Shown piece by piece: positions 1 to 64,000 of a DNA stretch of 64,000 bases (position 1 is the first letter of the stretch; each line of letters opens with the position of its first letter). The stretch comes from Promethearchaeota archaeon (GTDB lineage: Archaea; Asgardarchaeota; Lokiarchaeia; Sigyniarchaeales; SOKP01): assembly GCA_019058365.1 (NCBI GenBank), contig JAHPZE010000002.1:160001-224000 (forward strand), written 5' to 3'. The position numbers and the translations under genes were made by a program. The notes below the pieces were generated by a model that worked only from the letters and a program-made list of their open reading frames with translations, searched no databases and had not been told where the DNA came from.

Positions 1-116
1 GGTTGACTGCGATTAACTTGTCCCGCAATTTCTGTGTGTGTAAGTGTGGGCTCTTTTTGAATCAGGTCCATAATTTTACAATCAATATCATCAATACCAA
101 TTTTGTCACTTATCAT
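1..116 (-). CDS. Lrp/AsnC-family transcriptional regulator, N-terminal part (runs off window edge)
   Basis: Not in ORF track. Manual translation from ATG at 116: MISDKIGIDDIDCKIMDLIQKEPTLTHTEIAGQVNRSQ, matching the Lrp 'lDeiDxkIlxxLqxd...eiAxxvgxS' HTH pattern. Confidence 0.8.
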   Translation of the reverse strand, partial: MISDKIGIDDIDCKIMDLIQKEPTLTHTEIAGQVNRSQ

Positions 117-163
117 TTTCTTTACCTTTTAATTTTAAAATTAAAAATAAAACAATATTCACA

Positions 164-190
164 TATCGCCATATAACGATAATACGATAA
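164..190. promoter_or_regulatory. Possible operator between divergent Lrp and ArsR genes
   Basis: TATCG-N8-CGATA inverted repeat (164-181) plus ACGATAA direct repeat (176-182, 184-190), next to a TTTAAA box. Confidence 0.3.
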
Positions 191-292
191 CATAATATTT
201 AAACCTTTGTGATTTTCGTATTAATAATGAAATATTAATAATCCATTAAAACAAGCTTTAAAAACTAGTAAAAAAAATACTCTATTAAATCT

Positions 293-628
293 ATGAGCGA
301 ATTAAGAAAATACACAATAGAATTTTTAAAGGTATTAGCAGATTCAACAAGATTAGAAATCCTAGATCAATTAAAAAATAGTGAAAAAACCGCTAAAGAA
401 ATTAAAGAGAAACTGAACAGATCTCAATCAACAATTTCCAAACATTTGAATTTGCTCATTGATAATAACCTTATAGATTTTGAGAAAAAAGATAATATTA
501 AATTTTATAAGATTAAAAATAGCAATATTTTTACCCTTCTCTCTAATATAAATTCAACAGTAGCTAATATTAACTCTGAGAAACTTAAAGACTTAATTGA
601 TGTTGACATCATTGATACATTATCTTAG
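293..628 (+). CDS. ArsR/SmtB-family winged-HTH regulator
   Basis: LKVLADSTRLEIL...SQSTISKHLNLL motif; no metal-binding Cys. Confidence 0.88.
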   Translation: MSELRKYTIEFLKVLADSTRLEILDQLKNSEKTAKEIKEKLNRSQSTISKHLNLLIDNNLIDFEKKDNIKFYKIKNSNIFTLLSNINSTVANINSEKLKDLIDVDIIDTLS

Positions 629-669
629 CTTTTCAAGAATATATTTTATTTTAAAATCTCTTAAAAAAT

Positions 670-1218
670 ATGGAATCCTCAAAAAAAGATAAAGAAACTA
701 AACAATCAATAAAGATTGTGCTTCTAGGATTAGATAATAGTGGGAAAACATCAATTTTGAATTGTTTAAAGGGTATTAAAGCTATTTCTGCTTTTAATAG
801 TCTAATGCCCACTAAAGGTCTTGATGTTGAGCATTTTCAGGCCTTAAATTCAGAATATTCTATTTGGGATCTTGGCGGTCAAAAAGCATATCTTGATGAG
901 TATTTCAACGATTTTAAAAAATATGTAAAGGGAACAAATAAATTTATATATGTAATTGATATTCAAGATGTTAATCGTTATGATATTGCCCTTGAATATA
1001 TGATCAAAGTAATAAATTCAATTGAAATACAAAATGGCATTGAGTTTTCTATTTTTCTCCATAAATTTGACCCAGATTTGGTATTTGATAGCAATTTAAA
1101 TGAAAATGTTATTGATGATTTTATAAGAAAAATAAGAGGGACTATTCCTCCAAAATTTAATTATTCACTTTATAGAACATCAATATACGCAATCTTTGAA
1201 AAATCTACAGTTATATAA
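670..1218 (+). CDS. Small GTPase, Rag/Gtr-like (Arf/Rag group of Asgard GTPases), no C-terminal roadblock domain
   Basis: G1 GLDNSGKT, G2 PTKG, G3 WDLGGQ, G4 HKFD, G5 RTSIY. HKxD and TSI[WY] are Rag-type signatures. Confidence 0.88.
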   Translation: MESSKKDKETKQSIKIVLLGLDNSGKTSILNCLKGIKAISAFNSLMPTKGLDVEHFQALNSEYSIWDLGGQKAYLDEYFNDFKKYVKGTNKFIYVIDIQDVNRYDIALEYMIKVINSIEIQNGIEFSIFLHKFDPDLVFDSNLNENVIDDFIRKIRGTIPPKFNYSLYRTSIYAIFEKSTVI

Positions 1219-1333
1219 ATGATGTAGGTTTAGTGGTTTTAGCGATTTTAAATAATTTGAAAATTTTAAAATATGTTAGAAAAGAATACTATTTAGTATC
1301 GAAGGAAAAAAAGTCACAAGATTTCATAAATAT

Positions 1334-3508
1334 ATGTGGTCGCAGGAAGAAAAAAAGGAATTAACAAGTCGAGTAAAATGTAGATCATCGTTAATTGTTT
1401 TTGCTTTAATCTTGTTCCTTACTTATCTTACTCATTTCTATAGTTTTCTTTTATTTCATACTATTGCTGAGTTATTTAGTGTAGTTATTGCATTTGGCAT
1501 TTTTATAATTGGATGGAATACTCGAAAGAATATAGAGAGCTCGATTTTCTTAGTTCTAGGCGTCAGTTTATTATTTGTTGGCTCAATTGATCTAATCCAT
1601 ACTTTAGCATATAGTGGAATGAATATATTTGAAGGATATGACGCAAATTTACCTACTCAATTGTGGATAGCTGCCAGATATCTTCAAGCAGGTTCTTTTC
1701 TCATGGCATTTCTTTTAATGTATAAAAAGATAAATCCAAATCATTTAGTAATTGGATATACGGTTATAAGTACACTTTTGGTGGTATTAATTTTTAATAG
1801 GATTTTTCCAGATTGCTATATTGAAGGGACAGGGCTCACACCATTTAAAATTATCAGCGAATATATAATTATTGGAATTTTAGCAGTATCTATAATAGTA
1901 TTATATAAAAATAGAAAAGAGCTCAATTTAACAACGTTTCGATTGAAAATCTTTTCGATTTTATCACTAATAATAGCGGAGGTAGCTTTTACTTTTTATA
2001 TTGGTGTATATGATCTTTCTAATTTAATAGGGCATATCTTTAAAATAATTTCTTTTTATTTTATTTATTTAGCAATTGTCCAAAAGGGATTTGAGGATCC
2101 TTTAAATACTTTATTCACAAGATTAAAACAGAGTGAGGAATTTATAAAAACAGCATTAAATACTCAAATGGATACTTTTTTTGTATTCAATCCAAAGAAC
2201 GGTAAAGCGATAAGATGGAATAAAGCTTTTAATGAGATCAGTGGCTATACTGATAAGGAAATATTATCCATGAAAGCACCTGATTCTTATTACAACCAAG
2301 AAGATTTAGAAAAAGCTGAAAAGGCTATACGTAATGCCATAGAAACTGGCAATACTACAGTTCAAATGGAATTAATTACAAAAGAAGGGAAAAAAATACC
2401 CTTTGAATATTTAGGCTCAGTTATTATTGATGATCATGGAGATATTAATTATATCGTTTCTGTTGGTCGAAATATTACTCAACGTATACAAGCAGAAGAA
2501 GAAATTAAGAGTTTAGCAAAGTTTCCTTCAGAGAATCCAAATCCAGTATTAAGAGTCAGTAATGAAATTGTCCTATATATAAATGATGCTGGTCAAAAAT
2601 TGTTTAATATTGAGGTTGGGAAGAAGATGCCACCTAGTTTAAATAATGTAGTAGGGGAAGTCTTTCATACTCAAATAATTCACCAAATTGAGCTTGAATT
2701 AAATAATCAATTTTACTCATTTACTATAACACCCATAACTGAAAAATCATATCTTAATATTTATGGTCTTAATATCACAGAGAGAATTTTAGCAGAAAGA
2801 AGAATTAAAAACTTGGTATCGACAATTTCTCATGAACTGAGAACACCAATAACCGTTCTAATGATGTCCTTAGATTTATACAGGCAAAAAAAAACTTCAC
2901 TAACCCCTGAACTACAAAACTACATTATTGAGACAGGAGAGAAGAATCTCTCACTTCTAAAAGATTTATCAGAAGATATTCTCATGCTCTCTCAAATTGA
3001 TGAACAAAAAATAGAACTTAATTTTGAAAATTATAATCCCTTAAAGCTATTACAAGATATGGAATTATTCTTTGCTCCTTTTGCTCAAGAAAAAAACATT
3101 ACTTTTGAAATTAATATTAGTGAAGATATCAATATGAAAGGGGACATTAAAAGGATTGATCAAGTTTTTCGAATTCTTCTTGATAACGCAATAAAATATT
3201 CACATGAAAATACAATTATCAAGATAATTGTGATTGAAAATTACAAAGGAAGATTTAATCCTAAAGGAAAAAATGGGACTTTATATCAATTTAAAAATAG
3301 TGGTATCGGAATTAGTAAAGATGATCTACCTCATATTTTTGAGAGGTTCTATCGAGCTTCAAATGTAAGCGAAACTTCTGGAACCGGATTAGGTTTATCA
3401 ATAGCAAAGGATATAATAGAACTTCACCAGGGAGAAATTTTTGTTGAAAGCAAATTAGGAAATGAAACAACCTTTTCCATTTTTTTTCCAAGAATAGAAA
3501 ATTTTTAA
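1334..3508 (+). CDS. Membrane sensor histidine kinase (MASE3-PAS-PAS-HisKA-HATPase)
   Basis: MASE3 motifs LLFHTIAELFS, DLIHTLAYSGM, TQLWIAARY; PAS/PAC; H-box SHELRTP; N-box LLDNAIKY; F-box IFERFYR; G2 GTGLGL. Confidence 0.92.
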   Translation: MWSQEEKKELTSRVKCRSSLIVFALILFLTYLTHFYSFLLFHTIAELFSVVIAFGIFIIGWNTRKNIESSIFLVLGVSLLFVGSIDLIHTLAYSGMNIFEGYDANLPTQLWIAARYLQAGSFLMAFLLMYKKINPNHLVIGYTVISTLLVVLIFNRIFPDCYIEGTGLTPFKIISEYIIIGILAVSIIVLYKNRKELNLTTFRLKIFSILSLIIAEVAFTFYIGVYDLSNLIGHIFKIISFYFIYLAIVQKGFEDPLNTLFTRLKQSEEFIKTALNTQMDTFFVFNPKNGKAIRWNKAFNEISGYTDKEILSMKAPDSYYNQEDLEKAEKAIRNAIETGNTTVQMELITKEGKKIPFEYLGSVIIDDHGDINYIVSVGRNITQRIQAEEEIKSLAKFPSENPNPVLRVSNEIVLYINDAGQKLFNIEVGKKMPPSLNNVVGEVFHTQIIHQIELELNNQFYSFTITPITEKSYLNIYGLNITERILAERRIKNLVSTISHELRTPITVLMMSLDLYRQKKTSLTPELQNYIIETGEKNLSLLKDLSEDILMLSQIDEQKIELNFENYNPLKLLQDMELFFAPFAQEKNITFEINISEDINMKGDIKRIDQVFRILLDNAIKYSHENTIIKIIVIENYKGRFNPKGKNGTLYQFKNSGIGISKDDLPHIFERFYRASNVSETSGTGLGLSIAKDIIELHQGEIFVESKLGNETTFSIFFPRIENF

Positions 3509-3568
3509 AATAAAATTTAAATTAATTCTAATTGATATTTTCACTAAAAGAGTATCAAGCGAATCACA

Positions 3569-4480
3569 ATGCAAGCTGAGTCTCAATCTGTAATACTCAT
3601 AGTTGATGACAACGTAGATATCTTATATCATTTAAAAGTCTTATTAGAAGATAATAACTATGTAGTTAAAACAGCAGTAAATGGTAGAGATGCTATAAAA
3701 CTTTTATCTGAAATAAAATCACCTCCAGATGTAATCATTAGTGATATTATGATGCCAGGAATGAATGGCTATGATTTTTTTGAGGCAGTATCTAATACCC
3801 CTCAATGGAATCGAATTCCATTTCTATTTCTAACTGCTAAAGCCGCTCCTGAGGATATTCGGTTGGGTAAAATGTTAGGTGTAGACGATTACATAACGAA
3901 ACCCTTTAAAAGGGAAGATTTAATTGCATCAATTTCGGGGAAAATTGCACGAAATAATAAAAGTAATCTTATCGATAAGGAGATTAAACAATTACTCTCC
4001 TCGTTAAAAATTCAGATGCAACCCTCCATTTCTAATAAAGATCAACAATTTTTATGTTTAACTATGGTATATTGGAATGATATTACTGGTCCTACTGTAA
4101 AGGAAGGTTACCCCTCTGATGAAAATTTACCTTTTTCAATTAATACAATTGGCAAGCAATTATTTCATGCTGCAACTTCGATCTATGGGCATGATAAAAT
4201 CACGAAATCTCAAGGTATATTACTTAACATTGAAAATATTAAGAATAAGGGCTATTTGTTTTTTGATTCTTTTCCCACTGAAAATGAGAGATATGGAGAA
4301 AAACAATACATGTTATCAGTAATCACGCCAAATTTATCTTATTTTAGTTCACTTAAAATCAGAGAGATTCTGAAAGAAATCTCTGAAAAAGTAAAAAAGA
4401 ACCAAGATTGGGATATAAAAGAATATTGGGGAAAAATTTTAGAAATTTTATCAGTAGACTCAGGTTTATTCCACCCTTAA
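3569..4480 (+). CDS. Response regulator: receiver domain fused to a longin/uDENN-like domain
   Basis: REC motifs IVDD, D59 in IISDIMMP, T89, KP. The C-terminal LTMVYWNDITGP...DSFPTENERYGEKQYMLSVI pattern resembles NPRL2/FLCN longin domains (fold assignment is inference). Confidence 0.85.
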   Translation: MQAESQSVILIVDDNVDILYHLKVLLEDNNYVVKTAVNGRDAIKLLSEIKSPPDVIISDIMMPGMNGYDFFEAVSNTPQWNRIPFLFLTAKAAPEDIRLGKMLGVDDYITKPFKREDLIASISGKIARNNKSNLIDKEIKQLLSSLKIQMQPSISNKDQQFLCLTMVYWNDITGPTVKEGYPSDENLPFSINTIGKQLFHAATSIYGHDKITKSQGILLNIENIKNKGYLFFDSFPTENERYGEKQYMLSVITPNLSYFSSLKIREILKEISEKVKKNQDWDIKEYWGKILEILSVDSGLFHP

Positions 4481-4663
4481 TATGATTCTGTATTACTTAA
4501 AATCTATAGTGTTATAAATTAAAAATAGATCTGATTTTTAAATTAATAATTAAGCGAAAAAATCTCTTTTTTTAATAATATCTAGAAAGAACTTTTAAAT
4601 CAGCTCTTTTAGATCAAGATATCAAGAAATAAACTTATAATTTTAACCATTTAGGTGAAAAAT

Positions 4664-4978
4664 ATGTCTGAAATAAAAGAAACAGAAAAATATTTAATGT
4701 CTCCAGAGGTGTGTTCTTGGGCGGATGACGAAGATAATACCTATAAGATTGAAATTCAATTGCCCGGAGTAGAGAAAGAAACAATTAAACTTAAAATGCA
4801 TGATGATAGCTTTTTCGTTAAAGGAGAAACTGAAGATACTACTTTTATAGGTTCCTATACTGTTTGTTGTCCTATAAAACCAGAAGAAGCAAAAGCTGTT
4901 TATAAAAATGGACTTCTTAAGATTGAAGTGCCTTTCAAAGAGCCCGAGTTCCATAGTGTTGAGATTGAAATTGAATAA
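4664..4978 (+). CDS. Small heat-shock protein (Hsp20/alpha-crystallin)
   Basis: IQLPGVEKETI and AKAVYKNGLLKIEVP motifs. ATG 4664 follows an AGGTGA RBS; the track's GTG 4655 lies inside the RBS. Confidence 0.88.
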   Translation: MSEIKETEKYLMSPEVCSWADDEDNTYKIEIQLPGVEKETIKLKMHDDSFFVKGETEDTTFIGSYTVCCPIKPEEAKAVYKNGLLKIEVPFKEPEFHSVEIEIE

Positions 4979-5075
4979 ATCTTTTTTTTTTCTTATTCTT
5001 AAAATTAAAATTGTTTTAATAAATTAAACAATATTTTAATTAAGTAATTTTATGTATTTGTATTCTGATTAAACT

Positions 5076-5609
5076 ATGATTAAGATTATCCAAATTGAAA
5101 CTGACGATTATAAAAATCAAGTTAAGGAATTATACTCAGAATACCTTGAATGGGTCGTGTTAAACATAAATAAGGAGCTAAATCTTAATTTCAACATTGC
5201 TGAGGTAGTTAAAGAAGCAGTTGATGCAAGTATGAATGAATTTTATAAGTTTCTACCTCCTGAGGGATGTTTATTTCTCTGTAAATTCGAGAATAAAATT
5301 ATTGGATTAGCATCAATGAGGAGGATTGATCGGATAATTGGTGAGATTAAAAGAATGTATGTTCGTCCTGAATTTCGGGGTAAAGGTCTAGGTAAGCAAT
5401 TACTGGAAAGCTTGATTAATAAAACACGTATTCTAAAGTTTTCAAAACTTCGACTAGATACAGGTCCATTCATGAAAGAAGCTCGAGGACTGTATAAATT
5501 AATTGGCTTTAACGAAATTGATCCATATCAAGAGAGTGAGGTTATTCAAAATGAGATTTTAGAACCTATTCGCAAAAATTGGATCTTTATGGAAATGCTC
5601 ATAAAATAA
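5076..5609 (+). CDS. GNAT-family N-acetyltransferase
   Basis: EIKRMYVRPEFRGKGLG acetyl-CoA motif; LRLDT...ARGLYKLIGF. Confidence 0.9.
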   Translation: MIKIIQIETDDYKNQVKELYSEYLEWVVLNINKELNLNFNIAEVVKEAVDASMNEFYKFLPPEGCLFLCKFENKIIGLASMRRIDRIIGEIKRMYVRPEFRGKGLGKQLLESLINKTRILKFSKLRLDTGPFMKEARGLYKLIGFNEIDPYQESEVIQNEILEPIRKNWIFMEMLIK

Positions 5610-5634
5610 GAATTCTTTAAGAAAAAATTATCTA

Positions 5635-6579
5635 TTAATATTCAATATTCATTTCTTTAACGTAATCGAAAGCAGAATATGCGGCTATTACTCCTTCAGA
5701 AACTCCGGTAATAGCTTGTTTAAAAGGTGCATCAGCTACATCTCCCGCAGCAAAGATGCCTGGAATATTTGTTTCTGATTTACGATTAATTTTAATCTCA
5801 CCTTTTCTATTTGTTTCAACTCCAATATGATTTGCTAATTCAGATTTAGGAATCGATCCTATCTCAATAAATACACCATCTACTTCAAATTCTTTTCCAT
5901 TATCAAAAATTACTGATTTTACTGTTGTATCGCCTTTAATTTCTACAATTTTTGTTTTGTAAATTATCTTAATTTTATCATTATCGTACACTCTTCTCTT
6001 GTTTATTGGTTCAGCTCTAATTTCTTCTCCTCGATAAATAATATATACCTTATTTACACTTTGAGCTAAAAATAAGGCTTCTTTAGCAGCGGAGTCACTC
6101 CCACCAATCACACAAACACTTTTATCCTTATAAAATGGTCCATCACAAGTCGCACAATATGAAACACCTCTCCCAACAAATTTTTCTTCCCCAGGAATGC
6201 CTAACTTCCTTCTTTCTGACCCAGTTGCTATGCAAATTGAATGAGCTTTAAATTTTTGAAAGAAAGAATGAAGTTCAAAGTGATCATCAACTCTATCAAT
6301 ACTCCGTATCTCATCTGAGATGTAAGGGATCTTGAGTGAGTCCATGTGGTCCTTAAACATATCCATCAATCCTTGACCACTTATTGATGTAATAGCGGGA
6401 TAATTCTCTACAATATGAGTTGTTGCAATTAATCCTCCAAAAGTTTTACCAACGACTAAGATATCCATCGCAAATCGAGCTGCATATATGGCACATCCTA
6501 ATGCGGCAGGACCTCCTCCTAAAATTATAAGATCGTACGTTTTTTCTAAATCAATCTCATCCATATCAATATTGAACAT
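5635..6579 (-). CDS. trxB: Thioredoxin reductase (TrxB family)
   Basis: FAD motif GGGPAA, ATGS, GRGVSYCATCDG active site, GIFAAGD. Confidence 0.92.
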   Translation of the reverse strand: MFNIDMDEIDLEKTYDLIILGGGPAALGCAIYAARFAMDILVVGKTFGGLIATTHIVENYPAITSISGQGLMDMFKDHMDSLKIPYISDEIRSIDRVDDHFELHSFFQKFKAHSICIATGSERRKLGIPGEEKFVGRGVSYCATCDGPFYKDKSVCVIGGSDSAAKEALFLAQSVNKVYIIYRGEEIRAEPINKRRVYDNDKIKIIYKTKIVEIKGDTTVKSVIFDNGKEFEVDGVFIEIGSIPKSELANHIGVETNRKGEIKINRKSETNIPGIFAAGDVADAPFKQAITGVSEGVIAAYSAFDYVKEMNIEY

Positions 6580-7255
6580 GTATATTACCTCCGATCAACG
6601 CTCTTAATATTTCATTTGCACCAACCATTCCAACCAAAGTTTTTTGATCATTTATGATAGTATAAGGAACGCCTGCTGCGTCATAATATTGACCGATATC
6701 TGGATTTGCCATAATATCTATAATCACGGTTCTTATTTTCCCCTTAGATGCAATAGCAAAGTTATTGGCGATAGTAGAGACTTGAGGGCAGTAAGGGCAC
6801 GTTTCCGTTATCATTACTTTAATTGTGGAAGGTTGAATTCTGTCTAAATTTTGTTTTATTGTAGCTTCGTAATAATTTGGTGCTCCAGCAAAAGCGAATA
6901 TAGCTTGGATAAACGGTTGAATTTCACCACCTTGCGGGGCTGCTAAATATCGTATAATTTCTCTTCCCTCCTCATCAATAAATAAGATTGTAGGCACTCT
7001 CGAAATATCATACTTTTTAGTAAATTCAGGGTTATCATCAATACATAATTCCTCAATTGTTAGCATTCCATTGGAATTTTCTTCATATATTCTCAATAGT
7101 GCCATAAATTGATTACAATCCATACACTCTCTTATTAAACTCCCCGATGAAGGCTTTATTTTACATGTAAAAACCTCTAATTTAACAGGTTTTTTTAATT
7201 TAGCCATTTCTCTTTTAATTATATCTTTATATCTATCATCCTGAGACATTTTCAA
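6566..7255 (-). CDS. Protein disulfide oxidoreductase (two thioredoxin folds, AhpF-NTD/PDO-like)
   Basis: CMDC and CPYC motifs, two cis-Pro VP motifs. Confidence 0.88.
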   Translation of the reverse strand: MKMSQDDRYKDIIKREMAKLKKPVKLEVFTCKIKPSSGSLIRECMDCNQFMALLRIYEENSNGMLTIEELCIDDNPEFTKKYDISRVPTILFIDEEGREIIRYLAAPQGGEIQPFIQAIFAFAGAPNYYEATIKQNLDRIQPSTIKVMITETCPYCPQVSTIANNFAIASKGKIRTVIIDIMANPDIGQYYDAAGVPYTIINDQKTLVGMVGANEILRALIGGNIHVQY

Positions 7256-7272
7256 AAATCACCTAAATATAA

Positions 7273-7977
7273 TTAAGCATACATTCCTCCAAAATCTCTT
7301 TCTCCTTTTGTAAGTTTATCAAGTAAATCTTGAGGTGTAAACATTCCGTAAATATGATCCTTCTCATTTATTACTGTATGAGGGACTCCTTGAACTTGAT
7401 ATTTCATACCAATGTCTGGATTTAAATTAACATCAATTATTTCTGCTGAAATCTTTCCTTTAGAAACTATTGCAAATAAAGTTAGTACTGGGACAGTAGC
7501 AGGACAATATGGACATGTTGGTGTTATAAAGATTTTCATTTTTGATTTTGATATCTTTTTAAGATGAGTAATGATTTGATCCGCATAATAAGGTCTTACT
7601 CCTGAAAAATATTGTATACTATTGAGAAAAGGTACAAATTCAGATCCTATAGGGTGTGCTAAATATCGAATAATCTCTTCATTATTGTCATCAGCAAATA
7701 GAATAGCAGGTATTTTATCAACATTGAATTTCTTTGCTTCTTCTTCATTTTCTTCAGTAGATATTTCCTCAATTATTAGCTTTCCATTAGAAAGATCTTC
7801 TAAAGTTTTTAATAACTCATATGTTCCCTCACAAGCCATACACTTTCTTATTTTTGTTCCATCTTCTTTAGTTTTAAAATCAGTAAATAGTTTAAGTACA
7901 ACTTTTTCTTTTAGTTTGGCCATCTCTCTTTTTATATTATTCATCTCATTTTCGGAAAATAACAAATAATCACCCAT
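7273..7977 (-). CDS. Protein disulfide oxidoreductase, paralogue of 6566..7255
   Basis: CMAC and CPYC; shares IKREMAKLK, EIIRYLA, SKGKI and NPDIG with its neighbour. Confidence 0.88.
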   Translation of the reverse strand: MGDYLLFSENEMNNIKREMAKLKEKVVLKLFTDFKTKEDGTKIRKCMACEGTYELLKTLEDLSNGKLIIEEISTEENEEEAKKFNVDKIPAILFADDNNEEIIRYLAHPIGSEFVPFLNSIQYFSGVRPYYADQIITHLKKISKSKMKIFITPTCPYCPATVPVLTLFAIVSKGKISAEIIDVNLNPDIGMKYQVQGVPHTVINEKDHIYGMFTPQDLLDKLTKGERDFGGMYA

Positions 7978-8116
7978 TTGTTCATTCTAATATGAATATT
8001 TACTTTCACACTTAAAAGAATTTTTCATTTAAATTATAAAAAAAATCAGTTTAGAATTACTATAAGATAAATTCTAATGGAATTGTATTAATAGTTAAAA
8101 ATATAAATTTTATTGA

Positions 8117-9277
8117 TCAACTTTCAGGTTTGTCTATTACTTTTTTAAAAATGTAATAAAGTGTTATTCCAATTAGAAATCCAATAGCTATATTAATAAA
8201 GTATGAAAATATTGCGGAGATCAATATTATGGGAAATGTTTTAATATTAAAATCTTTAAAAGCTATTTTTCCTAGTAAAAAGGCAGTATAAATTAGCATG
8301 GCTCCTAGAATTGCCATGGGAAACTTAGTAAAAAGAAGAAATAGAATATCAGAAAAAAATAATCCAAGAAGTAATTCCATTATCCCCTCTAATATCATAG
8401 ACCCTCCAGTTCTAGCACCAAAAGCATATTGAGCCATTAATCCTCCTGAACCATGACATAAAGGCATCCCTACTAAAAAAGGATTAATTAAATTCATTGC
8501 TCCCATATTATAAGCTAATGTATTAGCATCAATCCCTTTTTTCTCTGGAAATAGCTCTTTAATTAATACAACAGTAGCAATCATAACATTTGTTAACGTC
8601 AAAAATAATTGGGCAATTCCAGCATAAACCATTCCATACAAAAAATTATCCCAAGTAGGTATTCCAAAAGAAAAGCTTGGAATACTAAATTTCAACTCTG
8701 TGATGTTAATAATACCAGTAAAAAACATTAGTAAAATTCCCCCAAATGTAAGAATAATTGCGGATGGTATTGGTTTATTCTTTATAAGTAACAAAATAAT
8801 TGAAATTGAAATGAAACCTAAAATAATATTCTCACTAAATAATAAAATTCCTGTCCAACCTAGAATAAAAGCTAAACCAAGTTGGATACCTCTTACAGCT
8901 ATAATAGGGACTTTACTCACAATATAATTTAGTTTTTTTGAAAATCCAAGAAGAAACCAAATCACTCCGGTACCAAATCCAGTAGAAATAACTAAGTCTG
9001 CATTCCAATGTCTTGAAATAGCTACGGTACCAATAGTTTTTTGAGGTTGAACTGGAAGTGGGAGGTTAAATTTCACTCCTAATATAATATTCGTAATTCC
9101 CAAAGTAATGAAGATTCCTGCTGGACTTAATCCTACAATTGAGATATATCCAATTATAAATGGAACTAATGTACCCCAATCTCCAAAAGCTCCTCCAAAT
9201 TCTCTTAAAGTGAACTTTTTATATTTTTTTTCAACTTCTTTTTCATCGAGACTTCTTTTTGGTTCCATACTAGTCAA
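8117..9277 (-). CDS. MOT1-type putative molybdate/sulfate transporter
   Basis: GAFGDWGT, PLPVQPQK and PLCHGSGGLMAQYAFGARTG match MOT1-family motifs; many TM helices. Confidence 0.82.
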   Translation of the reverse strand: MTSMEPKRSLDEKEVEKKYKKFTLREFGGAFGDWGTLVPFIIGYISIVGLSPAGIFITLGITNIILGVKFNLPLPVQPQKTIGTVAISRHWNADLVISTGFGTGVIWFLLGFSKKLNYIVSKVPIIAVRGIQLGLAFILGWTGILLFSENIILGFISISIILLLIKNKPIPSAIILTFGGILLMFFTGIINITELKFSIPSFSFGIPTWDNFLYGMVYAGIAQLFLTLTNVMIATVVLIKELFPEKKGIDANTLAYNMGAMNLINPFLVGMPLCHGSGGLMAQYAFGARTGGSMILEGIMELLLGLFFSDILFLLFTKFPMAILGAMLIYTAFLLGKIAFKDFNIKTFPIILISAIFSYFINIAIGFLIGITLYYIFKKVIDKPES

Positions 9278-9350
9278 CTATTAAAAAAGTCCCAAATTTA
9301 ATAAATTTCTTAAAAGTTTTTTAACAAAGAACATGACACATCGATGTAAC

Positions 9351-10349
9351 CTAAATCAATAACTCACACATATTTTTAAGTTTGAACTCTATTTTCTTCT
9401 TTCTACCAAAGACTTTTATAATCCAATAGGCATCCGGACAATAAGTTATAATATAATTTAGAACATCTGGTAAAAATTTAGATAGATTACTTAATCCCTT
9501 AAAATCTTCCATTCTTTTAAGAGCTATTGCTTCAGATATATCAGTACGTAACTGATGACCAACACCGCCACCACAACAATCTTGTGGAATAGAATCTATT
9601 AAGGTATATCCACTATTTCTGTAAATTTTTTCAATATGATCGACTATAAAAGGAATCTCTCCATTTTTTAATGGGCAAGCATGTTGTATTAGTAAATTTC
9701 CTGATTTTTTAGATTTTGATGGTTCTAAATATTCTGTAAAGTATCTAATTTTTATCCCATACTGACTGTAATGTTTATTAAAAACCATAAAACAGCTAGG
9801 ACAAACGGTAATGACGGTATCTATCCCCTTGGCTTTAAATTTTTCTAAATTATTTTCAACCAAATAGTTATAAGATTCTAATGCTCCCGTACATAATATA
9901 GGATATCCACAGCAGTCTTCCTTTTCAAGAATACAAAAATCAATTTTCTTAGAAAGAAGGTATTTCATAATACTACTCCCATATTCTGGAGTTTTAACAG
10001 TAGTAAAACAACCAAAGTATAATAAAGTGTTACTTTCTTTAGACACTGCGTTAGGAATTTTAATTCGATTCTTATTTCTAATAAATGGCGTTTTATATCT
10101 TTCTATATTGCCGATATTTACATCTAATCCATCGATTGAATTCCCATCTGTTAAGAATTTATGCTTCAAAATAAAACGCTCTTCAGATGTACCACAATCA
10201 TTACAATGAATACAATTGTACAGTCGAAAGTAGTCTTGTTGTTGAAATTTATAATTATCTCTATTTTCTATTAGATGTCTTACTTCTTCATTAGTAATGA
10301 AGTTATCTGGATCAACTTCTTGACAGGGACATTTATAATCTTCTTTCAT
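9351..10349 (-). CDS. (Fe-S)-binding CCG-domain protein (HdrD/HdrB/GlpC-like)
   Basis: CIHCNDC; YFGC..CCG..CPSC; HACP..CCGGG..YCP. Start placed at ATG 10349 to avoid overlap with the upstream gene. Confidence 0.82.
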   Translation of the reverse strand: MKEDYKCPCQEVDPDNFITNEEVRHLIENRDNYKFQQQDYFRLYNCIHCNDCGTSEERFILKHKFLTDGNSIDGLDVNIGNIERYKTPFIRNKNRIKIPNAVSKESNTLLYFGCFTTVKTPEYGSSIMKYLLSKKIDFCILEKEDCCGYPILCTGALESYNYLVENNLEKFKAKGIDTVITVCPSCFMVFNKHYSQYGIKIRYFTEYLEPSKSKKSGNLLIQHACPLKNGEIPFIVDHIEKIYRNSGYTLIDSIPQDCCGGGVGHQLRTDISEAIALKRMEDFKGLSNLSKFLPDVLNYIITYCPDAYWIIKVFGRKKKIEFKLKNMCELLI

Positions 10350-10359
10350 TTGTGGGATT

Positions 10360-11349
10360 TTATAACAATAATTCGAATAAATCAATAGCAGATGGATGAA
10401 TTTTACACTGTTTGCTAAATCGTCGTAGAATCCACCAGCATGAAGGACAATAAGTTGTTATATAATCAAGATCATCTCGATCAAAATCAGACATTCTCTT
10501 ACGAGCAATACCCTCTATTATATCAGTACGTCCCATCCAACCAGATCCACCACCACAACACCAATGAGGGATATCTACCACTTTATATCCACTTTTTTTA
10601 AGAGTATTATTAACATGCTTATCTATCCCCGCTTCACCCCTATTCATTAATTGACATAGGTGCTGTATCCCAACTCTGCTCGTTTTATGTACAATCGAAG
10701 GTTTTAAGTAATCAGAAATATATCTTACTTCAGCATTTAAACCTTCCATTTCATTTTTAAAAAGATGATAACAAGCGGGACACAAGCAAATTATTTCCTT
10801 AAATTTTTTTGCATTAAAAAGCTCTCTATTCTCTTTTATACATGTTTCAAACTCATTTATTAATCCGCTGATTTTTAAATGCCATCCACAACAAATTTCA
10901 GTTTCCAAAATAGTGAAATCAATCTCTTGTTGCATAAGATATTGAAGAGCATGTTCAGTATAATGGGGAATTCTTATCGTAGAGAGACAACCCATAAAAA
11001 AAAGAGTATCAGATTTATTTGGAATTCCTTTTGGGGGGTTTATTCGCATTTTATTTGTAGGATATGGTGATCTATAGTTCTCAAAACATTCAATCATCTC
11101 ATTTATCCCTTTAAATGTATTTCCTTCTTCAATATATTTTTGTTTTAATAAAATACGTTCATTTTCTGTCCCGCATTCTCCACAATGAACACAATTATAG
11201 AGTTTATCATAATCATCTGCTTTAAATTGAATTCTATCCTTCTTCCTAATGAAATCTCTTACTGTTTCATCACTAAGAAAATTTTCCGGATCAACTTCAT
11301 CAGTAGGATAATTTTTTCTTCCTTTTATTCGTTCTTTCATAAATTTCAC
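10360..11349 (-). CDS. (Fe-S)-binding CCG-domain protein, tandem paralogue
   Basis: CVHCGEC; FMGC..CCG..CPAC; HLC..CCGGG..CPSC. Confidence 0.85.
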   Translation of the reverse strand: MKFMKERIKGRKNYPTDEVDPENFLSDETVRDFIRKKDRIQFKADDYDKLYNCVHCGECGTENERILLKQKYIEEGNTFKGINEMIECFENYRSPYPTNKMRINPPKGIPNKSDTLFFMGCLSTIRIPHYTEHALQYLMQQEIDFTILETEICCGWHLKISGLINEFETCIKENRELFNAKKFKEIICLCPACYHLFKNEMEGLNAEVRYISDYLKPSIVHKTSRVGIQHLCQLMNRGEAGIDKHVNNTLKKSGYKVVDIPHWCCGGGSGWMGRTDIIEGIARKRMSDFDRDDLDYITTYCPSCWWILRRFSKQCKIHPSAIDLFELLL

Positions 11350-11509
11350 ACGTAATTAACAAAGCTTAATTCTTTATAAAGACTTCATTAATATTCAATA
11401 AAGCAGTTATCCTATTATAATCAATTTATCAACATTTTTATTATAAAATTGAATATCGATCAAATACAAACAAGTTTAAAAATAAATAAAAAAGAAAATT
11501 CTTTAAGAT

Positions 11510-11668
11510 TTACTTATTTTTTTTGATTTTAACATTAGTTCTCTGTATGCCCACTTCTTTATTACTTGGCATAGGCGTTCCACAATGATCTCTTAACCTT
11601 TCACTATCTTTGAATGCTTTATCAAGTTCTTCCTCTAACTCATCATCAGATTTTTCTTTATCTGTCAT
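11510..11668 (-). CDS. Small hypothetical protein (52 aa)
   Basis: Not in ORF track. MTDKEKSDDELEEELDKAFKDSERLRDHCGTPMPSNKEVGIQRTNVKIKKNK; same strand as neighbours, GAGGA upstream, codon-like composition. Confidence 0.5.
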   Translation of the reverse strand: MTDKEKSDDELEEELDKAFKDSERLRDHCGTPMPSNKEVGIQRTNVKIKKNK

Positions 11669-11776
11669 AATTTAAATAGAGAAGTCCTCTTATTTAAGGG
11701 TTTTATTTATAAATAAAAAATCAACTAAAACTCTTCTAAAACATAAAAGCAGAAAAAAAGAGGTGTAAAATGAGAT

Positions 11777-12142
11777 TTATTTTTTAAAATAATTTAATAC
11801 TGCTTTTTCCTTCTCTACAGGTCTTCTTTCAGGAACAAGAATATAAATTTTCCCAACAGTCTCATAGAAATCTGGACGTAAATATAAATTGCAGTAACAT
11901 GCACCATATTCTTTTATATCTAATGGAGCATAGTCACAAGGACATATTAAATCCCTATCCAAATCTCGATTCCCGGAAGCTAGACGACATGGACATGATT
12001 GATATCCATTTTTTTTTTTATTCTCTACTAAACCTTCAATTAAATTATTGAGAGTTTCTTGATCTTTATTTAATATCCACTTATTTGTTTTACAGACTTT
12101 ATTGCAGTATTCCATCATTCCTTCTTTAGTTTTCATATCCAT
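11777..12142 (-). CDS. Ferredoxin:thioredoxin reductase catalytic subunit-like
   Basis: CPCR, ICPC and CYC motifs. Confidence 0.9.
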   Translation of the reverse strand: MDMKTKEGMMEYCNKVCKTNKWILNKDQETLNNLIEGLVENKKKNGYQSCPCRLASGNRDLDRDLICPCDYAPLDIKEYGACYCNLYLRPDFYETVGKIYILVPERRPVEKEKAVLNYFKK

Positions 12143-12143
12143 C

Positions 12144-12455
12144 TTAATTACCTCCAGATTTCATAAATTCTTCATATTTGTCTGGATTATACCCCACTAC
12201 AACTTCACCGTCACAAATCATAAAAGGATATGAAATCCTAGATTGGTAGTTTTCTCTTAAATAATCCATTATTTTTGACTTTTCTTCAAAATTAATCTGA
12301 TCAACATCAACATATTTATATTGCACATCACGATCATTCAACCACGCTTTGCATTTTTTACACCACATACACGTAGATAATGTTAGAATTGTAATATCTC
12401 TATTTTTATTAGAACCTTCAACTGTTTTTGCAAGTTTTTCTATAATTTCCGACAT
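12144..12455 (-). CDS. Glutaredoxin/NrdH-like redoxin
   Basis: LSTCMWCKK, SYP, VVGY; 1 bp from the FTR gene. Confidence 0.88.
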   Translation of the reverse strand: MSEIIEKLAKTVEGSNKNRDITILTLSTCMWCKKCKAWLNDRDVQYKYVDVDQINFEEKSKIMDYLRENYQSRISYPFMICDGEVVVGYNPDKYEEFMKSGGN

Positions 12456-12495
12456 AATTTTATTTCTTCCTCGTTATTATAAAAATCTTTTTAAT

Positions 12496-12945
12496 TTATA
12501 CTGATCTAATATTTAGTTTCCATTCTGGATCTATACACTCAAAAGCTTCTTCTGTTAATTTTCTAATATCGCTATGACAAGAATCTAATAATATGCCTAA
12601 ATGCTCGAGTGCTCTTTTATCGCCAATCTTCATAAGACTTTCTATAATTACAAATAATCTTGTTTTATCCTGATCTTCTTCATGTTTTTCTACTTCTTGT
12701 TTTAAAACCTCTGTAATTAGCATTGTAGCCTTGGAGTCTCCAATTTCCCCCATAGCTTCAATAATTCGATTAATGACTACATCATCTTTTTCAGATTTTA
12801 AAGCTCTAGCCAACATATTGATTGCTCTACCTTCTTTTAATTGACCTAAGTTTTGCGCAGCAATCGCCCGCTCTTTAAAACTGGAACTACTAAATAGAGT
12901 TTTAATGTATTCATTAAAAGCTTCATTTCGAGTTTTTTGATCCAT
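12496..12945 (-). CDS. HEAT/PBS-lyase repeat protein
   Basis: Repeated AxxLGxxxxxRA / AMGEIGDSKA / LMKIGDKRA units. Confidence 0.8.
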   Translation of the reverse strand: MDQKTRNEAFNEYIKTLFSSSSFKERAIAAQNLGQLKEGRAINMLARALKSEKDDVVINRIIEAMGEIGDSKATMLITEVLKQEVEKHEEDQDKTRLFVIIESLMKIGDKRALEHLGILLDSCHSDIRKLTEEAFECIDPEWKLNIRSV

Positions 12946-13173
12946 CTTAAGTTTAGAATAAGAATAAGAAATAAGAATCTAATCATAATAAATTATTAAG
13001 AAATACTGAAAATGATATGAAAAATAAAGCGAAAATCTATGTTTTATTTGTTTTTTTAATAGTTGTAGATAATAATTTTTACATATGATTGATAAGAATT
13101 TCTGTAAAGATTTATTCAATTCTCATAAAAATTATATTATAGAAGATAAAACTTTTTTACCACTTATGTTTAT

Positions 13174-13476
13174 TTGTATAATATGGAAGCAAAAACTCCA
13201 ATAGTGATAACCAAGGAAGGCTGCCACAAATGTGAAGAGTTAAAGGAATGGCTAAAGGAAAATGACGTTAGATATATTGAACGAGATATAAATGATGAGG
13301 AATTTGTACATGAACTACTACATGATGATAATTTTTTAACGACATTTTGTGATGCTGATGGATGTATAGTAAACACCCCCGTAGTTATACATAAAGGAAA
13401 GTATTGGTTTAAAGAGCTCTGGGGTATTTCTGGACTAAGAGAAAAAGAAGCAAAGAAGCTATTCGGAATTAGATAA
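13174..13476 (+). CDS. Glutaredoxin-like protein
   Basis: CHKC motif, NTPVV cis-Pro, extra CDADGC insert. Confidence 0.8.
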   Translation: MYNMEAKTPIVITKEGCHKCEELKEWLKENDVRYIERDINDEEFVHELLHDDNFLTTFCDADGCIVNTPVVIHKGKYWFKELWGISGLREKEAKKLFGIR

Positions 13477-13572
13477 TTTTTTTTAATTTTTGAATTAATT
13501 TTTGATCAATTAAATTCAGTTAGTTTTTTTATCAGTCTTCTAATATTAGCAGTATGAAAATGATGATTTCAA

Positions 13573-13965
13573 CTAAAAATTGGAGCAAATTTCGATAAAA
13601 TTTTCCTCAAAGTACTGATTTTTTCTTTTTCTTAATTTCATGGGGTTGATCCTCATCTCGAAAGACCATTTTTTCATTAATTCTACAGGTTTTAACCATT
13701 GTAGGCCAGTACCAAACATTAACTTAATTTCAAAAGCAACGAATGTGATATTTTCATAGGGGTGATAACCAAGGATTAATTTATAAGTTTCTCCAAATGA
13801 TGCTAATGTCATTCCATGACGAACAATAAGTTTGCGATATAACTCATTTTCTGAAATATATTGATCAAGTATTTTTCCTCGATTAAGTTGCCAAAAATGT
13901 AATGTCCCATTCCATACCTCATCTATATTCGAATTTATTACATAATGACAAAACTTATGCCCCAT
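13573..13965 (-). CDS. Hypothetical protein
   Basis: 130-aa ORF with GGAG RBS; no recognised motif. Confidence 0.6.
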   Translation of the reverse strand: MGHKFCHYVINSNIDEVWNGTLHFWQLNRGKILDQYISENELYRKLIVRHGMTLASFGETYKLILGYHPYENITFVAFEIKLMFGTGLQWLKPVELMKKWSFEMRINPMKLRKRKNQYFEENFIEICSNF

Positions 13966-14069
13966 CAGAGCTCCTTTTATTTCATAGTATTATTTTTTTT
14001 ATTATACACTATCTATGATAAATTAGAATATTTATTTGTTTTGACTTAAATTTAATACTTCATACTCGC

Positions 14070-14666
14070 TTATAAAAATTCTACTAATCTTTTTATTACT
14101 TTTCGGATGGTTCTCAACCCTTCTTCATCATTTTCGACTCCTTCTTTTCCCATATCTCTACTCCATAAACTAGCACCTATATTCGCTCCAAAAGCGCCAC
14201 CAGATACGGATATAATATGATTTTGTTGGTAAAAATCTAAAATACTTCTTATAGCAATCTCTTGTCCTCCGCTTCTATCTCCCCCTACAGCTAATGCAGC
14301 TCCAATTTTATTTTTAAATACATTAGGATTCTTAGCAACAATAGCACGACATCGATCCATTACCGTTTTTAGTTGACCTGATAAATTACCTTGAAATACT
14401 GGAGTACCTAAGAGAAGAAATTTAGCTACTTCCAATTTAAAATAAAGATCTTCCATGTCATCCTTATTGACACAACCTTTTTTCTCTCGAATACAATAAT
14501 CGCAATGAATGCAGAAATTAATTTTTTTATTTCTAACACTCCAAAATTCTGTATCAAAACCAAATTTTTCAGCAGCATAGTTTAAGGCATACTCGACAGC
14601 ATATTCTGTTCCTTGCTTTCTTGGACTTCCACATATGCCTAAAAGTAGATTCTTCTTTTCAACCAT
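14070..14666 (-). CDS. Iron-sulfur flavoprotein (Isf; flavodoxin-like FMN reductase family)
   Basis: GSPR FMN loop, CxxCxxCx6C, GTPVF, GGQE. Confidence 0.9.
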   Translation of the reverse strand: MVEKKNLLLGICGSPRKQGTEYAVEYALNYAAEKFGFDTEFWSVRNKKINFCIHCDYCIREKKGCVNKDDMEDLYFKLEVAKFLLLGTPVFQGNLSGQLKTVMDRCRAIVAKNPNVFKNKIGAALAVGGDRSGGQEIAIRSILDFYQQNHIISVSGGAFGANIGASLWSRDMGKEGVENDEEGLRTIRKVIKRLVEFL

Positions 14667-14752
14667 AATAATGCATTTAACTTGCTTTTATTAATAATTA
14701 ATCATTATTGTATAAAATAAAAGTTGTAAAATCAAAATCCTAATATTAAAAG

Positions 14753-15409
14753 ATGGATACAACTAGACTGAGTTTAGCAAGAATCAAGATTAAGTTTCCG
14801 GATCAGATATGGATTTCTGAAATTTTTAAGCACTATCCTGATATAAAAATGGAAATTGCTCATTTTCTCCCGTATGATCTTGAGGAATCTATCGGAAATA
14901 GTCTAGTTGAGATTTTACATTACAATATCAATTCTATTATAGAAGAAATTAGGAATCATCCTTCTGTTTTTGAGTTTAATATATTAGAGAAGGAAGAAAA
15001 CAAAATTAAATTTAATGTGAAAACAAAAGATCCTTATTTATTATATGCCATAATAAAATGCGGAGTTCTTATTGACTTTCCAGTAAGAGTTGAGGATGGA
15101 TTTGCTTATTGGAGGTTGATATCGAGTAGAGAACGAATAGATCAATTATTAACACTTTTTGAAGAAAAAAATATTAATTTTGAATTATTAAGAATTGGAT
15201 TATCTCCATACACTATTGAAGATGATAAAAATAAATTAACCTTTGATGAATCTAATATACTTGATAAGGCTATTTCTTCAGGATTCTTTGAAATTCCAAG
15301 GAAGATTTCTTTAGAAGAACTAGCTAACGAATTGGGCAAATCTAAATCAGCATTATCTGTAATGCTTAGAAAAATCATTAAAAAGAAAGTCTTATTCGAG
15401 AAACAATAA
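14753..15409 (+). CDS. Bat-type (HTH_10) transcriptional regulator
   Basis: C-terminal GFFEIPRKISLEELANELGKSKS motif; divergent from isf. Confidence 0.88.
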   Translation: MDTTRLSLARIKIKFPDQIWISEIFKHYPDIKMEIAHFLPYDLEESIGNSLVEILHYNINSIIEEIRNHPSVFEFNILEKEENKIKFNVKTKDPYLLYAIIKCGVLIDFPVRVEDGFAYWRLISSRERIDQLLTLFEEKNINFELLRIGLSPYTIEDDKNKLTFDESNILDKAISSGFFEIPRKISLEELANELGKSKSALSVMLRKIIKKKVLFEKQ

Positions 15410-15429
15410 GTAAAAAATATAAAGAAAAA

Positions 15430-16215
15430 TTATACCCATTCTTCTTTTAAAATATTTCCTTGTATGCCCACGATAACAAATTTTATTGGAACTTTTCTGT
15501 TTGCTCGCTTAGTTCCTTCTTGAGCTAAAGCTAATAAACCAGAACAACAAGGTACTTCCATAATAGCAACTGTAAGTGTGTTTATTTTTGCGTCATCAAT
15601 TAAAGATTTAATTTTTTCTATGTAAACTTCTTTACCTTGATCCAGTTTTGGACAAGCAATTGCTATAGATTTCTTTTTTAGGAAATCTCTATGAAAATCT
15701 CCATATGAGAATCCTACACAATCTGCAGAAAGAAGTACATCTGCTCCTTGGTAATATGGTGCTCGAGGATTGATTAAATGCATTTGAACAGGCCACTGTC
15801 TTAGTGCTGAAGGTATCTTTCCAGATACTAATGTTTGCGATTTTGGTTCCTCAAAAACCATTGTTTGAGCAGAAGGGCAACTACATTGATGGACATGCTC
15901 AGTAGCAATTTCTTTTATTTGTTCTATTTCAGTTTGTTCATTATGCTTCATAGATTCTAAATATTTTTCAACAGCTTCTTCATCGAACTCTAAAGCTTCT
16001 CTTTCAATTATTTCAAGTGCTCCCTCAGGACAACCAGAAATGCACGCACCAAGACCATCACAGAAAACTTCATTTATGACCCTTGCTTTTCCATCGATTA
16101 CTTTTAATGCTCCCTCTGCACAATCTACCACACAATTTCCGCATCCTGTACAAAGATCTTCATCAATCTTGATGATTTTTCTTTTTATCAAATTATTTTT
16201 TTCTGAAACTGTCAT
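15430..16215 (-). CDS. 2x[4Fe-4S] ferredoxin-domain protein with Cys-rich C-terminal domain (type often found near hcp)
   Basis: CTGCGNCVVDC, CDGLGACISGCP, QWPVQ, ADC, CPKLD, MEVPCC. Confidence 0.85.
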   Translation of the reverse strand: MTVSEKNNLIKRKIIKIDEDLCTGCGNCVVDCAEGALKVIDGKARVINEVFCDGLGACISGCPEGALEIIEREALEFDEEAVEKYLESMKHNEQTEIEQIKEIATEHVHQCSCPSAQTMVFEEPKSQTLVSGKIPSALRQWPVQMHLINPRAPYYQGADVLLSADCVGFSYGDFHRDFLKKKSIAIACPKLDQGKEVYIEKIKSLIDDAKINTLTVAIMEVPCCSGLLALAQEGTKRANRKVPIKFVIVGIQGNILKEEWV

Positions 16216-16254
16216 AATTAAAAGATGTGGAGATCAGAATATGATTTTAATTTC

Positions 16255-16264
16255 GAACATGTTC
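16255..16264. promoter_or_regulatory. GAACATGTTC palindrome, candidate operator (copy 1)
   Basis: Perfect 10-bp palindrome 40 bp upstream of the 16215 start; identical core at 18605-18614. Confidence 0.55.
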
Positions 16265-16407
16265 TTTTTTTTCGATGAATTTATTATAGTTTATGATTAC
16301 ATACCAGCATCATGTATTACGACTTGCTAGTAGTTTTTAAATAAATACATCCTAATAACTTATAAAATTAATAATTTAAACCCAAAAAATTAATATAAAT
16401 AAATAAA

Positions 16408-16611
16408 ATGGAGGAAGTCAAAGTGACGGAAGAATTCAAAATCATTGAAGTAACGAATGTTATGAAAGCCGGTAGAACTGTTAAAGTAAAGACTTGGGAA
16501 GAATTCGTGGAAATTGCAAAAAATAATAAAGTTGATAAAGTATATAAATATGGAAAACTGCACTTTATGCTTTTATCGGACGGAATTTATCAAATTAAAA
16601 AGAAAAAATAA
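16408..16611 (+). CDS. Small hypothetical protein
   Basis: 67-aa ORF filling the gap; GGAGG RBS before an alternative GTG start. Confidence 0.6.
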   Translation: MEEVKVTEEFKIIEVTNVMKAGRTVKVKTWEEFVEIAKNNKVDKVYKYGKLHFMLLSDGIYQIKKKK

Positions 16612-16623
16612 AATTTTTATTAA

Positions 16624-18528
16624 TTATATACCTAATTTTTTCCTATTCTTCTCAATATGAGTTAACATTGCATTGACGGCTTGAATTGGATCAGTCTCCA
16701 CATGTAATATTCCACCTGTTAACTCCTTACAATCTTCTGTTAAAAGTTTAACTAAATCGGCGCCTCCAGTGACTGTAGGTACTGGATTGACATATGTATA
16801 TAAACCAAATGCTAAACCAAATATTGCATCAATAGTGGCTTTTTGTTCCATGTATTCTGGAGCTGCGGCTACTACTGGTAATTCTGGGATTGGTATGCCA
16901 CCAAGAGCAGTAGAGATAGCTCCTATCAAATCTGCAACTCTACCAGTATCTGTACATGTTCCATAACTAAGAACAGGAGGAATCCCTAGTTTATCGCAAA
17001 CAGCTTTAAGTCCAGGTCCAGCCAGATTCTTTGCTTCTGGTACACATAATCCACCAACTTGTAAAGCACCATTACCGCACCCCATTGATAATACTAAAAC
17101 ATCTCTTTTAATTAATTCTTTAGCCACTTGAATTGTATGTACATCTTGACCATAATCTCTAAGTGTAGTACAAGATATTAATCCAGCAACCCCTCGAATA
17201 GTACCATTTTTAATTACGTCTAATAATGGATCGAGTGTCCCTCCAAGTGCAGCAAGAATACTTTCACTTGAAAATCCAACTACTGCTTCATTCATGTCTA
17301 AACCCATAATAGGTTCAACACTCGCTCTACGTTCCTTGAAATTATCAATTGCCATTTGAATTAATGTCGCAGCTTGCGCTTCAGCTTTTTCAGGTTTATA
17401 ATCCACTCGTTCAGTTATACCTTCAAAAACTACAACTTCTGAAACCGGAATTAACTTGAATTTATATTTTTCAGCATATATAGGGTCAATTGGCATACAA
17501 CAATTCATATCACAGATAAAGGCATCAATGCAGCCACTTGCCAAGATTGCTTCTTGCATAATCCAATTTCCTGTAAACCCATAAAAAACATCATCCATTT
17601 CCCATCTTTGTATCATTTCTTGTCCGGTCTCAATATTTGCTATAATTCTTATTCCTTTTGCACCAACTGCTTTCGCCTTTTCTTGCCATTCAGATTTTCG
17701 TGCAAGCTGGACCATTGCAAATCCTAGAAATGGTTCATGCCCATTTGGAAGGATATTTACGTAATCTGGGTCTAATACTCCTAGATTAACTCTCATTTTA
17801 TGTGGTCTGGGAATATTAAATAAAATATCTTGAGTAAATTCATTAACAATTTGGCTTTGGTAAGCCATGGCAATCCCAAGTCTCATTGCTTTTAGAGCTA
17901 AACTTGCATAATATCCATCTACATTTGTAAGGCAAGAGCTTGTTGAGAACATCATTTCACCATAAAGTCCCCCTGGAAAGATTCCTAATTTTTTCCATAC
18001 TTCTTGTCTTTCGGGAGGTGCTAATTTCTCAATAATTTTGCTTTGTTCATCATAAGGTATAATAAAGTCCTCCTTTACAAAATAATATAATCTAAGTGCA
18101 ATATCTTTTTCAGAACCGGATGTGTCTAAACCAAGACGCTCAGCAAAACTTTTTAATTTCTCGGGTTCAGAAATTTTAAATGGTGTTTTACCTTCTACCG
18201 TAGCCTTTAAGGTTTTCAAAGTTGTTTCAGTATGATAATGGTAGGTGGATGCACCCATTACATTCCTAAGAAGCATCATACGCATTGCCATACCGTCCGC
18301 AGTCATTCCGCATACGCCCCGTTTGTCTATTGATGAATCAGCTCTACAAGGCCCATTAGAACATAAGTCACAACGCGCACCTTTTAAGCAAAATGGACAT
18401 CGTTTATCAGGATCCCCTCCAAATCCCTGGGCTTCAAATCGATCCCAGATATTAGTCATCCCATCTTTTTTAATTCTTTCATAAACTTTTTGAACAGATT
18501 TATGGTAAGAGATTCTTTCATTTTCCAT
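16624..18528 (-). CDS. cooS: Atypical CooS/Ni-CODH-family protein (CooS-V-like, altered C-cluster)
   Basis: CPFC..CDLCSNGPC..GVCG (D/B clusters); GHEP, DMNC, SCTT, GCG, GTCTD, EQKA; canonical CCTG replaced by IETG. Confidence 0.9.
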   Translation of the reverse strand: MENERISYHKSVQKVYERIKKDGMTNIWDRFEAQGFGGDPDKRCPFCLKGARCDLCSNGPCRADSSIDKRGVCGMTADGMAMRMMLLRNVMGASTYHYHTETTLKTLKATVEGKTPFKISEPEKLKSFAERLGLDTSGSEKDIALRLYYFVKEDFIIPYDEQSKIIEKLAPPERQEVWKKLGIFPGGLYGEMMFSTSSCLTNVDGYYASLALKAMRLGIAMAYQSQIVNEFTQDILFNIPRPHKMRVNLGVLDPDYVNILPNGHEPFLGFAMVQLARKSEWQEKAKAVGAKGIRIIANIETGQEMIQRWEMDDVFYGFTGNWIMQEAILASGCIDAFICDMNCCMPIDPIYAEKYKFKLIPVSEVVVFEGITERVDYKPEKAEAQAATLIQMAIDNFKERRASVEPIMGLDMNEAVVGFSSESILAALGGTLDPLLDVIKNGTIRGVAGLISCTTLRDYGQDVHTIQVAKELIKRDVLVLSMGCGNGALQVGGLCVPEAKNLAGPGLKAVCDKLGIPPVLSYGTCTDTGRVADLIGAISTALGGIPIPELPVVAAAPEYMEQKATIDAIFGLAFGLYTYVNPVPTVTGGADLVKLLTEDCKELTGGILHVETDPIQAVNAMLTHIEKNRKKLGI

Positions 18529-18603
18529 AAATAACCACTTTTATCCAAATTTTTTAAAACTATTGTATTTAAAAAATAAGTCATTAGGATTTAAGTTTAT
18601 AAT

Positions 18604-18615
18604 TGAACATGTTCA
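18604..18615. promoter_or_regulatory. TGAACATGTTCA palindrome, candidate operator (copy 2)
   Basis: Perfect 12-bp palindrome next to TTTATAA in the divergent cooS / PAS-gene intergenic region. Confidence 0.6.
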
Positions 18616-18679
18616 TTTAAAAGAGATAAAATGCTAAACTAAATTACATCAAATTATACATTATAATAGTGAAGAAGAA

Positions 18680-19066
18680 TTGCTAGAAAACTTACCAATT
18701 GAGTTAATAGAATTAATTATTGATACTTTACCTCTTGAAATGTCTTTTATTGACGCAGAGGATAAGGTAAAATACTATAGCAAAGGAGATAAAAGAATTT
18801 TTAAACGAACTCCCGCGGTAATAGGCAAAAAAGTTCAAAATTGTCATCCACCTAAAAGCCTTGATAAGGTAAATGAGATATTGAAAACATTTAAAGAAAA
18901 TACAAGAGATTTTGCTGAGTTTTGGATTCCTTTAGGTGATTTATTCTTATATATTCGTTATTTTCCTGTAAGAGATAAAGAAGGAAATTACTTAGGAACA
19001 CTGGAAGTAACTCAAGAAATTAGTAGAATACAAACTCTAAAAGGAGAAAAAAGGTTACTTGGTTAA
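18680..19066 (+). CDS. Stand-alone PAS domain protein (PAS_10/DUF438-associated type)
   Basis: RIFKRTPAVIGKKVQNCHPPKS, FWI, YFPVRD, GTLEVTQEI. Confidence 0.88.
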   Translation: MLENLPIELIELIIDTLPLEMSFIDAEDKVKYYSKGDKRIFKRTPAVIGKKVQNCHPPKSLDKVNEILKTFKENTRDFAEFWIPLGDLFLYIRYFPVRDKEGNYLGTLEVTQEISRIQTLKGEKRLLG

Positions 19067-19262
19067 AATTTTAATTATTTCTTTTTTTTTCTTACTTCTT
19101 AATTTTAAGGGCTTTTAACCTTTATTTTTTGAAATTGCTAACAATAAAAGAGTATTTAGGTTATTTTATAATTATAATATCGTAAATATACATAGAGATT
19201 ATCCTTAAAGATTACATTATATAATAATAACGTTAAAATAAGATGAAAAAACTAATTATTCT

Positions 19263-20615
19263 ATGAAAGTTGTAATAATAGGAAACAATGTAGCAGGGAC
19301 TTTTACAGCTCAAAATCTAAGATCTCTCAATGAAGATATTGAAATCGAAATCTTTACCCAAGAAAAGTATCCTTACTATACAAGGGTTAAACTACCAGAA
19401 TTAATATCCGAGAAGGTAGCTATTGATGATTTAATTATATTTAAAGAAGATTGGTATAATACTAAGCGAATCAACTTACACTTGAATAAAAAAGTAAAAA
19501 AAATTGATCCCAGTAATAAAATGATATATATTAAGGATGAGTTTAACCCTATTGTTTACGATAAACTTGTTTTAGCACTTGGAAGTATGCCTAATATTCC
19601 TCCTTTTAAGAATGCAGTTGATATGAGAGATCAAAAGAAGGGAGTATTCACATTACGAAGCATTGATGATGCTTTAGAAATACGAGATTTTATAAAAAAA
19701 TCCGCAGTTGAAAAAGCAATAATTATTGGCGGGGGTCTATTAGGCTTAGAATTAGCTAATCAAATTAAAGCGTGTAATTTGGAAACTACTGTAGTAGAAT
19801 TCTTTCCCCGATTATTACCAAGACAATTAGATGAAGAATGCGCTGTTATGTTAAAAGAAGAAATCGAGAGTCGAGGAATTAATGTAGTCTTAGATGCAGT
19901 TACCGAAGAAATTTTAGGAAATGGTAGAGTCGAAGGGATTAAATTAAAAGATGGACGAAAATTTGATACCGATATTGTTTTGATTCAAGCAGGTATTAAT
20001 CCAACGATAGATTTAGCTAAGGAAGCAAATATCCAAACAAATAGAGGAATAATCGTTAATGAATTTTTAGAAACCAGTGAAAAAGATATCTATGCTGTTG
20101 GAGATTGTATAGAATATAAAAATCAAATATGGGGTATTATTCCAGCGTGTATGGAACAATCAAAAATAGTCGCAGCTTCCTTGCTTGGGATAAAAAACGT
20201 TGATTATGAAGGAACTACGCCTAAAAATACGCTTAAAATTGTAGGATTAGAACTAACATCAATAGGAATTATAGATCCTACTAAAGAAGAAGGCCCTGCC
20301 TGGGATATCTTAAAAAAGGCCGATAAAAAGGATTGTTGTTATCAGAAGATAGTGTTAAAAGGGAATAAGTTAAAAGGAGCCATATTATTTGGTGAAAATA
20401 AAGCAATGTCTTATGTGTATAACAAGATGGAAGAAGATGTTGATAGAGATGAGTTAAAAAAATTATTAGAATTATATTCTTATGTATGTAATAATTGTGG
20501 AATGGAATATGATGAGGCCAAAACGGGTATTCTCTTTAATGATCTACCATCTGATTGGAAATGTCCAAATTGTAAAGGCTCTAAAAAAGATTTTAAAAAA
20601 AAAAGTAATTCTTAA
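19263..20615 (+). CDS. NADH:rubredoxin oxidoreductase-like flavoprotein with C-terminal rubredoxin
   Basis: FAD/NAD motifs GGGLLGLE and YAVGDC; C-terminal CNNCG...[10 protein letters not shown]. Confidence 0.88.
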
Positions 20616-20641
20616 TTGTATTTATAATGAGGTGAAAATCA

Positions 20642-20791
20642 ATTTCTCTTTACCGGTGTAAAAGATGTAATTATATTTATGATAATGATGAAGAAGATAA
20701 ACCTTTCGAAGAATTAGATGAAAATGAATTTAGATGTCCAAAGTGTAAATCTTCAAAAAAATTTTTTGTGAGAAAAGAGATGCCTAAATAA
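20642..20791 (+). CDS. Rubredoxin (49 aa), probable ATT start
   Basis: Not in ORF track. (M)SLYRCKRCNYIYDNDEEDKPFEELDENEFRCPKCKSSKKFFVRKEMPK; GAGGTGA RBS 6 nt before ATT; in-frame TGA at 20633. Confidence 0.8.
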   Translation: MSLYRCKRCNYIYDNDEEDKPFEELDENEFRCPKCKSSKKFFVRKEMPK

Positions 20792-20843
20792 ATTAATGAT
20801 CTTCTTAATTTGATTATATTTTTCTTTATTATATCACAGATAT

Positions 20844-21293
20844 CTATTCTTTTTTCAGTTTCTTAAGTTTTACAATATTATATACTAACGCAATTATGAA
20901 GGCCAATAAAAAGAAAAATATTACCCATCCCCAAGTTAAATCGATTGCGAGAGAGCCAAACAAGAGAGAGTAGCAAGCAGCCCATTCAATAATGATATAA
21001 GGAACGTGTGTACTTAGTTTTGATCGAAAATCAATCTTGAAAACCTGATCAAGCAAAAACTCTACCAGCAAATAAAAAAGGATTAGTATTACATATATAA
21101 TTAATTTCAGAGGTTTTCCAATTACAATATAATTAATCAATATCGCACCGAATGGAAGCATTAAAACAGCAAAAATCACTCCAAATACTTTAACCTCATT
21201 GAATTTGTCATTTGCAGTTAAAATGAATACGCAAATTACACAAGAGAAAAAAATCATGCTTGAAATGATAAATAACCAATCAAATAATTCCAC
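20844..21293 (-). CDS. Hypothetical membrane protein
   Basis: About 5 hydrophobic helices. Confidence 0.7.
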   Translation of the reverse strand: MELFDWLFIISSMIFFSCVICVFILTANDKFNEVKVFGVIFAVLMLPFGAILINYIVIGKPLKLIIYVILILFYLLVEFLLDQVFKIDFRSKLSTHVPYIIIEWAACYSLLFGSLAIDLTWGWVIFFFLLAFIIALVYNIVKLKKLKKE

Positions 21294-21466
21294 TTATATC
21301 CCGCTACAATCTCTAAATTCTAATTATTATACTCAAATATTGCCATAGTGGTTTAAAAAGTATATCTTTTTTATATTTAAATTCAGACTTACTGGATATA
21401 ATATGTTTATGTGAAATTTTCAATAATCCGAGAAATTAGATACCAAAAGGAACTATAGGTTAAAAG

Positions 21467-21676
21467 ATGTATCAGTTTTATAAGTATAACACTTATGTTC
21501 ATAAAGCATTGAATAGTCGTATTAAGCTTACTCCAACTGATATTGCTAAAATTACCTTAGTTGGACCCCAATTAGAACATTTCTATAGAATGGGTATCTC
21601 AAATAATGAATTATTGTTCAGATTAGGACCCGTATACAATAACATTGAATTTATTAAGTTCTATAAATATCCATAG
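21467..21676 (+). CDS. Hypothetical small ORF or gene fragment
   Basis: 69-aa ORF, no recognisable motif. Confidence 0.3.
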   Translation: MYQFYKYNTYVHKALNSRIKLTPTDIAKITLVGPQLEHFYRMGISNNELLFRLGPVYNNIEFIKFYKYP

Positions 21677-21799
21677 ATTAAAAAACCATTTAGAATAGTC
21701 TTATATTTATAAATTATTAAATTAATATTTTTTATATACATTCAATTACAATCCTTAAAATCAAAAGTAACGACTTAAAATTAATAAAAAGTGGTTAAA

Positions 21800-21937
21800 A
21801 TGGGAAAATGGGAATGTCAAGCATGCGGATATGTTTATGATGAAGAAGCTGAGGGAACTAAATTTGAAGATTTACCTGATGACTGGACTTGCCCTGTTTG
21901 TGGTGTTGGGAAGGATATGTTCGAAAAAATCGAATAA
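21800..21937 (+). CDS. rub: Rubredoxin (45 aa)
   Basis: Not in ORF track. [45 protein letters not shown], canonical CxxCG...[14 protein letters not shown]. Confidence 0.95.
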
Positions 21938-22084
21938 TGAATAAAATATTACTTATTTTTTAATTTTTTTTTATTGTCTAATTTCTGAAAATTTTTATAA
22001 TAAATAGGATATAAGTTTTTAATTTGATTTGAATTAATAATACGAAATAATAATCAAATCCTATTATAAAAAGGTGAAATTGAA

Positions 22085-23290
22085 ATTACTCATTTAGAAT
22101 TAATGAAAGATATCTATTATGTTGGTTATGTAGATTGGGAAGTAAGGAATTTTCATGGATATTCTACTAACCGAGGTAGTAGCTATAATTCATATATAGT
22201 TAAAGGAGAGAAAACTGTACTGATTGATACTGTTAAACGTCCTTATTTTGATTACTTTTTGAAGAACATTAAGGATGTATGCGATCCTTCCGAAATCGAT
22301 TATTTCATTACGAATCATGTTGAGATGGATCATTCTGGGTCATTTCCATTAATTCTCAAATATATTCCTAATGCTGAATTAATTGCTTCAAAAAGAGCGG
22401 TTGATATATTAAAAGCTCATTTTCATGAGGAAGTTGATGAAAATTTATTTAATAAAATTAGAACCGTCGAGGAAGGGGATACTTTAGATATTGGAAATGG
22501 TAAAAAATTTACATTTGTGCCTATTCCAATGATTCATTGGCCCGATTCTATGGTTTCTTTTATGACTGACGAGAATGGGAAAAATATATTATTTTCTAAT
22601 GATGCTTTTGGACAACATTATGCAACATCTAAACGTTGGGATGATGAAAATGATCTTGCTGAAGTATTTCAAGAAGCAGAAAAATATTATGCGAACATCT
22701 TACTTCATCTTTCTGGGTTAATAACAAAGACATTACCTAAGGTTGGAGCATTACCAATCGAAATTATATGTCCTTCTCATGGGATTTGCTGGAGAAATCA
22801 TATTCCTGAAATCTTAGAGAAATATACTAAGTGGAGTAAAGGAGAAATTGATGAAAAAAGTGTTCTTATCGTATATGATACAATGTGGGAAAGCACCGCA
22901 AAAATCGCAAAAGCTTTAACCAATGAAATTAAGCATCGAGGTATTCCAGTAAAACGGTATAGACTAACTAATGTCAACTATTCAGATGTGATAACAGAAG
23001 CTATGAAAGCAAAAGCTATCTTAGTTGGGAGCCCTACTCTAAATAATGGATTATTTCCAACTGTTGCTGAATACTTATCTTATCAAAAGGGTTTAAAGCC
23101 TTTGAATAAGGTTGGATTAGCTTTTGGCTCATTTGGTTGGGGCGGAGGTGCTGTAAAAGAAATCGTGGAATTGATGAAGGTTGCTAAAATTGATGTAATG
23201 GAAGACACAATAGAAATTAAGTTTGTTCCAAGACCAGAAGATTTAGATTTTAAGGAAATTGTAGACAAATTAATTAAAAAAATGGCGTAA
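22085..23290 (+). CDS. fprA: Flavodiiron protein (O2/NO reductase)
   Basis: HVEMDHSG, HWPD, SNDAFG, PSHG, flavodoxin TMWEST, FGSFGWGG. Start extended from ATG 22103 to RBS-supported ATT 22085 (tentative). Confidence 0.93.
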   Translation: MTHLELMKDIYYVGYVDWEVRNFHGYSTNRGSSYNSYIVKGEKTVLIDTVKRPYFDYFLKNIKDVCDPSEIDYFITNHVEMDHSGSFPLILKYIPNAELIASKRAVDILKAHFHEEVDENLFNKIRTVEEGDTLDIGNGKKFTFVPIPMIHWPDSMVSFMTDENGKNILFSNDAFGQHYATSKRWDDENDLAEVFQEAEKYYANILLHLSGLITKTLPKVGALPIEIICPSHGICWRNHIPEILEKYTKWSKGEIDEKSVLIVYDTMWESTAKIAKALTNEIKHRGIPVKRYRLTNVNYSDVITEAMKAKAILVGSPTLNNGLFPTVAEYLSYQKGLKPLNKVGLAFGSFGWGGGAVKEIVELMKVAKIDVMEDTIEIKFVPRPEDLDFKEIVDKLIKKMA

Positions 23291-23304
23291 AAGAGGAAAA
23301 AAAA

Positions 23305-24483
23305 ATGGATTTTATGCTAACTGAAGAACTAAAAGCTCTACAAAAAAAGGCGAGAGAGTTTGCCATTCGTGAAGTTTTACCAGTTTCAGGAAAATATGAT
23401 GAATCTGAAGAATTTCCTTTACCCGTTATTAAAAAAGCTTGGGAACAAGGATTATTAAACTTAGGAATCCCTAAGAAATATGGAGGCTTAGGTTATGGTT
23501 TATTAAGTTCCTGTATTGTTGTCGAAGAAATATCATCTGCATGTCCAGGAATTGCAACTTCAATCTTTGATAATAACCTTGGTGCTGAACCAATTCTTAT
23601 TGGTGGTAACGAAGAACAAAAGCAAAGAATTTTGAGTGAATTAGTCAATACCTTCAAATTGATTGCTTTTGCAACCTCTGAACCAATGATGGGTTCTGAT
23701 GTCGCTGGAATGAAATGTAAAGCAGAAAAAGATGGAGACGAATATATTTTAAATGGAAATAAGTTTTGGATTACTAATGGAGGATATGCTGATTATATTA
23801 CTGTATTTGCTACGATAGATCCTGAGCAAAAGCATAAAGGGATAGCAGCATTTATTGTAGATACAAAAAGCGAAGGAGTTAAATTAGGCAAGCATATCCC
23901 TAAATTAGGTCAAAGATCATCAAATACAGTATCAGTTGGTTTAAAAGATGTGAGGATACCTAAAGAAAATGTTCTAGCCAAGCCTGGAAGAGGGTTTGTT
24001 TTAGCTATGCAAACATTTGCTCATACTCGTCCCGCCATTGGTGCATTTGCAATTGGATGTGCTCGTTCTGCAATGGAATATTCTATTGATTATGCTCAAA
24101 AAAGAGAAGCTTTTGGAAGGCTAATTGGAAATTATCAAGTAATTCAAGAAAAGATAGCTAACATGTATAAAGATATTGAAGCTGCACGTTTATTAACATA
24201 TAAAGCCGCTTGGGAAGCTGATCAAGGAATGGACAATAATTTAAGTTCTTCTGTTGCCAAAGCTTTCGCCTCAGACGTTGCTATGAATGTAACAACAGAA
24301 GCAATTCAAATTTTTGGAGGTTATGGTTACTTGAGAACATACCCTGTTGAAAAATTATTTAGAGATGCAAAATTATACCAAATCTATGAAGGTACCAGTG
24401 AGATTCAGAGAATTGTTATCTCGCGTTTTGTAATGAAAGGATACGAACACGCAATGCCTTTTCTCGGCAAAAAGAGAAACTAA
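23305..24483 (+). CDS. Acyl-CoA dehydrogenase
   Basis: SEPMMGSD, NGNKFWITNG, REAFG, QIFGGYGY, IYEGTSEIQR. Confidence 0.95.
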   Translation: MDFMLTEELKALQKKAREFAIREVLPVSGKYDESEEFPLPVIKKAWEQGLLNLGIPKKYGGLGYGLLSSCIVVEEISSACPGIATSIFDNNLGAEPILIGGNEEQKQRILSELVNTFKLIAFATSEPMMGSDVAGMKCKAEKDGDEYILNGNKFWITNGGYADYITVFATIDPEQKHKGIAAFIVDTKSEGVKLGKHIPKLGQRSSNTVSVGLKDVRIPKENVLAKPGRGFVLAMQTFAHTRPAIGAFAIGCARSAMEYSIDYAQKREAFGRLIGNYQVIQEKIANMYKDIEAARLLTYKAAWEADQGMDNNLSSSVAKAFASDVAMNVTTEAIQIFGGYGYLRTYPVEKLFRDAKLYQIYEGTSEIQRIVISRFVMKGYEHAMPFLGKKRN

Positions 24484-24518
24484 AAGTAACTATTAAAAAT
24501 TTATATTTTTTTTCTTAA

Positions 24519-25067
24519 TTAAAATGACTTTAAAATTTCTTCTGTAGCTCCTATAAAGTTATCACATATTATAGTTGGTTTTATTCCAAGAGCTTCTAAT
24601 TCATCTAAGTGTTTATCACCATGTCCAGTTATAAGAAAAATTGTTTTACAACCCGCATTTATCCCAAATTGTATATCTGAAGGGTGATCACCAATCATCC
24701 ACGAATTATTAATATCAACGTTAAATTCATTGATGATTTCCTCAATAAATTTAATCTTTGGTTTCCTGCATTCACAATTATCCTCTCTTAAATGAGGACA
24801 AAAATAAGTTTTAAGAATGTTAATTTTTTCCTTTTTCAATATCTTTAATAAATGATTATTAAAATTATGAAAATCTTGAATAGTATAATAACCTCTTCCT
24901 ATACCTGATTGATTGGTTACAATAAAAAAGAGAAAATAATTTCTGAGTAATTTTAAACCTTCAATTACTCCAGGCAATAATTCAAAATCTTCGATTTTAT
25001 AAGTGTAATTCTTATCCTCAATTAATGTGCCATCTCTATCCAAAATAATAGCTTTGTTTTTTACCAA
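24519..25067 (-). CDS. HAD IIIA phosphatase, GmhB/HisB-N-like
   Basis: DRDGTL, TNQSGIGRG, CPH..CECRKP, MIGD. Confidence 0.9.
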   Translation of the reverse strand: MVKNKAIILDRDGTLIEDKNYTYKIEDFELLPGVIEGLKLLRNYFLFFIVTNQSGIGRGYYTIQDFHNFNNHLLKILKKEKINILKTYFCPHLREDNCECRKPKIKFIEEIINEFNVDINNSWMIGDHPSDIQFGINAGCKTIFLITGHGDKHLDELEALGIKPTIICDNFIGATEEILKSF

Positions 25068-25278
25068 CTTTTATTACCTCAATTAAATTTTAAAATTAAA
25101 AAAGTTATCCATAAAAAAAGAAAGTAATTACAGCAAGATAACCAATTCCTATTAGAATATGAAATAAAATATAATGATTTAATTGATTTGATATGTACAA
25201 TTGTGTTTCTGATGCTTAAAACTTCATGGTTAAAAAATAAATAAAAATTAAAAAAAAGTTATTTAGTTAATTTAAAAT

Positions 25279-25665
25279 TTAACTTTTCCATAAAAAGTGT
25301 ATATTACAATATTCTCGAGCCCAGAAACCTTCCGGTTTAGCAACAGTAAAAGTTGCTTTTGGTTCCATGCCAGGTTTCAAGAATCTTCTTTCGTAGCATC
25401 CATCTTTACAAATTATTTCAATCCACATTATATAGTGCTCGTCAGTCATAGGATGAGGAGTTCCCATTGAGATACCTACATCAACAGTTACCTTATTACC
25501 CTCAATCGTGATTTTAGGAACGTGCTTCTCTGTTTTCCAGTCTTTAGTTTGTTCCTCCATTAACATCATTGGTTTTCCACAGCAGATAGTCTCGGGAGAA
25601 GCGGGGTGTAAAATCTCGATTACTTTTCCGCATATAGAGCATCTATAGATTTCTTTTTGTTTCAT
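25279..25665 (-). CDS. dfx: Desulfoferrodoxin (2Fe superoxide reductase)
   Basis: CSICG..CCGKPM, EKHVP, HPM..H, CNIH. Real start is ATG 25665; the track's 25914 start overlaps rbr. Confidence 0.92.
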   Translation of the reverse strand: MKQKEIYRCSICGKVIEILHPASPETICCGKPMMLMEEQTKDWKTEKHVPKITIEGNKVTVDVGISMGTPHPMTDEHYIMWIEIICKDGCYERRFLKPGMEPKATFTVAKPEGFWAREYCNIHFLWKS

Positions 25666-25756
25666 TTTTCTTCTCACTTTTAATCTTTTGTTTGTTAAAT
25701 CATTTAATTTAATATTTAATGATTTTGATTTTAAATTAAAACTTGATTTAATTTTT

Positions 25757-26347
25757 TTAGAAATCTTCACATTTCTTTCTATAGTACTCTCGAGGATGGT
25801 CACAAGATGGACATTTAAAGTTTTTAGGTAATTCATCCATTTCAACTTCATAACCACACTCCATGCATACCCAGACGACTTTTTTACCACGTTTGAAGAA
25901 AGCATCATCACCAACTAACTTTAAGAGTTTTCCATATCTCTCGGAATGGTGTTTTTCAGCCTTTATAATTGCACTGACTCTTTTGGCAACGTCAGAATAT
26001 CCTTCTTTTTCAGCTGTCTTAACAATATCAGGGTAAAGTGTTTGCCATTCCATATTTTCTCCGGCTATTGCGGATTTCAGATTTTCAATCGTAGTCCCAA
26101 GCGTAGTTGGGAATTCTGCATCAGGGATCACTTTCATTTCATCAAATTTTTCTTCCTTCTTAAATTGTTGGAGCATTTTATAAAACCAACTACCATGTTC
26201 TTTTTCTTGATCTGATGTTTCATCAAAAACTTTTGATATCAACACAAATCCTTCTTTTTTCGCGACTTTAGAAAAATAGTTGTATCTATTACGGGCTTGA
26301 GATTCTCCCACATATGCGGTATATAATTTTTTAGCAGTTTCTTTCAT
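25757..26347 (-). CDS. rbr: Rubrerythrin
   Basis: GESQARNRY, EKEH, GENME, AEKHH, CMECG...CPSCDHP. Confidence 0.93.
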   Translation of the reverse strand: MKETAKKLYTAYVGESQARNRYNYFSKVAKKEGFVLISKVFDETSDQEKEHGSWFYKMLQQFKKEEKFDEMKVIPDAEFPTTLGTTIENLKSAIAGENMEWQTLYPDIVKTAEKEGYSDVAKRVSAIIKAEKHHSERYGKLLKLVGDDAFFKRGKKVVWVCMECGYEVEMDELPKNFKCPSCDHPREYYRKKCEDF

Positions 26348-26464
26348 AGTTTTTAACCTCCATTTTTAAATTGGAAATTCGTTTTATATGAATATATTTG
26401 GATTTATATTATTTCGCCTATTTTTTAACTTTTTTACTTATAATTTAAAGAAAAAAAAATTATT

Positions 26465-28849
26465 TTAATAATAAGTTTCTGTCATTCTACTTTCTTCCAA
26501 TTCTACGGGAAAACCTTTTCTATGCCATATCATCATACCCCCAGTTAAATTTCTAATATCTTTAAAATCCGCTTGGGCTAGTATTCGCGCTGCCATCATA
26601 GAGCGAGAACCAGAGTGACATATTACAATTATTTCCTCATCCTTATAATCTTTGATAATATCTGGATTATTTAATAACTCTCCTAAAGGAATTGATTTAG
26701 TATTTTTGATATGACCCTGTGGACCAAGATATTCTTGGGGTGTTCGAACATCGATCATAAGAGGAGGTTCTTCTTTAGTGCTAATACGTTCAAAAAGCTC
26801 ATCAGCACTAATATCTGAAACTGGAGGTGTATCAGGAGGTCTTAATTCTTTTCTAGTTTTCTTTTTGACAGGAGCTATAACTTCAATAGGTTGAACCTTT
26901 TCTAATGTAGCAACTAACATCCCCTTTTCTTTTCCAAGATGTAATAACTTTACTGCTTCGTTTAATTTAGAATAAGCCTCAACACTAGATTTAAATCCTA
27001 GATCTGTTGCATATACTTTTAATTTCTTATTTTCCGGTAATGTATCAAGCCCTTTAATTAGTGCATTTAAAGGACCCGGACATGAAAGTCCACAAGCATC
27101 TACTTCTATGTAATCTTCACTTTCAATAGCCTTTTCATGAACGAATTCTTCAATAACATTTTCGGAACCCCCACATGCTGCCATTATTTCTTCTGTTGTC
27201 GCATTTGCCATTTCATAAATTTTAAAACCCCCAGTTAGTTCATACACTTCTTTAAAACCATTTTGTAATAGAATTCTTAATGCCAAATAACTCCGATATC
27301 CTACTTCACAGTAAACATACATTGATTTATCATGAGGAATTTCATCTAGCCGGGTTCTAAGTTCCTCAATTGGAACATTTGTTGAGCCTTCAATGGATCT
27401 AGCAGAAAATTCTTCTTTAGTCCTAACGTCTAATAAAAGAGCTCCATTATTTACATTGCTAATAAAATCATGCCATTGCCAAATAGGCATATCTTCTCTA
27501 AGAAAGTTAGATGCGACAAATCCAGCCATATTTACGGGATCCTTAGCAGAACCGTAAGGAGGGGCGTACGTTAATTCTAGTTCTTCTAAATCAAAAACAG
27601 TGCCATTAAACTTTATTACTGTTGAGATAACATCAATTCTTTTTTCTGTACCTGGACCTCCAACCGCCTGTGCTCCAAGAATTTTCCCATTTGGAACCTC
27701 AAAAATTAATTTTAGGGTTATTGGTACTGCTCCAGGATAATAACCTGCATGATTATTAGGATGAATATAAATTTTGTTGTAATCTAAACTTAGATTTTTT
27801 AATTGTTTTTCAGTTAATCCTACAGAACCAACTGTCAGATCAAAAACTTTAACAACAGATGTTCCTAAAACCCCTTTATATTCTGAATTTCTTCCAGCAA
27901 TATTATCTGCCGCTATTCTTCCCTGTTTATTTGCGGGACCTGCTAATGCAATTGATATTGGTTTTTTAGTTTGAAAATGATCAACTTGAACAATATCACC
28001 AACAGCATAAACACTCGGATTAGAAGTTTGCATTCTATTATTAACAATAACATATCCTTTTTCGGTGACTTCTAAGTCAGCCTCTTTAGCCAGTTTATTT
28101 TCTGGTCTAATACCAATAGATAAAATAACTAAATCTGTTTCTATCATTCGACCACTTTTTGTTTTAACAAAAGGTTCATCGTTATCATTTCTTCCAAAAG
28201 AATCAACAGGATCTGCTAAAACCAAACAAACTCCATTTAAAATTAATTCTTGGTGGATAAATTGCGCTATTTCCTTATCTATTGGTGGCATGACTTGATC
28301 TAACATTTCAACGATTTTAACCCTCACTCCTTTCTTTACTAGGTTTTCTGCCATTTCTAATCCAATGAAACCACCTCCTATAACAACTGCCCTTTTGATA
28401 TTAGATTTTTCAACATAGTCACGTATTTTTACAGCATCTGGAATGGTCCCTACTGTAAAATAAGGAACGCTATCAAGCCCAAGAAATGAAGGTACTATTG
28501 GTTTTGAGCCGGTTGCTAAGATTAAATAGTCATAATCAAGAATAAATTCATTTAAATTTTTTAAATCTTTCACATTAACTTTTTTTTGGTCTTTATCTAT
28601 TGAAATTACCTCATTATTAACTCGAACATCAATATTAAATCTCTCGAGGAATATTTCTGGTGTTACCAATTCTAAAGACTCACGATCTTTTATTATATTT
28701 CCTACATAGTAAGGTAATCCACAATTCGCAAATGATACGTATGGACCTCGGTCTAACATAATTATTTCGAAATCTTCTCTTAATCTTCTTAATCTAGCGG
28801 CAGCAGAAGCACCTCCCGCCACACCCCCAACTATTACTACTCTTTTCAT
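26465..28849 (-). CDS. CoA-disulfide/persulfide reductase (Npsr-like) with rhodanese-TusA-rhodanese tail
   Basis: GGVAGG, SFANCGLPY, YAPPY; rhodanese CEVGYR; TusA DACGLSCPGP; second rhodanese CHSGSRS. Confidence 0.92.
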   Translation of the reverse strand: MKRVVIVGGVAGGASAAARLRRLREDFEIIMLDRGPYVSFANCGLPYYVGNIIKDRESLELVTPEIFLERFNIDVRVNNEVISIDKDQKKVNVKDLKNLNEFILDYDYLILATGSKPIVPSFLGLDSVPYFTVGTIPDAVKIRDYVEKSNIKRAVVIGGGFIGLEMAENLVKKGVRVKIVEMLDQVMPPIDKEIAQFIHQELILNGVCLVLADPVDSFGRNDNDEPFVKTKSGRMIETDLVILSIGIRPENKLAKEADLEVTEKGYVIVNNRMQTSNPSVYAVGDIVQVDHFQTKKPISIALAGPANKQGRIAADNIAGRNSEYKGVLGTSVVKVFDLTVGSVGLTEKQLKNLSLDYNKIYIHPNNHAGYYPGAVPITLKLIFEVPNGKILGAQAVGGPGTEKRIDVISTVIKFNGTVFDLEELELTYAPPYGSAKDPVNMAGFVASNFLREDMPIWQWHDFISNVNNGALLLDVRTKEEFSARSIEGSTNVPIEELRTRLDEIPHDKSMYVYCEVGYRSYLALRILLQNGFKEVYELTGGFKIYEMANATTEEIMAACGGSENVIEEFVHEKAIESEDYIEVDACGLSCPGPLNALIKGLDTLPENKKLKVYATDLGFKSSVEAYSKLNEAVKLLHLGKEKGMLVATLEKVQPIEVIAPVKKKTRKELRPPDTPPVSDISADELFERISTKEEPPLMIDVRTPQEYLGPQGHIKNTKSIPLGELLNNPDIIKDYKDEEIIVICHSGSRSMMAARILAQADFKDIRNLTGGMMIWHRKGFPVELEESRMTETYY

Positions 28850-28978
28850 AAAAGTAACCACATTCTTTATTTGTTTAAAACTCCTTTAACTATTTTTATA
28901 AAGCGATTAATTTAAATTTGGCTATTATAAGTTAGAAAAATTAGTATATTATCTAATATTATAAAAAATGATATTAAA

Positions 28979-30112
28979 ATGGATGTTAATAAATTATTAA
29001 CCGAAATAAATTCATGTATAGACTGTAAGGATTGTATGGAAGTATGTGATACTTACAAAGTTACTCATGATGAATTTAAATCACCTAACGGAAGATTAAA
29101 AATAGCTGAAAAAGTTTTTTCGAATAGTCAGATTACAGAAGAAGAACTCATAGGGCTGTATACTTGTACATTATGTGGATTATGTGATTTAACTTGTCAA
29201 CAAGAAATTCAAATATCGGAGATTATTCATTCATCAAAAGTTAGGCTTGTAGAAGAAAATAAAGCACCATTAGAAATACACAATAAAATCATAAAAGGTA
29301 TTATTGAAAAAGACAACGCTGTTGGGGGAAATCCAGAAGATAGATTAAATTGGTTATCTGAAAGTTATAAAACAACAGAATTATTTGAAAAAAAAGACTC
29401 AGATACTCTGTTATTTTTAGGATGCATGTCTTCATTTCGCGTAACAGAAAGTGCTCTTGCGCCCTACTCAATTTTAAAACTTGCTGGTTATGATTTTAAA
29501 ATTTTAGAAGAAGAACCATGTTGTGGAGAATATGTATATTCCGCTGGAAATCTTAATCTTGCTAAGAAGATATTTCAAGAAAATATTGAACTATTTAAAA
29601 GGGTAGGAATAAAAAATTTGATAGTTACATGTGGAGGTTGTTTGTATGCCTTTGATAAAGTATACAGAAAATATTTTAAAGATTTCAATCTAAATGTGAG
29701 ACACATAATTGATGTTATTTATGAGTTGGAAAAAAGCAATAAAATTACATTAAAACCATTGAATAAACTGATTACTTATCATGATCCTTGTCGGGTAGGG
29801 AGAAAATATAAAAGTGGACCTCTATACTCTAAACCCCGAAAACTTTTAAATAAATGTGGTTTAGAAATCAAAGAACTTTCCGAAAACCCAGAAGAATGTC
29901 CTTGTTGTGGAGCGGGTTCCGGAATTAGAGGTGTTGATAGTAGTATTTGTATTAAAATAGGTAAAGATTTCTTTAAGAATGTCGAATCTAGAGAAATAGT
30001 TACATCTTGTCCTTTATGTGTGTTTAATTTTAGATATGTTAACTATAAGAATCAAATGGATAAAGATAGTAAATATATAACGGATTATATTTTAGAGTCA
30101 TTAAAAAAATAG
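28979..30112 (+). CDS. (Fe-S)-binding CCG-domain protein (HdrD-like)
   Basis: Two CxxCxxCxxxC motifs; LGC..CCG..CGGC; YHDPC..CCGAG..CPLC. Confidence 0.88.
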   Translation: MDVNKLLTEINSCIDCKDCMEVCDTYKVTHDEFKSPNGRLKIAEKVFSNSQITEEELIGLYTCTLCGLCDLTCQQEIQISEIIHSSKVRLVEENKAPLEIHNKIIKGIIEKDNAVGGNPEDRLNWLSESYKTTELFEKKDSDTLLFLGCMSSFRVTESALAPYSILKLAGYDFKILEEEPCCGEYVYSAGNLNLAKKIFQENIELFKRVGIKNLIVTCGGCLYAFDKVYRKYFKDFNLNVRHIIDVIYELEKSNKITLKPLNKLITYHDPCRVGRKYKSGPLYSKPRKLLNKCGLEIKELSENPEECPCCGAGSGIRGVDSSICIKIGKDFFKNVESREIVTSCPLCVFNFRYVNYKNQMDKDSKYITDYILESLKK

Positions 30113-30151
30113 AAAATTATTTAATAAACGATAAAAACAATTATAGAAGAC

Positions 30152-30796
30152 TTATTGATAATAAGCAATATCTCGTTTTACTTTAAGGTATTTTTTTATT
30201 GAAGCAATTAAAAACGCTATGAAACCAAAAATTGAAATAATTAATACAATTGTTTCCATATTAGTTGGATATTTATCATCATTAGGAAAAAAATTAAATA
30301 ATCCATATGTTGTGAAATAGTATTCATATCGCTTATAATTATTATCCCATGATACGTTATATTTACCGGGTTGCATAGTCCATATCCTTGTATCAAATAT
30401 CATATTCTTGTACATTAAATATCCAACAATCATATAGTTAAAAGTGTAAGTTTTACCTGAATTTTGATGTGTGAATGTAATGTTACCAACTACATTGTCA
30501 TCTATAACCATTGGAAAATATCCTATAACCATGATGATATATCTATTTGAATACAAATAAGTAGGGGGGATATTTATTACTTGTTCACCAGATACTGGTC
30601 CACCTGCATACCTCCAGATCAATTTTGAACGTACTGAGATGACAAATATTAATTGAGCTATTCCTATAGAAAGTAATAAAATCGCGATCATTATGCCTTT
30701 TTTGAAAGTAACTTCTGGGTCTTTCTTTTTAGGAACTTTCTTTTTGGAATTAGGGTGAATATCATCTCTCCAATCCCATTCTGTTTTGTTTTTCAT
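30152..30796 (-). CDS. Hypothetical membrane-anchored protein
   Basis: N- and C-terminal TM helices flanking a beta-rich domain. Confidence 0.7.
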   Translation of the reverse strand: MKNKTEWDWRDDIHPNSKKKVPKKKDPEVTFKKGIMIAILLLSIGIAQLIFVISVRSKLIWRYAGGPVSGEQVINIPPTYLYSNRYIIMVIGYFPMVIDDNVVGNITFTHQNSGKTYTFNYMIVGYLMYKNMIFDTRIWTMQPGKYNVSWDNNYKRYEYYFTTYGLFNFFPNDDKYPTNMETIVLIISIFGFIAFLIASIKKYLKVKRDIAYYQ

Positions 30797-31326
30797 TTAA
30801 TATTCATTATTATGCTATTTTCATAAAAAAAATAGTTTAATATTCTTTAAGTTTTCTACTTAATTTATAATGCGTTATAATTTCTTGAATTATTAATCTT
30901 TAAATCTCTATAATTCTTTTGATAAATTTCCTAATCGATCTTAAGCCGTGTTTTTCAGAGTTAATACATTTCAATCTTAAATTTTTACCATATACTTGTA
31001 ACTAAATCTATTAAAAAATACCCCCAGATACAATTAAAACATATTTATGTTGAAAAAAATCAAAAATATTTTTTATAGTGGTTTCTTATCCACCATTTCT
31101 ATCACCCCCTAATGCTAATGCCTCTCTATTTTAAATTAGAATATTTGAATTTTTGTTACTTAACACTTCAAGATAATCAAGATATGCTAGTAGAGTGGTT
31201 TTTCACATCCATCCAAAAATGAGGGAAATATGGAAAGGAAATTGAAATGAAAGTTGAAACAAACATAATAAAAATTAACGATAAATAAAAATTACATTAG
31301 ATACTCAAAAAGAAAAAGAAAAAAAA

Positions 31327-32127
31327 TTAACCTCTATAATCTAAAATGACTACAGCGTCAACGAAAAGTTCATATTTCTCGTCTTCATCGAAATCATGGA
31401 TAACAACCTTTTCAATTTCACCTAGTTCCCCGTTGATTTCATTGAGTTCTGATTGTTGCACGACTTTTACATCAGATTGTTTCAATTTTTTTGCAATTTC
31501 CACAGTTCCGGGGATCTCTTTTGCGGAAGTAACTACTATTACTCTCCCTGTATATTCAGTTAATTTGAGGGCTAATTCTAAAGAATCATCACCTGTATCA
31601 ACGATCAACGTTCTCTTCTCCCTTAGTTCTTCGAGATCAGGAACTTCCGTATAGACTCCTTTCCCCTTGAACTCATCAACACCGAGTATTACTCGCACAT
31701 CCAGCTGACATGAAGTAACAACTTCTACTTCTGGTTTTGTTCCCTCACGATAGTTATTTATCGCAGCTTTTAACGCATCTGCGGCTAGATTTGAACAATG
31801 CATTTTGATTGGAGGTAAACCGTCTAATTCCTCCGCTACATCGCTTCGAGTAATTTTATATGCATCATCAAGAGTCATTCCCTTAGCCATCTCAGTTACC
31901 ATTGATGAAGTCGATACTGCAGATCCACAACCAAAAGTTCTGAATTTAATATCATCAATGATATCTTCCCCTTTATCATTTTTCCCTACTTTTATGAATA
32001 TTTCCATTAGATCTCCGCATACTGGATTTCCAACCTTCCCATATCCATCGGGATTCTCAATAGACCCTACATTTCTTGGATTCCGAAAATGGTCCATTAC
32101 CTTATCGGTATATTTATGTACACTCAT
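31327..32127 (-). CDS. iscU: IscU/NifU scaffold fused to a degenerate TrxR-like NAD(P)-binding domain
   Basis: HFRNPRNVG, NPVCGD, TFGCGSA, LPPIKMHCS; about 125-aa C-terminal extension. Confidence 0.88.
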   Translation of the reverse strand: MSVHKYTDKVMDHFRNPRNVGSIENPDGYGKVGNPVCGDLMEIFIKVGKNDKGEDIIDDIKFRTFGCGSAVSTSSMVTEMAKGMTLDDAYKITRSDVAEELDGLPPIKMHCSNLAADALKAAINNYREGTKPEVEVVTSCQLDVRVILGVDEFKGKGVYTEVPDLEELREKRTLIVDTGDDSLELALKLTEYTGRVIVVTSAKEIPGTVEIAKKLKQSDVKVVQQSELNEINGELGEIEKVVIHDFDEDEKYELFVDAVVILDYRG

Positions 32128-33318
32128 TTAATATTCCTCCTCTTGTAATTTTTTTAATAAATCTGAAGGCGTTAGTGGTGATAAAATTCTTAACCTTCTT
32201 ACAATTCCGGGTAATACTTTTATAATTTTATCAATATCTTTTTCTTCTGTAAATCTCCCTAAAGTTAATAATAAACTCCCATGTGCTTCCTCATGTAATA
32301 GACCACAAGACATAAGCGTATGGGAGGGTTCTAGAGTCTTTGAAGAACAGGCAGAACCCGTTGCTACCTCCACTTTTTCATCCTTTAAGGAGAGAAGCAA
32401 TGATTCACCTTCAATATAATCAAACCGGAAATTAGCATTATTTGGCGTCCTTATCTCAGGATGCCCATTTAAATACGATTTAGGTATTTTTAAAACTTCT
32501 CTAATTAATTTATCCCTAAGAATTTTTAATCTAGCAGCTTCTTCATTTATTTCTGTTTTCATTATCTTTGCAGCTTCTGCAAAACCGACTATTCCTGGCA
32601 TATTTTCAGATCCTGACCTTATTCCCATTTCCTGACCACCCCCAATAATAATCGGATTTATTCTCACACCTTTCTTAAGGTATAAAGCCCCTATACCCCT
32701 TGGTCCATAAATGTCATTCGAAGACAAGGTCAATAAATCAAAAGGAACTTTTTGTACATCAATAGGTATGGTACTTTCACTTGCTACAGCATCAGAATGA
32801 AACCAGATCTTTTTCTTTTGAGCAATTTCCACAATTTCTTCTACAGGCTGCAGTGATCCAATTTCATTACTTGCCGTAGAAACTGAGATTAGGATTGTCT
32901 CGTCAGTTATTAAACGCTCCAATTTGCTTAGATTAATAATACCAAATCTGTCTACAGGGACTTTACTCACTCTAAATCCTTGCCTCTCCAAAAATTTCCC
33001 TATATTTAATACCGAAATATGTTCAATCTCAGAAATTATAATATGATTTCCTTGTCTCTTGTTTCGGAGAGCTGCTCCAATTATCCCTAAATTATTTGAT
33101 TCAGTAGCCCCAGAAGTAAAGATGATGTTGTCTGGATTTGGAGCATTAATAAATTCAGCTACTTTAAGTCGAGATTCTTCTAAAGCATTAGTAGCATGAT
33201 ATCCATAATTATGTAATGAAGATGGATTGCCAAATTCCTCAGTGAAATATGGTTTCATAGCCTCAAAAACACGAGGATCGACTGGTTTTGCTGCTTGGTA
33301 ATCTAAATACGCACTCAA
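32128..33318 (-). CDS. iscS: Cysteine desulfurase (IscS/NifS family)
   Basis: YLDY, GNPSS, FTSGATESNN, EH, GSACSS. The usual PLP-lysine motif SxHK reads SSND here. Confidence 0.9.
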   Translation of the reverse strand: MSAYLDYQAAKPVDPRVFEAMKPYFTEEFGNPSSLHNYGYHATNALEESRLKVAEFINAPNPDNIIFTSGATESNNLGIIGAALRNKRQGNHIIISEIEHISVLNIGKFLERQGFRVSKVPVDRFGIINLSKLERLITDETILISVSTASNEIGSLQPVEEIVEIAQKKKIWFHSDAVASESTIPIDVQKVPFDLLTLSSNDIYGPRGIGALYLKKGVRINPIIIGGGQEMGIRSGSENMPGIVGFAEAAKIMKTEINEEAARLKILRDKLIREVLKIPKSYLNGHPEIRTPNNANFRFDYIEGESLLLSLKDEKVEVATGSACSSKTLEPSHTLMSCGLLHEEAHGSLLLTLGRFTEEKDIDKIIKVLPGIVRRLRILSPLTPSDLLKKLQEEEY

Positions 33319-33335
33319 TACTTTTACCTTTTTTA

Positions 33336-33590
33336 TTATTTCATTTTCTTAAATATAAATATTAAATCATCGCCATCTCTACTAAATTCTACTACTTTTG
33401 TATCTGTTCTTTTAGCCCATCTTTTAAGATCCTCTTCTGCAGCGGGATCATCAGCTATAACCTTAAAACATTGTCCTATATTTAGAGCTTCACTTAAATT
33501 CCTCACTTCAAATAATGGCTCAGGACAATATAGACCTCTTGTGTCTAAGATCTCTTTAATTTCTACTCGTTCACTTTGTTCATTATTCAA
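33336..33590 (-). CDS. tusA: TusA/SirA sulfur carrier
   Basis: LDTRGLYCPEP, ADDPAA. Confidence 0.9.
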   Translation of the reverse strand: MNNEQSERVEIKEILDTRGLYCPEPLFEVRNLSEALNIGQCFKVIADDPAAEEDLKRWAKRTDTKVVEFSRDGDDLIFIFKKMK

Positions 33591-33793
33591 TTTTAAAACC
33601 TTCTTGAAAAGATTCTCTTGATATATAAACGGTTCAAAAAGAGTATAAATCTTCTCATTATAATTTAATAAACTTTAATCCTAACTGAGAAAATTGTATA
33701 AAACCAATAAAAAAAGATAGTTATATTTTATAAGTTTTTAAACTGAATATAGTAAAAAAGAGAAAATTAAAAATATCAAATCAAAAGATATAT

Positions 33794-34429
33794 TTATTCA
33801 ATTCCAGCTAAACTTTTTATATGTTTCACTCCATCAACAGCATCATCTGCAAAATCATCGGCACCAAGTTTTTTTGCTAGTTCCATATTTAAAGGGGCAC
33901 CTCCAACAATTAGTTTAACTTTGTTACGGAGTCCTGCGGCTTTTAAAGCTTCATGAACAACTCTTATATGTTCTACTGTCATAGTTAATAAAGTACTTAA
34001 AGCAACAATTGTAGCCCCAGTTTCTTTTACTTTTTCAATAATAGTATTCTCATCAACATCCATCCCTAAATCATGAATTTCAAAACCAGAACTTAAGAGG
34101 AGAGAACCTAGTATATTCTTTCCAATATCATGATTATCTCCTTTCACTGTAGCAATAATTATTTTCACATTATCCTCTGCTTTATCAGCAGCAGCTAATA
34201 CAGGCTTCAAAATGGCAAAAGCTTCTTTCATAGTTTCTCCAGCAAGAACAAGTTCAGTTAAGTAATACTCTTTTTCTTCATAACGCCGACCAACTTCGTC
34301 CATACCCTTTGTTAAAGAATTCAATATATCAAAAGCATCCTTACCCTCATTTAATGCTTCTTTTACTGCATCTGCAATATCATCAACTTCTAATTCGATT
34401 ACTAATTCTGTTAATTTTTCAAGATCCAT
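33794..34429 (-). CDS. Corrinoid (B12-binding) methyl-accepting protein, MtaC/MttC-like
   Basis: Cap domain; GDNHDIGKN, SxL, VGGAP. Confidence 0.92.
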   Translation of the reverse strand: MDLEKLTELVIELEVDDIADAVKEALNEGKDAFDILNSLTKGMDEVGRRYEEKEYYLTELVLAGETMKEAFAILKPVLAAADKAEDNVKIIIATVKGDNHDIGKNILGSLLLSSGFEIHDLGMDVDENTIIEKVKETGATIVALSTLLTMTVEHIRVVHEALKAAGLRNKVKLIVGGAPLNMELAKKLGADDFADDAVDGVKHIKSLAGIE

Positions 34430-34562
34430 AAAAATCTCTTTCCTTTAAGAAAATCTAATAGTAATTATTATTAAAATAAATTAAAATTATCCTTTAAATC
34501 TTATTTTAATAAAAAGACACATAAATCGAAAATTTTTAGATTTTACTACAGAAAAAGAAAGC

Positions 34563-34705
34563 GAGGGAGATGAGAAAAATTAAAATCTTGAAAGTCTAAG
34601 ATTTTACAAAATTTAGATAGTTACCATTTTAATTAGGAAATTTCCTCAATTACTCGAATTGTGTAATTTTAGGGGATATTATTTGTAGTTTCTCAATCTT
34701 CCCTC
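34563..34705 (-). ncRNA. Candidate ~143-nt structured small RNA (unknown family)
   Basis: Ends are complementary (about 15 bp, two bulges). TTTAAATA box 25 nt upstream and CTTTCTTTTT tract immediately downstream on the minus strand. Internal hairpins; no ORF >15 aa found. Confidence 0.45.
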
Positions 34706-34985
34706 TAGGGTATAATTATGATACTTTAATATTTAAACTTAATTCAATTATAAACTAAAATTCTAAAAATCCTTCAAAAATCGCTCTAAAATTATCATTA
34801 CAAAATTATTTAATAATGAGTTGGGGTTAAATATGTATGTAATAACTACCAGCCATATTTATGAGTAAAAAATTAATTACTTTTACTTATTATTTTTGAG
34901 ATTAATATACCTTAATTTTTAAGATATTATTGTAAATAATTATTATTGGCACTAAAAATATAAATAAAAAATTATTATAAACATC

Positions 34986-35783
34986 GTGCCAGAAAAAGAA
35001 AATTCTTCAGAGGAAATAATTGAAGAAGATTCAATAGAAGAGTTAGAAAATATAGCAAATCATGATCTTTTAAAAAATATTAGTAATAAATATGCTATTT
35101 TTGCGAAAGGGTTAGTTAAAGATTATGAAATTGGGGACTTTATTGTTCGAGCTGTTGATAATATCTCTCTATCAATAGAAAATGGACAATTTTTAGTTAT
35201 TAAAGGTCCTAGCGGTGCTGGTAAAACTTCACTATTAAATCTATTAGGAGGATTAGATTCACCAAATAAAGGGGTAATTTACAACTTTGGTGTAAAAATC
35301 TCAAATATGAAAGAAGAATCATTAGCAACTTGGCGATTATTAAATTCTGGATTTATATTTCAAAATTACAATCTCATTAGCACTCTTACTGCTGAGGAAA
35401 ACGTCATGTTTCCAATGAGTCTTTCAGGTGTTGCTTTTAAAAAACAAAGAGAACGTGCAACAGAATTATTGTCAAAAATGAGTCTTGATGATCGAAGGGA
35501 GCATTTACCGTTTCAATTATCTGCGGGTGAACAGCAAAGGGTTGCAATAGCAAGAGCATTAGCAAATGATCCCCCTATGATTATTGCTGATGAGCCAACA
35601 GCAAATTTAGATAAAAAGACTAGCAAGTTTATTAGAGATCTTTTTAGAGAATTAAAAAATAATATTAGAACAATTATCATCGCAACTCATGATGATTTTT
35701 TAATAGGTTTGGCTGATAGAGTTATTACTTTTGATGAGGGGAAAATTATTAAAGAAGAAATACTATCGGAAAAGGAAATTTAG
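34986..35783 (+). CDS. ABC ATPase, LolD/MacB type
   Basis: GPSGAGKT, LSAGEQQRVAIARA, ADEPTANLD, ATHD. Confidence 0.93.
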   Translation: MPEKENSSEEIIEEDSIEELENIANHDLLKNISNKYAIFAKGLVKDYEIGDFIVRAVDNISLSIENGQFLVIKGPSGAGKTSLLNLLGGLDSPNKGVIYNFGVKISNMKEESLATWRLLNSGFIFQNYNLISTLTAEENVMFPMSLSGVAFKKQRERATELLSKMSLDDRREHLPFQLSAGEQQRVAIARALANDPPMIIADEPTANLDKKTSKFIRDLFRELKNNIRTIIIATHDDFLIGLADRVITFDEGKIIKEEILSEKEI

Positions 35784-35798
35784 GAATTAGAAAACAAT

Positions 35799-37706
35799 AT
35801 GACCTCCCTTGATTTTGCGCTGAAAGACCTTTACCGGAAAAGACAGACAAATTATCCATTTCTATTAATAATGTCAATTATCATAGCACTTACAGAGTTT
35901 TTAATTTATTTTACATCATCTTTAGGATTAAATATATTTATTCAAACAACATTTGTGAATAACTATTATTTCTCTGGAGGAATTAGCATAGTCTATAAAC
36001 AGTTCAATACTCTAATTCAGATATTACTAGTAATCTTAGCAATCGCAATAGTAATTACTGTAACAACCACACTAGTTATTTCTAAAAAAAGAGACATCGC
36101 TATTATGAAATCATTAGGTACTCTCCCCAAAAAGTTATATAGTTTTTATTTACTCGAAGTCTATGTTTTATATTTTATTGGATTTTTATTTGGATTGATT
36201 CTAGGATTAATAGCATTTGGAATATTTGCTCTAATTATGAGTTTTTTTAAATTTCCTTTAGTAATACAAATTGATTTAGTATACACTCCTATTTTATTTT
36301 TTTCTTGTATTCTAGGAATTTTCTTTATAACTGGTTATACTCTTAGGAAAATAGGGAAGCAAAATATAATTAGAACTTTCTCAAAGGATATACCTTATAA
36401 TTATGATGCTTCTAAGCGATTTTCAATTATCCCAAAATGGTTAATCTCAATAGGATTTAATATCAAAATTGCTGTGGTTAATACAGTGAGGAAAAAAGGA
36501 GAATTCAAGCGTTATTTAATACTATTTTCTATAATTGGATTGATGATCTTTACGTTAGGTTTGGGGTCAATTGTTTTAAAGACATCATCTCAAAATTGGA
36601 TTTATAAGTCTCAGGGTGAAAATATAGTAATAATTGGACATAAAGATGTTATTCATAATTATTCACTAATGTATAAGATGTTTTCTGATCCTAATATATT
36701 AATAGATGAAAGTAATATTGATTTTACAGCTTCAGATTATTTATTTAATATGAGTGATCTTAGTGAGTTGTATGATATTGAAGAAATCGAAAAAATTGAT
36801 GAACGATTAATAAATTTTTATGATGTAGAAGAAATTCCCGGGATTCATATTAACGATGACGATTCATATACAATTGTTGGACAACATAGAAGAGAAAACA
36901 TTCCTCTAATTGGTGTTAATCCTGATAGTGTAATTCAAAATTTTGAGATTGAAGGACGGTTTTTTACTGAAGAGGATGCTTACGATAATATAACTATAGG
37001 AGATGGCTTGGCTTACAATCTTTTCGAGCATGCGTTAGATCAGAGTTTAAGACTTACTTCGTTAGGACCAACATTCCATATTAGTGGAGTTGTCATTGAT
37101 AGCTTTTATTCTGGATGGGCTGGCTATGTAGGATTGAATATTATCCAGCAAGCACTTAATTTGTCAACAGAAATTAATCTTGTATTATTAAAATTAAGAG
37201 ATGGAGCATATAATATAATAAGAAATACACTTGAAAATATATCAAATAGTATTGGTGAAAATTTCACTTACTTAAAATTAGATGAAACCTTCCAAAGGAA
37301 TTTAAATTATTTTAATTATTTATCGATCTACCCAATTTCATTAATTCTAGTGATTTCAATACTGACTATATTATCATTATATAATTATCAGAAAGCAGGG
37401 ATAATGGAGAAAGCAAAAGATTTTCTAATTATGCGTGCAGTTGGTTCAAAAACTAGATCCTTGAAAAAGATACTTTTTTTAGAGTCATTATTTATTCTAT
37501 TACCATCTTTACTTATAAGTTTAGCAATAGGAATGATAATAAATTCTTTATTTCTGTTCAGCCGAGCCTATTTACCTCCCTTATATATTCCTTTCATAGT
37601 TTTTATGATTTTATTCGTAATATTTCTCAGCTTTAACTTTTTAAGTCTTTTTCCAATTATAAAAAAAATAAACAATTTTTCTATTAAAGATTTTAATATG
37701 TATTAA
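35799..37706 (+). CDS. FtsX/MacB-type ABC permease
   Basis: Two FtsX repeats (KKRDIAIMKSLG, KAKDFLIMRAVG) around an extracytoplasmic domain. Confidence 0.88.
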   Translation: MTSLDFALKDLYRKRQTNYPFLLIMSIIIALTEFLIYFTSSLGLNIFIQTTFVNNYYFSGGISIVYKQFNTLIQILLVILAIAIVITVTTTLVISKKRDIAIMKSLGTLPKKLYSFYLLEVYVLYFIGFLFGLILGLIAFGIFALIMSFFKFPLVIQIDLVYTPILFFSCILGIFFITGYTLRKIGKQNIIRTFSKDIPYNYDASKRFSIIPKWLISIGFNIKIAVVNTVRKKGEFKRYLILFSIIGLMIFTLGLGSIVLKTSSQNWIYKSQGENIVIIGHKDVIHNYSLMYKMFSDPNILIDESNIDFTASDYLFNMSDLSELYDIEEIEKIDERLINFYDVEEIPGIHINDDDSYTIVGQHRRENIPLIGVNPDSVIQNFEIEGRFFTEEDAYDNITIGDGLAYNLFEHALDQSLRLTSLGPTFHISGVVIDSFYSGWAGYVGLNIIQQALNLSTEINLVLLKLRDGAYNIIRNTLENISNSIGENFTYLKLDETFQRNLNYFNYLSIYPISLILVISILTILSLYNYQKAGIMEKAKDFLIMRAVGSKTRSLKKILFLESLFILLPSLLISLAIGMIINSLFLFSRAYLPPLYIPFIVFMILFVIFLSFNFLSLFPIIKKINNFSIKDFNMY

Positions 37707-37822
37707 TGAATTTTTTTAGATTATTAGAAAATGATAATATGGATACGACATTAATAAGTTAAATTTTAATTTCTAAAATTGTATTAATAAATTAATTTCT
37801 AATAAAATGGTGATTCTTCTCT

Positions 37823-39133
37823 ATGACTGAAGATGCTTTAAAAAATAAAATCAGAGAATTAGAGTTAGAATTAAAGAAAAAAGATCAAGAGATCGAACAT
37901 CTTGATGATATTATTGAAGAACTCCAAGATAAAATTATGGAATTAGAGGATCTTAAAAAATTAGAAGACGGAGCGACAAAAAAAAGTAAAAAAATACAAG
38001 CTGCAGAATCAAGATTTGCATATGAACTCGAAGAAAAAGATAGACAAATACGTGAATTAAAAAACAATATGGGTTTTTTAAGAAAAGAGAAAGTACAACT
38101 TCAACAAGAAGTAGAAAGAATGAAATCCGAGACAGACTCATCCGTAATTAGAGTCGAAGATTTAAGAAGTAAATCACCACTAAATGTCTTGGTAAAAGAT
38201 TTACAAGAAAAAGTGAATAAACAAAGTTCAATAATTAATAAATTAATGTCTAAAAATATTACTAGTGAAGATTTTGGTGAAAAATTGATTCAAAAAGACG
38301 AAGAAATTGAAATTTTAAGATTAGAAATCACAGAGTTAAATCAAAAATTAAAAGATCTTAGTTCTCCATCTGAAAAAAGTAGCAATTCAATAGCTAAAAG
38401 ACTAATCGAAGATCTTCAAAATCAATTAACCAAGGCAAAAAAACAAGTAGTTGAATTAAAACAAAAACTTGAAAAATCTGATAAAAATAAAAAACAAGAA
38501 AAAGATAGTCCTAAAATCCAAGATTTTAAAAAAGAAATCAATAGATTAAAAGAAAAACTCGAAGGAAAAAGCAATGAAAATAAGGTTTTAAAAGAGGAAA
38601 TTATCGCTTTAAAAAAATTTGAAATTACCGAGAAGTTTGAACAAAATGAGAGCCCTTCTGATGACATGATCAAAGCATTAAAAGAAGATCTCCAAACTAA
38701 GCTAAACAAATCAAAAATGCAGATTAAAGCACTTCAAGAGCAACTTGAAAAATTTAAGACGGGAAAACCGTTAGACTCGGGTGAATCTCAAAAAGACCTG
38801 GAAGGTAAATTAAAAATGCAAAGAGAGATGGCAAGCTTTCTTCAAAAACAACTAGAAACAAAAGAAGGAGAAATTGAAACAATTAAAAATGAAGCTGTAC
38901 AAATAAAAGCAAAATACAGGCAATTAGAAACTCAATCTGGAATAAAAGATCAAAAACTTAGTGAATTACAAAACCAGATAGATAGTCTTAATATTCTAAC
39001 GCAAATTCATCCTAAAAAGGAAGATCCTGACCTAGCGTTGAGAATCAGAGAGCTTAAGAATAAAGTTGATAATCTTAGAAAACTTAATAATGAACAAAGA
39101 TTAGAGATTTCTCAGTTAAGAAAAAAAATCTAA
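37823..39133 (+). CDS. Long coiled-coil protein
   Basis: Heptad-rich K/E/L/Q sequence throughout; no ATPase motif. Confidence 0.8.
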   Translation: MTEDALKNKIRELELELKKKDQEIEHLDDIIEELQDKIMELEDLKKLEDGATKKSKKIQAAESRFAYELEEKDRQIRELKNNMGFLRKEKVQLQQEVERMKSETDSSVIRVEDLRSKSPLNVLVKDLQEKVNKQSSIINKLMSKNITSEDFGEKLIQKDEEIEILRLEITELNQKLKDLSSPSEKSSNSIAKRLIEDLQNQLTKAKKQVVELKQKLEKSDKNKKQEKDSPKIQDFKKEINRLKEKLEGKSNENKVLKEEIIALKKFEITEKFEQNESPSDDMIKALKEDLQTKLNKSKMQIKALQEQLEKFKTGKPLDSGESQKDLEGKLKMQREMASFLQKQLETKEGEIETIKNEAVQIKAKYRQLETQSGIKDQKLSELQNQIDSLNILTQIHPKKEDPDLALRIRELKNKVDNLRKLNNEQRLEISQLRKKI

Positions 39134-39140
39134 ATCTATT

Positions 39141-40121
39141 ATGGAATTAATTATTTTAGGAAGTGCTGCTGCAATTCCTATTAAAAATCGTAATTTATCC
39201 TCTATAGCTATTAAATTTAAAAATCAGACTTTAATATTTGACTGTGGGGAAGATTTCCAGCGGAAATTTGCTGAAGCTTCTCTAAAATTTAATAAGCCAT
39301 TGAAGATCTTTATAACACATTTTCATGGAGATCATATTATTGGACTCCCCGGATTTTTATTTCGATTGAGTTTAAATGATAGAACTGCACCAATGATGAT
39401 TTTTGGACCTCGAAATCTTTTTCTCTATTTATTTCTCCATAAAAAAATTCTCGGATTAAAGGCAAATTATCCTATTACTATTTTTGAGATTGACCATCTA
39501 AATAATGAATTAATTGAGTTTGAGGGATTAGATTCAGAAGAACCAAAAAGAACAATTAAGATTAATGATAATATCATTTTCGATTCCAAATCATTTTCCA
39601 TGAAATATGCTTTAGTGGAACACTCAATAATTACATTTGCATATGCTTTTGTTGAAAAACCTCGTTATGGTAAATTTAACCCAATTAGGGCTAAAGATCT
39701 AAATATTCCTGAAGGTAATCTCTGGAAAACACTCCAAGAAGGAGAAGTTATTGAAATTAATGGAAAAATTATTGATCCCGTTAAAGAGGGAATTATCAGT
39801 CCAAAAAAACCGGGAAGAAAAATAACTTACTCTGGAGATATGAAACCGAGCAATTCTCTAATAGATTTAGGAAAAGATTCTGATATTTTAATTCATGAAG
39901 CAACTTTCGCAAAAGCATTAGCAAAAATAGCTGAAGATAAAAAACACTCAACTTCAATTGACGCAGCAAATGATGCAAAAAAAATGAATGCAAAACAATT
40001 AATTCTCACTCATATTTCTTCACGATACCAAGAAGATGCTATAAAATTACTAGAAGAAGCTAAAGAAATTTTCCCAAATACCGTTTTAGCTGAAGATTTA
40101 TTACGAATTACATTAAAGTAA
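39141..40121 (+). CDS. rnz: Ribonuclease Z
   Basis: DCGE, THFHGDHIIG, exosite, SGD, HEATF, KHST, THISSRY. Confidence 0.95.
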   Translation: MELIILGSAAAIPIKNRNLSSIAIKFKNQTLIFDCGEDFQRKFAEASLKFNKPLKIFITHFHGDHIIGLPGFLFRLSLNDRTAPMMIFGPRNLFLYLFLHKKILGLKANYPITIFEIDHLNNELIEFEGLDSEEPKRTIKINDNIIFDSKSFSMKYALVEHSIITFAYAFVEKPRYGKFNPIRAKDLNIPEGNLWKTLQEGEVIEINGKIIDPVKEGIISPKKPGRKITYSGDMKPSNSLIDLGKDSDILIHEATFAKALAKIAEDKKHSTSIDAANDAKKMNAKQLILTHISSRYQEDAIKLLEEAKEIFPNTVLAEDLLRITLK

Positions 40122-40443
40122 CAGTTTTATAGAACCAAATCATAATATCTATTATAAATCTAAATTAAGGATTAATTTTGGTTAATATTCTACAAGACAT
40201 TTGGAATGTGACTCAGAATGATATAGTGTTTTATAACCGTGTCTTTAATCACACTATTAATGAATAACTATTTGATTATTAATAACTTTTTTTTAAATAA
40301 ACTTTTTTAAATCAAATAAATACAGTAAAATTTTCAATAAATCATTGGAAATACGTAACATAATTAACACATCATTCATTTTCTTAAATAGTTCAATATG
40401 AACTGAAAAAAAAATTTAATTTATGTAAAAATTGGTTTTAAAA

Positions 40444-40686
40444 TTGACCGAAGGTACAGTTAAATGGTTTAATAACCGTAAAGGTTATGGATTTATAGCA
40501 ACTGAAGAAGAAGGAGATATATTCGTTCATCACAGTGCCATTGTTAAGAAGAGTGATGAATATGCCTCGTTAAATGAAAATGATAAAGTAGAATTTGAGA
40601 TCACTCAAGGTGATAAAGGTCCTGCTGCAAGTAAAGTAGTAGTAACTGAAGCCGCTCCTGCTCAAGTTCGAGATTTTCGATATTAA
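40444..40686 (+). CDS. Cold-shock domain protein
   Basis: [30 protein letters not shown] 40444 gives the family-typical N-terminus. Confidence 0.93.
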
Positions 40687-40814
40687 ACTTCTTTTTGTTA
40701 CAAATCAATAAAATATAATAATATTTAATAAGTAGTAGGTAGTAATTAGTAAGACCTTGTTTTGCGATTGTTATCGAATCTTATCTTTTTTTTATTTCTT
40801 AAAAAAAAATTTTT

Positions 40815-41207
40815 TTAGAAGAGGGGGATGTTATTAATGTCCAAACTTTTAGGAATTCTTTTATTACGTTCTAAATAAGAAACTTCATGTCGTAAATATC
40901 TCCAAGATATTTCGCATTTCTCTAATTTACCATCAACTGACGTTTCAAATTCCCAAGGATTAATTACAATTAAGTCCCCTTTTCTTATCCACACTCTTTT
41001 TTTAATTTTCCCTCGGATTCTCCCAATACGGCGTTTTCCATCTTCACAATAAACACCCATCCTTTCTTGGCCAAATATCTCAACAACCCGCGCAAACATT
41101 TCTCCGTTCTTTCTATAAGGCATTTTTACTCTCGATACTGTTGGGGTTGGAGCGGGAGTGAAACTCCTCCGTCCTTTTTTTTGTTGGTTTTTTTTCATCT
41201 TAGGCAT
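40815..41207 (-). CDS. eif1a: Translation initiation factor aIF-1A
   Basis: CEDGKRRIGRIRGKIKKRVWIRKGD..PW..WRY. Confidence 0.93.
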   Translation of the reverse strand: MPKMKKNQQKKGRRSFTPAPTPTVSRVKMPYRKNGEMFARVVEIFGQERMGVYCEDGKRRIGRIRGKIKKRVWIRKGDLIVINPWEFETSVDGKLEKCEISWRYLRHEVSYLERNKRIPKSLDINNIPLF

Positions 41208-41663
41208 ATATATTCTACTCTTTAGTTTTTCTAGCTAGTTACTATTATAAATCCGATTTACTATAAATGTAAAGAATTATACTTTTATTTGAAGTTAAAA
41301 TCGGAATATGCTTCGCATAAAACTCGCAAGGTGCGAATTGAAAATTTAAAATTCAGTTAAATTTAAAACATATCTTTATAATTTAATAGGATAATAATTA
41401 CTTCTTTTTAGGTTTTTCTAAATCATTTAAAATATTCATAATATAAACCGAAAAGTAAATGAAAGAACAGACTATATGTCGGAGTGCTGATGGAAAAGTG
41501 AAACTATTAACTCTATACGATTAATTAATATCTCGATTGAGAATAACACACAATGCTATTTACGTGGAAAATGGGTTTATATAATGAAAATTGAATTAAA
41601 AGATTATAGCACTCTATTTTTATTAAAAAGAGGATTACAAAAAAATCCATTTTAATTAATGAT

Positions 41664-41882
41664 CTAAATCCCGCCGGCGATATGGGGAAGGATAACCACT
41701 TCTGATTGCTCATTGATAACGGTATCGGGTGTAGCCTTCTTTCCATCCACTAGAATTCCAAAGTACTTATTTTCTAATTTAAGTTCTTGTAGTAGGTCAG
41801 CTACAGTCATTGTTTTTTCTGGTTTGAACATTTCATACAAGCCAGTATCTAATAATTCAGAAATTTGTTTTATAACAATCAC
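41664..41882 (-). CDS. MoaD/ThiS/SAMP ubiquitin-like protein ending GG-I
   Basis: TVADLL..L, ILVDG, VILPHIAGGI. True start may be ATA 41873. Confidence 0.85.
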   Translation of the reverse strand: MIVIKQISELLDTGLYEMFKPEKTMTVADLLQELKLENKYFGILVDGKKATPDTVINEQSEVVILPHIAGGI

Positions 41883-42049
41883 CTACATTTTTTTATTATT
41901 AATAATATACACGTTATACTATTTAATATTATTCCTTTATAAAAAGTCGTTTCAGAATGCTGTGAATTCTTGTTTTTGAACCAATTATTGCATTTATTTT
42001 AGTGTTTCTAAATAGATTTTCATTTTAAAGAAAACTGAATAGAAAAATT

Positions 42050-43786
42050 ATGGGTTTTAAACAAAAACCAATTTTTTTTATTTTTACATTACTTTCTATA
42101 AATAGACTTTACTTAGTTCGAGGAGATTATAAAATTATTGAAGAAGAGGAATTCATAGATTATACAGAATATTTAGATAAGATAAGAGAATATGAATCTA
42201 AGATTAAGCAATTAACTGATCCAATAGAGAAAGAAAAGAAAATTAAAGAAATGGTCTCAGGGGCTATTAATTTCTCTAATGAAATTGTTGAATCTGGAGA
42301 ATATTTTGAAGCAGGCGAATTTCTTTTCTCTGTTGCTGAAATAATGGAAAGTCTTGATTTTTCAGAAGCACTCAAATTATATAAGCAAATTATTGAACTC
42401 TATAAAAAATTAATTATTGATTATAAGCTTCAAGCGAAATTACATGAGATTGCTGAGTTATACTTACGAATAGCAGACATTTATCATGATAAAATAGTAG
42501 ATTTACATTCTGAAAAAAAAAATATATTGAATAGTATAAAATTTCTAAAGCAGGAAAGTAAACTTTTAAAGGAGTTCAATGAAACCAGAAAACTTGCCCA
42601 AAATTATCAAAATATAGCAGAATTGTTTTTAAAATTTTCAGATTATATGAATGCTATAAAATACTATGAGAAAGCTATCGCAATTTCAAAACATCATAAC
42701 TACTTTGATATGCTGTCTTTCTCTTATCAACAAATAGGATTATGTTATGAAGAAATCGATGATTATAACAAATCCCAAGATGTAATTTTGGATGGTGTTG
42801 AACACTTCTCAAATTTAGCAACTAAATATGAAGAAAAAAGTGATGGTTTAACTTTAGCTCAAATATATCAGATATTAAAGAATCTTTATCACATTTTGGA
42901 TAAAGCGGATCAATATACTATTTTCTCCAAGAAAGAAGCTGGAGCGTATATAGATCTAGCAGAAACTATAGAAAAAAATAAAGAAAACTTTCATAAAATT
43001 GCACGATATTACCGAGGTGCTGCGTTATGTTATCAAGACATTCAAAATAATTTAATTGAATGTGCTTCTTGTTTTGTATTAGCTGGAAATTTTTCAGAAA
43101 AAATTGAGGATTTTAACCAAGCTGCGATAAATCTTGTTGATGCAGCTAACGTATTTAAAGAATTGAAAAATTTTGATATGGCTTATAAACATTATGTTAA
43201 AGCAGGAGATAATTTTTGGAAAATTGGAAGTATAAACGAGTCCACAGAGAGTTATTTAAACGCCTATGATATCGCTATCGAAGGTGAATTAGAATTTAAC
43301 AGATTTGGGATTTTTAATCAAATAATTAGAGGATTAAATAAGATTGCTGAAGAAGGATTAAAAAATAAGCAATTTTTTACTGCTGCAACCCTTATTTTAG
43401 AAAGCATAAAATTTTATGAACAACTGGATACCGCAAAGGATTATCTTTTGAGAGAAATGGTTAATAATCTTTATCGCTACTATTATAGAGCTGCTAACCT
43501 TAAAAATATTGGCCATTCTCACATAGTTCAAAGCTATGTTCTCGCTTCCATCTCATGTATATTAAATGGAAATTTAGAAAAAGCATGGGAAATTATCTCT
43601 GAAATTGAAACCGAAGGGAACACAATTAGAAAATTCAAGGAAATTATAAGAATAATGATTGAACAAGTTTCCGAAGGGAAAGAAGTAGGATTAGAAGTTT
43701 TCCCCTACAATTTAAGAAGGTTAATAGAAAGCTCTGAAGAAATAACATTTCTTTTGAAATTATTTAAAGGATTTAAAATAATATAA
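42050..43786 (+). CDS. SNAP-like/TPR alpha-solenoid protein
   Basis: Repeated AxxYxxAAxxY / CFVLAGNF / AANVFKE helices. Probable true start ATT 42134 after GAGGAG. Confidence 0.78.
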   Translation: MGFKQKPIFFIFTLLSINRLYLVRGDYKIIEEEEFIDYTEYLDKIREYESKIKQLTDPIEKEKKIKEMVSGAINFSNEIVESGEYFEAGEFLFSVAEIMESLDFSEALKLYKQIIELYKKLIIDYKLQAKLHEIAELYLRIADIYHDKIVDLHSEKKNILNSIKFLKQESKLLKEFNETRKLAQNYQNIAELFLKFSDYMNAIKYYEKAIAISKHHNYFDMLSFSYQQIGLCYEEIDDYNKSQDVILDGVEHFSNLATKYEEKSDGLTLAQIYQILKNLYHILDKADQYTIFSKKEAGAYIDLAETIEKNKENFHKIARYYRGAALCYQDIQNNLIECASCFVLAGNFSEKIEDFNQAAINLVDAANVFKELKNFDMAYKHYVKAGDNFWKIGSINESTESYLNAYDIAIEGELEFNRFGIFNQIIRGLNKIAEEGLKNKQFFTAATLILESIKFYEQLDTAKDYLLREMVNNLYRYYYRAANLKNIGHSHIVQSYVLASISCILNGNLEKAWEIISEIETEGNTIRKFKEIIRIMIEQVSEGKEVGLEVFPYNLRRLIESSEEITFLLKLFKGFKII

Positions 43787-43877
43787 ACCTACAATTTTGT
43801 ATAGTTTAATTGGATGGTTTATAAAGCTTAAATATTTAAAATGAATCCCTTATTTTAATTATAAGACTTTAAGAATA

Positions 43878-44546
43878 ATGAAAGTTAAGAAAAGTAAAAA
43901 TATCGTTTTAAGTTTCGACCTGGATAATACTTTAATTAATAACAGGGATGGCATTGTAGCTTCATTTAATTATGCATTAAATAAACATAACTTACCTATA
44001 TTGGAGAAAACAGAAATAGAACATATGATTGGAACGCCTTTAAATGAAATGTTTGATAGTGTCTCCAACTATGACTCTTCAAAATTAGTTATTGCGTTTA
44101 GAGAATATTATGGGACAAAAGGCATTTATCAAGCAAGTGTTTTACCCGGCATTAAGTCTAAATTAAAAGAATTATATGAATTGCCCTTCACCTTAGGAAT
44201 AATAACATCAAAAAAGCAAGAAATGGCGAAGAGAATCCTTGAAATTTTAAAGATTCAGAAATATTTTGATTATATTATAGGAGAAACAGAAAATACAAAG
44301 GAATTGGGAAAACTCGATCCAAAACTCAAATTAATGTTAGAAAAGAATTACCCTGAATATTATATTATAATCATTGGGGATCATCCTAAAGATGTTATAC
44401 TTTCCAACAACTTAAACTGTCCATTCATTGGAGTATTAACAGGAAACCATTCAGCAGAGCAATTAAAAGCGATAAAAAAAGGAAAAGTACAAATAATAAA
44501 TTCAGTTAGTGATTTGACTATTGATTTAATATTATCTTTAATTTAA
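43878..44546 (+). CDS. HAD-family hydrolase (PGP-like)
   Basis: FDLDNTL, ITSK, IGDHPKD. Confidence 0.9.
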   Translation: MKVKKSKNIVLSFDLDNTLINNRDGIVASFNYALNKHNLPILEKTEIEHMIGTPLNEMFDSVSNYDSSKLVIAFREYYGTKGIYQASVLPGIKSKLKELYELPFTLGIITSKKQEMAKRILEILKIQKYFDYIIGETENTKELGKLDPKLKLMLEKNYPEYYIIIIGDHPKDVILSNNLNCPFIGVLTGNHSAEQLKAIKKGKVQIINSVSDLTIDLILSLI

Positions 44547-44614
44547 ATCAGATGTTCTAATTTTAGATATCTGTAATAAAAAAGAGAAAAAAAGTAATTA
44601 TTTTTAACAACGCT

Positions 44615-46072
44615 TTATTCTTTTGACCAAGATTCATATTCTTTCATAAATTCCTCTGGTTTCCATTGAGTATCCATATACTTCGGGATTCCAGAACTAT
44701 CTCTAGGTCCTACAACTACAAATGCATCTGCTTCATCTTCTAAGGCTCCACTCAAACGAGCAGCCATGCCTGGAATAATAAGAATTCTATGCTTTACTTT
44801 ATCAAAAGCCCCAAATTCCTTCACGGCTTCAGCTATTGAACCCGCATTAAATTGACCCCCTGCAACAGCGCTTTCAATTCCTATCCCCTCACTATCGACT
44901 ACTAAAAGCCAACAACTTAAGTTAGCTCCTTGCAGATCTTGTTCGACGGGGATTTTAGTCATTCTATAATTACTAGTAACGAATATTGGAGCCATATCTC
45001 CGGGTTCTCCAATCTTATACATACCTGGGTCTACAGCGGGGTAAATTCTTGGGTCAGAAAATACACTTTGTCGTAAAGTCATCAAGGCTAAAAGTGCCCA
45101 GATCTCTTCCTTCTTCTGACCGGTGTGCAATACTAACATATTTGCATCTATAGACTCCATTATAGCTCCCATTATCACTTCTTGATATTGATGTTCCCAT
45201 AATTCTTTATCATTTCCAATCTTTACTTGGCTCCAATAAGCTGCGGGTACACCCATAACTGGCCAACAAGCATTTTTATCTTCTTTATTTATTGCTCCTG
45301 TCCTTAATTGCATAATCCTATCATAAGTTACAGAAAGATTCCCGGGTCCAAAATAAGTTCCTGGATCTAATACCATCTCTTTCACTCCTAATTTCTGTAG
45401 GGTAGCACTCAAAGATACTAACTCATCTAAATTACTAGAAGTAATAGCAACAGGTAAGTTATTTTGTATAGCAAATTTCCCAATTTCCTCCCAAGTATTT
45501 TTTGTAATAGCATAAAGTAAGGGTTTTTTATCCTTAATTTCTTCAGCAGCAGTTAATAATATTTCAGTATTAAAACTACATAGCATAATAGGAAGATTTG
45601 AGAGCTCTGTTACTTTTTTAGCTGCTAACTTAAATTGATCTTTATCTCCGGAAACATTTCTTAAAGCAATACCATCAAGAGTAAGGACATCTCCAATCCT
45701 TTCAATTTTAAGATCTGAAAGGTATTTGATAATATTTTCTAAATCAATGTCGTCATCTGCAATTTCAACAAAGAGAGTTGTTTGGTTATAAAATGTTAAT
45801 TGATGCCTCATCAAAACCTCTTCTCCCCCGATTGTAGCTGTCCTATCTCCAATACCAATAGTTACAGTTTTTTGAGGAGGAGTTAAAAGTTTAATAAGTT
45901 TCTCTCTATTTTTTGCTTGTTTTGGATCTTGGATTAAATGAGTACAATCTTGAACTGTTACCTTTCTTTCCAATGTATCTGTCGCAAAAGCCATACATGT
46001 GTCATATCCGCAATCTTTACAATTCGATTTATCCAAAAGGGCATAAATCTCTAACGGACTTGGTCTAGCCAT
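44615..46072 (-). CDS. cdhE: Corrinoid Fe-S protein large subunit (ACDS gamma, CdhE/AcsC)
   Basis: NCKDCGYDTCMAFA..C, GGEEVLMRH, VTSNY, IIPGMAA, VVGPRDSSGI. Confidence 0.9.
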   Translation of the reverse strand: MARPSPLEIYALLDKSNCKDCGYDTCMAFATDTLERKVTVQDCTHLIQDPKQAKNREKLIKLLTPPQKTVTIGIGDRTATIGGEEVLMRHQLTFYNQTTLFVEIADDDIDLENIIKYLSDLKIERIGDVLTLDGIALRNVSGDKDQFKLAAKKVTELSNLPIMLCSFNTEILLTAAEEIKDKKPLLYAITKNTWEEIGKFAIQNNLPVAITSSNLDELVSLSATLQKLGVKEMVLDPGTYFGPGNLSVTYDRIMQLRTGAINKEDKNACWPVMGVPAAYWSQVKIGNDKELWEHQYQEVIMGAIMESIDANMLVLHTGQKKEEIWALLALMTLRQSVFSDPRIYPAVDPGMYKIGEPGDMAPIFVTSNYRMTKIPVEQDLQGANLSCWLLVVDSEGIGIESAVAGGQFNAGSIAEAVKEFGAFDKVKHRILIIPGMAARLSGALEDEADAFVVVGPRDSSGIPKYMDTQWKPEEFMKEYESWSKE

Positions 46073-46259
46073 TTCATTTTCTCCAAATTCTTTTTTAATC
46101 AGTAGTAAATATTCACTAAGTATGGGTACTCTAATTGTAAATTTAATTAAAAATTTGGTTTTTTTAAAACAATTATACCTCTAACTCCTTTTATCTTGAT
46201 TCAATTTCTAAAATAAGATATTAGAAAATTATTAAAAAATTTTTAAATTTACTTAGTTA

Positions 46260-47696
46260 ATGGTTAATGATCAAAAATTTTTTGAAGATCTTAATTCTTT
46301 ATTTTACCCTGAACATATTGCATTTATTGGAGCATCAGAAAGCTCTAGATTGGGCTCAATGTTGTATTTACCAGCTTTTAAGGATTCAATATGGTCCGAA
46401 ACTTTTTATCCCATAAATCCAAAATATAATGAAGTAATGGGTTGGAAATGTTATGCTTCTGTTTTAGATGTTCCATATCCTGTCGATACGGCTTATATCT
46501 CATTGAAGACTAAATTTATCTCAAGAGCTCTGAAAGAATGCGTGGAAAAAGGAATAAAATGGGTAATAATTTTTGCGTCAGGCTTTTCTGAAACGGGAGC
46601 TTCTGAAGGAAAACAATTAGAAGTAGAACTCTTAAAAATTATTAAAGGGTCTAATACAAGGGTAATTGGACCAAATTGCTTAGGCCCATTAAACGCAGAA
46701 AATGGAATGGCATTCTCATTTGCATCTCAAGGAAAATATGGGAGCGTATCTTTTATGTCCCAATCTGGAGGGCATCTAACTCAATTAGTTAACGTTGGAT
46801 ATGAACGAGATATTAGATTCCGTTATGGTATTAGTTTCGGTAATCAAATTGATTTGAATTGCGTGGATTTTATAAGATATTATAGTCAAAATTCACAAAC
46901 AAATCTTATTGCTGCTTATTTAGAATCTTCTGGTTCAGCTTCAGGGCATGAATTATTTTTAGAACTTAGAAAAGCAACTAAAATCAAACCAGTAATTTTA
47001 TGGAAGGGAGGATATACTAAAGATGGATCTCGTGCTGCTTTTTCTCATACTGGTGCAATAGCTTCAAATGATATATTATGGAAATCAATGGCTAAACAAA
47101 CGGGTACTACTCTTGTTAAAGATAATGATGAATTTTGGAGTACAATAAAAACTTTTGAACTATTATATCCACAATATCGGCCTAAAGGACGAAATGTGGG
47201 AATAATAACTCCAGGAGGCGGGTCTTCTGTTAATATCACTGATTTATTCGCATCTCAAAACCTTAAGATACCAGATTTAACTGCTGAATCACAGGCTAAA
47301 ATTGCTAAAGTACTGCCATATGTTAATGTAAATATTAAAAATCCTGTTGATTTAGGTGCATCGGGGTTTATCTTAAATCCCTTTACGGATTGTATAGATA
47401 TTGTGGTTAATGATCCAAACATTGACATAATTATAATACCACTTTGGCCTGACCATATTTATCGGTACGTTTTTAATAGAATGATAAAATGTTTTGAATC
47501 AACCTTAAAACCTTTTGCGTTTTGTTTACCAAGTATTTCCGACGATATTAATCTAGCAAAAAGATTTAATGCAGTTAAAAAGTTATTACATAAGAAACGA
47601 GTTCTCTATTTCTTATCTTTGAGAGACGCGGCAAAAAGTATCTCATTTTTATGTGATTATATAGACTTTCTAAAATCTCATAAAATCTCGAATTAA
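46260..47696 (+). CDS. NDP-forming acyl-CoA synthetase alpha-type subunit
   Basis: IGAS, SGFSE, GPNCLG, SQSGG, SHTGA phospho-His, NPVD. Confidence 0.9.
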   Translation: MVNDQKFFEDLNSLFYPEHIAFIGASESSRLGSMLYLPAFKDSIWSETFYPINPKYNEVMGWKCYASVLDVPYPVDTAYISLKTKFISRALKECVEKGIKWVIIFASGFSETGASEGKQLEVELLKIIKGSNTRVIGPNCLGPLNAENGMAFSFASQGKYGSVSFMSQSGGHLTQLVNVGYERDIRFRYGISFGNQIDLNCVDFIRYYSQNSQTNLIAAYLESSGSASGHELFLELRKATKIKPVILWKGGYTKDGSRAAFSHTGAIASNDILWKSMAKQTGTTLVKDNDEFWSTIKTFELLYPQYRPKGRNVGIITPGGGSSVNITDLFASQNLKIPDLTAESQAKIAKVLPYVNVNIKNPVDLGASGFILNPFTDCIDIVVNDPNIDIIIIPLWPDHIYRYVFNRMIKCFESTLKPFAFCLPSISDDINLAKRFNAVKKLLHKKRVLYFLSLRDAAKSISFLCDYIDFLKSHKISN

Positions 47697-47722
47697 AAAT
47701 AAAAAATAAATCAGTTTTTTAT

Positions 47723-48064
47723 CTATTTTTCTTTAGAAATTTTTTCTAAATATAATTTCATAAAAAATCTTTGACTATTACAGTAAGCAAATTTCTGTTT
47801 TTGACTAAGATCTTTAGAATTCTTTAAAATATAATGTATTTCTTTAATCATTTCAAAATGATTATCTATAATAGTCTCATTTATCTGCTTAAGGATACTT
47901 TTATTCTTTTTTATTAAATTATTTTTGTCTAATTTGTGTTCAAAATAATTACTTTTTTGTAAATTATAATTAGTTAAAATAGCCGATTCATCAAATCTAA
48001 GACTATTTTCAACATTTTTAAGATAAGTTCCTTCTAATTTTCCTGAACTCATTCCGTTTACCAT
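47723..48064 (-). CDS. Hypothetical protein
   Basis: 113-aa ORF, no motif. Confidence 0.5.
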   Translation of the reverse strand: MVNGMSSGKLEGTYLKNVENSLRFDESAILTNYNLQKSNYFEHKLDKNNLIKKNKSILKQINETIIDNHFEMIKEIHYILKNSKDLSQKQKFAYCNSQRFFMKLYLEKISKEK

Positions 48065-48412
48065 AAATTTTACTAATACTATTATTTTACTTATATTAAT
48101 TTCAGAGTAGCGATACTATTAACCCATTAATACATTAGCATTATTATTAAAATCAAAAATTCCCGAATTTATCATTAAAAGGAGAGGATAAGGATAACAA
48201 AATTCAAATTAAATATAAAAAGAGATTATTAAAGGCGAAATCCAATGTAAGAGTGAAAATTTTGTTTCCCTTCCTAATTAACAGTTTGACTTAAACTATA
48301 AAAATGGAACAAAATTTTGATTAGGCAAAGATAGACATTTAGGAATTATGAAAACTTTGTCTTTTTTATGAAACATAGAAAAAAAATGAAATCTTAAAAC
48401 TTCAATCTTTCT

Positions 48413-48955
48413 TTAGTAATATTCTATTTTTGATAGAAGTAAAGCGAAGAACCCGTAAAATAGGATATTTATTATACAACTTATAATAGCAAATATAAGA
48501 AGTTGCTCAAAAGATGCCAAAAAGTACAAACTCAATAATGCAGTTTGAGTAACAGGGCTCAACAAAGCTGCGATAATTACTGTTGCTGTACTTATAACTG
48601 CTGTTAAACTCCATGCCCCAAAACATTGAATTTTACTTTCACCGAACCTTCCAGCAAGAATCGCTGCTATAATTGGAGTAATTAAATATCCTAACCAAAT
48701 TAGGAAGATTTCCAAAACAAAACTTCCTAACAATGGTTGAAATAATATGTAATTAAAAATTAAAGTCGGTGTACTAGCAATTGAACCAAATAGATAAAAT
48801 ATAAGCTTTAAAGGAGCATAATTGGGCGAAGCCGGATTGAAAATATCAAGTAAAACCGCAATTCCAGGACCAAATGCTAAAGAAAGAATTGCAAAGACAA
48901 AGTTTAACCCCACAAATGCTACTAAACTCAATAAAAATGCTTTACCAAATGCCAT
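48413..48955 (-). CDS. Hypothetical membrane protein
   Basis: About 5 TM helices; start moved to ATG 48955 (MAFGKAFLLS). Confidence 0.72.
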   Translation of the reverse strand: MAFGKAFLLSLVAFVGLNFVFAILSLAFGPGIAVLLDIFNPASPNYAPLKLIFYLFGSIASTPTLIFNYILFQPLLGSFVLEIFLIWLGYLITPIIAAILAGRFGESKIQCFGAWSLTAVISTATVIIAALLSPVTQTALLSLYFLASFEQLLIFAIISCIINILFYGFFALLLSKIEYY

Positions 48956-49231
48956 TTCTGTTAGACTCTTTTTTATGTATATATTATTATATCTTATTAT
49001 CTTCAAGGAAGAGATTAATTTTAAATTTTAGGATAAATTTCAATTGAATTTTAAATCTTTTTACTTTCCTCTTAGATAATAAATAATAGGTAGAATTTAG
49101 TATCATCTTTAATTTCTGCTAAATTATATGATAATTTTACCTTCAATCAATCAAAATATTGTAAAGATGGATTTAAGAGAAGATTTGCTGAAAATTTTAA
49201 TAAATCATGAAATCCTAACAAGACTATAACA

Positions 49232-50260
49232 ATGAATAGAGTTAATGAAAAATTTACTCTTGGAAAGCTTAAACACAAGTTTTTAGCTCAGTTGCTCTCA
49301 AATATTGAAATAAATGATAATAGGGTAATTATGGGATCTAAAATAGGTGAAGATGCAGCAGTTATAGATATACCAGGACCTAATTATTTAGTAGCTAAAA
49401 CAGACCCAATTACCTTTGCAACTAATAAGATTGGCTACTATGCAGTAATCGTGAATGTTAATGATCTTGTATGCACTGGAGCAAAGCCTAAATGGTTTCA
49501 ATCCACAATATTATTACCCGAAAAACTTACTACGAGTAGGATGATTAATAAGATATTCAAAAATATCCATGATACATGTAAATCGATGGATATAACTGTT
49601 GTTGGAGGGCATACAGAAATTACTCCCGGGCTTGAGAGGCCAATTGTAATTGGGTCCTTGATAGGAGAAGTTCCCAAGAATAAACTCGTACTCACTTCCG
49701 GAGCAAAACCAGAGGATGCACTTATTTTAACGAAAGGGATCTTTATAGAAGGTACATCAATTATAGGACGAGAGAAAGAAAAGGAGCTATTAAATCATGA
49801 GTTAGGTCATGAATTTATAAAAAGATGTCAGGATTATCTTTTCAATCCTGGAATATGTGTTTTTGAAGAAGCTCTCTTAGCAAATAATCATTTTAAAATA
49901 AAATCGATGCATGACCCAACCGAAGGTGGACTTTATACAGGCGTAGCTGAAATGACTATCGCCTCAAATACAGGTGTGGAAATTGAAGAAGGAAGAATTA
50001 AAATCTTACCAGAATCAGAAATATTAAGTAAAATATTTAGCCTTAATCCGTACAATACGATATCATCTGGATCCTTATTAATTGCTGTGAATCAAGAAGA
50101 TTCTTTTGGTTTAATCGATCTATTAAGAAGAAATAAAATATCTGCTGAACAAATAGGTAAATTTACTCCTAAAGATAAAGGATTATTGGTTAAAAAAGAA
50201 GATGGAAAAAAGGAACCACTTAGATACTCAGAAACAGACGAAATAACCAAAATTTTCTGA
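49232..50260 (+). CDS. AIR-synthase (PurM/HypE/ThiL-like) family protein
   Basis: GEDAAV, KTDPIT, NVND, GGHTE, MHDPTEGG, ISSGSLL. Confidence 0.88.
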   Translation: MNRVNEKFTLGKLKHKFLAQLLSNIEINDNRVIMGSKIGEDAAVIDIPGPNYLVAKTDPITFATNKIGYYAVIVNVNDLVCTGAKPKWFQSTILLPEKLTTSRMINKIFKNIHDTCKSMDITVVGGHTEITPGLERPIVIGSLIGEVPKNKLVLTSGAKPEDALILTKGIFIEGTSIIGREKEKELLNHELGHEFIKRCQDYLFNPGICVFEEALLANNHFKIKSMHDPTEGGLYTGVAEMTIASNTGVEIEEGRIKILPESEILSKIFSLNPYNTISSGSLLIAVNQEDSFGLIDLLRRNKISAEQIGKFTPKDKGLLVKKEDGKKEPLRYSETDEITKIF

Positions 50261-50432
50261 TACTCCTTAAAAAAGCAACTTAATTTTAATTTTTTATCAA
50301 GTCAAACATATTATTCCCAATTTAACTAAAATTTTTATTTTCAAAATTTTATTTTATAATATATATAGTATCAATTTCTTAGGGTTGTTTAAAACCCAAA
50401 AAACAATAGACTTATTAAATATTTGATCAAAG

Positions 50433-52355
50433 GTGGCTTATAAAGAATTAAAATATCTTTTTAAAAATCTTCAAGAGAGAGTCAATAAGCAAGATTTTAG
50501 CATAAAGTCTGTAAACCGCTTGTTATTTGAAATTTTAGAGAAGAATAATACTAAATTTGAAGAATTTAAAAATGATATCCGATTAAAATGGGAAGAATTT
50601 GAAAAAAAAAATAGAAACCGAGTAATTAAGAAAACATTTACTTCATTTTTCTATGAAACTTTTCATGAGCTATTTAGTTATTTTTTAAATATGTTTTTTG
50701 GTTTTGATAAAAATTCCTTAAAGCTAATTAATAAAGAAAAAATATCTGAAAAAATAATTTTTTTTGATTATAACTATACTCTAAATCCAAATGAAGAGGA
50801 CTCAATTGTTAAAAGTTCAGGGGAATTTCAAGTAGATGTATTGTATGGATTTTCTGTTACTACGGGATATCTTTATTTTCTTGTTCGCCTGTTAGGAATT
50901 GTTATTAGAAATACAATTCAGAAAAAAATCTTTATTTTACTTGATGCAGTTATAGAGAAAGACAGAGAGGCAAATAAGAATTTGAATTTTATGATAATCA
51001 TTAAAGATAGTAAGGATGAAATTTTCAATTATTATTATAATATGGTTTTATATTATTTCTTAAGACAATTTAAAGGGATTCCTAAAGAATTTTATGAGAA
51101 ATTGTTAGAAGGAAGAGAAAAATTATACCAGGTCGCTTTAAACGAATATTATCTATCAAAAGAAAAATTAGTTGATTTACTATATTATTTTTATAAAAAA
51201 TGTAATTTATTACAGAGTTTCTCACCCTTATTAGACTTTTTTAATTTTGTAGGAGCTAGAGTAGAGGATTCTGTTTTTTCTAAAGTTGATATTATTAAGA
51301 AAGAATTCCTAATTAACCTTGATTATTCTACAGAGAAAAAAAATACTATTATCAAATTCTTCGATTATCTTGATAAGACATCAACCCTATATTCAACCTT
51401 TCAAGCAAACAATCTGCCATCTCCAAAATCGCAATTAAATCTATTTTTATTATATATGAAATATTACTTTGGTAGTGGACTGGAGGCTTTAGAAGTGGGG
51501 GATTTATTATTTTTACCTGAAATTTTTAAAGTAACATTAAATCAATATAATAAAACTATAGAGGATGTGATTGGAGCTAATTCTATCAACAATATTAAAG
51601 AATTTATAAATTTCCTGTCAGCTTTGTCAAATATTAAAAACATCAATCTCTTTTTTCAAAAGATCTTTAAAAAAAATATTTCTCAATTAAATTATGGCTT
51701 TTTTAGGACATTTCTAAAAAGTTTAAATTCAAATTTTTCTCAGAACTTAGCTAAAGAAAATAAAATTCTATGTGAAGATCCACAAAATACACCATTTACA
51801 TTTAATATTATTGTTGACCATATATGCAGAATTCTCTATGTATTGATTGATAAAATTTTTATGAGATCCTCACCAGATATTGCATCTAACAATTTCATTG
51901 ATCCACGTAGTCGATATATTGGAAAAAATATTGCTTTAAGAGTGTTAGAACTCTTTGTTTTTCAAGATATAAATTATTCTGATGATGTGTGGCCAGATTA
52001 TATTATCAGTTTAAACAGAGAACCCATTAAGAATGAGTTGAAAAAGTTTAACATAGAAATTCCTGACAAATATTTCTACTCAGTTGAGGAATTAGTCCAA
52101 ATAATGGTAACCTATAATATCCAATCTTTTTCTGATCAACCTTATTTCGAAGAATGGTTAATACATGAGATTATCATTCCACTTAATGATTTAATTCAAA
52201 ATATTCGAAATTCAGTAGGAGATCCCGCAAAAGAACTTGATGTATATGAAAAATTAAGTGAATATTTCCTATTAAATATAAAAGATGAGCAAATTATTAA
52301 GGATTTTAAATTCTTATGTCAACAATTTGCCCCGTTTTGGAAACATGTTGAGTAA
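50433..52355 (+). CDS. Hypothetical protein (helical, 640 aa)
   Basis: Long ORF with coding composition; no recognised motif. Confidence 0.75.
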   Translation: MAYKELKYLFKNLQERVNKQDFSIKSVNRLLFEILEKNNTKFEEFKNDIRLKWEEFEKKNRNRVIKKTFTSFFYETFHELFSYFLNMFFGFDKNSLKLINKEKISEKIIFFDYNYTLNPNEEDSIVKSSGEFQVDVLYGFSVTTGYLYFLVRLLGIVIRNTIQKKIFILLDAVIEKDREANKNLNFMIIIKDSKDEIFNYYYNMVLYYFLRQFKGIPKEFYEKLLEGREKLYQVALNEYYLSKEKLVDLLYYFYKKCNLLQSFSPLLDFFNFVGARVEDSVFSKVDIIKKEFLINLDYSTEKKNTIIKFFDYLDKTSTLYSTFQANNLPSPKSQLNLFLLYMKYYFGSGLEALEVGDLLFLPEIFKVTLNQYNKTIEDVIGANSINNIKEFINFLSALSNIKNINLFFQKIFKKNISQLNYGFFRTFLKSLNSNFSQNLAKENKILCEDPQNTPFTFNIIVDHICRILYVLIDKIFMRSSPDIASNNFIDPRSRYIGKNIALRVLELFVFQDINYSDDVWPDYIISLNREPIKNELKKFNIEIPDKYFYSVEELVQIMVTYNIQSFSDQPYFEEWLIHEIIIPLNDLIQNIRNSVGDPAKELDVYEKLSEYFLLNIKDEQIIKDFKFLCQQFAPFWKHVE

Positions 52356-52370
52356 TTTTAATATCATTTT

Positions 52371-52919
52371 TTACGTAATATTAAATATTTCTAAAAATCT
52401 CGAAAATTGACTCTCTATATCTACTATTGGTAAATCTGAGATATTTTTATTATTTAAATCTTTGATACATATTACTCCAGAAACCATTTTAACGTCTTTA
52501 GTTAATTGTTCTTCAACTTCATTTAGATTGGATATACATAATACTGTAGGGTTATTTAAATTCCTAAATCCTTCTGTAAATACTATGTCTACTTTAAAAG
52601 GTCCATTTTTTAAGAACTTTAAAAGTACTTCCAGTCTAATTTCTTCCTTTTTTAAAAAAATTGCAGTCTCATTATTATCATTTTGAATCACAGAATAAGT
52701 AGCTCCAGCTTCAGTGAATTTATAAGAATCTTTTCCTTTCTTATCAACTGGATGGTGTTTTACATTCTTTATCACAGCAATATTATAATTAAGTCTTTTT
52801 TTTAATAATTTCATAGCTGTTGTAATGAAATTTGTTTTTCCAGAGCTGGAATATCCAATGACAGAAATAATATGAAAATTCATATTGTAATTTATTTTGG
52901 ATTCTTTTTCTATTTTCAT
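52371..52919 (-). CDS. mobB: Molybdopterin-guanine dinucleotide biosynthesis protein B
   Basis: GYSSSGKT, AVIK, DKKGKDS..F..AGA, DIVFTEGF. Confidence 0.88.
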   Translation of the reverse strand: MKIEKESKINYNMNFHIISVIGYSSSGKTNFITTAMKLLKKRLNYNIAVIKNVKHHPVDKKGKDSYKFTEAGATYSVIQNDNNETAIFLKKEEIRLEVLLKFLKNGPFKVDIVFTEGFRNLNNPTVLCISNLNEVEEQLTKDVKMVSGVICIKDLNNKNISDLPIVDIESQFSRFLEIFNIT

Positions 52920-53011
52920 TTATTTTAATGGAAAAAAAATATATTATTTTACTAGTTAATATTTATTTAAATAAGATTTTTCTCTAGAATTCAAAATATC
53001 TTTGAAAATTA

Positions 53012-55003
53012 ATGCCTGCTAAAAAAGAATGGATCATATTTGACGCTAATTTCTTCATTTGTATGTTGCAAATTAAAGCACGTAATATTTTAGGAAATTT
53101 AAATAAAGCTGCTGAGGATTTAGGGTATGAATATTATATCTCTCAAGTAGTATTTGATGAAATAAAAGCGCCTCATACTTATAAAGATAAATTAAAAAGT
53201 TTCGTAAATGTAGTAGAAATATTACCAAATCAAATTGATGCCATTAAAGATAAACTACGTCAATTTAACATAAGGTTTCCTGCTCAAGATCCAGATCTCA
53301 CACTTGTTTGCATCGGAAATAGCTTATTGAACAAAAATGACACCTTTCCTGTCCATCTTGTGACTGATGACTTTAAACTAGCAAAGAATACAAATTTACT
53401 ATATAAAGCTAAAATCAATATATTATCACTATCAAGCTTTCTTCTAAAAATTCAAAGAACAATTGCCGATGCTCAGATGAGAAGTTACTTTAAAGATATT
53501 TGGAGGAGAAGTTTGAATTATACATTATCTTATATGATTGAACGTTCTAAAATCTATCCCGCTGAACAAAAGATTACTTGGTTGATTGAAAAAGCAATAG
53601 CGGTTACAGAAACGTCAATCCTAACGCAAGATATTGAGTTAGAGAACCCCGATACTGGTGTGAAATTTGAAATTGGAGCTTCTAAATATGCAGTTGAAAT
53701 AACTCTTGCTGAAAAATATATTGAAAATCAAGATCTTTCCCAAACCGAGGAGGAAAAAATATTTGGGATTATAAAATTCCTAGAAAATCTAAAAATTTCA
53801 AGGGAATACATAATTCGAGCCCGAAAGGCGATAATAAAAAGTATCCCAAAGGATGCAGTTAAGTTCTTAAAAAAAGGAAATGGATTTTTAGTATCTTTAC
53901 TTCAAGTTGCATCTGGACAATTGACAAGTGTGAAGGATTATGATATTGTTGAGCAGTTAATATGTTCTGAAATTAGTAAGATGGAATTCTTACGAGCATT
54001 TTTATTAGTTTCTCTTGGCCGTATTAATACAGCAATTGATTCACTTGAAAGAGCGGCATTATTTTCGGTTATAATTCATAATTATAAAACTTGTTTAACT
54101 TTAAATTATGTAAAGGCTTTAATTTATTTATTCCACGGGCTTTATACAGAAGCAATTAGACAATACAATTTTTCTGAAGAATTAGCTGACATTTATGGAG
54201 ATGATAAGCTAAGACTAAAATGTTTGATAGGTAAAGCCATAGCACTTTATATTCAAGGTGAAGATAGGAATACAGCATTAAATATCATGGAAGAAATTTC
54301 AAATATGGACTTAGACAAGAATTTCCTTGATGCAATAATAGTTTTTAGTGAGTTAGGAGATTATTTTCTAGCTTTAGGACATTCTCAAATTGCAACAAAT
54401 CTTTATAATCAAGCTTTAGAAATCTCGATTGACTATAAATTATCATTCAAAAGTGAAATTTTAATAGAGAAATTAAAAAGATCTTATATCGCAACCGTAC
54501 TAGTTGGTTATTCAGCAGAAGATGCTGTTGATAAATTGGATCTTTTATTAGATAAGGCGTACTCTATCAAGGATGTTGAAAAATATAATGAGCAAATTAA
54601 AAAAATATCAAGCTTTAATCTCTTATTTTATACTCCATTCCCGTATATTACAGGAAAAAAAAAAATTATCCCCTACTCAGCATTACCGAAAGAACTTAAA
54701 GATGATTACTTGGAAGTGGTATATTTCGAAAAATTAAAAGAAACTCAAGATAAAATTCTTTTTATTGTTTCTCATTATGAACTAGGCTTGTTAGGTATTA
54801 AATTGAAAACAAGTGAAAATGTAACTGGAATTGCTGAAAATTATAATCTTAAGATAAAACCAAATGCGAAAGTTAAAATATATGAACCTGATGAAGATTT
54901 AAAAGATGTGTTTTTAATCCGTGCAATTATCGAAATAACAACGATAGATACAGTTCAAATTAAATATACTCTTCCATCTTTCTTTAAACAGTTAAATCTG
55001 TAA
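53012..55003 (+). CDS. PIN-domain protein fused to TPR repeats
   Basis: IFDANF, VFDEI, DPDLTL, LVTDD acidic quartet; TPR-like helices in the C-terminal half. Confidence 0.78.
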   Translation: MPAKKEWIIFDANFFICMLQIKARNILGNLNKAAEDLGYEYYISQVVFDEIKAPHTYKDKLKSFVNVVEILPNQIDAIKDKLRQFNIRFPAQDPDLTLVCIGNSLLNKNDTFPVHLVTDDFKLAKNTNLLYKAKINILSLSSFLLKIQRTIADAQMRSYFKDIWRRSLNYTLSYMIERSKIYPAEQKITWLIEKAIAVTETSILTQDIELENPDTGVKFEIGASKYAVEITLAEKYIENQDLSQTEEEKIFGIIKFLENLKISREYIIRARKAIIKSIPKDAVKFLKKGNGFLVSLLQVASGQLTSVKDYDIVEQLICSEISKMEFLRAFLLVSLGRINTAIDSLERAALFSVIIHNYKTCLTLNYVKALIYLFHGLYTEAIRQYNFSEELADIYGDDKLRLKCLIGKAIALYIQGEDRNTALNIMEEISNMDLDKNFLDAIIVFSELGDYFLALGHSQIATNLYNQALEISIDYKLSFKSEILIEKLKRSYIATVLVGYSAEDAVDKLDLLLDKAYSIKDVEKYNEQIKKISSFNLLFYTPFPYITGKKKIIPYSALPKELKDDYLEVVYFEKLKETQDKILFIVSHYELGLLGIKLKTSENVTGIAENYNLKIKPNAKVKIYEPDEDLKDVFLIRAIIEITTIDTVQIKYTLPSFFKQLNL

Positions 55004-55024
55004 TACAATACAGTAAAAGAACGG

Positions 55025-55297
55025 CTATTCTTTCCTCAAACTTTTATCTCGTTGTGATATTTGATGGCTGTGTATGGCACATGAAATACAGTAGTATTTT
55101 GTCTTACTTGGAGCTTGAATTATCGTTCCTGATTTCTTTAATTCAGTATACATCCGGGAATCAACTAGAGAAACCCTTCTTGTTACAGCTTTAGCTTTGC
55201 TACGAGCAACAGTTCGACCACACTTAGCACACTGAACTTTAGCATACTGTCCTTTACTAGATCCGCTTCTACCGCCACTTTTTCTCTTTTTTGGAAT
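55025..55297 (-). CDS. rps26e: Ribosomal protein eS26
   Basis: PKKRKSGGR, CAKCGR..KA, YCISCAIH. ATT 55297 gives the family MPKKR start; alternative TTG 55306. Confidence 0.95.
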   Translation of the reverse strand: MPKKRKSGGRSGSSKGQYAKVQCAKCGRTVARSKAKAVTRRVSLVDSRMYTELKKSGTIIQAPSKTKYYCISCAIHSHQISQRDKSLRKE

Positions 55298-55440
55298 AAA
55301 AATCAACCATTTTTAATTTTTTCTTGTTGATCTTTAGATTTATAAACAATTAAATTGTTTAAAACTTAAAAAATTTATCCTTAAGCATAAAAAACTGCAA
55401 AAATAAAAAATTAAAACATAATTTATAGAGTTAGCTAATT

Positions 55441-56154
55441 TTATTTTAAATTTGCATTTAGATTCTTTAAAGTTTTAAAAGCAAAATTTAATCTTTGGAG
55501 AACTGTATAAATCAATGTTAAAGTATAAATTATAATACTAATGAGAAAAATTGGTGTGACTGGTACTCTTGTGATAAATGGAACAGAAATTGTTATAGGC
55601 TCATGTAATATTAGTAATGTTAAAAAATAAAATATTAGTTCTATAATAATAGCAAAAAGTAAAAACAAAATTCGTTCAGCTCGTTCCATAAAACCAATTC
55701 CTCTCATATTAACGCCTTCATTTTCAGCTCTTGAACGTATATAAGAGATCATGATAACTAAAAACAAAATAATATAACCTAACATATAATCCACTAAACC
55801 TCCATAGATTAACCCTAATATGAGTATAGCATCAGAAAGTCTATCTAAATTTGAATCTAAAAATGCACCAGCTTGAGTTTCATTTCCTGTTCTTCTCGCT
55901 ACTTCCCCATCAAATAAATCAAAAGCGCCAGCTATTCCCAAAATAAAAGGTATTACCCACGAAAGCCATATAGAAAAATATAACCCATATAATGCAATTA
56001 TTAAAGAGCCAACTAATGTACATATAAATCCTATATAAGAAATCTTATTAGGCGTAAAATTATGTTTAATTAAAAATTCTACAGGGCGATCTATATATCT
56101 ACTTGAAAATTCCTTCTGTCGAGCTCTTTTTTTATTCTCTTCTATCTCATTCAA
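55441..56154 (-). CDS. CDP-alcohol phosphatidyltransferase (archaetidylinositol-phosphate synthase-like)
   Basis: TPN, DLFDGEVARR..GAFLDSNLDR, SYIRSRAE, ERAER. Confidence 0.9.
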   Translation of the reverse strand: MNEIEENKKRARQKEFSSRYIDRPVEFLIKHNFTPNKISYIGFICTLVGSLIIALYGLYFSIWLSWVIPFILGIAGAFDLFDGEVARRTGNETQAGAFLDSNLDRLSDAILILGLIYGGLVDYMLGYIILFLVIMISYIRSRAENEGVNMRGIGFMERAERILFLLFAIIIELIFYFLTLLILHEPITISVPFITRVPVTPIFLISIIIYTLTLIYTVLQRLNFAFKTLKNLNANLK

Positions 56155-56224
56155 TTGACTTATAATTCCTGATATCCAATAATTTAGATATTATTTTTAA
56201 AATTTTATTCCAATAAAAAATTTA

Positions 56225-56821
56225 TTAAAATGCTAACAAATGTAATTTCAATAATCGAATCACTGAGGAAGCTAAATACGATTGATTTCCAATACTTATC
56301 ATCGGAAGATTTAATGCTGATAATTCCTTTGAGTATATAAATTCGTCCTCTTGGCTCCCTATTATGAAAACTATGTTTTCTTTTTCTTTAATAATATTTA
56401 ATAACTTAAAAAAATCTTGACCTTGTTCATGTAAAATGTATATATTATAATTTAATTGTTTAAAATGATTTATTGCTTCTATTATAGTCATTTTTGAAAT
56501 TTTAATTGAACTCAATAGATTGAGAGAGTAATCTCTTGTAGTATGATATTTTTGAAGGAATTTAACAAAATAATCTGTAAAGCGCAATTCATTCTTCGGA
56601 AAACTTTCATAATTGAAAAATTCAGGGTTAAAAATAAAAGTGCCATATCGATCCAAAAACGCCCATATCTGAATATTTCTTTCAAAATCATTATTACTTA
56701 GTATTGCTGAAAGAATACATCGTGAAATTACATCTAATCGGCCAGAAGATCCGGGTATATCCTTTATAGTATAATTATTTATATCTATAGTCTTAGATTT
56801 AATGAAAAAAAGTAGGTTCAT
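56225..56821 (-). CDS. trmY: tRNA (pseudouridine54-N1)-methyltransferase-like SPOUT protein
   Basis: DIPGSSGRLDVISRCI, LHEQG, FIIG, ISIG..YLAS. Confidence 0.82.
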   Translation of the reverse strand: MNLLFFIKSKTIDINNYTIKDIPGSSGRLDVISRCILSAILSNNDFERNIQIWAFLDRYGTFIFNPEFFNYESFPKNELRFTDYFVKFLQKYHTTRDYSLNLLSSIKISKMTIIEAINHFKQLNYNIYILHEQGQDFFKLLNIIKEKENIVFIIGSQEDEFIYSKELSALNLPMISIGNQSYLASSVIRLLKLHLLAF

Positions 56822-56959
56822 ATAATCATTCTATGAAGTTTTTATATTTTATGATAAAAAAATAAAAAATTGGTCTAAATTTAATTTAAATTCAATTTAA
56901 ATTTAATAAAATGTAAAGTACAAATTAGTTTAAATTTACTTCTTAATTGATGAAAAAAT

Positions 56960-57724
56960 ATGGAGCAAAATAACATCGCAATTGAAGTAAGAAATTTGAA
57001 GAAACATTTTAGAACAAAATTAGAAAATGTTAAAGCTCTAGATGATATTTCTTTCAATGTTAAATCCGGAGAGATTTTTGGATTATTAGGACCAAATGGT
57101 GCAGGAAAAACCACAACAATCAATATATTAATAGGGTTAATTAAACCAACTGATGGATCAGCTACTATTTATGGTTATGATATACAAGATCATATTTCAA
57201 AGGCTAAAGAATTAATAGGAGTTTGCCCCCAGGAGCATGCTGTATTTAAATTTTTATCGGGGAGGGAAAATATAGAACTCTTTGGTAATTTATATTCGAT
57301 GCCTAAAGATAAAATAAAAAAGAGAGCAGATGAACTAATAGACAAATTAAATTTTTCAAATGCGAGTAAACATAAAACGAAAGGTTATAGTGGAGGCATG
57401 TTAAGTCAATTAAATTTAATCATCTCTATTATAAATAATCCCAAAATCATATTCTTAGATGAACCAACAGTTGGAATGGACCCACGAGCACGAAGAAAGA
57501 CATGGGAATTTATTGGCAATTTTAAAAATGAGCGAAAAACAGTATTGCTTACAACTCATTATATTGAAGAAGCTGAAGCTCTATGTGATAGAGTTGCTAT
57601 TATTGATTATGGTGAATTGCTTGATATTGGGTCACCAAAAGATTTAATGAAAAAATATGAATCAGATAATTTAGAAGACGTCTTTATGAATATTACAGGA
57701 AGAAAAATTATGGAGGGAATGTAA
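56960..57724 (+). CDS. ABC-2 exporter ATPase
   Basis: GPNGAGKT, YSGGM, LDEPTVGMD, TTHY. Confidence 0.93.
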   Translation: MEQNNIAIEVRNLKKHFRTKLENVKALDDISFNVKSGEIFGLLGPNGAGKTTTINILIGLIKPTDGSATIYGYDIQDHISKAKELIGVCPQEHAVFKFLSGRENIELFGNLYSMPKDKIKKRADELIDKLNFSNASKHKTKGYSGGMLSQLNLIISIINNPKIIFLDEPTVGMDPRARRKTWEFIGNFKNERKTVLLTTHYIEEAEALCDRVAIIDYGELLDIGSPKDLMKKYESDNLEDVFMNITGRKIMEGM

Positions 57725-58465
57725 ATGAATACACAAAGACTCTTTGCGTTATTAAAGATGGAGTTGAAAAAAATTATAAGAGAACCAGCCTATGTATTTT
57801 TAATGTTTCTATTTCCCGCTGTTCTCACAATAATTTTTGGGTTTACCTTTAGTGATCCAGAACTAGGAATGCCATTTAGTGCAATGGCTCCCGGTTTATT
57901 TGCTTATGCGTGTATTTTCATAATAATGATTGTAGCACAATCTTTTTCTGATGAAAGAGAACAAGGATTATTAAGGAGATTAAGCATTACCCCTATGAAG
58001 GCTTCTGATTTCATGGGAAGTCAGATTTTATCAAATATGATAATCGCTATGGTGCAAGTTCTCATTGTTTTCATTTTAGCTCAACTCTTTGACTTTAAGC
58101 CACAGACCGATATTTTAGGCATTTTATTGGCAATTATACTAATGGCTATTTTTTCTCTTAGTTCTGTAGGACTTGGACTAATTACTGCTACGATATCTAA
58201 AAGTGCCGGTGTAGCAACAGGTCTATCTTTTCTCTTTATACTGCCTCAAATGTTCTTGGGAACTTTCATACCAATAACTAGTAATACTCGAGTAATAGCA
58301 GTCTTTCTCCCAAGTTATTATGTAACAGACGCTCTAACTTCAATTTTTAATGGAGATTCACTACTCAGTGCTAATATATTAATTGATTTTAGTGTTGTTT
58401 CGATTGTTAGTATTATGATTGTAATTATCGGTATACAATTATTCGACAAATTTGGAAATAAATAA
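57725..58465 (+). CDS. ABC-2 exporter permease
   Basis: 6 TM helices, EREQGLLRRL motif; adjacent to the ATPase. Confidence 0.9.
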   Translation: MNTQRLFALLKMELKKIIREPAYVFLMFLFPAVLTIIFGFTFSDPELGMPFSAMAPGLFAYACIFIIMIVAQSFSDEREQGLLRRLSITPMKASDFMGSQILSNMIIAMVQVLIVFILAQLFDFKPQTDILGILLAIILMAIFSLSSVGLGLITATISKSAGVATGLSFLFILPQMFLGTFIPITSNTRVIAVFLPSYYVTDALTSIFNGDSLLSANILIDFSVVSIVSIMIVIIGIQLFDKFGNK

Positions 58466-58511
58466 AAAAAAGTGGTTATTTATTTTTTTAAAAATTTCTT
58501 AAAATATTCAA

Positions 58512-59513
58512 TCATTTTTCATTAGTAATATTTATTGAATGCTTTTTCTTATAACGAATGATTAAATAGAAAGCAGAAGACATCAGAGTGACAGACAAAA
58601 CAATACCTAAAATTGCTGCTCCATAATCACTAGTTATCCAACTAAACAGTGGAATCCAAGGAGATACTAAATTTTCTAACCATGATTCACCATTTTGGTC
58701 AATTAATACACGTTCTAATCCATCTGGAGCATCAGATAGAAATCCTATTGTAAATCCAACTGCTATCATCAACAATAAACCTCCAACTACTACAACAATT
58801 GAAATTATTGGTTTTTTATATTTAGTAAGATTAAATAATATCACTTTGTTTTCCATATATGAATCTGTTGTGATTAAATCTGGTTTTACTCTATATATAT
58901 AGAACACAATTAAAGCAGAAATAATAGCTTCTCCAATACCTATCAAAACGTGCCAATAAACCATTGCAGGGATAGCAATTCCTAGTGGGATTGCCCCTGA
59001 AAGACCTAATTCAATGCCACACATAAAAGAGGCTAAAATGATAGCAATATAGGAACCAATGGCAGTAGCAATTGTAACTTTCATTTCCTTCTTAATAGAT
59101 GTTTTATTTAGAATCTTTACTAAAAATACTACAATATAAAATCCAACAAATCCTCCTATTATTCCCATATTGAAAGTATTTGCACCTAATGCTAGAATGC
59201 CTCCATCTCCGAATAAACTTTGTACAACTAATACCAAAAAAAGTATAATTACTGAAGCCCATGGTCCTAATATAACAGCTACTAAGGTACCTCCAATTAA
59301 ATGGCCAGAGGTGCCACCAGGAACGGGATAATTAACAAACTGAAATGCAAAAATCGTAGCAGCCAAGACACCTATATAAGGTATTAATTTCTCAGAATCT
59401 TCTTTCTCAAAAATTTTTCCCATTTTAAAATATCCTAAAATCATTACTATAATTGCAACAATCCATAGGATAATTAGAGTTGCAGGATTAAGTAATCCAT
59501 CTGGTATATGCAT
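58512..59513 (-). CDS. ECF Ni/Co substrate component, NikM/CbiM fused to PDGLE (NikN) domain
   Basis: N-terminal MHIPDG, GTSGHL, LGAN, GIGEA, C-terminal PDGLE. Confidence 0.92.
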   Translation of the reverse strand: MHIPDGLLNPATLIILWIVAIIVMILGYFKMGKIFEKEDSEKLIPYIGVLAATIFAFQFVNYPVPGGTSGHLIGGTLVAVILGPWASVIILFLVLVVQSLFGDGGILALGANTFNMGIIGGFVGFYIVVFLVKILNKTSIKKEMKVTIATAIGSYIAIILASFMCGIELGLSGAIPLGIAIPAMVYWHVLIGIGEAIISALIVFYIYRVKPDLITTDSYMENKVILFNLTKYKKPIISIVVVVGGLLLMIAVGFTIGFLSDAPDGLERVLIDQNGESWLENLVSPWIPLFSWITSDYGAAILGIVLSVTLMSSAFYLIIRYKKKHSINITNEK

Positions 59514-59558
59514 TTTTAAAATATTAAGGTTAATTTTTTTTATAATGAATAATTAAAA

Positions 59559-59621
59559 TGTTACTATATTATAAAAGAGTATGAAATATATAAAATATTA
59601 CTTTTTTAAAAAAAAGTATGA
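59559..59621. promoter_or_regulatory. Tandem TRTTAC-N14-GTATGA operators (NikR-like)
   Basis: TGTTAC(59559)-N14-GTATGA(59579) and TATTAC(59596)-N14-GTATGA(59616), exactly 37 bp apart. Confidence 0.6.
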
Positions 59622-59653
59622 AATTTATAATAAGTTAAATAGCTGATAAATTC

Positions 59654-60457
59654 TTGAGAACAACCTTACCTTTTAGGCATGAGAATGAAAAGATTTATTT
59701 AAAGAAGATTAATCCCTTAATTCGCTTAATTTTACCATTTATTTTAGTAGTACCTTTTCTTGTTATAGAAGATTTTTATCTGATATTTACAATTTTATTT
59801 GTTTCTTTAACCACTGATTTAATACTTCGGTTAAATGTAATAAAAATTCTTTCAAGATTGAAAGTGGTTATCCCATTTGTTTTTTTAATTACGATCTTTA
59901 TTCCATTTTATGTTGGGGAGACTGTGGTATATATATTCAATATTGGAATTCCAATAATAATTTATAGAGAAGGTTTATATCTAGCTTCTCTTATTTTTTT
60001 AAGAGTTTTTGGAGCTCTATTCATATTTATGTCATTTTTTTCAACTTTAACTTACTCAGAATTTATAGATGCCTTAACCAAATTACGATTACCTTCAGTT
60101 TTCGTAGGATCTTTAATAATAATGTTACATTATATTCCAATCCTAGCAGGGTCTAACAAAAAGATATTAGAAGCACAAGAAATGAGAGGAAAAAAAATTA
60201 CGTCTTATTGGCAAAAATTAAATGCTCACGCTTATATTATGGGTAAGGGTATTATAATGAATATGGAAAGAAGTGAAAGATTATATGAAAGTTTAAAAAT
60301 GCGAGGTTTTTCTGGTAAAATTACATTTGCTCCAAAAAAAATAAAAATGATTGATTTGGTATTATTAGCATTATTCTCATTAATGGTTATTAGTTTTATT
60401 TTTATTATAAACTTAAAATCAATTTATCAAGGTGTTTTTGCATTAATTTTGCCGTAG
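59654..60457 (+). CDS. ECF T component (CbiQ/NikQ)
   Basis: TM helices, AQEMRG and SLKMRGF motifs. Confidence 0.9.
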   Translation: MRTTLPFRHENEKIYLKKINPLIRLILPFILVVPFLVIEDFYLIFTILFVSLTTDLILRLNVIKILSRLKVVIPFVFLITIFIPFYVGETVVYIFNIGIPIIIYREGLYLASLIFLRVFGALFIFMSFFSTLTYSEFIDALTKLRLPSVFVGSLIIMLHYIPILAGSNKKILEAQEMRGKKITSYWQKLNAHAYIMGKGIIMNMERSERLYESLKMRGFSGKITFAPKKIKMIDLVLLALFSLMVISFIFIINLKSIYQGVFALILP

Positions 60458-61197
60458 AAGTAGAAGATCTGAATTTTTGTTATAATTCGGGGTTTAAAAT
60501 TCAAGATATATCGTTTAAATTAGAGGAAAAAGTTATTTGTGGACTTACTGGAAATAACGGTTCCGGAAAAACAACTTTATTAAGATTATTAGTCGGATTA
60601 TTAAAACCTCAATCAGGAAAAATCAAGATTTTTAATAATACACTTACAAGAGATAAACAAGAATTATGGGAGACCAGAAAAACAATTGGTTTTTTATTCC
60701 AAAATCCTGATGACCAACTATTTGCTCCTACTATTGAAGAGGATATTAGCTTTGGAGCAAGAAACCTAAAACTTGATGAGGAAGAAGTACAAAGAAGAGT
60801 CAATTGGGCTTTAAAAGCGGTAGATTTATCAGAATTTAAAGAATACTCCCCATTTAATCTCTCTTGGGGTCAAAGAAAAAGAGCTGCTTTAGCTGGGGTG
60901 CTCGCAATGAAACCCAAATTGCTGATTTTGGATGAACCTTTTGCTAATCTTGATTTTAAATCAATTTACAATCATCTTAAAATTTTAGAAAAACTAAGAA
61001 AAGAAAATGAAATAACTATATTCTTCACATCTCATAATTTATTCTTCATCGAGCATTGGGCAGAATATATGTTACTTTTAGATGAAGGTAAAATCATTTT
61101 TGATGGTGAACCTCATAACGGATTAGGAGATTTAAATGTCAAGAAATTACTTGGATCTTATGATGATATTCTTTCATTAATAAAAAAGAAATATTAG
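60442..61197 (+). CDS. ECF ATPase (CbiO/NikO), ATT start
   Basis: Frame open from 60394: (M)NFAVEVEDL..GNNGSGKTT..FQNPDDQLF..LSWGQRKR..LDEP..SH. The track caught only 60898..61197 because there is no in-frame ATG/GTG/TTG earlier. Confidence 0.9.
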   Translation: MNFAVEVEDLNFCYNSGFKIQDISFKLEEKVICGLTGNNGSGKTTLLRLLVGLLKPQSGKIKIFNNTLTRDKQELWETRKTIGFLFQNPDDQLFAPTIEEDISFGARNLKLDEEEVQRRVNWALKAVDLSEFKEYSPFNLSWGQRKRAALAGVLAMKPKLLILDEPFANLDFKSIYNHLKILEKLRKENEITIFFTSHNLFFIEHWAEYMLLLDEGKIIFDGEPHNGLGDLNVKKLLGSYDDILSLIKKKY

Positions 61198-61280
61198 TAA
61201 ATTCACATAAATCCTTTTCTAATAAAATAATTTTAAATTTCTTAAATTTATACTATAATAAAACTTGATCTAATAGTCTT

Positions 61281-61775
61281 ATGCACTTGGTACTTACTTA
61301 CTTTCATCAAATTAAAGGTCCAAGTATATTGATGTCATATCCTGATGAAAAACTTGAAGAAGAAATAATAAATAGACTTTTGAAATTTTTCGATTTAGAA
61401 ATCGATGAAACGTTTTTTGAAATAGTTCTCATCACTAAAAAAAAGAAAATTATCAATTTTAATTTCGAGATACCATCTGAATGGGCACGTGGGAAAAAGG
61501 AATTTATTATGCTTTCGCTAATAATGAAAAAAGAATATGAAAGTGAAAGTATGTATGCATTTATAGTGGATAGCTCCTACAAAATCCTTAAAACTAAAAA
61601 CATTTTTAAAGCACTCTATAAATATGATGATTTTCGTGATAGAAACGATATAGAAATTGATGTTACTTACGAACAGATAAGAAAAATTCTTTTTGAATGT
61701 TTAACAAGCCTAATTGCAAGAATTGAGGATGAGATTAAGGGAGTAAACAAAAAAGACCCTTTTCCATTTTCATAA
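61281..61775 (+). CDS. Stand-alone longin/uDENN-like protein (NPRL2/folliculin-like)
   Basis: LVLTYFHQIKGPSILMSYP and PSEWARGKKEFIMLSLI patterns. Confidence 0.7.
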   Translation: MHLVLTYFHQIKGPSILMSYPDEKLEEEIINRLLKFFDLEIDETFFEIVLITKKKKIINFNFEIPSEWARGKKEFIMLSLIMKKEYESESMYAFIVDSSYKILKTKNIFKALYKYDDFRDRNDIEIDVTYEQIRKILFECLTSLIARIEDEIKGVNKKDPFPFS

Positions 61776-61960
61776 AAACAAATGAGAACCAAAAGTTGAA
61801 GATAAAGGGAAAAAAGCAAAAAAATGCTCAGAATATCTTGAATTCTTAACAAGGATGTACGGGTTTAGAGTCCAAAATTCTAAAACTAAAAAAGGATATC
61901 TACTTAAATTCTTTGGTGATTCTCAAAAAAAGAGTGGAATATTTCATAATGCTATGTTAT

Positions 61961-62290
61961 AATGACGATGTTCTTTTTTCGTTAAATTTTTTGTCGCCTG
62001 AAACACTAACACGATCTTTTTCATTTTAAGGAATTATACCCTTTAAATCTAAGGCGTTCTCTCATGTCAGGCTTTTGCAAAGTTGGGACATAATCATGTC
62101 GCAAATCTGGGTTGCTGACTCTACTTTCATTGCGGTGGTTTATACCATTGCTCTGTAAAGAGCCCGTATTAGTTTTTGCATTTTCTGATTATTAAATTCA
62201 GGATATAAGCATTTTTTTGCGCACCATATTCATTTTTTAGTCGTATGAGCCCTCGATAATGCTCAGTGTTCCATCATCATTTTCCCAGTA
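61961..62290 (-). pseudogene. Possible decayed gene remnant
   Basis: Locally higher GC; protein-like stretches (YWENDDGTLSIIEGSYD*, YPEFNNQKMQKLIRALYRAMV*TTAMKVESATQICDMIMSQLCKSLT*) broken by stops and a frame change. Family not recognised. Confidence 0.25.
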
Positions 62291-62399
62291 ATATAATAGA
62301 GTATTAAAAATAAAAGTTTTATTATAATATTCCCCTAATAAAGGATTCTGAAAAAGGTTTCAAAATAAAATTCTATCAAGGAAAAAATTATTAAGGGAT

Positions 62400-62870
62400 T
62401 TAAAGCATACCAAAAGTATCAGATCTAAAGAGTTCCTTTACTTCTTTAGAAATTTCTGCTTGATCAGCCTTTAGATATCTATGTAGTATCAACGATATGT
62501 GTGGAGCCCATTTTTTCATTGTGGCTCTGATAAATCCAATTTGAACATTTTTATCAGCAACTATACACAATACTCCTTTCCCAACTTTCATTGAAAAAAT
62601 CATACCCTCAAGATATTCAGTTATTTGAAGGTTAATGGAACCATATCCTAAAATGTGTCCTTGTTCCTCACCAGCTACAAAAACAGCGCCTCCAATAGCA
62701 CCAATCTTCTCTACAGAAATTCCATTATAACTTGAGAATTTAAATTTAGCTTGACTCAAAATAGTTATTCCTGTATCATCGGTTAGAAGAGCATATTTTA
62801 ATCCCGGCGCACTATTGATAATTGAAATTAAAATCTTTTTTAATCTAAGCTCATCCTCGGAATAACTCAA
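62400..62870 (-). CDS. Roadblock/LC7 (MglB/LAMTOR-like) protein
   Basis: ALLTDDTGITI, IGAIGGAVF, ITEYLEG, VLCIVAD..VQIGFIR. Confidence 0.85.
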   Translation of the reverse strand: MSYSEDELRLKKILISIINSAPGLKYALLTDDTGITILSQAKFKFSSYNGISVEKIGAIGGAVFVAGEEQGHILGYGSINLQITEYLEGMIFSMKVGKGVLCIVADKNVQIGFIRATMKKWAPHISLILHRYLKADQAEISKEVKELFRSDTFGML

Positions 62871-63077
62871 ATATTTGTCAACCTATTATTTATATCATCT
62901 TCTAATTCAGTTTCTTTAAGGTTAAAAAATAGTTATTTAAACTTATCTTTATATTTTTACCTTACACCTACTTATTTAATGAAGAAATTTTAAATATAAA
63001 AATTTAAGTAAACTCAGTGTTTTTTCTACGGTTTATAATAAAAAATAATATTATATTCTTTTCAGTAAATTTAATTC

Positions 63078-63413
63078 TTAGAAAAGATCTTGCCCTTTAA
63101 TTAAAGTTTTTAATGGCTTCAATCGACTTTTATAATCTTTTGACTTTTCTAATAATATCAATAATTTGTAGTTTTTTGACTTATCTAAATCTTTTTTTAT
63201 TTGTACTAATTTAGAATCTTCTATGAATTCTCTATTTTTAGCAATCGCAGATAAGGCTAATGTATTCTCAAGTATCCATAATTTCTTTGAAATTTTTGAT
63301 GCTACAGGAAATCCATGCTTATCTGTAATTATTCCAGCAACAAAATTTGGAAAGTTTTTTTCAATTCTATATAAAAAATACTTAACCTCACTTTCGTTAA
63401 TAAGATTATCCAA
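63078..63413 (-). CDS. Short/degenerate roadblock-like protein
   Basis: AGIITDKHGFPVASK..ENTLALSA roadblock N-terminal pattern. Confidence 0.65.
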   Translation of the reverse strand: MDNLINESEVKYFLYRIEKNFPNFVAGIITDKHGFPVASKISKKLWILENTLALSAIAKNREFIEDSKLVQIKKDLDKSKNYKLLILLEKSKDYKSRLKPLKTLIKGQDLF

Positions 63414-63574
63414 TATTAGAACACCTATTCTATCAATATGATCTTATTGATAGAATAATTTCATTAAATGCTATAATATGGAGATAATATCATTTTTCTA
63501 TCAAATATAGCATTATTGGTTTTAAAATTTATTTCAATCCTATTTATTTAGTGCTTACAAAAAGGAAAATATGG

Positions 63575-64000
63575 TTATTTGTGGTTTTTCTTTAATGATA
63601 TTCCAAGGTTAAGATTTTCTACAAGTTCGCTAAAGCGGTTTCGAACGGTAACTTCAGTTACACAACTAATATTAGCAATTTTTCTTTGAGTTCTTCGCTC
63701 ATTGGTTAAAATACATGCAGCATAAATTGCTGCGGCACAAACACCCGTTGGACCTCTTCCAGAGGTTAAACCACGTTCCTCAGCAATCCTGATTATAACT
63801 TTTGCCATTTTCTGGCATTCTGTAGTCAATTCTAATTCTGAAATAAATCTTATAAGAAAATCTATAGGCTTAGTTGGATTTAAATTCAATTCCAATTCTT
63901 TTGATATGAATCTGAAAGAGCGACCAATTTCTTTCTTATCTACTCTCGCTACTTCAGCTATCTCATTTAAGGTACGTGGAACCTTGTACATTCTACACGC
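63575..64000 (-). CDS. tfb: Transcription initiation factor B, C-terminal part (5' end outside window)
   Basis: [43 protein letters not shown]. Confidence 0.95.

Follow-up and report, generated by a model that had tools for sequence, protein, structure and literature searches.

The window analysed here is a stretch of 64,000 nucleotides from a Promethearchaeota archaeon, in which a CbiO-like ECF ATPase gene opens within the last codons of cbiQ, at an ATT codon behind an SD motif. The ATPase was identified by an ABC_tran match, PDB matches to CbiO/EcfA2 and its CbiQ and CbiM neighbours, with a score below the NCBIfam equivalog cut-offs; the cbiQ stop lies just past its start, so translational coupling is possible. 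The initial annotation had found no canonical start before the Walker A motif, and indeed the first in-frame ATG, GTG or TTG is GTG 60898, far past Walker A. It had also claimed the same geometry for ATT codons at four other genes and, as a possibility, for an ATA codon at a sixth. Motif and spacing are present as cited at all six sites (Table 1). The frames opened by the ATT codons encode an ABC/ECF ATPase, a rubredoxin, FprA, a SNAP/TPR protein and eS26, the ATA frame encodes a ThiS/SAMP protein, and full-length family models start at these non-AUG codons. The ThiS/SAMP-like protein ends in Gly-Gly-Ile, so C-terminal trimming would be needed, and its gene stands head-to-head with the SNAP/TPR gene, in relatives as well.

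Table 1. Genes with candidate near-cognate starts in the window, and their upstream motifs.
Feature	Coordinates	Strand	Remarks
cbiQ, TTG start	59654..60457	+	stop just beyond ATPase start
SD motif AGGTG of ECF ATPase	60430..60434	+	7 nt before ATT; inside cbiQ
CbiO-like ECF ATPase, 251 aa, ATT start 60442	60442..61197	+	overlaps last codons of cbiQ
SD motif GAGGTGA of rubredoxin-like gene	20629..20635	+	6 nt before ATT 20642
Rubredoxin-like gene, 49 aa, ATT start	20642..20791	+	in-frame TGA 3 codons upstream
SD motif AGGTGA of fprA	22072..22077	+	7 nt before ATT 22085
fprA flavodiiron protein, 401 aa, ATT start	22085..23290	+	rival ATG 22103
SD motif GAGGAG of SNAP/TPR gene	42120..42125	+	8 nt before ATT 42134
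SNAP/TPR protein, 550 aa, ATT start	42134..43786	+	rival ATG 42050, not conserved
Ribosomal protein eS26, 90 aa, ATT 55297	55025..55297	-	start aligns to model position 1
Weak SD-like motif of eS26	55303-55308	-	
ThiS/SAMP-like ubiquitin-fold protein, probable ATA start 41873	41664..41873	-	
SD motif AGGTGA of ThiS/SAMP-like gene	41879-41884	-	contains in-frame GTG

Alignment of orthologue N-termini, a check put forward in the initial annotation, placed these codons at Met1, and coding conservation begins there. At eS26, ATT occupies the column in 22 of 23 same-genus genomes and ATA in the other, usually with an in-frame stop 3-5 codons upstream, and six genomes from other families carry ATG (5) or GTG (1). 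The SNAP-like start is ATT in all 20 orthologues while the following Ile codon varies between ATT and ATC. The fprA column holds ATT 13 times, ATC once and ATG twice, and most entries of the rubredoxin column are an ATT preceded by an in-frame stop, the exceptions being ATC, GTT and TTG, once each. For the ECF ATPase, ATT falls at column 1 or 2 in 18 of 19 relatives (the window's column in 12, the next codon in six, twice directly behind a stop), the remaining relative having GTT. ThiS is more mixed (ATA 10, ATG 7, GTG 2), and some of its ATA/ATT cases have no canonical rival; ATA 41873 is a probable start. Retention of ATT at starts was far above that at internal Ile positions, where 52% stay ATT, so selection acts on the codon, which is not simply drifting to other Ile codons; the P values of this comparison are overstated, since related genomes are not independent.

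The true starts might instead be nearby canonical codons, either a GTG, TTG or ATG in the SD motif or a downstream ATG, with ATT as a plain Ile codon or untranslated. Candidates of this kind are present in frame at four window sites in this genome: TTG 55306 (eS26) and GTG 41882 (ThiS) each lie 3 codons upstream inside the SD motif, ATG 22103 (fprA) lies 6 codons downstream and ATG 42050 (SNAP-like) 28 codons upstream. In several ECF ATPase relatives, too, an in-frame ATG stands 4 codons upstream. The orthologue evidence goes against all four candidates: the rival codons lack conservation, and in-frame stops often separate them from the gene. Thirteen SNAP-like orthologues have an in-frame TGA 5 codons upstream, which with the invariant ATT indicates that ATG 42050 is incidental, and ahead of ATG 22103 FprA has conserved residues whose codons differ synonymously. 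No alternative at all precedes the essential domains in the genes for the ECF ATPase, rubredoxin and aIF1, the first in-frame canonical codon of rubredoxin being GTG 20768, near the C-terminus. Taken with the genome-wide counts below, initiation at canonical codons appears a very improbable account of these sites.

The genome is a metagenome-assembled genome (MAG) of 4.74 Mb with 29.5% GC and 6.6% contamination, and its 16S rRNA gene ends GATCACCTCC, with the anti-SD tail intact. ATG starts peak 7-12 nt behind the SD, and near-cognate codons are enriched ~3.4-fold at 8-11 nt. Raw motif-by-spacing counts were too diluted for use. A model-free test was run on genes in which 12 codons or more separate the upstream stop from the first canonical codon, counting codons 8-11 nt behind an SD match of at least 5 nt. 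Near-cognates made up 75 of 138 such codons against 22 expected (P 2e-24), with ATT observed 33 times (10.2 expected), ATA 25 (9.0), ATC 8 (2.1), CTG 6 (0.6) and ACG 3 (0.2), and with AAA, AAT, TTA and TTT depleted. The pattern seen in the window is far beyond chance genome-wide. The near-cognate excess is ~0.2 per SD-led canonical start in this genome, and two same-genus relatives gave the same ratio (13/22 against 3.6 expected). It was 0.06 in an f7 genome of like GC and 0.02 in an f2 genome (400 kb; not significant in so small a sample), the outgroup samples being small throughout (0.4-0.8 Mb). About five strong-SD ATT candidates were seen in the AT-rich Asgard outgroup G065, so a low background may be phylum-wide.

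Among the orthologue-defined cases, 14 of 17 had an SD match of at least 4 nt, compared with 33% of ATG starts (P 5e-5) and a 9% background. This richness fits SD anchoring as a means of making up for the mismatch at the codon. In Lokiarchaea, SD motifs have otherwise been described as rare (PMC12993045).

Start usage was then estimated with an unsupervised mixture model in which any of 61 codons was allowed at 3,743 genes. The model assigned 75.5% of starts to ATG, 10.9% to TTG, 3.6% to ATT, 3.1% to GTG, 2.8% to ATA, 0.8% to ATC, 0.6% to CTG, 0.4% to GTA and 0.3% to ACG (ATC, CTG and ACG together ~1.6%). TTG and GTG, described initially as very frequent, thus total ~14%, and that description was overstated. 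Such a share is ordinary for prokaryotes (PMC4705826). The near-cognate share was ~8%, or 4.8% at high confidence; without its upstream/SD term the model was blind to ATT and ATA, so the ~8% figure rests on that term and covers SD-led cases only. Of 3,133 confident calls, 149 were non-canonical of the ATT, ATA, ATC, CTG, GTA and ACG kinds. The same model gave 5-8% near-cognate starts in size-matched subsets, 7.7% in relatives and ~1.6% in the equally AT-rich f7 Asgard outgroup, though it is noisy on 400-kb pieces. When 10% of starts were replaced by random triplets, calls were not pushed to ATT or ATA (a subset pre-selected for canonical starts, so this control tests drift, not prevalence), and when 10% AAT was spiked in, the model returned 10.9%. 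The model missed the SNAP-like case.

For about a third of the confident near-cognate calls a canonical codon exists upstream, in most cases within the SD at a distance of 3 codons. It sits at exactly that distance in 28 of 145, which speaks for initiation at canonical codons, but 96 of the 145 have no upstream canonical codon, and for these a canonical start would mean a median truncation of 28 aa. Orthologues offer a further estimate: pairwise ATG-anchored comparison over 432 genes, filtered against antisense shadow ORFs, yielded ~13-16 clear near-cognate cases, a floor of ~3-4% (the count was read from the list). Eleven ATT calls by the model had an orthologue, whose codon was ATT in nine, ATG in one and ATC in one. 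Very probably, judging from these sequence comparisons, ~4-8% of genes in this genome and family, aIF1 among them, begin at ATT, ATA, ATC, CTG or ACG behind an RBS. The original claim of ATT initiation therefore stands in that ATT is used, and is refined in that ATA, ATC, CTG and ACG are used as well, a near-cognate habit rather than an ATT-only one.

Across 80 ribosomal-protein loci, ATG was the start in most genes. The uL15 gene begins at ATT here (C34:13127 plus) and in ~22 relatives, with ATG in most others; uS8 begins at ATA in 9 and ACG in 2 among 65; and uL22, uL14, uL6 and eL19 show occasional switches. This survey indicates that the habit is family-wide, with gene-by-gene switching. 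By model call, an actin-like gene (C34 minus, strand offset ~17,949) and a proteasome alpha subunit (C39 plus ~23,600) begin at ATT, and an IscU/NifU gene (C7 plus ~76,490) at ATA.

In the reading we strongly favour, these near-cognate, SD-led codons are real translation starts, accepted by the ordinary initiator tRNA through SD anchoring. A GGTGA/GGAG motif on a leadered or internal-cistron mRNA would pair with the 16S 3' tail and so bring the P site to lie 7-12 nt past the central T of the motif. There the ordinary CAU initiator tRNA would be accepted on a codon with one mismatch, AUU foremost, then AUA, AUC, CUG and ACG, besides UUG and GUG, and the protein would begin with Met. Position, conservation, SD dependence in the orthologue-defined cases, frequency and lineage enrichment are read directly from the alignments and counts above, and from them we infer that initiation takes place at these codons and how efficient it is.

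AUH would be cognate for initiation if the initiator tRNA had a modified wobble base, or if AUA encoded Met as it does in animal mitochondria, and either would explain why ATT, ATA and ATC form the bulk of the non-canonical starts. We consider this very improbable: first- and second-position variants (CTG, ACG) are enriched too, internal ATA aligns to ATA, ATT or ATC 73% of the time and to ATG only 2%, and the starts are SD-dependent. The initiator tRNA gene is also standard, with a CAU anticodon, A1-U72 and three G-C pairs (C35 ~107,635-107,745 plus). ARAGORN wrongly reports this intron-containing gene as tRNA-Ser; introns at unusual positions are seen in many tRNAs of this genome.

No fidelity lesion was seen in aIF1, the two aIF1A proteins, aIF2 alpha, beta and gamma, the uS9 terminal Arg, the uS19 tail or the initiator tRNA, all of which look intact. 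The proposal of relaxed, RBS-driven start selection thus holds for the SD-positioned near-cognate starts, on the evidence of orthologue columns, SD test and mixture model; its 'relaxed' part describes usage rather than a demonstrated defect. In particular, aIF1 and aIF2, whose fidelity residues had been suggested for inspection, both look ordinary and show nothing that would explain the enrichment in this family. The aIF2gamma protein (C37:4754-6319 plus) carries an N-terminal helix-hairpin-helix domain (HHH_5, E 1e-12) and a linker, ~100 extra residues. Long frames of ~520 aa turn up again in f2, in f21 and in some but not all of f1, so the extension does not follow the trait cleanly and was rejected as a cause. 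The two aIF1A paralogues have Lys-rich N-terminal tails (window 40815-41207 minus; C39 ~290,050-290,430 minus). The uS9 protein (C39 ~183,185-183,592 minus) ends in QKSFR in place of the usual QKSYR, keeping the terminal Arg.

Assembly errors or recently broken genes come to mind for a MAG with this level of contamination, but are largely refuted and of negligible probability. A Logan contig matches the window without a difference across 5,883 bases, 60442 among them, the codons are common to ~20 independent genomes, and knocked-out starts showed no drift to ATT or ATA in the model. An indel restoring TTG 60438 was ruled out by the orthologue columns and the same contig. Equally hard to credit is mRNA editing to AUG, which would need several base changes (U-to-G, A-to-G, C-to-G, C-to-U), or a cbiQ-cbiO frameshift fusion supplying the ATPase N-terminus, since despite the cbiQ overlap no slippery run is conserved, the ATT directly follows an in-frame stop in some relatives, and stand-alone genes would be left unexplained.

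The gene for aIF1/SUI1 itself starts at ATT (C35:130370-130684 minus), with no canonical codon before residue 87. This ATT is shared by the whole of genus g1 and by most of family f1, and an in-frame stop precedes it by 2-3 codons. Elsewhere in Asgard, as read by eye, the start is ATA (some f2, f11, f17), CTG (f6, f9), TTG/GTG (f2, f7) or ATG. Ca. Lokiarchaeum sp. GC14_75 falls in the cluster of close aIF1 homologues, in line with a Lokiarchaeia-type Asgard archaeon as the source of this AT-rich genome. In vitro, archaeal aIF1 rejects AUU, as reported for a non-Asgard archaeon, and both IF3 (infC) and eIF1 autoregulate through poor starts (PMC4705826); together these make a feedback loop the likeliest reading. 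By this analogy, we lean towards aIF1 setting the stringency and its own near-cognate start providing negative feedback, like infC and eIF1, which would make AUU starts weak and tunable. More tentatively, the Lokiarchaeia family may hold a near-cognate regulon of several hundred SD-led genes tuned by aIF1 level, with non-AUG autoregulation of aIF1 ancestral in Asgard and a forerunner of eIF1 autoregulation.

AUU and AUA starts are known as isolated cases and are allowed by table 11. Animal mitochondria have leaderless mRNAs, a reassigned code and a modified tRNA, whereas the starts described here are SD-led under the standard code. The two share the use of AUH codons as starts, AUA/AUU initiation being reported for mitochondria (PMC11775629). 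A close parallel is E. coli infC, encoding IF3, with an AUU start and translational autocontrol (Butler 1987, as reviewed in PMC4705826). In both, the gene of a start-codon proofreader begins at AUU behind an SD and this is conserved in relatives; the factor here is aIF1, of the SUI1 family and not homologous to IF3, AUU/AUA starts occur in hundreds of genes rather than a handful, and autocontrol is putative. Eukaryotic eIF1 autoregulates through a poor Kozak context (PMC4705826) and is an orthologous factor with a deliberately poor start, but it uses AUG in poor context with scanning, unlike the SD-anchored near-cognate codon of aIF1. The Kariarchaeaceae AtubA gene has a 'rare ATT start codon' (PMC13394414), likewise in an Asgard gene, at RBS distance and with an N-terminally truncated deposited protein; it is a single Heimdallarchaeia gene, treated as rare, with no genome-wide habit described. 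In Enterococcus faecalis, ebpA has a real ATT start where annotation took a downstream ATG, an isolated bacterial case (PMC4447247). In Haloferax volcanii, ~30% of 160 putative alternative initiation peaks fall on near-cognate codons (PMC7261190), but these sites are secondary and the authors left them aside, unlike the conserved primary starts of core genes described here. Our literature search, with most subscription papers outside its scope, found no prokaryotic lineage with several per cent near-cognate primary starts, no non-AUG start on archaeal aIF1, and one published Asgard ATT case, the tubulin above (PMC13394414).

Gene callers had been predicted to truncate or miss such genes systematically. 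Truncation by ab initio calling was directly seen, the public call of the ECF ATPase by the Logan assembly's gene caller being a 96-aa stub without a Pfam hit, and truncated products of 84, 395 and 511 aa came from other callers. It is not universal, since NCBI homology-based annotation already assigns ATT-started aIF1 (105 aa) and FprA (401 aa) in some records. Lokiarchaeia proteomes underlie claims about the origin of eukaryotes, and each genome may have a few hundred proteins that are absent, cut short or given the wrong start. Gene calls drop the Walker A of the ATPase here and, often, the zinc knuckle of aIF1; according to the model, the affected genes also include those for an actin, a proteasome alpha subunit and several ribosomal proteins. 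Mislabelled MAGs are suggested by several records that show 82-97% uL14 identity and were deposited under the names Hod-, Thor-, Odin- or Hermodarchaeota, or as a bacterium.
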